From NCBI GenBank assembly GCA_023700845.1, contig JAMPYD010000002.1:1-38607 (forward strand): 38,607 nt of DNA, read 5' to 3'. A model generated the notes under the pieces. It saw only the letters and a program-made list of their open reading frames with translations. It had not been told where the DNA came from and ran no database searches. A program made the translations under genes and the position numbers. The stretch comes from Elusimicrobiota bacterium (lineage in GTDB: Bacteria > Elusimicrobiota > Elusimicrobia > UBA1565 > UBA9628). Below are positions 1 through 38,607 of the stretch, piece after piece (within the stretch, counting starts at the first letter, position 1; each line of letters starts with the position of its first letter).

Positions 1-1353
1 GAGCTGGCCGTAGACGCGGGTCAGCTCCACCATCGTGATCACGGACACGAGGGAGGAATCCTTCAGCAATGCTATGAAATCATTGGTCATCGGGGGGAGG
101 ACGAGACGCAGGGCCTGCGGGATGATGATGTGGCGCAGGGCCTGCCAGCGCGTCATGCCGAGGGCGAAGGCGGCCTCCATCTGGGCGTGCGGGATGGCGA
201 GTATGCCCGCGCGGTACACCTCGGCCTCGTAGGCGGCGTAGTTGAGGGCCAGGCCGAGGACGGCGGCGGTGAAGGGCTGGAGCTTGATGCCGATGGTGGG
301 CAGGCCGTAGAAGATGAAGAACAGCTGGATGAGCAGCGGGCTGCCGCGGACGAACTCGACGTAGACCGTCGCCAGGGCCGCGACCGGCCACGGGCCGTAC
401 AGCTTCATCAGGGCGAGGGCCAGGCCGAGGAGGACGGCGAACAGCATGGCCAGCAGCGAGAGCTGCACCGTGGTGACGGCGCCCTTGGCGAGGAGGGGGA
501 CGTAGCCGAGGTACCGGGCGAGCTTCGCGCGCCAGCCGTGCTTCACGCCCCGCGCGGCGAGGTAGGCCGCGAGCTCGGTCGGCTCGGCCTGGGTCTTGGA
601 GTCGTCGGCGAAGGACGCGGCCATCACCGGGTTCCAGATGCCCCATCGTTCGTAGATCTCGCGCAGCTTGCCGGACTTCATCAGGCGGGCGAGCGCCGCG
701 TTGACCTTGGCGAGGAGCTTCGCGTCGCCCTTGCGGAGGGCCACGCCGTAGGCCATGCGGCCGAACTGTCCGGGCAGGTTCTTCAGGCGCGGGTCGATGC
801 CGTAATAGACGGCCGCCGGGTGGTCCATCAGCACCGCGGAGATGCGGCCGTTGGCCAGGTCGTCGTAGAGCATGGTCTGGGTGTCGTAGCCGACGACGGT
901 GACGCCGTCGGTCTCGGCGAGAAGGCGCTCGGCCAGGGCGCCCTTGAGCGTGCCGGCGCGATGGCCCTTGAGGTCGGCGAGCGAGGCGATGTCGAAGGTG
1001 TCGACGCGGACGGTCAAGGCTTCATAGGTCAGGTAGTACGGGTCGGAGAACTCCACCTCGGCCTTGCGGTCCTCGGTGATCTCGAGGCCGTTGATGACGA
1101 CGTCGTAGTTCCCGCGCTTGAGACCGGGGACCAGGCTGTCCCACTGGTTCTGCACGAACTCCGCCTGGAGGCCGAGCTCGGCCGCGAGCGCCGCGGCGAG
1201 GTCGGCCTCGAAGCCCACGGTCTTCGCGGGATCCTTGGGGTCCTGGAAGACGAAGGGCGCGCCGCCGGAGGAGTCGCCGCCCCAACGCAAAGTCTTCGCG
1301 GCCGGGGCGGCGTGGGCGCCGGCCGCGAGCAGCAGAAGGAGGGCGAATCTCAT
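1..1353 (-). CDS. Polar amino-acid ABC transporter, fused substrate-binding domain + permease (partial; C-terminus lies beyond window start)
   Basis: Absent from the ORF track because no stop falls inside the window. My translation of the minus strand from ATG 1353-1351 gives [42 protein letters not shown]... (signal peptide plus type-3 SBP-like domain). It runs into a HisM/GlnP-type permease ([23 protein letters not shown]; EAA loop [42 protein letters not shown]). ATGA overlap with the stop of the upstream ATPase gene. Confidence 0.85.
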
Positions 1354-2096
1354 GCCGCGAACCTGCTCATATATTTGACCGTGCGCGGGTCCTTGGGGCT
1401 CCCGAAGAGCTCGGCCGGCGGGCCCTTCTCGACGACCCGGCCTTCTTCCATGAAAACGATCTCGCGCGCGACCTCGCGGGCGAAGCGCGTCTCGTGGGTG
1501 ACCACGATCTGGGTCATGCCCTCGGCGTCGAGCTTGCGCATGACGTCGAAGACCTCGTCGACGAGCCAGGGGTCGAGAGCGGACGTCGGCTCGTCGTAGA
1601 GCATGACCTTGGGCGACATCGCGAGCGCGCGGGCGATGGCGGCGCGCTGCTGCTGGCCGCCCGACATCTGCGAGGGGTAGTGGCGGGCGTGGCCCGCGAG
1701 CCCGACCTTCTCGAGCAGGGGCAGGGCGACGGCCTCCGCCTGCGCCCGCGTCATGCCTTTGACGATCATCGGCGCGATGACGAGGTTGGACAGCAGGTCG
1801 AGGTGGGGGAACAGGTTGAAGCTCTGGAACACCATGCCGAAGTTCGCGCGCACCGCCCGGAGCTTGCGGTCGTCCCGCCGCTCGTCGAGGACCAGGTCGC
1901 CGAAGCGCAGGGAGCCCGCGTCGAACGTCTCGAGGCCGTTGAGGCAGCGCAGCAAGGTGGATTTGCCGCAGCCGGAGCGGCCCACGATGACGATCAGCTC
2001 CCCGGCGGAGGCGGAGAAATCGACGCCCTTGAGGACCTGCTGCCCGTGGAACGTCTTGGTCAGCCCTTGAGCGACGAGCAGCGGCGCGGCGGCCAT
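1350..2096 (-). CDS. Polar amino-acid ABC transporter ATP-binding protein (GlnQ/HisP-like)
   Basis: 248 aa. Walker [11 protein letters not shown]-loop FQSFNLFPH, signature [15 protein letters not shown], Walker [14 protein letters not shown]-loop VVTHE. SD-like GGGGAG lies 4 nt upstream of the ATG. Confidence 0.93.
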
Positions 2097-2159
2097 GATC
2101 TCCCCGGAGACGCGAAAATTAGCACAACGCGCTATTTTAGCTTTTCCGACGGGGGCAGG

Positions 2160-3158
2160 CTAAGGCTTTTTGGCGCGGTCGCGCAGGAGGGAGACGGCGA
2201 TGACCGGCTCGTCGTCCATCGCCGCGGCCAGGGCGCGCCACTCTCCCGAGGTGGAGGGGATGTGCGGCTTGAGGTTGGTCGGCAGGTGGCGGGCGCCGAG
2301 GACGGTCAAGGTCAGGCCGAGGACGCCCCGGCCCATCTCCTGGGAGGCGCCGTAGAACTTCGCGGCGTCGCCGGCCTTGTAGGCGGCGCGGCCGTCGACG
2401 ACGGCCTTGCCGATGGTGTAGGCCGAGAACACCGCGCCGAGCGCGAGCAGGCCGTAGATCGCCACCGGGGCGACCGTGACGAGGACGACCGAGGCGGCGG
2501 CGATGGCCAGGCCTTTCCAGGTGAAGACGTCCTTGATCGCGTGGCCGGCGCCCTTGAGGACCTCGACGCCCGCCTTCCTCCAGGAGATCGGCGCGGCGGC
2601 CTTGGCCGCGGGCGGAGGAGGCGGGGGAGGCGCGGCCACGCGACGGGGGGCCGCCGGGCTGAAGACGGCGCGACGGGCGGAGGACGGGCCGGAGGCGCCC
2701 GATGCGGCGACGGCGGAGCCTTGCACGGAGCGGTTCGCGTCGTAGAAGCGGTCCTGGGCCCCGCGCTCGAGGGGCCGGGGGGCCGCGTCGAGGCGGGCGC
2801 GCATGGCGTCGGTGCGGGCGCGGAACTCGAGCGCGGCGGCCGGCGGCACGGGCCCGGTCGCGCCGCGGACGGCGGACGTCTCGCGGACGGACAGGCGCCG
2901 TCCCCAGAGGGACCGGAGCTCAGCGAGCAGGGCCTGGCGACGGTCCTCGGCGAGCCCTTGCTTCCAAGACGGGGCGTTGATGGCGAGGCCGGCGGCGAAC
3001 GGGTCGCGCGCGGGGGCCTCCAGCAGCCGGGCGGCGGCGGCCGCGGTGCGCGCGACGGCCTCGGGGGCGAGCGGCCCTTCGGCGACCCGCAGCTCGATGG
3101 AGGCGGCGGCCGGCGTCGCGAGGAGCAGGACCAGCGACAGAGCCCGTTTCATTCCCAT
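2160..3158 (-). CDS. Hypothetical envelope protein (signal peptide, Ala/Pro-rich region with a PPPPPPP run, two predicted TM helices, C-terminal domain)
   Basis: ORF 2160..3245 trimmed to [22 protein letters not shown] (ATG 3158; alternative ATG 3152). Strong GC3 bias in this frame. Hydrophobic stretches [32 protein letters not shown]. The competing plus-strand ORFs are Arg/Gly-rich shadows. No family recognised. Confidence 0.55.
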
Positions 3159-3163
3159 GCTTG

Positions 3164-3169
3164 AGTATG
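3164..3169 (-). promoter_or_regulatory. -10-like CATACT, 5 nt upstream of ATG 3158
   Basis: Minus strand reads CATACT-caagc-ATG. Weaker match than the others. Confidence 0.25.
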
Positions 3170-3174
3170 AGGCC

Positions 3175-3224
3175 CGCGGGCCCACGCGGTCAGGGGCCGC
3201 GGGCCCAGCCTCCGCGCGGGCCCA
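3175..3224. repeat. Three direct copies of CGCGGGCCCA in a divergent intergenic region
   Basis: Exact 10-mers at 3175-3184, 3198-3207 and 3215-3224. Confidence 0.6.
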
Positions 3225-3267
3225 TAGTCCTATATCGGACGTCATGCTCGAAGCGCCGCCGAGGGAA

Positions 3268-3276
3268 TGCTAGAAT
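3268..3276 (+). promoter_or_regulatory. Extended -10 TGcTAGAAT, 12 nt upstream of ATG 3289
   Basis: tgctagaat-aaacggccgagc-ATG, with no SD in between. Confidence 0.4.
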
Positions 3277-3288
3277 AAACGGCCGAGC

Positions 3289-4587
3289 ATGATCCCCTCC
3301 TCAGCCCTGATTTCGCTGGCGCTGCTCTCCTCCCCGGTTTTCGCCGACGGCATCACGGTTTCCTCCTATACGGCCTCCGCGCTGGCGTCCTCCCCCGAGG
3401 TCCGCTCGGCGCAGGACGCCTACGAAGCCGCCGACGCCGCCCTCAAGGGGCAGGCCGCGGCGATGGCCCTGCCCACGCTCGGATTCTCCTACGTCCAGTA
3501 TCCGTACGGGCACAACCCGCTCGACGCCTACCGCTACGAGCGGGGGGCGTTCGCTCCCCGCCTGGGGCAGGCCGTGACGACGGCGAACTGGAACCTGTTC
3601 AACGGCTTCCAGGACCTGCAGCGCGTCCGCGTCGCCGCGCTCGCTCGCCGCGCGGCCCGCTTCGCGCTCGCGGCGGCCAGGCAGGACCGCGCCTTCGCGG
3701 CTATCTCCGCCTATTACGACCTGAACGCGAAGACCGAACTGCTCGCCGTGGCCCGGAAAAACCTCGAGGATCAGAGGCGGCAATACGAGCAGTCCCTCGA
3801 CCTGTACAAGCACGGGATGAAGAGCCTCGCCGACCTCCTCAAGAGCGAGACGGACTGGCGCTCCTCCGAGCTGCGCATCATCTCCGCAGAGGCGGAGCGC
3901 AAGAGATCCATGGTCGCCTTCAACGTCCTGCTCGACCGCGGCGCCCTCGAAGAGGCCCCGTTGACGGTCGATCTCCAGGCCGGCGCCACGGCCCTGCCGC
4001 TCGTCGACGCCGGCTTCGCCGCCGCGCTCGACGGACGTCCCGAGGTGTCCAAGGCGCGCGAGGAGCTCGAGAGCGCGCGCGTCGCCGTCCAGCAGGCCGT
4101 GAAGGGGATCCTGCCCGACCTCAAGGTGGACGCCGCCTGGACCCGCACGCGCTATCCCGCGTTCGCCGGCGCCGGCTCCTCGATCCCCAATCCGAACCAC
4201 AACATCGGGGTCTCCCTGTCCCTTCCGGTCGGCTTCAACGGCTTCACGCAGGGCTGGGCGATCTCGGCGGCCCGCGCCGAGAAGCGCCGCGCCGAGGCGT
4301 CGCGCGCCGCCGCGGAGCGGACCGTCAAGTCGGAGGTGTACAATGCGTACATCGATCTCGAACGGGTCTCGAGCTCCTACTCCGTCGCGCTCCAGAAGGA
4401 GGAGATCGCCGCGAAGGCGCTCGAGCTGGTGGGCCGGCAGTACCAGCAGGGCGCGGCCGACGCGATCCGCATGAACCAGGCCCAGAACGACTACCTCAAC
4501 GCCCGCGTCGAGCGGGTGCTGGCCCTGCACGACATTTTCATCGACCGCGCCCGCTACAAGCGCGCGGTGGGAGAGCCTCTATGGTGA
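3289..4587 (+). CDS. Outer-membrane efflux protein (TolC/OMF family)
   Basis: 432 aa. Signal peptide MIPSSALISLALLSSPVFADG. Two OEP-type repeats with coiled-coil heptads. First gene of the exporter operon; its stop overlaps the next start (ATGGTGA). Confidence 0.85.
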   Translation: MIPSSALISLALLSSPVFADGITVSSYTASALASSPEVRSAQDAYEAADAALKGQAAAMALPTLGFSYVQYPYGHNPLDAYRYERGAFAPRLGQAVTTANWNLFNGFQDLQRVRVAALARRAARFALAAARQDRAFAAISAYYDLNAKTELLAVARKNLEDQRRQYEQSLDLYKHGMKSLADLLKSETDWRSSELRIISAEAERKRSMVAFNVLLDRGALEEAPLTVDLQAGATALPLVDAGFAAALDGRPEVSKAREELESARVAVQQAVKGILPDLKVDAAWTRTRYPAFAGAGSSIPNPNHNIGVSLSLPVGFNGFTQGWAISAARAEKRRAEASRAAAERTVKSEVYNAYIDLERVSSSYSVALQKEEIAAKALELVGRQYQQGAADAIRMNQAQNDYLNARVERVLALHDIFIDRARYKRAVGEPLW

Positions 4588-5501
4588 AGCAGACGAAATG
4601 GATCGCCGCCGCCGTCATCGCCGCGCTCGCGGGCGCGGGGGGGTGGTACAAGTACAAGGGGAACGCCGCGGAGGAGGGCGGTCCGTCCGTCGTGACCGTC
4701 GCGCGCGGCGACATCGAGCTGCGCTTCATCGACTCCGGCGAGCTGACGCCGAAGCTGTTCGTGGACGTGGCGAGCAAGGTGTCCGGCCGCGTCATCGAGC
4801 TGTTCGTCGACGAGGGCTCGCGGGTCCGCAAGGGCGACCGGCTCGCCGTGATCCAGCCCGGCCGCACCGAGGCGGAGGCCTACGTCCCGACGACCTTGAC
4901 CGCGCCGATCGACGGCGTCGTCATGCGCTACCAGGACCGGAGCTCGAACAACGCCCAGGAGGGCCGCCTCTCCAAGCTCGGGGAGTACGTCACCGGCCTC
5001 ATGGAGTCCCAGACCCCGACCTACCTGCTGACCGTCGCCGACCTCTCCCGGCTCATCGTGAAGATGAAGATCTCGGAGATGGATATCCTGAAGCTCAAGG
5101 AGGGGATGGACGTGAAGGTCACCGTCGACGCCCTTCCCGGCATGGACTTCCCGTCCAAGGTCACCCTCGTCTCTCCTCAGGCGGAGAAGGACAGCAACAA
5201 CCTCAAGAACTTCAAGGTGGAGGTCACCTTGCTCAAGAGCGACGCGCGCCTCAAGCCCGGCATGACCGCGCGCGTCGACGGCCTGCTCGACGCGCGCAAG
5301 AAGGTCCTCAAGCTCGCGCTGTCCGGCGTCTTCGAGGAGGGCGGCAAGGAGTTCGGCTATGTCGCCGCCGGCGAGGGCAAGCCGGCGAAGACCCCGCTCA
5401 AGCTCGGCCTGCGCTCGGAGATGGACGTCGAGGTCCTCGAGGGCGTCAAGGAAGGCGACAAGCTCCTCACCGAGAAGCCCGAGGAAAAGCCGAAGTCGTG
5501 A
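4581..5501 (+). CDS. Periplasmic adaptor / membrane-fusion protein (HlyD/MacA family), short form without an alpha-hairpin
   Basis: 306 aa. N-terminal TM anchor WIAAAVIAALAGAGGWY. Lipoyl half-motifs VSGRVIELFVDEGSRVRKGDRLAVIQ and LTAPIDGVVM are joined by only about 13 residues. Beta-barrel and MPD-like C-terminus follow. GTGA overlap with the ATPase gene. Confidence 0.85.
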   Translation: MVKQTKWIAAAVIAALAGAGGWYKYKGNAAEEGGPSVVTVARGDIELRFIDSGELTPKLFVDVASKVSGRVIELFVDEGSRVRKGDRLAVIQPGRTEAEAYVPTTLTAPIDGVVMRYQDRSSNNAQEGRLSKLGEYVTGLMESQTPTYLLTVADLSRLIVKMKISEMDILKLKEGMDVKVTVDALPGMDFPSKVTLVSPQAEKDSNNLKNFKVEVTLLKSDARLKPGMTARVDGLLDARKKVLKLALSGVFEEGGKEFGYVAAGEGKPAKTPLKLGLRSEMDVEVLEGVKEGDKLLTEKPEEKPKS

Positions 5502-6154
5502 ATGCCATACACGTTGACGGTCTGACCCGGGTCTATCAGGGCGGATATCAGGCTCTGAGGGGAGTCACCTTCTCCGTTTCCCAGGGTGAATTCACGGCTA
5601 TCATGGGGCCCTCGGGGTGCGGTAAATCGACGTTGCTCAATATCCTCGGCCTCCTCGACCGCCCCACCGGCGGGAAATATCTGCTCGAGGGCGCCGAGAC
5701 CGCCCGCCTCAACGACGCCGAGATCACCGGCCTGCGCCGAGCCCGCATCGGCTTCGTCTTCCAGGCTTTCAATCTCTTGCCCCGCCTCTCGGCCCTGGAA
5801 AACGTCGCTTTGCCCATGGCTTACGCGGGCGCCGGGGTGGATGAGCGCCGCGAGCGCGCCCGGATGCTCTTGGATCGCGTGGGCCTCGGCCGCAAGGCGG
5901 AGAACACCCCGCTGCAGCTCTCCGGCGGCGAGCGCCAGCGCGTCGGCATCGCGCGCGCGCTGGCCAACAAGCCGGCCCTGCTCCTCGCCGACGAGCCCAC
6001 CGGCAACCTGGACTCGAAGTCCTCCGTCGAGATCCTGGCCCTCTTCAAGGAGCTCAACGCCGAGGGCATGACCGTGCTCCTCGTCACCCACGACCCCGCC
6101 ATCGGCGCCGCGGCCGGCCGCGTCATCCGCATCAAGGACGGCGAGCTGGCGTGA
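5498..6154 (+). CDS. ABC transporter ATP-binding protein (MacB/LolD-type, stand-alone NBD)
   Basis: Start trimmed to GTG 5498 (VNAIHVDGLTRVYQGG...), 218 aa. Walker [41 protein letters not shown]. The upstream part of track ORF 4598..6154 is an out-of-frame shadow of the adaptor gene. Confidence 0.92.
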   Translation: MNAIHVDGLTRVYQGGYQALRGVTFSVSQGEFTAIMGPSGCGKSTLLNILGLLDRPTGGKYLLEGAETARLNDAEITGLRRARIGFVFQAFNLLPRLSALENVALPMAYAGAGVDERRERARMLLDRVGLGRKAENTPLQLSGGERQRVGIARALANKPALLLADEPTGNLDSKSSVEILALFKELNAEGMTVLLVTHDPAIGAAAGRVIRIKDGELA

Positions 6155-7422
6155 ACGCGGGCGAGGCCCTGCGCGCCGGCGCCCGCGAGATCTACGCCAA
6201 CAAGTTCCGCTCCACGCTGTCCTTCGCCGCCGTCTCCGTCGGCGTCGCGTCCTTGCTCTACACGATGGCGCAGACGCAGGGCATGAAGGACGCCCTCGAG
6301 AAGAACCTGGAGCTGATGGGTCCGGGCCGCCTGACGATCGAGATGAAGCGCAACTACACCTCGAAAGGGCTCTCGCTCGGCCTGACCTACGCGGACGCGC
6401 TGGCCCTGCGCCGCGAGCTCCCCGACCTGTACATGGTCGAGCCTCAGTCGACGAACTGGCCGAGGCTCGTGCATGGGCGGACCTCGATCAACGGGGTCCG
6501 CGTCATGGGCGCCACCCCCGACTACCGCCGTCGTGACTGGGTCTACAAGCTGCGCGGCCGCTTCATCAACTCCTGGGACGTCGAGAACCGCGCGCGCGTC
6601 GCGGTGATGGTCGAGCCCGGGACCTGGTTCAAGAAGCCCTTCTGGGCCAAGTTCTGGGGGGAGGACAACCCCTACGACGTCTTCGCCAAGCGCCGGGACC
6701 TCCTCGGCTCGCGGGTGCGCTTCGACGACTCGGTGTTCACCGTCGTCGGCGTGCTGACCCCGCCGCCGCGAGACCTCGACCCTCGATGGGACAGCTGGAA
6801 CACGCCCAACGCCCTGGTGCCGATCACCGCGTTCCAGCAGCACCTCTCCCAGGGCTCCTCGAACCCCGACTCCGTCGAGGAGATCCGCGTCGACACCGGA
6901 GACCAGAAGACCCTGGGCTCCCGCCGTCGTCAGATCGAGGCCATCCTCAAGCGGCGCCACCGCGGAGAGGAGGACTTCGAGGTCAAGGACGACCGCGAGG
7001 AGATCGAGGCTAAGATGGAGGAGATGCGCAAGTACGTCAAGGCGGGCCTCGCCCTCGGCCTCGTGGCGCTTCTGGCCGGCGGCATCGGCATCATGAACGT
7101 GACCTTGGCCACCATCTTCGCGCGCGTGCGCGAGATCGGCGTGCGCCGCGCGATCGGCGCCAGCCGCGCCGACATCCTCGCCCAGTTCCTCTTCGAGGCC
7201 GCGATGCTGGGCGCGGCGGGCGGCGTCGCGGGGGTGGCGCTGGGCCTCGGCGGCGTCCGCTGGCTCGCCGGGCTCGGCGGGACGCGGGACCTGGCGCAGA
7301 TCACGTGGCCGCAGTGCGCCGCGGGCGTGCTGCTCGCCGCGCTCGTCAGCGCCGCCTTCGCCTTCATCCCCGCCTACCGGGCCTCGCGGCTCGATCCCGT
7401 CGAGGCGCTGAAGGCCGAATGA
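6151..7422 (+). CDS. MacB/FtsX-type ABC permease, paralog 1
   Basis: 423 aa. GTG start overlapping the previous stop (GTGA). N-terminal TM, large periplasmic domain, C-terminal FtsX motif (GIGIMNVTLATIFARVREIGVRRAIGASRADILAQF). Confidence 0.9.
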   Translation: MNAGEALRAGAREIYANKFRSTLSFAAVSVGVASLLYTMAQTQGMKDALEKNLELMGPGRLTIEMKRNYTSKGLSLGLTYADALALRRELPDLYMVEPQSTNWPRLVHGRTSINGVRVMGATPDYRRRDWVYKLRGRFINSWDVENRARVAVMVEPGTWFKKPFWAKFWGEDNPYDVFAKRRDLLGSRVRFDDSVFTVVGVLTPPPRDLDPRWDSWNTPNALVPITAFQQHLSQGSSNPDSVEEIRVDTGDQKTLGSRRRQIEAILKRRHRGEEDFEVKDDREEIEAKMEEMRKYVKAGLALGLVALLAGGIGIMNVTLATIFARVREIGVRRAIGASRADILAQFLFEAAMLGAAGGVAGVALGLGGVRWLAGLGGTRDLAQITWPQCAAGVLLAALVSAAFAFIPAYRASRLDPVEALKAE

Positions 7423-8693
7423 GGATCTCGGAGCTCGGCCGCTCGGCGCTGCTCGAGATCCGCGCGCACAAGACGCGCTCGGCGATGACGAGCCTGTCCC
7501 TGGCCATCGGCATCGCCGCGATGCTGTTCACCTTCTCCCAGACGGCGGGCATGATGAAGCGCTACGAGGACGCGCTCCGCCTCGCGGGGCCGGGCCGCAT
7601 CGTGATCTCCCAGCGCCACAACTACAAGTCCAAGGGGCTCTCGCCCGGCCTGACCTACGGCGACGCGCTCGCCATCCGCCGCCAGTACCCCGAGCTGTTC
7701 ATGGTCTCGCCCCAGAACGCCTCCTGGAGCACGCGCATGCGCTTCGACTCCTTCAAGAGCGACGGGATCCGCGCCCTCGGCGTCACCCCGGAGTGGGCCA
7801 AGCGCGACTGGGTGTACACCCAGCGCGGGCGCCTGCTCAACGAGCGGGACCTCGCCGACGCCGCGCGCGTGACCGTGCTGATCGAGGCGGGGAGCTGGAT
7901 CAAGAAGCCGTACTGGGCGAAGTACTGGCCCGAGCAGGCGCTGACCAAATACATCTCGCGGCGCGACCCCTTGGGCAAGCAGGTGCTCCTCGGCGAGCAT
8001 CTGTACACCGTCGTGGGGGTCCTCAAGGAGCCTTACAAGGACCGCGATCCCCGCTGGTTCCGCCAATGGGGCGGCCAAGGCATCGCCCTCGTCCCCGCCA
8101 CCACCTTCCAGCGCTTCCTCGTGCCGCCTTACCAGAAGAACCCCGAGGTCATCGAGAACATCAACGTGGACACCGGCGACGCGGAGACCGCCAGCGCGTA
8201 CCTCCGGCGCATCAAGGTCCTGCTCCTGGCCCGCCATCGCGGCGAGGAGGACTTCGAGGTCAAGGACTACCGGGAGATCATGCAGAGCGCGCTCAAGCAG
8301 ATGCGCGAGTTCGTCGTCTCCATCATGATCATCGGCATCGTCGCCATCCTCGCCTCCGGCATCGGCATCATGAACGTGACGCTCGCCACGATCTTCTCGC
8401 GGGTGCGCGAGATCGGCATCCGCCGCGCCCTGGGCGCCACCCGGGCGGACATCGTCTGGCAGTTCGTCAGCGAGGCAATGATGCTGGGCGTCATCGGCGG
8501 CGTCGGCGGGACGGGGCTGGGCATCCTCGGCATCTGGTATCTGGCGCCGAAGGAGGACCGCATGCTCGAGATCAGCGCGCTCCACGTCGGCGGAGCCCTG
8601 CTGATCGCCCTCGGCACGGGCTTCCTGTTCGCCCTATACCCGGCCTGGAAGGCCTCGCGCTTCGATCCCGTCGAGGCCCTGCACTACGAGTAG
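7419..8693 (+). CDS. MacB/FtsX-type ABC permease, paralog 2
   Basis: Trimmed to ATG 7419 (MRISELGRSALLEIRAHKTRSAMT...), 424 aa. ATGA overlap with paralog 1. Collinear similarity to paralog 1 (GPGR..., RDWVY..RGR, KKP.WAK.W, GIGIMNVTLATIFSRVREIGIRRALGATRADIVWQF). Confidence 0.9.
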   Translation: MRISELGRSALLEIRAHKTRSAMTSLSLAIGIAAMLFTFSQTAGMMKRYEDALRLAGPGRIVISQRHNYKSKGLSPGLTYGDALAIRRQYPELFMVSPQNASWSTRMRFDSFKSDGIRALGVTPEWAKRDWVYTQRGRLLNERDLADAARVTVLIEAGSWIKKPYWAKYWPEQALTKYISRRDPLGKQVLLGEHLYTVVGVLKEPYKDRDPRWFRQWGGQGIALVPATTFQRFLVPPYQKNPEVIENINVDTGDAETASAYLRRIKVLLLARHRGEEDFEVKDYREIMQSALKQMREFVVSIMIIGIVAILASGIGIMNVTLATIFSRVREIGIRRALGATRADIVWQFVSEAMMLGVIGGVGGTGLGILGIWYLAPKEDRMLEISALHVGGALLIALGTGFLFALYPAWKASRFDPVEALHYE

Positions 8694-8723
8694 CCGGCCG
8701 CCGCCGCTCCGGGCGGCGTCTCG

Positions 8724-9602
8724 TCAGTGGATCGGCGCGTGACGAAGGAACAGCAGCCCGGCCGTCAGCATTCCGAGCGCCGAGCCGCCCAGCCCCAGCA
8801 GGTACGAGCGCCGATTGGCCAGATCCGCGCGCATGCGCATGACGTAGGATTCCATGATGACGTACAGGGGCAGGAGAAACATCGCAAGGCGAAGCTGGAC
8901 ATCGAACCGGCTCCCGAGCAGGACGAACAGCGCCACAAGCATGAAGTTCGCCCCGAGCGCGGAGGCAAGCGCGGCCGCGGTCTCGCGCCAGCGTCCCGCG
9001 CGCAGCCCCTCGCCCATCGACTTGGCCCAGAGGTTGAGGTAGTGATGCGCGCTCTCGAAGACCGCCAAGATCAAGCAATAGAAGAAGACGAGCTGGAGGC
9101 TGATCGACCATTTTCCCGGATTCTGCACGGCATCGGCGACCGGCATCGTGGGGATGTCCGAGGGAAGGAGCACGCGCGTGAAAGTTTCCTGCGCGATGTC
9201 CGAGCCGAAAAAGACGGCGGCGCCCGCCAGCAGGCCGGCTGCCGCTCCGGCCAGGGCGAGGGCATGGTCCCTCCTGTCGTTCGGAGACGAGAGGGAGAGA
9301 CGAACGTGGCGCTCGACGAGCAGAAGCAGCGGGATGAAGGCCATCGTCTGGCGGGAAGGGATTTGGAGGGATCGGCTCAGCAGCGCGACGGCCGCGGTGC
9401 CGATGAAGTTCGAGGCCAGCGTAACAAGGATGATGTGCCAGGCCGCCCAGCTCTTTTTTGCCTTGCCGGACTCGGACGGGAGGCCGAGCAGGCGGAGGTT
9501 GCCGATCATGATCGCGTAGAAGGACATCGCGGCGGCTAGATACAAAAACAAGATGTGCCCGCTCAGATTAAGGACGTAGTGCTGGCTAGGCTCTATATTC
9601 AT
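8724..9602 (-). CDS. Polytopic inner-membrane protein, unknown family
   Basis: 292 aa with about 7-8 hydrophobic helices (e.g. ILFLYLAAAMSFYAIMIG, WHIILVTLASNFIGTAAVALL, LQLVFFYCLILAVF, FMLVALFVLLG). Own -10-like box 6 nt upstream of the ATG. No family recognised. Confidence 0.6.
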   Translation of the reverse strand: MNIEPSQHYVLNLSGHILFLYLAAAMSFYAIMIGNLRLLGLPSESGKAKKSWAAWHIILVTLASNFIGTAAVALLSRSLQIPSRQTMAFIPLLLLVERHVRLSLSSPNDRRDHALALAGAAAGLLAGAAVFFGSDIAQETFTRVLLPSDIPTMPVADAVQNPGKWSISLQLVFFYCLILAVFESAHHYLNLWAKSMGEGLRAGRWRETAAALASALGANFMLVALFVLLGSRFDVQLRLAMFLLPLYVIMESYVMRMRADLANRRSYLLGLGGSALGMLTAGLLFLRHAPIH

Positions 9603-9608
9603 CCGCCG

Positions 9609-9617
9609 ATGATATCA
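9609..9617 (-). promoter_or_regulatory. Extended -10 TGaTATCAT, 6 nt upstream of ATG 9602
   Basis: Minus strand reads TTTTGATATCAT-cggcgg-ATG. Confidence 0.45.
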
Positions 9618-9648
9618 AAAGCCGTGATATCTGCGGAGCAGGAAGGCG

Positions 9649-10905
9649 CTAGAGGGTCGAGCGCCCGTCGCCGACGAGCTGGGGGGTCTGGTCGCGGTTG
9701 TCGCGCCGGGCGGCGTCGCGCACCTTCGGCGAGAGCGTGTCGAAGAGCTCCTTGAACGTCGCCTTGCCGCCGCGGGCGTTGAGCGCCTTCAGCAGGTGAT
9801 AGGTGAACAGCCCGTGGCCGGAGGCTTCGTCGGAGCCCGTCATCTCGTCGGAGGCCGAGGCGGTCAAAGCGCCCACCCGGCCGGCGGAGCCGCCGCCGTC
9901 GTCCACCTTGGAGACCAGGGGGCGCAGGCCCTTGCCGATGACCGAGCGGGGCCCGGCGCCGGAGAAGCAGGCGTCCATCGCGACGAGGACCCGGCGGGCC
10001 TTGAGGGCGTTGAGCTTCGCGTAGAGTCGCTTGACCGGATAGCCCGTCGATTCGGTGTACTTGGCGTCGGCGTCCCACGGCATCAGGTAGGCATCGCCCT
10101 TCTCCGGGTCCGGCGCGCCGTGGCCGGAGAAGAAGAACAGCACGGTCGAGCGCTCGTCGGTGTTGCGCGGCAGCCAGGCCTCGAGGTACTTCTCGAGGGC
10201 GGATTTCCCGGCCTGCTGGTCGATGAGGGAGACGATGTTGCGCTCGGGGTAGCCCGCGGCCAAGAGGTGCGCCTTGACGGAGCGGACGTCGCGAGCGGCG
10301 TGCTCGGCCTTGGGGATGGACTGGTAGTTCTCGACGCCGACGACGACGGCGAACTTGTGCTCGTCCTCGGGCAGACGGAACGACGGGTCCTCGACGTCGG
10401 AGCGGAAGGCGGGCGCGGCGGGCGGCGCGGGGGCCGCGGCCGGAGCGGCGGCCGTCGCGGCGGCGGGCCGGCCGCCGGATTTGGCGGCCATCAGCCTCTT
10501 GTAGAGCTCCGTCTGGGCGCCGAACTCGGCCGTCAGGTGCTTGGCGATGTCCTTGTTGAAGTTGAACGGGCTGGCGAGGCCCGTCGTGAGGAGGCGATGA
10601 TTGCGGGCGTCGATGGTCTGGATGGTCCAATTGAAGGCCCCGGGCTTCAGCCGCACGATGATGTCGGCGTCGCCGGGCTCGCTCTCGTTGAACAGCGAGA
10701 CGGTCTGGAAGCCCGTGAGGGCGCCGATCGAGCTGGCGGTGTTGTCGCGGCGCGGGTCTCCGCCCCGCCGGCCTTCCGGGATGGCGAAGGAGAGGCTGTT
10801 CGGGTCGACCTGGATCTTGAGCGTGGGGGGCGTGCCCAGCGGCGCGCAGCCGGCGAGATAAGGGAGGAGCAGCGCGAGCCCGACGAGGAGAAGGGGGGAG
10901 TTCAT
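9649..10905 (-). CDS. Caspase-like (peptidase C14) lipoprotein
   Basis: 418 aa. Lipobox LLPYLAG-C (Cys20). About 130-aa N-terminal domain, then an Ala/Pro linker (AAATAAAPAAAPAPPAAPA). C14 domain with His in FFFSGHGAP (His262) and Cys in VAMDACFSGAG (Cys313). Confidence 0.85.
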   Translation of the reverse strand: MNSPLLLVGLALLLPYLAGCAPLGTPPTLKIQVDPNSLSFAIPEGRRGGDPRRDNTASSIGALTGFQTVSLFNESEPGDADIIVRLKPGAFNWTIQTIDARNHRLLTTGLASPFNFNKDIAKHLTAEFGAQTELYKRLMAAKSGGRPAAATAAAPAAAPAPPAAPAFRSDVEDPSFRLPEDEHKFAVVVGVENYQSIPKAEHAARDVRSVKAHLLAAGYPERNIVSLIDQQAGKSALEKYLEAWLPRNTDERSTVLFFFSGHGAPDPEKGDAYLMPWDADAKYTESTGYPVKRLYAKLNALKARRVLVAMDACFSGAGPRSVIGKGLRPLVSKVDDGGGSAGRVGALTASASDEMTGSDEASGHGLFTYHLLKALNARGGKATFKELFDTLSPKVRDAARRDNRDQTPQLVGDGRSTL

Positions 10906-10911
10906 GCCCCC

Positions 10912-10917
10912 AGTATA
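10912..10917 (-). promoter_or_regulatory. -10-like TATACT, 6 nt upstream of ATG 10905 (caspase-like gene)
   Basis: Minus strand reads TATACT-gggggc-ATG. Confidence 0.45.
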
Positions 10918-10954
10918 GCGGAACTTCGCTAAATTCGCATCAGGAAAATGACGC

Positions 10955-13900
10955 TCAGTCGCCTTCGCCGGGCGCCGGCATGGCGAGGGCTTCCTTGACC
11001 TCGGCGCGCCGGCCGGCGTGCACGCTCGACTCGAGGCGCGTGAAGAGGCTGTAGGCGCAGGGGACGACGTACAGCGTCATCAAGGTCGAGATCAAGGTCC
11101 CGCCGATCACCGCGACGCCCATCGGCGCGCGCAGCTCCGCGCCCGGCCCCAGGACGAGGGCGGCCGGCACGGCGCCGGCGACGATCGCCAGCGAGGTCAT
11201 CAGGATGGGCCTCAGGCGCAGGGGGCAGGCCTTGAGCAGGGCCGGGCCGACGGCGAGCCCCGCGTCGCGCTGATGGTTCGTGAACTCGACGAGGAGGATC
11301 GAGTTCTTCTTGACGATGCCCATGAGCAGCAGGATGCCGATCATGCTCATCATGTTCAGGGAGTGGTCGAACAGCCACAGCGCCGCGAGCGCGCCCGAGA
11401 GGCTGAAGGGCAGGGCGAGCATGATGGTGAACGGGTGGATGAAGCTGTCGAACTGAGCGCCGAGGATCATGTAGGCGATCACGACGCCGAGCAGCAGGGC
11501 CAGGATCAGCTCGCGGAAGGAGTCCTGGAACTGCTGGGAGCTGCCCGTCGCCGTCACGGTGTAGCCGTCGGGCAGGAGCTCCCTGGCCAAGGTGCTCGCG
11601 GCCTTGATCGCGTCCGCCTGCGACTTGCCGGGGGCGACGTTGCCGAACACGGTCACGGCGCGCTGACGGTCCTCGCGCTGGACCGAGAGCAAGGTCGGCT
11701 TGTTGACGATGGTCGTGACCTCCGACAGGGGGACGAGCTCGCCCCGGACGTTGCGCACCCACAGGCTCGAGATGTCGCCCTGCCCCTTGCGCTGCGCGTC
11801 GGCGAGGCTGACGCGGATGTCGTAGCGGCGGCCGCCCTTGGTGTATTTGCCGACCCGCACGCCGCCCACGGTGGAGTTGATCGTGCGCGCGATGGCGGCC
11901 ACGGTGACGCCGCGGCTGGCGGCCTTCTCCCGGTCGGGGATGACGCGCACCTCGGGGACGCCGACGCGGTAGCTCGTGTCCATGTCCACGGCGAGCCCGG
12001 AGTCGTGCAGCTTCGCGCTCAGCGCCTCGGCGAGCTCGCCGAGCTTGTCCCAGTCGGGCCCGCGCACGGAGAGCTCGATCGGGAAGCCGCGGCCGCCGCC
12101 CGTGGCGATGGTCTGGGAGCGGTCCTGCAGCGCCACGCGGCTGACGCCGGGGATCTTGCGGAACTCTTTTCTGATCACGTCCATGAACTCCTGCTGGGTC
12201 ACGGGACGGTTCTTGCCCTCGGCGCGCGGGCGGTCCTTGGGCTCCTTCATCGTGACGAAGAGGTTCCCGGTGTTGACCTCGCCGCCCTGGAAGCCGCCGA
12301 CGCTGCCGAAGTACTTGAGCAGCTCGGGGCGCGCCTGCATCATGGCCTCGGCCTTGCGGAACACCTCGTCGGTCATCGCGAGCGAGGAGCCCGGCGGGGT
12401 CTGGTAGCGCACGGTGAAGGTCCCCTGGTCCTGCGGGGGGGACATCTCGCGCCGCAGCCTGCCCGCGAGGCCGAGAGACCCGGCGAACAGCAGCACGGCG
12501 GCGCCGAGGACGGACCACCGGAACCCCAGCGCCCGCTCCAGCGTGCGCGCGTAGAGGGCGGTGAGGCCCTGCATGAAGCGGTCCACGGCCTTGCCGAGTC
12601 GGGTCGTGTGGCCGACCTCGAGGAAGCGGCTGCAGCGCATCGGCGCCAAGGTGACCGCCTCCAGGAGCGAGAAGGCGACGGCGACCGAGATCGTGACGCC
12701 GAACTCGAAGAAGAACTTGCCGATGATGCCCTTCATGAAGGCGACGGGCAGGAAGATCGCCATGACCGCGCTCGAGATGACGATGACCGAGAAGGTGATC
12801 TCGCGCGCGCCGTGGACCGCGGCCTTCACGAGCGGCAGGCCCTCCTCGCGGTGCCGGGCGATGTTCTCGAGCACGACGATGGCGTCGTCGACGACGATGC
12901 CGATGACGAGGGAGATGGCCATCAAGGTGATGGTGTTCAAGGTGAAGCCCAGGAAGTACATGACGAGCAAGGTGCCGCCGAGGGCGGTCGGGATCGCGAG
13001 GACCACGTTGAGCGTCGAGCTCCAGGAGCCCAGGAAGAGCCAGCAGACGATCGAGGTCAGCAGGACCGCGAGCACCAAGGTCGTGATCAGCTCGTGGATG
13101 GTGTCCTCGATGAACTTCGTCGTGTCGAAGTTGACGCCGATCCTGACGCCCTCGGGCAAGGTCTTCCGGATCTCCTCGATCTCGGCCTTGACGGCGTGCG
13201 CGAGCGCCACGGTGTTGGCGCCGCGCTGCTTGCGGATGCCCATGCCGATCGAGGTCTCGCCGTTGACGCGCGAGATGCGGCGGACGTCGGCGAGGCCCTC
13301 CTCGATGTCGGCGATGTCCGAGATGCGGATCGTCTTCCAGACGATGCCTCCGCCGCCCACCCGCTGCGGAATGGTGATGCGGCCGAACTCGTCGACGGTG
13401 GACGCCTCTCCCATGACGCGGACGTTGTGCTCGAGCTCGGAGGTCTGCAGCACGCCGCCCGGCATCTCGCTGTGCTGCGTCTCCACGGCGTTGACGACGT
13501 CGTCGACCGTGATCTGCAGGTCGCGCATCTTCTCGCGCTTGAGCCACACGCGCAGGTTCGGCTCGGTGAAGCCCATCAGGCTGATCTCGCCCGCGCCGGG
13601 CAAGGTCTGGAAGCGGTCCACGAGCCGGTCGCGCACGTAGGTCGTCAGCTCCCGGTAGGGGCGGGTGCCGGAGACGCCGACGAACATGATCGGCTGGTCC
13701 TCGGGATTGACCTTCTGGATGACCGGGGTGTCCATCTCCCGGGGGAGGTTGCGCTGCGCCTGGGCGATCTTGGTCTGCACCTCCTGGACGGCCACGTCGA
13801 TGTCCTTCTCCAGGTTGAACTCGGCGGTGATGTTGGCGGAGCCGAAGCGGGTCGTCGAGCGGATCTTGCCGATGCCCTCGACCGTCATCAGCGCCTCTTC

Positions 13901-14101
13901 GATGGGGTCGATGACCTCGTTCTCCATGACCTCGGGCGCGGCGCCCTCCCACGACAGCCGCACGTTGACGACGGGGGAGTCGACGTCAGGGTTCTGCGAG
14001 ACGCCGAGGCGCATGAACGACAGGCCTCCGAACAGCAGGAGGGAGATCATGATCATCCAGGCGAAGACCGGCTTCTTGATGGCGAGGTCGGATAGGGTCA
14101 C
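10955..14101 (-). CDS. RND efflux transporter (AcrB/HAE-type inner-membrane pump)
   Basis: 1048 aa. N-terminus MTLSDLAIKKPVFAWMIMISLLLFGGLSF, 12-TM/two-large-loop layout, VVDDAIVVLENI motif. GTG start overlapping the OMF stop (GTGA). Confidence 0.95.
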   Translation of the reverse strand: MTLSDLAIKKPVFAWMIMISLLLFGGLSFMRLGVSQNPDVDSPVVNVRLSWEGAAPEVMENEVIDPIEEALMTVEGIGKIRSTTRFGSANITAEFNLEKDIDVAVQEVQTKIAQAQRNLPREMDTPVIQKVNPEDQPIMFVGVSGTRPYRELTTYVRDRLVDRFQTLPGAGEISLMGFTEPNLRVWLKREKMRDLQITVDDVVNAVETQHSEMPGGVLQTSELEHNVRVMGEASTVDEFGRITIPQRVGGGGIVWKTIRISDIADIEEGLADVRRISRVNGETSIGMGIRKQRGANTVALAHAVKAEIEEIRKTLPEGVRIGVNFDTTKFIEDTIHELITTLVLAVLLTSIVCWLFLGSWSSTLNVVLAIPTALGGTLLVMYFLGFTLNTITLMAISLVIGIVVDDAIVVLENIARHREEGLPLVKAAVHGAREITFSVIVISSAVMAIFLPVAFMKGIIGKFFFEFGVTISVAVAFSLLEAVTLAPMRCSRFLEVGHTTRLGKAVDRFMQGLTALYARTLERALGFRWSVLGAAVLLFAGSLGLAGRLRREMSPPQDQGTFTVRYQTPPGSSLAMTDEVFRKAEAMMQARPELLKYFGSVGGFQGGEVNTGNLFVTMKEPKDRPRAEGKNRPVTQQEFMDVIRKEFRKIPGVSRVALQDRSQTIATGGGRGFPIELSVRGPDWDKLGELAEALSAKLHDSGLAVDMDTSYRVGVPEVRVIPDREKAASRGVTVAAIARTINSTVGGVRVGKYTKGGRRYDIRVSLADAQRKGQGDISSLWVRNVRGELVPLSEVTTIVNKPTLLSVQREDRQRAVTVFGNVAPGKSQADAIKAASTLARELLPDGYTVTATGSSQQFQDSFRELILALLLGVVIAYMILGAQFDSFIHPFTIMLALPFSLSGALAALWLFDHSLNMMSMIGILLLMGIVKKNSILLVEFTNHQRDAGLAVGPALLKACPLRLRPILMTSLAIVAGAVPAALVLGPGAELRAPMGVAVIGGTLISTLMTLYVVPCAYSLFTRLESSVHAGRRAEVKEALAMPAPGEGD

Positions 14102-15381
14102 TTGAGGATCTCCTCGGGCGCGGCGCCGGCGGCGGTCTCGAGCGCGATCGCGGCCAGGCGGGCCTGGACCAGCGCGTCGTTGAAGGCGAGGCCGGAGATG
14201 TTCAGGCGGTCGAGCGATTGGAGGACCTCGATCGAGGTCACGAGCCCGCGCCGTTCGTCGGCGGACTGCAGGCGGTAGTCTCGGCGGGCGAGCTCGCCGC
14301 TCCGGCGCTGGATCTCGAGCTGGCGCGCCGCGGACGTGAAGTCGCGGTGGGCGTTGCGCGCGTCGAGGTCGGCGGCGCGCCGCGCGGCGCGCAGGACGAG
14401 CTCCTCGCGCTCATGGCGGGCGCGCGCGGAGTCCGTCGCGGCGCGGTTGGCGCCGAAGGCGAAGAGCGGGAGGCTCACCGTCGCCGACGCGTCCCACTTG
14501 TTGTTCTCCCGCGCGGGCGGCCGGTACCCGTAGTAGTTGCCCTGCAGCCCGACCTCGGGGAAATAGCCTCCGCGGGCGACGTCGACGCCGTGGGCGGCGG
14601 CCTGGGCCGCGTCGCGCGCGGCGGCGACGTCGGGGCGCGACTCGAGCCGTTCGAGGTAGCGGTCCACGGGGGGCGCGGCGGGAAGGGCGCCGGTGGAGAG
14701 GGAGACGGGCGAGACGGGCGCGCGCACCAGGAAGGCCAGGAACTCCCCGCGCGCCTGCACCTGGCGGCGGCTCTCCTCGAGCTGGGAGTGCAGCGCCTGG
14801 GATTGGACCTCCTGGGCCAGGGCGTCGGCCTCGCGCGCGCGCCCCACCCGCACGCGGTCCTTGATCTCGGCGAGGCGCTTGTCGGCGAGCGCGAGCAGCT
14901 GGCTCGTCGCCTCGGCGTTCTCCCGGGCCTGCACCACGCCGTAGTAGGCGCCGGCGACGTCCAGCAGCAGCAGCTGCTCGGCGCGGCGGCGCTCGTGCTC
15001 ACGCTGCGCCAAGGCGGACTTGCTCGCCTTGACGGCGGCGAGCTCGCGGTAGCCGGTGAGGCCGGTCTTGCTCAGGCGCAGCATGCCTTCGTTCTGAGCG
15101 CGCTGGCTGCCCCCGAGCTGGGAGCCCCCGACGCGGCGGTCCTGGACGTCGGTGACGTGGCGCGCGGACAGCACGGGGAAGGACCCGCCGAGCGCCGCCC
15201 GGCGCAGGGCCTCGGCCTCGGCTATGGTCTTCTCGCTGATCGCGACGGCGTCGCTGTTCTCGAGGGCGGCGAGGTAGGCCTCGCGCAAGGTGCGCACGGG
15301 CGGCTCCGCCTGGGCGGCCGCGAGGGCGGGGCACAGGAGCAAGGCGAGGGCGAGATGTCTGGGCATGAGCGGGGTCCTCAT
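14098..15381 (-). CDS. Outer-membrane efflux protein (TolC/OMF family)
   Basis: 427 aa. Signal peptide MRTPLMPRHLALALLLCPALAAAQA, OEP repeats. ATGA overlap with the upstream unknown ORF. Confidence 0.88.
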   Translation of the reverse strand: MRTPLMPRHLALALLLCPALAAAQAEPPVRTLREAYLAALENSDAVAISEKTIAEAEALRRAALGGSFPVLSARHVTDVQDRRVGGSQLGGSQRAQNEGMLRLSKTGLTGYRELAAVKASKSALAQREHERRRAEQLLLLDVAGAYYGVVQARENAEATSQLLALADKRLAEIKDRVRVGRAREADALAQEVQSQALHSQLEESRRQVQARGEFLAFLVRAPVSPVSLSTGALPAAPPVDRYLERLESRPDVAAARDAAQAAAHGVDVARGGYFPEVGLQGNYYGYRPPARENNKWDASATVSLPLFAFGANRAATDSARARHEREELVLRAARRAADLDARNAHRDFTSAARQLEIQRRSGELARRDYRLQSADERRGLVTSIEVLQSLDRLNISGLAFNDALVQARLAAIALETAAGAAPEEILK

Positions 15382-16472
15382 TTAGACGCCTTACGGGGCT
15401 CGAAAGTGTCGCGGAGCTTGGCCGCGCGGTTGGCCCATTGCGCCTCGAAGCGCTCCTGAGAGACGTCCATCGCCGCCTTCAGGGGACCCGACTCGAGCAT
15501 GCGCTGGTCCTTGGCGGGCAGGAGCTTGCCGAGCGCGCGCCGGCCGCCCGGATAGACCTCGAGTATGCCGGCCAGCGCGCGAGCGTAGCCGGCGGGCTCG
15601 TGCATGCGCGTCCAGCCGTCGGTGAGCGCGCGCACGGCCTCGGCGATCTCCTCCGGGGACAAGGCCGGGTGGCGGCCCACGCGGCGGCCCCAATCGTCGA
15701 AGAACGGCCCGACGGGCAGCAGCAGGTCGGCCGACTTCCTGAGCCCCTTGGCGGCGCGCAGCGGATAGTGGCGGTGGTTGTCGGCGCCCATGTGCTTCTG
15801 ATGGATGAGCCCCGCCCGCCCGAGGCGGCCGCCGAAGAGGGGAGAGCCCGGCTTGGCGGCGTCATAAAGGGAAACGCGCATGGGATCGCCCGGCTTGAGC
15901 TCCCATTGGTCGGCGACGCGGTCGAGGTCGCCGAAGTTGTGGGCGATCAGCGCGGAGGACTTGAGCAGCTCGATCGGGCCGGCGGCCGCGGCGTAGGCCC
16001 GGTCCTCCCGGGCCGCCTCGCCCGTCATCGCGTCGAGGACGATGGTCGACAGCGCGGGCCGCGCCTCGAGGCAGGCGGCGTAGGCGCCGACGGCGACGGA
16101 GAACCAGGTGCCTTCGTGCGTCGAGAGGCGCCGGTCTCCCGCGCCGGTGATCTTGGCCGTGACCGGAGCGTAGTCCCAGGACAGCGATTCGAGCACGAGC
16201 TTCGCCTGCTCCTCGACGAGGCCGGGCTGGACGTCCTGCCAGTGCTTCCAACGGATGCCGTTGTCGACGTCGGTCGGCACGAAGCTCCCGGCCGTCGCCC
16301 AATGCGCGCACAGGCACAGCTCGTAATACCGCAGGGCGTCGAGCGCGCGCCCGTCGTAGGCGCGCAGGACGCGGAGGTAGCGGAGGGAAGGCCCCTCGGG
16401 CTCGTTCCCGGTGAACAGGAAAGGCGCCGCCATGCGGACCTGCTCGATGAGCAAGGACGGGACGATGGACAC
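15378..16472 (-). CDS. Hypothetical soluble protein (364 aa), no recognisable family
   Basis: GTG start 2 nt after the rmlC stop. Balanced composition with W/Y/H/K/F, unlike the Arg/Gly-rich antisense ORF 15438..16478. No signal peptide or TM. Features CLCAHW and HQKHMGADNHRHYPL. Confidence 0.65.
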   Translation of the reverse strand: MSIVPSLLIEQVRMAAPFLFTGNEPEGPSLRYLRVLRAYDGRALDALRYYELCLCAHWATAGSFVPTDVDNGIRWKHWQDVQPGLVEEQAKLVLESLSWDYAPVTAKITGAGDRRLSTHEGTWFSVAVGAYAACLEARPALSTIVLDAMTGEAAREDRAYAAAAGPIELLKSSALIAHNFGDLDRVADQWELKPGDPMRVSLYDAAKPGSPLFGGRLGRAGLIHQKHMGADNHRHYPLRAAKGLRKSADLLLPVGPFFDDWGRRVGRHPALSPEEIAEAVRALTDGWTRMHEPAGYARALAGILEVYPGGRRALGKLLPAKDQRMLESGPLKAAMDVSQERFEAQWANRAAKLRDTFEPRKASK

Positions 16473-16474
16473 GC

Positions 16475-17029
16475 TTAGAAGTGGGGGGCCGCGTCGGCGA
16501 GCAGCGGAAGGGCCGCGTCCTTGGCGGTCACGATCGCGTCGGCAGCGGAGACTGGCCAGGCGATGCCGAGCGCGGGGTCGCTCCAGCGGATGCCGGCGTC
16601 GACCTCCTTGCTCCAGTAGCCGGTGACCTTATAGGTCACGTCCGCGCTGTCCGAGAGGGCGCAGAAGCCGTGGGCGAAGCCGGCGGGCACCCAGAACATG
16701 CGGTTGCCGGAATCGTCGAGCTCGATCGAGGCGGACCTGCCGAACGTCGGGGAGCCGCGCCGGAGGTCCACGACCGCGTCGAAGATCCTTCCGCGCGAGC
16801 AGCGCACCAGCTTGCCGATCGCCCGCGGGGGGATCTGGTAATGCAGCCCGCGCACGACGCCCTTCCTCGAGCGCGACAGGTTGTCCTGGACGAGCGGCGG
16901 CAGGCCGGCCTTGCCCCAGTCGTCGGCGCGGAAGGCCTCGAAGAAGAAGCCCCGCTCATCGGGGAAAAACGGCCCTTCGACCGTGAGAAGTCCGTCGAGG
17001 CCGCCGTAGGGCTTGAAGGTGAGGGGCAT
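16475..17029 (-). CDS. rmlC: dTDP-4-dehydrorhamnose 3,5-epimerase
   Basis: 184 aa. Cupin-fold RmlC motifs: FFPDERGFFFE, RGLHYQ, KLVRCSRGRIFDAVVDLR, WVPAGFAHGF. Confidence 0.9.
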   Translation of the reverse strand: MPLTFKPYGGLDGLLTVEGPFFPDERGFFFEAFRADDWGKAGLPPLVQDNLSRSRKGVVRGLHYQIPPRAIGKLVRCSRGRIFDAVVDLRRGSPTFGRSASIELDDSGNRMFWVPAGFAHGFCALSDSADVTYKVTGYWSKEVDAGIRWSDPALGIAWPVSAADAIVTAKDAALPLLADAAPHF

Positions 17030-17035
17030 GCCCTC

Positions 17036-17041
17036 ATCTTA
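17036..17041 (-). promoter_or_regulatory. -10-like TAAGAT, 6 nt upstream of ATG 17029 (rmlC)
   Basis: Minus strand reads TAAGAT-gagggc-ATG. Confidence 0.4.
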
Positions 17042-17056
17042 CCGATTTCGTGGCCT

Positions 17057-17728
17057 TCAAATCACGAGCTGGTAGCCGTTGCGCGTCGTCGACAGCCTGT
17101 ACCCTTCGGCGCCAAGGTCCGCGCGCAGGCGCTGCACGGTCTTCTCGAGGTCGTTCTTGGCGCCGTCCCGGCCCCAGATCTTGCGCAGCAGGACCTCCCA
17201 TGAGACCTCTCCCTCGCTCTGCAGCAGGTGGAAGAGCACCTCGAAGCGCTTGGGGGGGAGGCTCGCGATCAGGGTCCCGCCGATCCACACCGACTTCGAC
17301 TCCGGCATGATGCGGAATACGCCGCGCTTCCAGACCGCGAACGGCGTCTTGTTCTTGCGCGAGGACAGCACGCGGCGGATGACCTTGAGCAGCTCGTCCA
17401 TCTGCACGGGCTTGCGCAGGTACTCGACCGGGCGCAGGGCCTTGATCTCGCTCTCGAAGAAGTTGGCGTCCGTCGGATAGGCGGTGAGCACGATCACCGG
17501 GATGTCGCGCGTGGCCTTGTTCTTCATCAGCAGCTTGACGACCTCGACGCCGTTGAGCCCCGGGAGCATCATGTCGAGGAGGATCAGGTCGGGGTTGAGC
17601 GAGAGCGCCTTCTCGTGCCCTTCCTTGCCGGTGAAGGCGTAGTGGACCTCGAAGCCCTGGTTGCGCAGGGCGTAGGACAGCAGGTGCTGGAAGTCCGGGT
17701 CGTCCTCGACGCTGAGTATGCGGGGCAT
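17057..17728 (-). CDS. Response regulator, receiver + OmpR/PhoB-type winged-helix domain
   Basis: Trimmed to ATG 17728 (MPRILSVEDDPDF...), 223 aa. Acidic pocket EDD, phospho-acceptor LILLDMMLPG, conserved K in YLRKP. C-terminal wHTH ...LPPKRFEVLFHLLQSEGEVSWEVLLRKIWG...GYQLVI. Confidence 0.85.
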   Translation of the reverse strand: MPRILSVEDDPDFQHLLSYALRNQGFEVHYAFTGKEGHEKALSLNPDLILLDMMLPGLNGVEVVKLLMKNKATRDIPVIVLTAYPTDANFFESEIKALRPVEYLRKPVQMDELLKVIRRVLSSRKNKTPFAVWKRGVFRIMPESKSVWIGGTLIASLPPKRFEVLFHLLQSEGEVSWEVLLRKIWGRDGAKNDLEKTVQRLRADLGAEGYRLSTTRNGYQLVI

Positions 17729-17738
17729 CGGTCCCGGG

Positions 17739-17744
17739 ATTATA
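17739..17744 (-). promoter_or_regulatory. -10 TATAAT, 10 nt upstream of ATG 17728
   Basis: Minus strand reads TATAAT-cccgggaccg-ATG. Confidence 0.4.
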
Positions 17745-17784
17745 CCGGAGCGCTCCCATTCGCGCCCCCAAACTATCTGTGAAC

Positions 17785-18180
17785 TTACAACCCCGGGACC
17801 AGCCGGTCCGCGGCCTCGAGCGCCGCCAGAAGATCGGCCTCCTCGAAAGGCTTGAGCAGGAGCCGGCTCACCCCTTCGGACACGGCCTTCTTCCCGAGGT
17901 CGGGGGACAGCCACGCGGTCATGATGATGGTCACGGTCTCCCGCGTGCGCGGATCCTCGCGCAGGCGGCGGCATAGCTGCCAGCCGTCGACCCGAGGCAT
18001 GGACAGGTCGATCAGCGCGACGTCGGGCCGGAACTGCAGAGCCCGCGCCATGCCCGCCTCGCCGTCGAACGCCACGGCGACCTCGTAGCGCCCGTCCGCG
18101 GCCAGACGCAGGGCCAGAGGCCGGACGAGGTCTTGCTCGTCGTCGACGATCAGGACCTTCTTACGAGCGCGTTTGGGCAT
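17785..18180 (-). CDS. Stand-alone CheY-like receiver protein
   Basis: 131 aa. VLIVDDEQD, VALIDLSMPRVDG, TAW..., LLLKPF. Start overlaps the 3' end of the hybrid kinase by 20 nt. Confidence 0.85.
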   Translation of the reverse strand: MPKRARKKVLIVDDEQDLVRPLALRLAADGRYEVAVAFDGEAGMARALQFRPDVALIDLSMPRVDGWQLCRRLREDPRTRETVTIIMTAWLSPDLGKKAVSEGVSRLLLKPFEEADLLAALEAADRLVPGL

Positions 18181-19624
18181 GGGGCTCGTCCTCCTTCGGC
18201 GCGACGGTCTTCGACGTCAGAGGCAGCGTGAAGCGGAAGCAGGCGCCCGCGCGCGGCGCGTTCTCCGCCCAGATGCGCCCCTCGTTGAGGGTCATGATCT
18301 CCCGGGAGATCGCGAGCCCGAGGCCGGTCCCCTTATAGCCCTCTCCGCCGCGCGCCCGGTCGAGCTGGACGAACTTGTCGAACAGCTCCCCGATCCTCTC
18401 CGCGGGGATGCCGGGGCCGTCGTCGGTGACGCTGACCATGACCTCGTCCTCGCCCGCCTCGGCCCGGACGACGACCCGGCCGCGCGCGTAGCGCCGGGAG
18501 TTGTCGAGGAGGTTGCCCAGAACCTGGGCGATCATGTCCGCGTCCACCCTCACGCTCGGCAGCTTGATGGGCAGCTCGACCTGGAGGGCGATCGCCCGCC
18601 CGCGGTTGGCCAGGCGCACCCCTTGGCAGACCTCCTCGATGAGCGCGAGGGGGTCCAACGGCTGGCGCCTCACGCGCGAGCGCCGCGACTCGAGGCGCGT
18701 CAGGTCGAGGAAGTTGTTGAGCAGGCGCGTCAGCCGGCTGATGTGGCGGTCCGCGGTCGCGATCATCTCGGTCTGCTCGTCGGTCAACGGGCCCGCCAGG
18801 TGGTCGCGCAAGGTGCCGACGACCGCCTTGACCACGCTCAGCGGAGTGCGCAGCTCGTGGGACACGGTGCTCAGCAGCTGATCCTTGAGCTTGTCGGTGT
18901 GCCGCCGCTCCTTCACCTCGGCGCGCACCTTCTCGAGCTTCTTGAGGTCGGAGACGTCCCGGATCGTGACGACCCAGGCGGGATAGCCCTTCCACTCGAG
19001 CTCGCCCGCGCGCATCTCGGCGCTGAGCTCCTCGTCGCCGTGCCCGGCCAGCTTCACCTCCACGGGCCGGCCCGGCGTGAGCTCGAAGTCGAACAGGCGC
19101 CCGACGAACTCCTCCCATCTCCGGCGGAACAGCCGCAGCGCCGCCGCGTTCGCGTAGCGCACCATGCGGCTGCGGTCGACGATGACCATCCCGTCGGGCG
19201 AGCCCTCGACGAGGCGCTCCATCTGGTGGAACAGGCGGTCGCGGGCCAGCGCGAAGCCGATGGCGTGGCGCAGGCGGCCGGCGTCGAGCTTGCTCTTCGG
19301 CAGGAAGTCCTGGGCGCCGTGCGCGATCGCCTCGAGGCCCATGTCCTCCTGGTCGAGGTTGGTGAGCACGACGACCGGCAGGCTCGGCGCCTTCGCGCGG
19401 ACCTTGACCAAGGTGTCGAGGCCCCGGCTGTCGGGCAGCATCAGGTCGAGCAGCACGATGTCGTACTCCTGCCGGGAGAGCAGATCGAGGCCTCCCTGGA
19501 GGCTCACCACGCTCTCGAGCACGTATTTGACGCTCTCCCCGCAGGCCTCGTTGACGTACACGCTCATCAGCATCGTGTAGTCGGGGTCGTCTTCGATGAG
19601 AAGGACTCTGACGCGTTGCTCCAT
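18161..19624 (-). CDS. Hybrid sensor kinase: N-terminal receiver + PAS + HisKA + HATPase_c
   Basis: Trimmed to ATG 19624 (MEQRVRVLLIEDDPDY...), 487 aa. Receiver IVLLDLMLPDSRG, PAS-like SPDGMVIVDRS..., H-box STVSHELRTPLS, N/G boxes GNLLDNSRRY, DDGPGIP, GTGLGLAISREI. The remainder of the 1086-aa track ORF is a shadow frame. Confidence 0.88.
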   Translation of the reverse strand: MEQRVRVLLIEDDPDYTMLMSVYVNEACGESVKYVLESVVSLQGGLDLLSRQEYDIVLLDLMLPDSRGLDTLVKVRAKAPSLPVVVLTNLDQEDMGLEAIAHGAQDFLPKSKLDAGRLRHAIGFALARDRLFHQMERLVEGSPDGMVIVDRSRMVRYANAAALRLFRRRWEEFVGRLFDFELTPGRPVEVKLAGHGDEELSAEMRAGELEWKGYPAWVVTIRDVSDLKKLEKVRAEVKERRHTDKLKDQLLSTVSHELRTPLSVVKAVVGTLRDHLAGPLTDEQTEMIATADRHISRLTRLLNNFLDLTRLESRRSRVRRQPLDPLALIEEVCQGVRLANRGRAIALQVELPIKLPSVRVDADMIAQVLGNLLDNSRRYARGRVVVRAEAGEDEVMVSVTDDGPGIPAERIGELFDKFVQLDRARGGEGYKGTGLGLAISREIMTLNEGRIWAENAPRAGACFRFTLPLTSKTVAPKEDEPHAQTRS

Positions 19625-20910
19625 AGGGCCTCCACGGGCGCGGCGACGGCGGGCAGGACGATGGTGAAGCGCGCGCCCCGTCCCGGGGCGCTGACGACGG
19701 CGATCGAGCCGCCGCGGCGGTCGACGATCCGGCGGCAGATGGCGAGGCCCATGCCGCTGCCGGGGTACTCGTGCCGCGCGTGCAGCCGCTGAAAAGGCTG
19801 GAAGATGCGCTCGGCGAACTTCATATCGAAGCCGATGCCGTCGTCCTCGACGACGAGCTCGGCGCCTCCGCCCTCGAGCGCGCGGGCCCGCACGCGCACG
19901 CGCGGGGGCCGGCCGGGCTCGGTGAACTTCAGAGCGTTGCCGACGAGGTTCTGTAGGAGCTGCTTCAGCTGCCGGGGGTCGCCCTTCACGACCGGAAGGC
20001 GGCCGACCCGGACGTGCGCCCGCGACGCCGCGATCGCGGCGTCGAGGTCCGAGAGGACCTCCGAGGCCGTCGCCGACAGGTCGACGTCTTGAGGCGCGGC
20101 TTCCCGCGAGGTGATCCGGGCGAGCGACAGCAGCGCGTCGATGAGCTCCTGCATGCCCTCGAGCGAGCGGCCCATGCGCCGCAGGAAATCGAGGCTCGTG
20201 GCGTCGAGGCCGTCGCCGAGCCGCAGCCGCAGCTGCTCGGCGAAGGCCGAGGCCTTGCGCAGCGGCGTCTGCAGGTCGTGCGACGCCACGTAGGCGAACT
20301 GGGTCAGCTCCTCGTTCGAGCGGGAGAGGGCGGCCTCGGCCGACTTGCGGGCCGTGACGTCCTCGAAGGCGAGGCCGAGCAGCGGCCCGCCCAAGGGGAA
20401 GGCCCGGATCGAGAAGCGGCGGCCGGGGGCGCGCGACGTGACGGGGAAATCGTCGAGCTCCACCTCGCGGCCGCGCCGCAGGGCCTCGACGCAGGCGCGA
20501 GGCAAGGGGCCGCCGCGCAGCTCGGGCGCGAAATCGAGGAGGCGCCGGCCCGACGGGTTCTCCTCCCCGGCCGCGGAGAGCCGCATCCCCGCGGGGTTGA
20601 AGTCCACGATGAGCCAGCTGTCCGGGTCGGCGGGCTTCTCGACGCGCAGCACGGCGATGCCGATCGGCAGCTCGGAGACGATGCGGCGGTAGAGCTGGAT
20701 GCGCCGCCCGTCTTCGTCTCGTCCGAGCGCCGCGACCCGCAAGGTCGCCTTGGCGTCCGCGAGCTCCTCTTCGCGCCGGGCGAGGAGGGCGCGGAGCTCC
20801 TCCCACGCGCCGGCCTTCTCGGCGAACATGGCCCTCACGAAGATGGCCGTCGTGGCGGCGGCGGCGCCCAGCAGGACGATGACGGCGGCGGCGGTGTCGG
20901 GGGTCTGCAT
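19567..20910 (-). CDS. Membrane-anchored PAS sensor histidine kinase
   Basis: Trimmed to ATG 20910 (MQTPDTAAAVIVLLGAAAATTAIFV, one TM), preceded by GGAGAG SD, 447 aa. PAS ELPIGIAVLRV..., H-box YVASHDLQTPLRK, GNALKFT, DDGIGF, GSGMGLAICRRIV. The 3' tail overlaps the next gene by 58 nt. Confidence 0.85.
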   Translation of the reverse strand: MQTPDTAAAVIVLLGAAAATTAIFVRAMFAEKAGAWEELRALLARREEELADAKATLRVAALGRDEDGRRIQLYRRIVSELPIGIAVLRVEKPADPDSWLIVDFNPAGMRLSAAGEENPSGRRLLDFAPELRGGPLPRACVEALRRGREVELDDFPVTSRAPGRRFSIRAFPLGGPLLGLAFEDVTARKSAEAALSRSNEELTQFAYVASHDLQTPLRKASAFAEQLRLRLGDGLDATSLDFLRRMGRSLEGMQELIDALLSLARITSREAAPQDVDLSATASEVLSDLDAAIAASRAHVRVGRLPVVKGDPRQLKQLLQNLVGNALKFTEPGRPPRVRVRARALEGGGAELVVEDDGIGFDMKFAERIFQPFQRLHARHEYPGSGMGLAICRRIVDRRGGSIAVVSAPGRGARFTIVLPAVAAPVEALWSNASESFSSKTTPTTRC

Positions 20911-20992
20911 GCTCTCTCCGGGGGGTATTCCCAGTTTGGCCCCGAAACAAAGTCGTTGCAATGACGCGCGTGTCAGGGAGGTCAGGGCTCGG

Positions 20993-20998
20993 TATAAT
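20993..20998 (+). promoter_or_regulatory. -10 TATAAT, 6 nt upstream of ATG 21005
   Basis: tataat-ggtctc-ATG. Confidence 0.5.
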
Positions 20999-21004
20999 GG
21001 TCTC

Positions 21005-21703
21005 ATGGCAACGCGCCGGAAGATATTGCTGATCGACGATGAGGCCGACATCCGCCGCGCCTACGGGGATCTCCTCGAGGCGGAGGGCTACTCCGTCGCC
21101 CGCGCCTCGAACGTGCGCGACGGCTTCGCCGCCGCGCGCAAGAACATCCCCGACCTGGTCCTCTCCGATGTCTCGATGCCCGGCGGCGACGGCTTCTCCT
21201 TGCTCGCCCGGCTCCGCGCCGACAAGGCCACCGCGCGCGTGCCCGTGGTCCTCATGTCCGGCGTCCGCAAGGGCACGGCGGACCAGGCCGAGGGCCTCGA
21301 TCAGGGCGCCGACGACTACCTCTCGAAGCCCGTCTCCCCGGTCCTCATCCGCGCCAAGGTCGCGGCGGTCCTGCGCCGCTACGGCGCGCCCGAGGAGCTC
21401 GGCGAGACGCTCAAGGCGCACGGGCTCGTGCTCGACGTGGTGGCGCGCACGGTGACGGTCTCCGGAAAGCGGGTCCGCCTGACGCGCAAGGAGTTCGACC
21501 TGCTGACCACCTTTCTGCGCAAGCAGGGGCGGGTGCTGACCGTTCCCTTCCTTTTAGAGACGGTCTGGGGCTACGACCCGGCGGACTACTCCGACCCCCA
21601 CACGATCGGCGTGCACGTCTCGACCTTGCGGCGCAAGATCGGGACGAAGCTCGCTCAGCGCATCGTCGCCGTGCCGGGCCTCGGCTACCGCTTCGAAGCC
21701 TGA
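21005..21703 (+). CDS. Response regulator, OmpR/PhoB family
   Basis: Trimmed to ATG 21005 (MATRRKILLIDDEADI...), 232 aa. LVLSDVSMPGGDG, YLSKPV. wHTH LTRKEFDLLTTFLRKQGRVLT...VHVSTLRRKIG...GYRFEA. Confidence 0.9.
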   Translation: MATRRKILLIDDEADIRRAYGDLLEAEGYSVARASNVRDGFAAARKNIPDLVLSDVSMPGGDGFSLLARLRADKATARVPVVLMSGVRKGTADQAEGLDQGADDYLSKPVSPVLIRAKVAAVLRRYGAPEELGETLKAHGLVLDVVARTVTVSGKRVRLTRKEFDLLTTFLRKQGRVLTVPFLLETVWGYDPADYSDPHTIGVHVSTLRRKIGTKLAQRIVAVPGLGYRFEA

Positions 21704-21750
21704 CCGCGGGATTTAGGATAAATTTGGTGGCGGTCCCGCCCCGGCCGCCC

Positions 21751-21756
21751 TAAACT
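21751..21756 (+). promoter_or_regulatory. -10-like TAAACT, 5 nt upstream of ATG 21762
   Basis: taaact-atggc-ATG. Confidence 0.35.
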
Positions 21757-21761
21757 ATGGC

Positions 21762-22160
21762 ATGAAGCCGAAAACCGACGACCGGCCCAAGATCGTCGTC
21801 ATCGACGACGAATCGGACTTCCTCACGGCGATGGAGCGCTCCCTCAAGCCGCTGTACCGCGTGACGACCCTATACGGCAGCGAGTGGACCTACGAGCAGG
21901 TCGCGGCGCTGGCTCCGGACCTGATCCTGCTCGACATCCACATGCCGGAGCAAGGCGGCATCGACCTGTGCCGCGACCTGCGCGCCGACCCGCGCTTCAC
22001 CAACCTGCCGATCCTCTTCCTCACGGCGTCGAGCTCGAACGAGGACTACCGCCAGCACCTGCAGGTCGGCGGGACCCGGTTCATCAACAAGACGGTCGAC
22101 CGCCGGCAGCTTCTCGAGGCCATCGCGGAGGAGCTCTCCGCCGCTCAGACGAACAGCTGA
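21762..22160 (+). CDS. Stand-alone CheY-like receiver protein
   Basis: 132 aa. IVVIDDESD, LILLDIHMPEQGG, FLTAS, FINKTV. Confidence 0.85.
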   Translation: MKPKTDDRPKIVVIDDESDFLTAMERSLKPLYRVTTLYGSEWTYEQVAALAPDLILLDIHMPEQGGIDLCRDLRADPRFTNLPILFLTASSSNEDYRQHLQVGGTRFINKTVDRRQLLEAIAEELSAAQTNS

Positions 22161-23635
22161 TCGTCCGGCCCATCCCACCGGGGCAGCACGAAGGAGAAGC
22201 GCGAGCCCTCGCCCGGAGCCCCTTCGATCTCGAGCGCGGTCCCGTGCGCGTCGAGGATCTTCTTGACGAGCATGAGCCCGACGCCGAAGCCCGCCGCCGT
22301 CTGCCGCCCCTTCTCGGTGCGAAAGCCCGTCAGGATCGCCTCGCGGTCCTCCGGCGCGATGCCGATGCCCGTGTCGGAGACGTACACGCGCAGGCGTCCA
22401 TCCTTCTCGACGGAGACGCCCGCGGAGACGCGCCCGCCCTCGTCGGCGTATTTGACCGCGTTGCCGACGAGGTTGGTCGCGACCATGACCAGCGCCTCGG
22501 GATCCGCCTTCGCCGCCGGCGTCCCCTCGGGGACCTCGAGCGTGAAGGCCAGGCCTTTGCGCTCGTAGATCGGCTGAAGGGCCTTGGCGGCCGAGGCCAG
22601 CACGCGGCCGAGGTCGGCGCGGTGCGGGCGCACGGCGAAGCGCCCAGACTCGAGCAGGCCCAGGTCGAGGAGGTTGCGCGTCGCCAGCGACAAGGAGCGC
22701 ACGTTGGTCTCGATGATCAGGTAATAGTCCGCGCGACGGCCCGTCGGCGCGACGGCCTCGGTCTGCTTCATGAGGTTGACCGTCGTGCCGACGACGCTCA
22801 GCGCGTTGTTGAACTCGTGGCTGGCCATCGAGACGAGGCTGCCTTTCAGGCGCCCGAGCTCCGCCTCCTTCTCGAACTGGGCGTTGAGGCGCGTCGCCAT
22901 CTCTCCCATCGCCGCGTGGAGGTCCGCGACCTCGGGGCCGGCGCCGCGCGGCGGGGGGAAGCTCCAGGGCTTGCCCAAGGTCCAGCGCCGGGCGTTCTCG
23001 CGCAGGGCGGCGACGGGGCCGATCAGCGCGCGCGACAGCATGACCGCGACGAAGGCCGCCGCGGCCGCGCCAGCGAGGAGTATGAGCCTCAGGGCGGAGC
23101 GCGACGCCTCCTCGGTCTCGAGGCGCCTCGCCCGGAGGTCGGCGACGTTGACGTTCGCGAGCTCGTTCAAGGGCTCGGCGACGGCGTCGAGCTCGCGGGC
23201 CCGCCGCGCCGCCGCGGCCGCGTCGGCGGGCGTCAGACGGCCGGCGCGGCGGCGCGAGATCCACGGGCTGCGTTCGGCGAGGTAGGCGGTCAGGCGGCGG
23301 TCCGCCTCGGCGACCGAGGCGCGCGCCCGCGGGTCGGCGGCGGCCGCCTCGAGCTCGCCGAGCGCGGCGCGCACGCGCACCAGGCTCTCCTCGCGGCGCT
23401 CGAGCCAGGCGGGCTGCCCGGAGAGCAGGAACTGGTCGCCGTTCTGGTCCACGCGGCGGAGCTCGTCGCGCAGGCGGGGCAAGGTGGCCAGCACCGTGAG
23501 CCCCTGCTGGAACGCCGCCTCCAGCCGCTCGTGCGCGCGGCTTTGCCGCCAGTACGACGCGCCGACGCCGAGGGAGTACAGCCAGACGAGGCCCGCGGCC
23601 AGCACGAGCTGGGTGCGCAGGTTCGGGGAGCTCAC
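22145..23635 (-). CDS. Sensor histidine kinase (periplasmic helical sensor + HAMP + HisKA + HATPase_c)
   Basis: 496 aa. GTG start in a GTGA overlap with the TPR gene stop. TM1 LVLAAGLVWLYSLGVGA, TM2 LILLAGAAAAAFVAVML followed by HAMP. H-box SMASHEFNNALS, GNAVKYA, DTGIGI, GFGVGLMLVKKI. Confidence 0.88.
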   Translation of the reverse strand: MSSPNLRTQLVLAAGLVWLYSLGVGASYWRQSRAHERLEAAFQQGLTVLATLPRLRDELRRVDQNGDQFLLSGQPAWLERREESLVRVRAALGELEAAAADPRARASVAEADRRLTAYLAERSPWISRRRAGRLTPADAAAAARRARELDAVAEPLNELANVNVADLRARRLETEEASRSALRLILLAGAAAAAFVAVMLSRALIGPVAALRENARRWTLGKPWSFPPPRGAGPEVADLHAAMGEMATRLNAQFEKEAELGRLKGSLVSMASHEFNNALSVVGTTVNLMKQTEAVAPTGRRADYYLIIETNVRSLSLATRNLLDLGLLESGRFAVRPHRADLGRVLASAAKALQPIYERKGLAFTLEVPEGTPAAKADPEALVMVATNLVGNAVKYADEGGRVSAGVSVEKDGRLRVYVSDTGIGIAPEDREAILTGFRTEKGRQTAAGFGVGLMLVKKILDAHGTALEIEGAPGEGSRFSFVLPRWDGPDDQLFV

Positions 23636-24561
23636 CGGGGCGCCTTCTCGCGGTGGATCAGCGCGCGGGCGCGACGCTCGAGCCCCGCGGCCTGGTCGCC
23701 TCGTCCGCGGCGGCGCAGCAGGTGGGCGTAATGACCCAAGGTCCCCGCCAGGCGCGGGCTGCTCTTGCCGTGCGCCTTCTCGAGCTGGTCGACGGCGCGC
23801 CGGTACAGCGCCTCCGCCTCATCGAGCTTCTCCTGGGCCTCGTAGAACAGGGCGAGGTCGTTCAACGCGGCCTCCGTCTCCGGATGCCCCGGGCCCAGCA
23901 CCTTTTCCTTGACCGCCAGCGCTCGCTGATAAAAATCGTCGGCCTCGGCGAAATCTCCGCGCGCGTGGTGGAAGAGGGCGAGGTCGGTCAGGCGGTCCGC
24001 GGTGAAGCGGCTCGACGGGCCCAGCGCCTTCTCGGTGATCGCCAGGGCGCGGCGGTACGCCGCGGCGGCCTCGTCCTCCTTGCCCCGGGCGCGCTGGAGC
24101 GCGGCGAGGTCCGCGAGCCGGGCGGCGGCCTCGGCGTGGCGCTTCGGGTCCTTCTCGGCCGAGGCCAGGGCGCGGCGCAGGAGCCGGGCCGCCTCCTCCT
24201 CCTTGCCGGAGGCCGCGCAGGCCGCGGCGAGGTCGGCGACGGCGGCGGCGGTCTCGGGGGCGTCCGGGCCGTGGCGTTTCTCCAAGATGACCAGCGCGCG
24301 GCGGTAGAGCTTCTCCGCCTTCGACGGCGCGCCCTGCGCCATTCGCAGGTCGCCGAGCGCGTTGAGCGAGGCCGCCAGGCGGGGGTCGTTGGGCCCGAAG
24401 CCCTGCGCCCGGGCGAGCGCCGCGTCGAGCGCGGGCTCGGCCTCCGCGAGGCGGCCTCGGCTCAGGGCGCGCCCGCCGAGCTCCCAGTCGCGGCGCCATT
24501 CGACGCCGCCGGCGCAGGCGCCGAGGAGGAGGCAAAGCAGGATCGGCTTGAAGCGGCTCAC
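23632..24561 (-). CDS. TPR-repeat lipoprotein
   Basis: 309 aa. GTG start, lipobox LLLGA-C. About six TPR_12-like units (e.g. AEKLYRRALVILEKRHGPDAPETAAAVADLA, ADDFYQRALAVKEKVLGPGHPETEAALNDLA). Confidence 0.8.
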   Translation of the reverse strand: MSRFKPILLCLLLGACAGGVEWRRDWELGGRALSRGRLAEAEPALDAALARAQGFGPNDPRLAASLNALGDLRMAQGAPSKAEKLYRRALVILEKRHGPDAPETAAAVADLAAACAASGKEEEAARLLRRALASAEKDPKRHAEAAARLADLAALQRARGKEDEAAAAYRRALAITEKALGPSSRFTADRLTDLALFHHARGDFAEADDFYQRALAVKEKVLGPGHPETEAALNDLALFYEAQEKLDEAEALYRRAVDQLEKAHGKSSPRLAGTLGHYAHLLRRRGRGDQAAGLERRARALIHREKAPR

Positions 24562-24566
24562 GACTC

Positions 24567-24572
24567 ATGATA
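24567..24572 (-). promoter_or_regulatory. -10-like TATCAT, 5 nt upstream of GTG 24561 (TPR lipoprotein)
   Basis: Minus strand reads TATCAT-gagtc-GTG. Confidence 0.35.
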
Positions 24573-24635
24573 GCGATTTCCGCGAGGCCTTGCGATTTAG
24601 AAACTATTTGAAGGGCGCGCTTCGCGGGCGAGGGG

Positions 24636-24641
24636 TACAAT
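24636..24641 (+). promoter_or_regulatory. -10-like TACAAT, 6 nt upstream of ATG 24648
   Basis: tacaat-agtccg-ATG. Confidence 0.45.
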
Positions 24642-24647
24642 AGTCCG

Positions 24648-25103
24648 ATGAAAAAGATCATGATCGCGCTGGCCCTCGCCGTCGCGCCCGTCGGCGCCTC
24701 GGCGCTGGGAGCTATCAAGGAAGCCGGGGTCGGCGTCATCGCCGGCGATCCGATCGGCGGCACGGCCAAGCTGTGGTTCGACGACGTCTACGCGATGGAC
24801 GTCGGCGTCGGCTTCAGCGGCTCCGCGGTCCTCTGGGGCGACTTCATGTATCACGCCTGGAACCTTCTGCCCCCGATCGACGAGGGACGGCTCGGCCTTT
24901 ACTTGAGCGCGGGCCCGCGCATCGAGACCGCGTCGGACACGCAGTTCGGGATACGCACGATGGTCGGGGCGACCTGGCGCCTCTCGCGGCAGCCCCTCGA
25001 GGTCTTCGCCGAGGCCGGCCCGGTGTTCCGCATGACCCCCGCGGGGCGCGTGAACGCCGACGGCGGCGTCGGGATCAGGCTGTACCTCGGCTCAGCGCGC
25101 TAA
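24648..25103 (+). CDS. Small secreted, probably outer-membrane beta-barrel-like protein
   Basis: 151 aa. Signal peptide MKKIMIALALAVAPVGASA, Gly/aromatic alternating strands. No specific family recognised. Confidence 0.5.
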   Translation: MKKIMIALALAVAPVGASALGAIKEAGVGVIAGDPIGGTAKLWFDDVYAMDVGVGFSGSAVLWGDFMYHAWNLLPPIDEGRLGLYLSAGPRIETASDTQFGIRTMVGATWRLSRQPLEVFAEAGPVFRMTPAGRVNADGGVGIRLYLGSAR

Positions 25104-26453
25104 GGCCGCGGCTTCAGTGCGCCAGTAGGCCTGACCCTCGGGCGGCAAGGTGTAGACCGGGTCCAGGTACTCGTAGCGGCGCGTCAACGCGTCCTCGTCG
25201 TCGGCCTCGATGCCGGTGCGGTAGCCCTTGGTCCAGTAGGAGATGCCCTTGACCTTGTCGTAGTCGGCGAGCTGATGGATCCAGCGCTTGCCCACGTACG
25301 GCACGTCGACGGTCACGCGCGGCGTGGCGAAGCCGGGCAGATAGCCCATGATGTCGTGTTGGAGCTTCATGCCCTCGGCGATGGACAGGCGCCAGTGCTC
25401 CGAGTTGGGGATCATGTCGGCCATGTAGAAGTAGTACGGCATGATCTTCGCGTGGTCGAGCAGCATGAAGCACAGCTCGAGCAGGTCCTGGCGCGTCGTG
25501 TTCACGCCGCGCAGCAGCACGCCCTGGTTGCGCACGTCCCGGAAGCCCATCTCGAGCAGCTTGCGCACGGCCTTGCCGACGAGCGGGGTCACCTGTTGGG
25601 CGTGGTTGACGTGCGTGTGCACGGCGATGTCGATGCCGCGGTCCCAGGCGCGCTTGGAGATGCGCTCGAGGGCCTTGAGCACGTCGTCCTGAAGGAAGTG
25701 CTGAGGCAGGCCTTGCAGCCCTTTGGTGGCCAGACGGATGTCCTTGATGTTGGGGATGTCCATCAGCTCCATCAGGAACACCTCGAGCTGGGCGATCGGC
25801 ACGTTGGCCACGTCGCCGCCGGAGACGACCACGTCGCGCACCGAGGGGGTCTTGCGCAGGTACTCGAGCATCGCGGCGTAGCGGTCCTTGGGCTGGCCCT
25901 CGAACTTGTGCTTCTGCACCTGGGGGACGGAGTTGCCGACGAGGTCCATGCGCGTGCAGTGGCCGCAGTACTGCGGGCACGTCGCGATCATCTCGGCGAG
26001 CACCTTGGTCGGATAGCGGTGCGTGAGGCCCTCGCTGGCCCACATCTCGGACTCGTGCAGGCTGTCGCGGCTCGCCTTGGGGTGGTTGGGCCACTCCGTG
26101 TGCCGGTCGGACACGATCGGGATCATGTAGCGGCGAACGGGATCGTTCCGGAGATCCTTCTCGTTCATCGTGTTGAGCATCTGAGGGGGGATGAGCAAAG
26201 ACATCGTCGCCTTCTCGTTCTGGTCCTTGACGATCTCCTCGGCGAGCTCGTCCGTCAGGAACGAGCCGAACGCGTCCTTGAGATCTTTGAGGTTCTTGGC
26301 CGAGTGCTGGCGCTGCCACAGCGCCGACTCCCACTGCTCCTTCGTGACGCCCTTATAGCCCGGCAGGCGCGTCCAATCCGGTTCCTTATACTCCCGCTTG
26401 AGGGGGTACTGGAACGGCTGCCGCGACGCGTCCGCCTTCACTTTCTTGGCCAT
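25092..26453 (-). CDS. kamA: KamA-family radical-SAM aminomutase (lysine 2,3-aminomutase-like)
   Basis: Trimmed to ATG 26453 (MAKKVKADASRQPFQYPLKREY...), 453 aa. Radical-SAM cluster motif CPQYCGHCTR, LTHRYP, VVVSGGD, PYYFYMAD. The symbol is family-level only; substrate specificity (Lys vs Glu) was not determined. Confidence 0.88.
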   Translation of the reverse strand: MAKKVKADASRQPFQYPLKREYKEPDWTRLPGYKGVTKEQWESALWQRQHSAKNLKDLKDAFGSFLTDELAEEIVKDQNEKATMSLLIPPQMLNTMNEKDLRNDPVRRYMIPIVSDRHTEWPNHPKASRDSLHESEMWASEGLTHRYPTKVLAEMIATCPQYCGHCTRMDLVGNSVPQVQKHKFEGQPKDRYAAMLEYLRKTPSVRDVVVSGGDVANVPIAQLEVFLMELMDIPNIKDIRLATKGLQGLPQHFLQDDVLKALERISKRAWDRGIDIAVHTHVNHAQQVTPLVGKAVRKLLEMGFRDVRNQGVLLRGVNTTRQDLLELCFMLLDHAKIMPYYFYMADMIPNSEHWRLSIAEGMKLQHDIMGYLPGFATPRVTVDVPYVGKRWIHQLADYDKVKGISYWTKGYRTGIEADDEDALTRRYEYLDPVYTLPPEGQAYWRTEAAALAR

Positions 26454-26459
26454 GTCCCC

Positions 26460-26465
26460 ATTATA
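26460..26465 (-). promoter_or_regulatory. -10 TATAAT, 6 nt upstream of ATG 26453 (kamA), 5 nt from repeat copy A
   Basis: Minus strand reads ...ctgacaccaa-tttcc-TATAAT-ggggac-ATG. Confidence 0.5.
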
Positions 26466-26470
26466 GGAAA

Positions 26471-26504
26471 TTGGTGTCAGGCCTAACGGTAGTGACAGTA
26501 TTTC
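26471..26504 (-). repeat. 34-bp repeat copy A (inverted relative to copies B and C)
   Basis: ttggtgtcaggcctaacggtagtgacagtatttc. Its reverse complement matches 28131-28164 at 33/34 positions. Confidence 0.9.
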
Positions 26505-26540
26505 GAAGATTGGCATGCAACTTTTTGGGGGGGTCGTTCG

Positions 26541-26546
26541 TATGAT
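26541..26546 (+). promoter_or_regulatory. -10-like TATGAT, 4 nt upstream of ATG 26551 (transposase)
   Basis: tatgat-tggt-ATG. The spacing is shorter than at the other genes, so both the start and the promoter are uncertain. Confidence 0.3.
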
Positions 26547-26550
26547 TGGT

Positions 26551-27321
26551 ATGGGAAGAAGAACCCGGATCCATTTCAACGGCGCCGTCTATCACGTCAT
26601 GGCAAAGGGCGTGGACGGTCGAACCATCTTTGTCGATGATCACGATCGCAGGTTTTTCCTCGAGACGCTTGAACGTATATGCGCGGACTCGGGCGCGGAG
26701 ATCTTCGCCTATTGCCTTATGGGAAATCATTTCCACCTCGCGATCCAGGTCTCTCGCATCCCGCTTTCCGCAATCATGCAGCGGCTCCTCACGGGCTATG
26801 TGACCGCCTTCAATTTCCGACATAACCGAACCGGGCACCTGTTCCAGGCTCGATACCGCTCGAAGCATTGCCTGGACGACGCGCACCTCGCCGTCGTGAT
26901 CAGATACATCCATGAGAATCCGGTGCAAGCGGGACTCGTCACGCGCGCATGCGATTGGCCTTGGTCCAGCGCGGGCGACTACGAGGCGGATGATACGACA
27001 GAAGTGTCGATCCCCGCTGATTTCGATCCTTGGAAAGCCGACGATGAACCCAAGCACGCGCGCCGCTTCATCGAGGATCCGCAGGCCCCCCTCGACGATA
27101 TCGCCATTCGAGTGCAGAAACGAACCGGGGTCACGATCAGAGAAATGCAGTCGGCGGACCGACGAAGAAGTGTCGTGGCCGCGCGGCGGGCACTGACTCA
27201 TGAGGCTGCATGCCAAGGGCACCCTCTCCATGCGATCGCCGCATGGCTGCATACGACCCCGACTTCTGTCACTCGGTATTCCAAGGGCATTTCTGTCATT
27301 GCCGTTAGTCTGGACACCTAA
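26551..27321 (+). CDS. IS200/RAYT-type Y1 (HUH) tyrosine transposase with C-terminal DnaA-C-like HTH domain
   Basis: MGRRTRIHFNGAVYHVMAKG, HUH motif GNHFHLAIQ, catalytic-Tyr region VIRYIHENPV, WPWSS. C-terminal ...RRSVVAARRALTHEAACQGHPLHAIAAWLHTTPTSVTRY resembles the DnaA domain IV HTH. Alternative in-frame starts at 26515 and 26542. Lower GC than the surroundings. Confidence 0.85.
   Translation: MGRRTRIHFNGAVYHVMAKGVDGRTIFVDDHDRRFFLETLERICADSGAEIFAYCLMGNHFHLAIQVSRIPLSAIMQRLLTGYVTAFNFRHNRTGHLFQARYRSKHCLDDAHLAVVIRYIHENPVQAGLVTRACDWPWSSAGDYEADDTTEVSIPADFDPWKADDEPKHARRFIEDPQAPLDDIAIRVQKRTGVTIREMQSADRRRSVVAARRALTHEAACQGHPLHAIAAWLHTTPTSVTRYSKGISVIAVSLDT
27287..27320 (+). repeat. 34-bp repeat copy B (degenerate; overlaps the 3' end of the transposase ORF)
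   Basis: gcatttctgtcattgccgttagtctggacaccta, 26/34 identical to copy C in the same orientation. Confidence 0.65.
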
Positions 27322-27326
27322 TTCTG

Positions 27327-27332
27327 TAGAAT
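27327..27332 (+). promoter_or_regulatory. -10 TAGAAT, 6 nt upstream of ATG 27339 (bdhA), 6 nt from repeat copy B
   Basis: ...ctggacaccta-attctg-TAGAAT-cgcctc-ATG. Confidence 0.5.
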
Positions 27333-27338
27333 CGCCTC

Positions 27339-28121
27339 ATGCTAAAGGGAAAAACTGCGGTGGTGACAGGATCGACGAGCGGAATCGGCTTGGGAGTCGC
27401 CAAAGCGCTGGCGCAGCAAGGCGCCTCGGTGATGATCAACGGGTTCGGCGATGCGAAAGAGATCGAGGCCATAAGGCTCTCGCTCGAAAGGCTTTCCGGG
27501 GCGCAGGCGGCTTATCAGGACGCGGACATGAGCAAGCCGGCCGAGGTCGCAGCGATGATCATGGCCGCCGAGCGGACCTTCGGCAAGGTCGACATCCTGG
27601 TCAACAACGCCGGCATCCAGCACCTGGCGCCTGTCGAGGAGTTCCCGGCCGATAAGTGGGACGCCATCATCGCGATCAACCTGTCTTCGAGCTTCCACAC
27701 CATCCGCGCGGCCCTGCCCGGCATGAAAAAGCGGGGTTGGGGACGCATCGTCAACATCGCCTCGGCGCACGGCCTCGTTGCATCGGTGCACAAGGCCGCC
27801 TATGTCGCCGCCAAGCACGGCCTCATCGGCTTGACCAAGACGGTCGCTCTCGAGACGGCGCCGACCGGCATTACCTGCAACGCGATCTGCCCCGGCTGGG
27901 TGCTGACGCCGTTGGTGCAGAAGCAGATCGACGCGCTAGCGGCCCGCGACCGCATGACCGAGGCCGAGGCGAAGACCAAGCTCCTCGCCGAGAAGCAGCC
28001 CTCGCACGAGTTCGCGACCCCGGATCAGATCGGCGGGATGGTCGTGTTCCTGTGCTCCGACGCCGCCTCGCAGATGCGCGGCGCCGCGCTCACTGTCGAT
28101 GGCGGCTGGACGGCGCAGTAA
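27339..28121 (+). CDS. bdhA: D-3-hydroxybutyrate dehydrogenase (SDR family)
   Basis: 260 aa. TGSTSGIGLGVA cofactor motif, NNAG, catalytic S...YVAAKHG. BdhA-typical C-terminus LLAEKQPSHEFATPDQIGGMVVFLCSDAASQMRGAALTVDGGWTAQ. Confidence 0.92.
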   Translation: MLKGKTAVVTGSTSGIGLGVAKALAQQGASVMINGFGDAKEIEAIRLSLERLSGAQAAYQDADMSKPAEVAAMIMAAERTFGKVDILVNNAGIQHLAPVEEFPADKWDAIIAINLSSSFHTIRAALPGMKKRGWGRIVNIASAHGLVASVHKAAYVAAKHGLIGLTKTVALETAPTGITCNAICPGWVLTPLVQKQIDALAARDRMTEAEAKTKLLAEKQPSHEFATPDQIGGMVVFLCSDAASQMRGAALTVDGGWTAQ

Positions 28122-28130
28122 GGCAGGGCG

Positions 28131-28164
28131 GAAATACTGTCATTACCGTTAGGCCTGACACCAA
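28131..28164 (+). repeat. 34-bp repeat copy C
   Basis: gaaatactgtcattaccgttaggcctgacaccaa. It abuts the stop codon (28165-28167) of the convergent hydrolase gene. Confidence 0.9.
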
Positions 28165-29292
28165 CTATCGGTTCTCGACCCAGGCGACGAGCTCGTCGAA
28201 GGCGGCGTGGGCGCGGGGCATGAGGGGGGTGACGAAGGGGAACATGTCGGCGTTGGTGTCGATGTGGGCGGCGTCGTCCTCGAAGACCGATCGGTGCAGG
28301 TCGGCCTTGCCCTTGGAGCGCACGAGGTCCCGGTAGGCCTCGCCGTGGCCCGCGCAGGGGATCAGGTAGTCGTGCCGGCCGGCGATCGAGATCAGGGGGG
28401 CCTTGAGGTCGCCGGTGTTCTCGAACTCGCGGATGGCGGCCAGGGCGGCGGGGCGGGAGTCGAGGTCGTAATCGGCGACGGGGCCCGCGTACGACGGGTC
28501 GAGGTCGCTGAGGAAGATGCCGAGCGAGGACTCCCAGTACACGAGCTTGTAGAGGTCGGCCAGCGGCTTCCACTTGGCGTCCACGCGGGGGAAGCCGGCG
28601 CGGGCGATCGCGTCCTGGTCCCAGGGCTCCTTGGAGACCGCGCGCAGCAGGGCGGGAAGCTCGCGCAGGAGATTGCCTTTGTCGGCGCGCCACATCACGC
28701 CGGAGATCTCCACCGCGCCGTCCACGAACCCCATCTCGGCGGCGCGGCGCGCGATGAAGCCGCCGTTGGAGAGGCCGATGGCGTAGACGCGCTCGGGGGA
28801 GGAGCCGTGGCGGCGCAGGATGAGCTCTCGCGCCGTTTCCACCAAGGCCTCCAGCCGCGAGGCCCAGCGGCGCACCGAGCTCTCCGGGGTCATGGGCATG
28901 ACCACGGTGTCGCCGTCGAGCAGAGCGCGGCGCACGCCTTTGTCGGTCGCGGCGAAGGCATAGCCTTTGGAGAGGAGGAAGTCGGAGAAATACAGGTCGT
29001 AGGTGCTCTCGTCGGTGATGCCCGAGGCGGCGGCGACGACGAGGCGCCCGTTCCAGTCGCGCGGCACGCGCAGGAGGAAGCGCGCGCGGTTCTCCGGAGG
29101 CAAGGCCCCGGTGATGAGCGTGCCCGGGACGGGCCTGTCGATCTTCGTCCACAGCGCCTTGGGCGGCGCGATGTGAAGGGCGTCCTCGGTGAGGACCCGG
29201 CCCGTGGTGGTCAGGTCGGCGACGTCCGCCTCGACGATCCCCGGCTCGCGGGGGAGGTCCACGCGGAAGGCGTAGGCGCGGGGAAGGCTCAC
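28165..29292 (-). CDS. Alpha/beta-fold serine hydrolase (no obvious signal peptide)
   Basis: 375 aa. GTG start in a GTGA overlap with the upstream hydrolase stop. Nucleophile elbow AIGLSNGGF, late His in AAHID. Possible distant relation to 3-hydroxybutyrate-oligomer hydrolase or tannase-like esterases is inference only. Confidence 0.7.
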   Translation of the reverse strand: MSLPRAYAFRVDLPREPGIVEADVADLTTTGRVLTEDALHIAPPKALWTKIDRPVPGTLITGALPPENRARFLLRVPRDWNGRLVVAAASGITDESTYDLYFSDFLLSKGYAFAATDKGVRRALLDGDTVVMPMTPESSVRRWASRLEALVETARELILRRHGSSPERVYAIGLSNGGFIARRAAEMGFVDGAVEISGVMWRADKGNLLRELPALLRAVSKEPWDQDAIARAGFPRVDAKWKPLADLYKLVYWESSLGIFLSDLDPSYAGPVADYDLDSRPAALAAIREFENTGDLKAPLISIAGRHDYLIPCAGHGEAYRDLVRSKGKADLHRSVFEDDAAHIDTNADMFPFVTPLMPRAHAAFDELVAWVENR

Positions 29293-30728
29293 GGCTTCAG
29301 GATCTTCGCCAGCTCGTCGCGCTTCTTGAGAGGGAAGTAATGGTCTCCGGAGACGATGCGCGCGCGGAACCTCCCGGTCTTGTCGGTCAGGACGGTGCCG
29401 GAGGGCGGAGCCTTCTCGGGGGCCGCGATGCCGAGCCGGTCGAAGAGGACCTTGGCGCTCTCCCAGTTCAGCAGCTTGTCGCCGTCGGCGTGGACGAGCT
29501 CGAGGCGCATATCGAGGTCGTGAATTTTCGCCGCGTCTTCCGGCGAAAATTCAAGACGGAACATGTCGCTCGAGCGGCGCAGCATGGCCTCCTGCCAGCC
29601 CGGGTCTTTCGCGTCGCGCTGGATGTCCTTGATGAAAGCCTTGCGGAGGTGGTCGACCGCCTTGTCCCACGGCTCCTTGAGGTCGGCCAGCATCATGCCG
29701 GCGGCGTCCTTGGAGGCCAGCGCGATGATCTGGCCGCGCTGGAAGCGCCACGTCTCGAGCCAGGCGGCGATCGCGGGGGCGAGGAACGGGTTCATGCGGC
29801 CCGTCGCCTCCCAGAGCTCGGCCGTCGCGTCGCCGGCATTGAGCCAGTCGACGACGGCGCGCGTGGCCTGGCTCATGCGCTCGAAATCGGGGCCGGCCTT
29901 CTTCTCGCTGCCCTCGAAGTGGGTCGTGGCGTGGAGCAGGAACACGCGCGAGCCGGACAGGGCCTTGAGCGCGGCGGCGACGGCGGGCTCGGCGTGGAGC
30001 TGGACCATGCGCTGGAAGACGAGGGTGCCGAAGGAATGCAGGGCGAGCTCGACCTTGCCGCCGGGGGAGTCCTTCGCGGCGATGAGCACGGCGCGCGCGA
30101 GGTCGCGGGCGTCGGCGTCGATGGGGGACTTCGTCGGGAGCCAGGCGGAAGGCGCGTGGCCGCGCGTCCAGAGGAAGAGCTCGGCTCCGGCTGGCTTCTC
30201 CGCGCGGGCGAACAGGGGCTCGAAGCTCTCGGTCAGAGCGAGGCCGCCGGCGTACACGCGCGCCCGGCCGCCGGACGAGCCTTCTCGGGCCTTGTAGTGG
30301 ATCGGGGCCCCGCCGTCGCCCTCGAACTCGCCCAGCGTCCAGCCTTCGCCCGGGGCGCCGGCGCGGCCGCCGTCGAACAAAGCCTTAGCCTCGGCCGCGG
30401 AGTCTTCGAGGGATTTCGAGGGCTTCTCGCTTTTCGCCGCGGCCACCGGCAGCGGCAAAGGCAGAGGCACGGGCAGCGCGGGCAGAGCGGGGACCGCGGT
30501 CGGGAGCATCAGGCGCGGGGCCTCGGCCTTGGCGGGCGCGGAGAGCGAAGGGGCGGTGAGCGACAGGGGCGCTGAGAGGGCCGGAGCGGTGAGCGCCGGG
30601 GCCGCTCCTCCGAGCGTCGGGACTCCGGCGAAGCTTCCAAGGGAGCCGGTCAGGCGCGGGGCGGCGACGACGCCGGCGAAGGTGGGGGGAACGAACGCCA
30701 TCGCGACGGTGAGAAGGATAGTGTTCAT
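29289..30728 (-). CDS. Secreted putative serine hydrolase/esterase with Ala/Pro/Leu/Ser-rich N-terminal linker
   Basis: 479 aa. Signal-like MNTILLTVAMAFVPPTFAG. Repetitive LTAPALSAPLSLTAPSLSAP and PALPALPVPLPLPLP. Lipase-box-like ELALHSFGTL. Confidence 0.62.
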   Translation of the reverse strand: MNTILLTVAMAFVPPTFAGVVAAPRLTGSLGSFAGVPTLGGAAPALTAPALSAPLSLTAPSLSAPAKAEAPRLMLPTAVPALPALPVPLPLPLPVAAAKSEKPSKSLEDSAAEAKALFDGGRAGAPGEGWTLGEFEGDGGAPIHYKAREGSSGGRARVYAGGLALTESFEPLFARAEKPAGAELFLWTRGHAPSAWLPTKSPIDADARDLARAVLIAAKDSPGGKVELALHSFGTLVFQRMVQLHAEPAVAAALKALSGSRVFLLHATTHFEGSEKKAGPDFERMSQATRAVVDWLNAGDATAELWEATGRMNPFLAPAIAAWLETWRFQRGQIIALASKDAAGMMLADLKEPWDKAVDHLRKAFIKDIQRDAKDPGWQEAMLRRSSDMFRLEFSPEDAAKIHDLDMRLELVHADGDKLLNWESAKVLFDRLGIAAPEKAPPSGTVLTDKTGRFRARIVSGDHYFPLKKRDELAKILKP

Positions 30729-30735
30729 TGAGATT

Positions 30736-30741
30736 ATTCTA
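30736..30741 (-). promoter_or_regulatory. -10 TAGAAT, 7 nt upstream of ATG 30728 (secreted hydrolase)
   Basis: Minus strand reads TAGAAT-aatctca-ATG. Confidence 0.4.
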
Positions 30742-30807
30742 GTTCACGCGGCCCCTTTTCCTGTGGGCCGTCCGGCCCCGGGGCGGGCGGCAAAAGGCCT
30801 AGCCATT

Positions 30808-30816
30808 TGATAGACT
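30808..30816 (+). promoter_or_regulatory. Extended -10 TGaTAGACT, 6 nt upstream of ATG 30823 (hbd)
   Basis: tgatagact-cggccc-ATG. Confidence 0.5.
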
Positions 30817-30822
30817 CGGCCC

Positions 30823-31680
30823 ATGGAGATCACCCGCGTCTGCGTCGTCGGCGGCGGCACGATGGGCAACGGCATAGCCCACGTCTTCGCCCAGAAAGGC
30901 TTTTCCGTCACCCTCGTCGAGGCGAAGAAGGAGCTCGCCGACAAGGCCGTGGCGACGATCACGAGGAACATGGACCGTCAGGTCGCCAAGGGCGGCCTGA
31001 CCGCGGCGGACAAGGACGCGGCGCTCGGACGCCTGAAGACCGCGACGTCGATCGCCGAAGCGGCCGGGTTCCAGCTCGCGGTCGAGGCCGTCCCCGAGCG
31101 CCTCGACATCAAGGCCGCGGTGTTCAAGGACCTCGAGGCCCACGGCGCGCCGGGGGCCATCCTCGCGACGAACACCTCCTCTTTGCCGATCACCGATATC
31201 GCGGCGACGCTGAAGGACCCGTCGCGGGTCATCGGCATGCACTTCATGAACCCCGTCCCGGTCATGAAGCTCGTCGAGATCATCCGCGGCAAGAGGACGT
31301 CGGACGCGGCGACCGAGGCGGTCAAGGCGCTCACGGTCAAGCTCGGCAAGATCCCGGCCGTCGCCAACGACTTCCCCGGCTTCGTCTCGAACAGAGTCCT
31401 GATGCCCATGATCAACGAGGCGATCCTCTGCCTTCAAGAGGGCGTCTCGACGAAGGAAGACATCGACACCATCATGAAGCTCGGCATGGCCCACCCGATG
31501 GGCCCCATCGCGCTGGCCGACTACATCGGCCTCGACGTGTGCCTGGCCATCATGGAGGTGCTCGACAAGGGCTTCGGCGGCGTGAAGTACAAGCCGGCGG
31601 AGCTGCTGCGCAAGATGGTCTCCGACGGCAAGCTGGGCGTCAAGTCCGGCGCCGGCTTCTACGAGTACCCCAAGAAATAA
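30823..31680 (+). CDS. hbd: 3-hydroxybutyryl-CoA dehydrogenase
   Basis: 285 aa. VVGGGTMGNGIA Rossmann motif, ATNTSSLPIT, GMHFMNPVPVMKLVEII, PGFVSNR, GMAHPMGP. Confidence 0.92.
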   Translation: MEITRVCVVGGGTMGNGIAHVFAQKGFSVTLVEAKKELADKAVATITRNMDRQVAKGGLTAADKDAALGRLKTATSIAEAAGFQLAVEAVPERLDIKAAVFKDLEAHGAPGAILATNTSSLPITDIAATLKDPSRVIGMHFMNPVPVMKLVEIIRGKRTSDAATEAVKALTVKLGKIPAVANDFPGFVSNRVLMPMINEAILCLQEGVSTKEDIDTIMKLGMAHPMGPIALADYIGLDVCLAIMEVLDKGFGGVKYKPAELLRKMVSDGKLGVKSGAGFYEYPKK

Positions 31681-31681
31681 C

Positions 31682-32821
31682 ATGGATTTCAACTTCACCG
31701 AATCGATGTCGATGCTGCGCGACTCCGCTCGGGAGTTCGCCGAGAAGCGGCTCAAGCCCGGGGCGCTCGAATGGGACGAGCACGAGGCGATCCCGCCCGA
31801 GGTCTACAAGGAAGGCGCCGACCTGGGCTTCTTCGGCCTCTCGGTCCCCGAGGAATTCGGCGGCCTGGGCGTCGACCCTCTGGCCTACGCGGCCGCGATG
31901 GAGGAGCTCGCGCGCGGCTCGGCCTCGTTCCAGGTCTGCGCCACCGTGCACAACTCCTTGGTCTGCGCCGCGATCGCCAAGCACGGCACCGACGCGCAGA
32001 AGAAGAAGTTCCTGCCCAAGCTCGCCTCCGGCGAGTGGATCGGCGCGTACTCCCTGTCCGAGCCCGGCGCGGGCACGGACGCCGGCTCGCTCGCTACGCT
32101 CGCGATCGATGGCGGCGACCATTGGCTCGTCAACGGGACCAAGTCGTGGGTCACCAACGGCGGCTTCGCCACCGTGTTCCTGACCTTCGTGTCCACGAAC
32201 AAGGAGGCGGGCTCGCGCGGCATCACCTGCCTGCTCGTCGAGAAGGGCATGCCCGGCTTCACGGTCGGCAAGAAGGAGAAGAAGATGGGCCTGCGCGCCT
32301 CCGACACGCGCGAGACGAACTTCGTCAACGCGAAGATCCCGAAGGACGCTTTGCTCGGCGGCGTCGGCGGCGGCTTCAAGATCGCGATGAGCCAGCTGGA
32401 TTCAGGCCGCATCGGAATCGCGGCGCAGGCCGTCGGCATCGCCCAGGCCGCGCTCGAGGAGGCGGTCTCCTACGCCAAGCAGCGCAAGCAGTTCGGCAAG
32501 AAGCTCTCCGAGTTCCAGCTCACCCAAGCTAAAATCGCGGACATGGCTACGAACATCGCGGCAGGACGTTTATTGGTATTTCAAGCCGCGAGCCTTCTCT
32601 CTCGCGGCTTGAAATGCACGATGGAGGCCTCGATGGCGAAGTCCTTCGCCTCGCGCATCGCCAACAAGGCCTGCTTCGACGCCGTGCAGATCCACGGCGG
32701 CAACGGGTTCGTACGGGAGTTCCCCGTGGAGCGGTATTACCGCGACGTGCGCGTGACCGAGATCTACGAGGGCACGACCGAGGTCCAGAGCCTCATCGTG
32801 GCGCGCGAGGTCCTCGGATGA
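31682..32821 (+). CDS. Acyl-CoA dehydrogenase (short-chain/butyryl-CoA type)
   Basis: 379 aa. GAYSLSEPGAGTDAGS, QAVGIAQAALEEAVSYAKQRKQFGK, catalytic-Glu region IYEGTTEVQSLIVAR. Confidence 0.93.
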   Translation: MDFNFTESMSMLRDSAREFAEKRLKPGALEWDEHEAIPPEVYKEGADLGFFGLSVPEEFGGLGVDPLAYAAAMEELARGSASFQVCATVHNSLVCAAIAKHGTDAQKKKFLPKLASGEWIGAYSLSEPGAGTDAGSLATLAIDGGDHWLVNGTKSWVTNGGFATVFLTFVSTNKEAGSRGITCLLVEKGMPGFTVGKKEKKMGLRASDTRETNFVNAKIPKDALLGGVGGGFKIAMSQLDSGRIGIAAQAVGIAQAALEEAVSYAKQRKQFGKKLSEFQLTQAKIADMATNIAAGRLLVFQAASLLSRGLKCTMEASMAKSFASRIANKACFDAVQIHGGNGFVREFPVERYYRDVRVTEIYEGTTEVQSLIVAREVLG

Positions 32822-33402
32822 GGCTCGCGCTCGCGCTGAGCCTGGCCCTGGCGTCGCCGGCACCCGCCGCCGCCCCGCACCGGCCCGCCGAGCATGGCGA
32901 GCACTACCTCCCGGTCACGCTCGGCCCGGAGTACATCGAGCTCGTGACCCAGCTGCGCGCCAAGAGCGGGGCCAAGCCGGATTTCGAGTACCGGCAGACC
33001 GTGCTCAAGGGTCTGCGCTTGAACGAATCCGTCGACCGGGAGCAGGCTCCGGGCGGCCACACCGCGGCCCTCATCGTCGTTCGCGACGCGAAGGACAAGA
33101 AGCGCGCCCGCGCGCTGGCGCGGGAGGTGCTCGAGGCGGAGGACTGGGCCGACGTCGCCAAGACCCTGGCGGCGCGGACCTTGACCGTCGCGGAGCATCT
33201 GAAGGCCGTGAGCAAGAACGTCGACTACATCAACAGCCATGTCTCGCCGGGCTACGTGACGGTCGACGTCGTCTGGGTCGAGCGGCAGCTCCAACGGGAC
33301 CTGGACGGCGTCGTCGCGGCGCTCTACCTCGCCCGCTCGCCGCGCGGCGTCAGCAAGACCAAGGCGTCCAAGCCGTTGCCCGCCAGCGGCGTCGCGCGGT
33401 AG
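32818..33402 (+). CDS. Hypothetical secreted protein
   Basis: Trimmed to ATG 32818 (MRLALALSLALASPAPAAAP...), 194 aa. ATGA overlap with the acyl-CoA dehydrogenase stop. No family recognised. Confidence 0.5.
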   Translation: MRLALALSLALASPAPAAAPHRPAEHGEHYLPVTLGPEYIELVTQLRAKSGAKPDFEYRQTVLKGLRLNESVDREQAPGGHTAALIVVRDAKDKKRARALAREVLEAEDWADVAKTLAARTLTVAEHLKAVSKNVDYINSHVSPGYVTVDVVWVERQLQRDLDGVVAALYLARSPRGVSKTKASKPLPASGVAR

Positions 33403-34765
33403 CCGGCGGAAAGCGCGCTTTCCAAGCGCGCGGCTTCCTCGGGACGCGACCGCCAGGCCCAATCCTTGTAGAGCACCAGCTCCGGGGCGGAGCCGACGCG
33501 CGCCCGCTCGGCCTCGAAGCGGGGCAGGTCCTCGAGGATCAAGAAGGCCCACGCCGCGGGGCGCCGCGCGACCTCGCGCACGAAGGACGGGTTGAACGCG
33601 GCGACGAAGGCGCGCTCCGGGATCAGCTTCGCCGAGCGCTCTAGAAAACGGCGCGAGGCCTCTCGCTCCGCGTCGGGCGGCGGCGAGCCGGCCGCGGCGA
33701 GGCCCGCCGCGAGCAGGGCCGCGGGGACGGCGGCGGGGCCCAGCGCGCCCGCGGCCGCCACGGCGAGAGGCAGCAGGACGCTCAGCGCGTAGCGGTCCTC
33801 GGTGCCCGTGTCGAAGCGCCCGCGGAAGAAGCAGTTATAAAGGAGGAAGAAGGCGGCCGACAGCGCCGCCAGGCGGGCCGCCGGGCGCTTGAGGGAGGCC
33901 GCGAGCGTCGCCGGGATGAGGATCAGCCAGAACTCCGCGCGCTCCGCGAGCCAGCGGAGGTTGGGAAGCACCTGACGTGCCAGATGGGCCAGCGGCGCGG
34001 TGGTGGAGGCGGAGTAGCCGGGAAGGGCCTCGGCGCGGTTGGAGAGGGCGATCGCGGCGGGGAAAGCGGCGCCGAGGAGCGCGGGAAGGATGACGGCGAG
34101 GGGCGCTCTCATCAGGGCGGCATAGCCGATCAAAAGGGCGTTCTCGGGACGGACCTGGATGGCGAAGGCAACGGTGCATGCCGCGAAGGCGTTGAGCCCC
34201 GGCTCCTTGTCCCGCGCGTGCAGCGCGGCGAGCGACGCGGCGATCCAGAATAAGGAGGAGCTCGTGAGGTCGCTGGCGCGTCCGTAGCTCACGGCCAGCG
34301 GCAGCGCGGCCCAGAGGAACGCAGCCGCGAGGGCGCCCTGTTCGTCATCGAATATTTCCAGCGCGGCCCAGAACACGAACAGGGCGGAGAGCGACGAGAG
34401 CAAGGCGCTCCAGAGGAAGGAGCTTCCGCCCAAGGTCAGGAACGCGGCCAGCGCGACATGATGCCCGCCGGGCCAGGTGGGGCGGCGCAGCACGTCGTAG
34501 CCGGGCAGGCCGCCAGCGAGGGTCTCGGCGAAGGTCCCCGACGCGGCGAGGTGGCGCGCGATGTCGAGGTGCTCGAACTCGTCGTAGTACACCCGGTGCG
34601 CGGAGCCCCCGGCCAGCCGCAGCGCCAGCGCCGCGAACACGAGCGCGGCGAGCAGGCGGAGGCCGCCCGGAGAGCAGCGCCGGCCCAGGCGGCCGAGCGC
34701 CGACGGCAGCAAAGCCAGCCAGCCCGCGAGCAGCAGCGCCAGCGCCGCGGGGTAGGCCGTGGACA

Positions 34766-34766
<1 letters not shown>
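33324..34766 (-). CDS. Polytopic membrane protein, PMT/ArnT-like GT-C glycosyltransferase
   Basis: Trimmed to ATG 34766 (MSTAYPAALALLLAGWLALL...), 480 aa. First-loop acidic motif RVYYDEFEHLDIARHL resembles the DE motif of GT39/PMT_2 enzymes. About 10 TM helices plus a soluble C-terminal domain. TGATG junction with the ettA stop. Confidence 0.6.
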
Positions 34767-36460
<1,694 letters not shown>

Positions 36461-36464
36461 GGGG

Positions 36465-37052
36465 TTACTCCTTCGGGGGATGGGCCTGGAGCCAGGCGCG
36501 TTGGACGGCCCAGGCGGTGACGGCGGCGAGAAGAGCGAGCGCGGCGTGCTTCGGCGGCAGCGGCAGCGAGAAGGCCTGCGCGGCGGCGAGCGCGAGGACC
36601 CCGAGCTGGACCTGCGCCGCCCCGGCGAAGGCGACGAAGGAGTCCTCGTCGGACGCGGCCATCAGCGCCAAGGGGAGCACGGTCACGCAGTAGGCCCAAA
36701 GAAGCCTCAGGAGGAAGGGGAGATGCTCGCGCTCGAGCACGGGCGAGGAGGCGGCCCAGGTCCAGGCGCACAGCGCGCCGGCCGTGAACGCGGCGGCGCC
36801 GAACGCGTACAGGCGGCCGTGGCGGCGGGCGAGCAGGTGGCCGGGAAGCAGGATCATCTGCAGGACGAGCGGCATCAGCGCGGCGCCGATGATGCCGGCC
36901 GCGAGGAGCTTGAGCTCGTCGGCGACGACGAGCCAGACCGCGGTCGGCAAGGTCAGCCACGAGGAGAGGTAGAGGGCGATCCGGCCGCGCTCGGCGGCGC
37001 GCTTCCACTCCGGAGGAACGCGCAGGAAGGACAGCGGCAATTTCGCGGTCAT
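36465..37052 (-). CDS. Small integral membrane protein, unknown family
   Basis: Trimmed to ATG 37052 (MTAKLPLSFLRVPPEWKR...), 195 aa with about 5-6 TM helices. ATGA overlap with the upstream gene. Confidence 0.55.
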   Translation of the reverse strand: MTAKLPLSFLRVPPEWKRAAERGRIALYLSSWLTLPTAVWLVVADELKLLAAGIIGAALMPLVLQMILLPGHLLARRHGRLYAFGAAAFTAGALCAWTWAASSPVLEREHLPFLLRLLWAYCVTVLPLALMAASDEDSFVAFAGAAQVQLGVLALAAAQAFSLPLPPKHAALALLAAVTAWAVQRAWLQAHPPKE

Positions 37053-37804
37053 TTGGCCGGCTCCCGCCCGTGAAACAGCAGCGCGGCGCTGCGGGCGTCG
37101 GCGGCCTCGCTCATGACCTCTTTGAAGGCGCGGACCTTCTCGTCGGCCGCGCCGTAGCGGAACGCGACGCAGGGAATCCCGGCGGCCGTCATCACCGCGT
37201 CCACGCTCCGCGCGTGATGGGGCTTGTCGTCGACGAAGACGACGCGCGTGGGGCGCAGGGCGATCTTGTCCAGGAAGGACAGCAGGGCCTCGCCCTTGTC
37301 GGGGCCGTCCCCGACGAAGAACACCCCGCGGCTGTAAAGGCCTTTCGGGCCGGCGGGCATGTCCTCCTTGGCGACGGCGCTCGCCGCCAGGTCCAGGCCG
37401 ATCGCCTTGAGCTGCCCGAAGGTGGCCGGCGCGTCCTCGGGGCCGCGCGCCGTCAGCACCAGGATCTTGAGCCCGCGCTTCTGCTGCTCGCGCACGAGGA
37501 TCGGCGTCAGGTCCTCGACGGGCTTCACCTTGACCGAGCCGAGCATGCGGGTCCAGAGCGCGCCGGCCTGCGCCTCGGCGGCGGCCTCGTCGAGCCCGTC
37601 GCGCCGCAGCGCCTTGACGATGTAGTCGTACCACTGGTCCGAGCCGATGTTGCCGGACGGCTCGACGAGCGTGTTGTCGAGGTCGAACACGAGCAAGGTC
37701 GTCGGGCGGATCTCGGGGAGGATCTCCGACATCGACTTGATCTCGCGCACCTCCGCGCGGGCGCCGAGGGCCGGCAGGAGGAGGGCGAGCGCGAGGACGA
37801 TCAT
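37049..37804 (-). CDS. Secreted HAD-superfamily hydrolase-like protein
   Basis: Trimmed to ATG 37804 (MIVLALALLLPALGARAEV...), 251 aa. HAD motif I LVFDLDNTLV, motif II-like ILVLTAR, motif III/IV region FFVGDGPDKG...VVFVDD. ATGA overlap with the upstream gene. Confidence 0.7.
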   Translation of the reverse strand: MIVLALALLLPALGARAEVREIKSMSEILPEIRPTTLLVFDLDNTLVEPSGNIGSDQWYDYIVKALRRDGLDEAAAEAQAGALWTRMLGSVKVKPVEDLTPILVREQQKRGLKILVLTARGPEDAPATFGQLKAIGLDLAASAVAKEDMPAGPKGLYSRGVFFVGDGPDKGEALLSFLDKIALRPTRVVFVDDKPHHARSVDAVMTAAGIPCVAFRYGAADEKVRAFKEVMSEAADARSAALLFHGREPAK

Positions 37805-38538
37805 TTGATGTGGAGCCGCTTCGGATCGAGCTTGGTCCGAAGCAGGTCGATTTCCTTGAGGGACGGGAGGGCGACCTCGGCGAGGCGGGGCGCCTTCTTG
37901 AGGGCCCAGCCGACGTTCTCCTGGACCTTCTCGAAGGTCACGCCGGGGTAGAGGGCGGTCAAGGTCAGCTCCCCGGTCTCGTCGGGCTCGAGGATGCCCA
38001 TATTGGTGATGACCTTCTTCACCCGCTTGCCGTTGGAGGTGATGAAGTCCACCTTGTCGGGGAAGGCGCGCTTGTCGAGCTTGGTCACGATCAGCACGCG
38101 CTGGGCGTGCTGGGCGATCTCGCACGCGCCGCCGGAGCCGGGCAGGCGCACCTTCGGGGAGGCGTAGGGGCCCACGGCCGTCGTGTTGATGTTGCCGCGC
38201 TTGTCGACCTGCGCCCCGCCGAGGAAGCCGATCTGGATCTTGCCGTTCTGCAGGAAGCTCTGAAAAATATCGGACATCGAGGTGACCATCAGCGAGCCGG
38301 TGACGAGCGCGGGGTCCCCGATCGAGGGGGGCACGCGGTCGGGCACGGCGCCGACGGCGCCCGACTCGTAGATCAAGGTCATGTTCGGGGCGTGCGTGGC
38401 GCGGGCGAGGTTGCAGGCCAGGTTCGGCAGGCCGATGCCCACGAACACCACGTCTCCGTCGCCGATCTCGCGCGCGGCCAGCACGCACATGAGCTCGTTG
38501 AGGGTGTAATCGGTCGAGGCGTCGGTGGCGGCGGTCAT
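37801..38538 (-). CDS. CoA-transferase subunit B (3-oxoacid/glutaconate CoA-transferase beta family)
   Basis: 245 aa. VFVGIGLPN, LIYESGAVG, GFLGGAQVDKRGNINTT, LPGSGGACEIA. Confidence 0.88.
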   Translation of the reverse strand: MTAATDASTDYTLNELMCVLAAREIGDGDVVFVGIGLPNLACNLARATHAPNMTLIYESGAVGAVPDRVPPSIGDPALVTGSLMVTSMSDIFQSFLQNGKIQIGFLGGAQVDKRGNINTTAVGPYASPKVRLPGSGGACEIAQHAQRVLIVTKLDKRAFPDKVDFITSNGKRVKKVITNMGILEPDETGELTLTALYPGVTFEKVQENVGWALKKAPRLAEVALPSLKEIDLLRTKLDPKRLHIK

Positions 38539-38544
38539 GCCGGC

Positions 38545-38550
38545 ATTTTA
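38545..38550 (-). promoter_or_regulatory. -10 TAAAAT, 6 nt upstream of ATG 38538 (CoA-transferase B)
   Basis: Minus strand reads TAAAAT-gccggc-ATG. Confidence 0.45.
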
Positions 38551-38563
38551 GCGTTTTTACTAC

Positions 38564-38597
38564 TGATAATCACTAGTTCCGGGACGAGTGATTATCA
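38564..38597. promoter_or_regulatory. Perfect inverted repeat TGATAATCACT-N12-AGTGATTATCA (candidate operator)
   Basis: Arms at 38564-38574 and 38587-38597 are exact reverse complements. AT-rich in a GC-rich genome. The promoter-proximal arm covers the expected -35 position (about 38568-38573) relative to the -10 at 38545-38550. Confidence 0.45.
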
Positions 38598-38607
38598 ATA
38601 GCGAGGC

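Follow-up and report, generated by a model that had tools for sequence, protein, structure and literature searches.

The stretch of Elusimicrobiota DNA analysed here (38.6 kb, hereafter the window) very probably holds a TIRtron, an already described kind of domesticated element, beside a resident bdhA gene. The inserted unit has the structure TIR-TIRYT-TIR and occupies about 26471-27323 (~850 bp). TIRYT is a RAYT-like HUH/Y1 tyrosine transposase, and the TIRs are the inverted repeats on either side of it. The neighbouring bdhA gene belongs to a 3-hydroxybutyrate/PHB-type catabolic cluster and is not part of the element. It simply lies between the right end of the element and a solo TIR.

The element and its enzyme

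Three TIR copies were found in the window. The left TIR of the TIRtron (26471-26504, forward strand) is a 34-nt inverted-repeat arm, the right TIR (about 27286-27320, reverse strand) is degenerate here, and the solo TIR (28131-28164, reverse strand) is located where bdhA and the hydrolase gene converge, within their 43-nt spacer. A preliminary description of this DNA had reported near-perfect 34-bp inverted repeats with a degenerate third copy over the ORF stop, and this was borne out. The arms at 26471-26504 and 28131-28164 are complementary at 33 of 34 nt (97%), and the middle copy agrees at 26 of 34 positions with the right copy at 28131-28164, whose orientation it shares (79% identity). 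With up to three mismatches allowed, the outer-arm repeat occurs at just these two sites of the window, where shuffled sequences lead us to expect 0, and an nhmmer profile search of the window returned the three TIR copies only. The TIR count in the source genome (3 copies) covers this 38.6-kb window.

Of the copies in the source genome, the outer pair is intact, while the right TIR of the element itself is decayed, with 8 mismatches. The middle TIR (27287-27320) covers the last 11 TIRYT codons and the stop; in relatives the right TIR is intact and there encodes the conserved TIRYT tail NTVTTVRPDT, followed by the stop codon. The repeat-bounded region fills the kamA-hydrolase gap just as the preliminary description had it. 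The left TIR is separated from the kamA ATG by 17 nt and from the first possible transposase start, downstream of it, by 10 nt, and the solo TIR, oriented like the right TIR and inverted relative to the left one, abuts the hydrolase stop codon.

The left TIR contains a 30-nt conserved core, GGTGTCAGGCCTAACGGTAGTGACAGTATT, which starts at 26473 and is identical at the orthologous loci L001, L003 and L029. The TIR consensus was built from 58 copies, in which the outer motif GGTGTCAG, matching GGGGWSAS at 7 of 8 positions, is invariant. This motif is common to allele types A and C and to the paralogue P0049; type B has GGTGCCAG. In the window, as well as in L001-L003, L015, L029, L034 and L106, the gene has a TIR of 30-38 nt on either side. 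A single TIR unit folds weakly (-4 kcal/mol, z about -2) into an interrupted stem of 5+3 bp, and GTAR is found at its positions 17-20, that is, inside the unit and not at the 5′ end. A known RNA family at the locus was rejected, as an Rfam scan of 26000-28600 yielded just a chance-level match inside bdhA.

The TIRYT gene (26515-27321, forward strand) is a maximal ORF of 268 aa with alternative starts at 26542 and 26551. The earlier recognition of an HUH/Y1 protein from short motifs proved correct: the ORF matches Pfam Y1_Tnp (E 1.8e-12), its HUH motif is HFH (26728-26736), and the catalytic Tyr lies within RYIHENPV (26905-26907). The parallel drawn at that stage with RAYT genes, which are likewise bracketed by inverted copies, also holds for the enzyme itself. 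The NCBIfam model REP_Tyr_transpos scores 78.2 bits, just under its cut-off of 80, and TnpA_REP (4ER8) is the best sequence-profile match. The AlphaFold model (pLDDT 86) has 4er8_A, the E. coli TnpA_REP, as its best fold match in the PDB (E 8.5e-8, TM(target) 0.77), and IS200/IS608 transposases rank below it (E 6e-5 to 1e-3). Homologues are named 'REP element-mobilizing transposase RayT' by JGI. We assign TIRYT to TnpA_REP subclass 2.1.

In 35 homologues with identities down to 48%, neither HFH nor the catalytic Tyr varies, and the protein from the window keeps every residue that is invariant in the family. Comparison with orthologues gives a dN/dS of 0.15-0.20, the mark of purifying selection. 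Together with the intact ORFs, this value led us to reject the view of TIRYT as a decaying pseudogene.

At its C-terminus, TIRYT carries an HTH domain (27091-27285, forward strand) of five predicted helices, which correspond to residues 184-248 of the model (pLDDT mostly >90). The preliminary description had likened this part to domain IV of DnaA; the HTH stands, but the likeness to DnaA stays below threshold. The best Pfam matches of the C-terminus are Bac_DnaA_C (E 1e-4 to 6e-3; 17-22 bits against a cut-off of 31.5) and HTH_23, all under the gathering cut-offs, and a PDB profile search with the C-terminal alignment gave weak generic HTH matches and no DnaA. On these results a true DnaA domain IV was rejected, and the HTH is at best DnaA_C-like.

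Composition sets the transposase apart as well. Its GC3 is 0.66, compared with 0.87 for bdhA and 0.84-0.98 for the other ORFs of the window, so the lower GC/GC3 previously ascribed to the whole unit applies to TIRYT and not to bdhA, which is within the range of the window. TIRYT shows a GC3 of 0.60-0.67 in every relative and in all alleles. The low value, being restricted to this gene and stable in all relatives, does not indicate recent import. Additionally, genomes whose neighbouring genes have diverged to dS 0.3-0.5 share the 30-nt core with 100% identity. The arrangement is older than the divergence of these genomes, and a recent horizontal import of the 1.7-kb patch was rejected on this ground; the uniform GC3 of the TIRYT alleles and the ordinary GC3 of bdhA also speak against it.

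TIRs dispersed in related genomes

Four related Elusimicrobia MAGs contain scattered copies of the 30-nt core, most of them paired head to head in intergenic doublets. We counted at least 43 TIR copies there (at least 24, 13, 4 and 2 per MAG), and a 24-mer was located at 23 loci, one of which is a duplicate. Head-to-head doublets of 65-88 bp make up 16 of these loci and fold into hairpins with stems of 32-33 bp (-38 kcal/mol, z about -14). A crude ORF call places every doublet between ORFs; the doublets are near gene ends and occur in every relative gene orientation. Their spacers, 5 to 28 nt long, are unlike TIRtron internal ends, and several doublets apparently occupy orthologous sites in different MAGs. 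No target-site duplications were seen at the doublets; the TIR is simply extended by A/T-rich sequence that is roughly symmetric. A scan of the MAGs, which are incomplete, revealed one TIR pair with TIRYT-size spacing in each. This intergenic dispersal has no link to bdhA and counts against the mobilisable cassette that the preliminary description had considered.

Other arrangements of the repeats were observed too. TIR arrays are present in L028 and nested TIR pairs in L023. In related MAGs, a MazG-like gene is likewise placed between inverted TIR pairs, and the paralogue P0049, which has related TIRs of its own, is found at another locus.

If TnpA_REP and IS200/IS605 serve as a guide, TIRYT would recognise its cognate TIR, cleave it and rejoin single strands. 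It may act on the long hairpin into which TIR doublets could fold on single-stranded DNA, and the HTH possibly assists on duplex DNA. In this way single and doublet TIRs would be spread and maintained in intergenic regions, and excision would be seamless, with no target duplication. In contrast to classical REPs, a TIR on its own makes a poor hairpin, which suggests that the mode of recognition may differ. The TIRYT gene itself would not be multi-copy; it would be passed on with its locus, and homologous recombination between related lineages would exchange it along with the matching TIR variants.

The locus in relatives and competing readings

The bdhA gene (27339-28121, forward strand) encodes 3-hydroxybutyrate dehydrogenase and is complete, as stated in the preliminary description (TIGR01963, 359 bits against a cut-off of 307). 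L001-L004, L015/L010, L028, L029 and L096 all have the gene order kamA, TIRYT, bdhA, hydrolase, and the same site is occupied by TIRYT in at least nine related genomes.

A synteny search for an empty site found one in L030. Its kamA-bdhA spacer equals the two flanks of the window joined together, minus exactly the 850-bp unit; no obvious target-site duplication is seen, and the junction looks seamless. This empty site puts the end of the insert at the middle repeat, with bdhA already present. Both L030 and L084 have bdhA in the same place and orientation without TIRYT or TIR. The gene also keeps its position and orientation in L044, which lacks the transposase and has a TIR doublet exactly at the site held by TIRYT in others. 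Thus, the earlier idea of a cassette carrying bdhA fails, since the gene is found in transposase-free genomes and the insert ends before it. The alternative offered at the same time, that bdhA was trapped between repeat copies, gains support from the empty site and from the repeat-free relatives.

The content of the block at the kamA locus differs among relatives (L029, L034, L035). The TIRtron is present and bdhA absent in L034/L103. In L029, a 1.2-kb stretch, probably a gene, separates bdhA from the solo TIR, which still abuts the hydrolase gene. In L031, where kamA is 95% identical, kamA is directly beside the hydrolase gene and both TIRYT and bdhA are missing.

The transposase alleles at this site are deeply divergent. 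Between the window and L028, identity is 48-68% only between the left and the middle TIR, compared with 92-95% in the flanks and about 90% in bdhA. For the latter gene, the proteins are 98.5% identical and dS is 0.55, or 2.2 times that of the flanks, whereas the synonymous sites of TIRYT are saturated. The TIRYT alleles of L028 (53% identity) and L096 (49%) are accompanied by different TIR cores throughout the locus. Replacement is indicated by the presence of alleles with 49-65% identity at this site in genomes whose kamA is 93-97% identical.

Three-taxon site patterns differ between the genes. For bdhA, as for TIRYT, they join the window with L002/C5; for kamA, hydrolase, orf479 and hbd, they join it with L028. 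The counts are 43/28/23 for bdhA versus 162/195/302 for the flanks (chi-square about 26, calculated by hand), and there is some genealogical linkage of bdhA with the TIRYT allele type. At the same time, the patterns form a mosaic of 200-400-nt patches over the whole locus, kamA included, as is expected under ordinary homologous recombination. Transfer of TIRYT and bdhA as a block, tested with dS and the three-taxon patterns, was not adopted, given this mosaic and a divergence of TIRYT far deeper than that of bdhA. Gains and losses were polarised on a neighbour-joining kamA tree, which has no bootstrap, is confounded by recombination and served as a guide only.

It could be argued from some of these data that the outer TIRs bound a composite 1.7-kb mobilisable cassette, moved or exchanged whole with bdhA as cargo. 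The outer pair is the best conserved here and the inner copy is decayed, L031 lacks TIRYT and bdhA together, and the site patterns of bdhA follow TIRYT and not the flanks, with a sharp switch at the solo TIR; the raised dS of bdhA and the similar bracketing of the MazG-like gene fit as well. We consider this reading highly improbable. The genomes L030, L084 and L029 largely refute it: the first two have bdhA in place with neither TIRYT nor TIR, the insert defined by the empty site excludes the gene, and about 1.2 kb of extra sequence lies inside the supposed unit in L029. In L034/L103, the TIRtron stands without bdhA. Moreover, the divergence due to allele replacement ends at the middle TIR, all 12 bdhA orthologues found sit at the kamA locus, and the mosaic of site patterns does not stop at the outer repeats. 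No TIR scar is visible at the L031 junction, and the hydrolase of L031 is unusually divergent (76%). In every genome examined, the TIR-bracketed MazG gene has the same neighbours.

Two other readings concern what the enzyme does. One is that the Y1-HTH protein no longer moves DNA and binds TIRs as operators that regulate or insulate bdhA/kamA, with the three TIRs at the kamA/TIRYT promoter region, the TIRYT-bdhA junction and the bdhA 3′ end, and the doublets elsewhere acting as binding sites or terminators. The C-terminal HTH, well folded in the model, would suit such a role, as would an apparently single-copy, syntenic gene under purifying selection. The left TIR takes up the 61 nt of control region between the divergent kamA and TIRYT genes, the solo TIR takes the place of a terminator-like hairpin seen in the bdhA-hydrolase spacer of L030 and L044, and the doublets are strong hairpins near gene ends. 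Even so, a purely regulatory function seems very unlikely: the invariance of HUH and Tyr argues for retained nuclease chemistry, doublets occur between genes in all relative orientations and not at one promoter class, and a consensus scan found no sigma-70-like promoter and terminators at chance level only, none of them at the TIRs. In addition, the turnover of TIR variants with TIRYT alleles, together with the arrays and nested pairs, resembles the dynamics of an element and not fixed operators. A regulatory side-role could be compatible with the TIRtron explanation. The other reading, that the 850-bp unit is an ordinary autonomous IS, active and horizontally moving, with doublets as its internally deleted MITEs, is the least probable of all, although it differs from the TIRtron explanation in degree only, namely in the extent of domestication. 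The discrete insert with its clean empty site, the paralogue P0049, the divergent alleles at one site, a GC3 persistently below that of the host and the doublet of L044 would all agree with an IS. Against it, the scan found one TIRYT-spaced pair per MAG, the site is shared by at least nine genomes, the spacers of the doublets bear no relation to the internal ends of the TIRtron, several doublets appear orthologous between MAGs, and recombination in near-identical flanks explains the replacement of alleles.

A more far-reaching version of the TIRtron explanation is that the fixed kamA-proximal site is a replaceable 'type' locus in this Elusimicrobia clade. Here, TIRYT alleles with 49-65% identity would succeed one another, all TIRs including the solo copy would switch to match, and the TIRs would drive local deletion, inversion and the bracketing of bdhA and of the MazG-like gene. 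We regard this proposal as unlikely.

Known relatives of the element and its significance

Repeat-flanked Y1 genes of this type were named TIRYT, and the elements TIRtrons, by Di Nocera, De Gregorio and Rocco in 2013 (PMC3733652); the same gene type was classified as TnpA_REP subclass 2.1 by Quentin, Siguier, Chandler and Fichant in 2018 (PMC6006769). TIRs of TIRtrons have a GGGGWSAS-like outer motif in most but not all cases, sometimes overlap the 3′ end of the gene and, in some TIRtrons only, form families of singles, dimers or groups (PMC3733652). The C-terminus of subclass 2.1.2 resembles Bac_DnaA_C/HTH_23/HTH_28 HTHs, the similarity being weak (PMC6006769).

The element described here shares with them a protein longer than classical RAYTs, a C-terminal Bac_DnaA_C/HTH_23-like HTH (especially as in subclass 2.1.2), long inverted repeats at the gene flanks instead of self-folding REPs, a 3′ TIR that overlaps the gene end ('3′ov') and, as seen in relatives, a moderately abundant TIR family of singles, dimers and groups. 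It differs in that its outer motif is one position off GGGGWSAS. No repeats were seen by Quentin et al. in the vicinity of subclass 2.1 genes (PMC6006769), whereas here they are clear and dispersed. An empty site, co-replacement of alleles and TIRs, and TIR-associated deletion and inversion further set it apart from the TIRtrons described. Elusimicrobiota are not mentioned in PMC6006769, and the host phylum is not among the described TIRYT examples that we found.

The likeness to RAYT/REPIN systems and REPtrons (Nunvar 2010; Bertels and Rainey 2011, PMC3116915; TnpA_REP structure 4ER8, PMC3479197; Corneloup 2021, PMC8266576) extends to a locus-fixed, apparently single-copy Y1 gene between inverted cognate repeats, an intergenic repeat whose copies are mostly paired in inverted doublets with long hairpins, a repeat type that co-varies with the enzyme type, and TnpA_REP as the best structural match. 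In contrast to those systems, the single unit here is a poor palindrome with no 5′ GTAG tag before the stem, the protein has an extra HTH domain, copies number in the tens and not hundreds, and doublet spacers are not conserved. Classical REPs are imperfect palindromes of 20-40 nt that carry GTAG as a 5′ tag.

Elements of the IS200/IS605 group (IS608, ISDra2) have no TIRs, carry subterminal hairpins, are usually multi-copy and often encode tnpB. The HUH/Y1 fold and the seamless-looking empty site, as in peel-and-paste transposition, recall this group; the presence of TIRs, the lack of an adjacent tnpB-like ORF in the ORF list of the window and the one copy in each MAG scanned do not. The position of bdhA between two inverted, putatively transposase-recognised repeats is reminiscent of a composite transposon or MITE-bounded passenger, but the gene is resident and syntenic in repeat-free relatives, and the block varies in content and was never seen elsewhere.

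The analysis removes a tempting false lead, namely a Y1/RAYT element with metabolic cargo, and provides a clean case of the little-studied TIRYT/TIRtron class from an uncultivated phylum. The current understanding of TIRtron-type elements is unchanged. The locus offers an exact empty site and at least three enzyme/TIR specificity types (A, B and C) at one site, as well as dispersed cognate doublets and TIR-associated deletion and inversion variants. Such material suits in vitro cleavage and strand-transfer assays and studies of enzyme-repeat co-evolution. If it is true that the enzyme, and not homologous recombination tracts, writes cognate TIRs over non-cognate ones where TIRs already exist, this would be a new RAYT-type activity, and enzyme-driven TIR switching would make the locus a natural system for TIRYT-TIR specificity and the role of the HTH.

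A TIR-bracketed Y1 gene of a known class

The locus is a TIRtron and a solo terminal inverted repeat (TIR), between which a resident gene, bdhA, happens to lie. Di Nocera et al. (2013) gave the name TIRYTs to RAYT-like genes lying between long terminal inverted repeats, and TIRtrons to the whole units, which carry an outer GGGGWSAS motif and in some cases a TIR over the 3′ end of the gene; the TIR families are moderately abundant and occur as singles, dimers or groups (PMC3733652). The outer motif here, GGTGTCAG, matches GGGGWSAS at 7/8 positions. Quentin et al. (2018) placed TIRYTs in TnpA_REP subclass 2.1, where members of subclass 2.1.2 have a C-terminal domain resembling Bac_DnaA_C, HTH_23 or HTH_28 (PMC6006769).

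The two outer arms (26471–26504 and 28131–28164) are 34 nt long and complementary at 33/34 positions, and a search of the 38.6-kb window for the 34-mer with up to 3 mismatches gave no sites but these two (chance expectation, none). A third, weaker copy at 27286–27318 has the orientation of the right arm, is 79% identical to it and overlaps the 3′ end of the TIRYT ORF. A nucleotide profile built from 58 related TIR copies found exactly three copies across the window. The left arm lies 17 nt from the start of kamA; at the other end, the hydrolase stop codon directly adjoins the right arm. In all of this the preliminary description, which had the repeats bracketing both the transposase gene and bdhA, was accurate. 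The right TIR itself encodes the final ~10 codons of the TIRYT and its stop, both in the window (27287–27321) and in homologues (consensus tail NTVTTVRPDT plus stop); among homologues of ~50% identity, the same TIR end, GGCCTGACACC, is used in two reading frames, and the protein tails accordingly run ...RPDT or ...GLTP.

The ORF at 26515–27321 (+) matches Pfam Y1_Tnp (E 1.8e-12), with its HUH motif as HFH at 26728–26736 and the RYIHENPV tyrosine at 26905–26907, which bears out the Y1 hallmarks first recognized in the sequence. It scored 78.2 bits against the NCBIfam "REP-associated tyrosine transposase" model, slightly below the cut-off of 80. The named ones among 719 relatives are annotated as "REP element-mobilizing transposase RayT" or "transposase [Elusimicrobiota]". 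The single significant match of a 35-homologue profile in the PDB was E. coli TnpA_REP (4ER8); likewise, 4er8_A was the best fold match of the AlphaFold model (pLDDT 86; E 8.5e-8, TM 0.77 on target), ranking above the IS200, IS608 and ISDra2 transposases. The HUH motif, the catalytic Tyr and ~30 further positions are invariant among homologues down to 48% identity. Of the DnaA-domain-IV-like HTH proposed for the C-terminus, the model retains a confident helical domain, and a PDB profile search gave generic HTH matches only; the DnaA likeness itself stays sub-threshold (Bac_DnaA_C 17–22 bits, cut-off 31.5).

The TIRYT ORF is intact at every locus examined (dN/dS 0.15–0.20). The low-GC patch noticed earlier is confined to this gene: its GC3 is 0.66, whereas bdhA is ordinary (0.87; remaining 27 ORFs of the window 0.84–0.98). 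Since all TIRYT alleles (window and the related loci L001, L002, L003, L015, L028 and L029) have a GC3 of 0.60–0.67 vs 0.90–0.97 in their neighbours, this is a stable property of the gene and not a sign of recent arrival. Frequent exchange with lower-GC relatives and selection for low expression are both possibilities.

bdhA as a resident gene

As first described, bdhA (27339–28121, +) is complete, a full-length 3-hydroxybutyrate dehydrogenase (TIGR01963, 359 bits). Its neighbours at 28165–32821 begin with a hydrolase whose tannase/feruloyl-esterase and PHA-depolymerase matches are weak, followed by an unknown 479-aa protein (orf479) and 3-hydroxybutyryl-CoA dehydrogenase (hbd); the ORF at 31682–32821 occupies the position of the acyl-CoA dehydrogenase of L002 and L003. 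The L002 neighbourhood also holds a CoA-transferase. Together, bdhA and its neighbours look like a 3-hydroxybutyrate/PHB-type catabolic cluster, into which the gene would fit functionally.

The order kamA(−), TIRYT(+), bdhA(+), hydrolase(−), orf479(−), hbd(+), acyl-CoA dehydrogenase recurs in L001, L002, L003/L004 and L015+L010, with all three TIR copies present (in L003 they agree with each other and with the window at 31/31 positions). Neighbour proteins there are 86–99% identical to those of the window, but the TIRYT only 65–90%. The kamA–TIRYT–bdhA arrangement is older than the split of genomes with a flanking-gene dS of 0.3–0.5.

A metagenome scan with kamA added 75 further loci. In L030 (kamA 95%), the TIRYT and all TIRs are missing and bdhA, its orientation unchanged, directly adjoins kamA. 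The 35-nt spacer is the two window flanks joined: ...ATTCTATCAAAA followed by TCAGTAGAATCCCCTCATG, vs ...ATTATAGGAAAT, 850 bp and TCTGTAGAATCGCCTCATG in the window. This is a clean empty site for TIR–TIRYT–TIR, and bdhA lies outside the insert. L084 (kamA 84%) keeps bdhA–hydrolase–orf479–hbd without the element, and L044 has a variant TIR doublet at the exact position of the TIRYT in other loci.

The preliminary description had offered either a mobilisable cassette with bdhA as cargo of the whole 1.7-kb unit, or a bdhA trapped between repeat copies, and the empty site, which defines an 850-bp insert, speaks for the latter. We nevertheless weighed two observations that suit the cassette. L031 (5870–6010), where kamA stands directly beside the hydrolase, lacks TIRYT and bdhA together; no TIR scar marks its junction and its hydrolase has diverged to an unusual degree, so it cannot count as a precise excision. 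Three-taxon site patterns in bdhA numbered 43 for window=L002, 28 for L002=L028 and 23 for window=L028, vs 162, 195 and 302 in four flanking genes summed (chi-square ~26, hand calculation); the window therefore sides with L002 in bdhA, as it does in the TIRYT, and with L028 in the flanks. At a finer scale, the entire locus, kamA included, is a mosaic of 200–400-nt patches; the strongest block spans the solo TIR together with the final ~250 nt of bdhA and breaks off sharply at the hydrolase stop. The dS of bdhA is close to that of its flanks against L002 (same TIRYT type) and 1.5–2.2 times theirs against L003, L029 and L028, and likewise against L030, L044 and L084, which have no TIRYT. We read the bdhA pattern as homologous-recombination tracts that carried a TIR type together with adjacent sequence.

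It does not look like composite transposition, because TIRYT divergence is far deeper than that of bdhA (TIRYT synonymous sites saturated and 54% amino acid identity; bdhA dS 0.55 and 98.5% amino acid identity) and because relatives without the element still have bdhA (L030, L084). Moreover, L034/L103 has a TIRtron beside kamA without bdhA or hydrolase, and L029 carries ~1.2 kb more, probably a gene on the opposite strand, between bdhA and an outer TIR that still abuts the hydrolase stop. Given also the dispersed TIR family, we regard bdhA as cargo as very improbable and retain the TIRtron with a solo TIR around a resident gene.

Further variants among close relatives (L031, L038, L035) mark the kamA–hbd interval as a hot spot of rearrangement. 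In L035 (2950–3870), the TIRYT is lost and the left TIR and leader are fused to the bdhA upstream region; its bdhA has an internal gap of ~100 nt. In L038 (1050–1980), bdhA is inverted, its ATG overlapping the hydrolase TGA, and a TIR-end remnant lies beside kamA.

Dispersed and co-varying TIRs

Scanning one genome per species with GGTGTCAGGCCTAACGGTARTGAC gave 23 loci (one a duplicate) in four Elusimicrobia MAGs, which, with mismatches allowed, hold at least 24, 13, 4 and 2 copies. Sixteen loci have head-to-head doublets of 65–88 bp, made of two facing 30-nt cores and a variable spacer of 5–28 nt. Unit positions 1–30 are nearly invariant (58 copies) and the outside flank is A/T-rich; no target duplication was seen in the 58-copy alignment or the doublet comparison. 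A single unit folds poorly as ssDNA (−4 kcal/mol, z −2), while doublets form 32–33-bp hairpins (−38 to −40 kcal/mol, z about −14 to −15). Positions 17–20 (window 26489–26492) are an internal GTAG/GTAA, followed by TGACAGTATT; in doublets these form the inner stem beside the loop, an arrangement that recalls the GTAG-tagged hairpins of REPs. By a crude ORF call, every doublet is intergenic, with flanking ORFs in all relative orientations and a gene end often 1–45 nt away. Because of these copies, doublets and intergenic placement, the 34-mer is a dispersed, REPIN-like TIR family with no special relation to bdhA. The preliminary description had itself named such a finding among those that would refute its cassette.

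The 30-nt core is unchanged between genomes with a flanking-gene dS of 0.3–0.5, and adjacent intergenic bases have diverged, which points to constraint or homogenisation. Doublets at seemingly orthologous sites with shared flanks (L007 vs L025, L008 vs L009, L005 vs L022) have spacers differing in length and sequence.

TIR type and enzyme type vary together. L028 (kamA 97%) and L096, with TIRYTs only 53% and 49% identical, each have their own TIR variant at every TIR position. Window–L028 identity falls to 48–68% only between the left and middle TIRs; elsewhere it is 92–95% (kamA, hydrolase, hbd) or ~90% (bdhA). The B-type TIR of L028 (GGTGCCAGGCCTACCG..TTGCG) is repeated in tandem, as three direct copies ahead of the TIRYT and as two copies after bdhA (5900–5985, 4215–4280). 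A 51%-identical paralogue, P0049 (L106:4943–5768, ENA ERZ27253378), lies at an unrelated locus, with response-regulator genes on one side and a PPIase gene on the other, and has TIRs of its own, 27 nt long (GTGTCAGGCTTGCCGGATTGCAGTGTT), in corresponding positions; a kamA-locus TIRYT, P0012, occurs in the same metagenome assembly.

TIRs also bracket a conserved gene for a 114-aa MazG-like pyrophosphohydrolase. In L023 (6947–7451; MAG NC_groundwater_611) it lies within nested inverted pairs of two families, B-type outside A-type (the window's type) on both sides, and in another MAG (L112:2939–3381) the orthologue lies between copies of yet another variant, GGTGTCAGGCATTCCGGTATTTTCAG. No TIRs accompany the gene in a more distant relative (L113:3001–3351), where it keeps its DUF4862 and TPR neighbours but points the other way. 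Upstream of it (L113:2913–2958; also L114 and L115) is a perfect 42-nt palindrome, AGTTATCCACAAACTTATCTCGAGATAAGTTTGTGGATAACT, found only at the MazG-like locus among 115 fetched loci; the DnaA-box consensus TTATCCACA occurs in it twice, which is curious beside the DnaA_C-like HTH of TIRYTs.

A possible role for the enzyme

The comparisons show that a fixed, selected Y1-HTH gene has cognate TIRs at its ends; the same TIRs are dispersed as hairpin-forming doublets, TIR type co-varies with enzyme type and the empty site is seamless. By analogy with TnpA_REP (PMC3479197, PMC8266576) and IS200/IS605, the TIRYT would cleave and rejoin single-stranded TIR DNA, probably doublet hairpins at replication forks, and in this way the TIR family would persist and multiply. 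The HTH may contribute binding to duplex DNA or help with targeting, a role suggested for subclass 2.1 (PMC6006769). Inverted TIR copies would moreover offer substrates on which deletions and inversions arise locally. A bolder reading, in which the enzyme itself switches TIR types at a fixed "type" locus, seems improbable to us.

TIRtrons are an already known, experimentally untouched kind of element. The example described here is new, comes from Elusimicrobiota and is accompanied by unusually informative natural variants.
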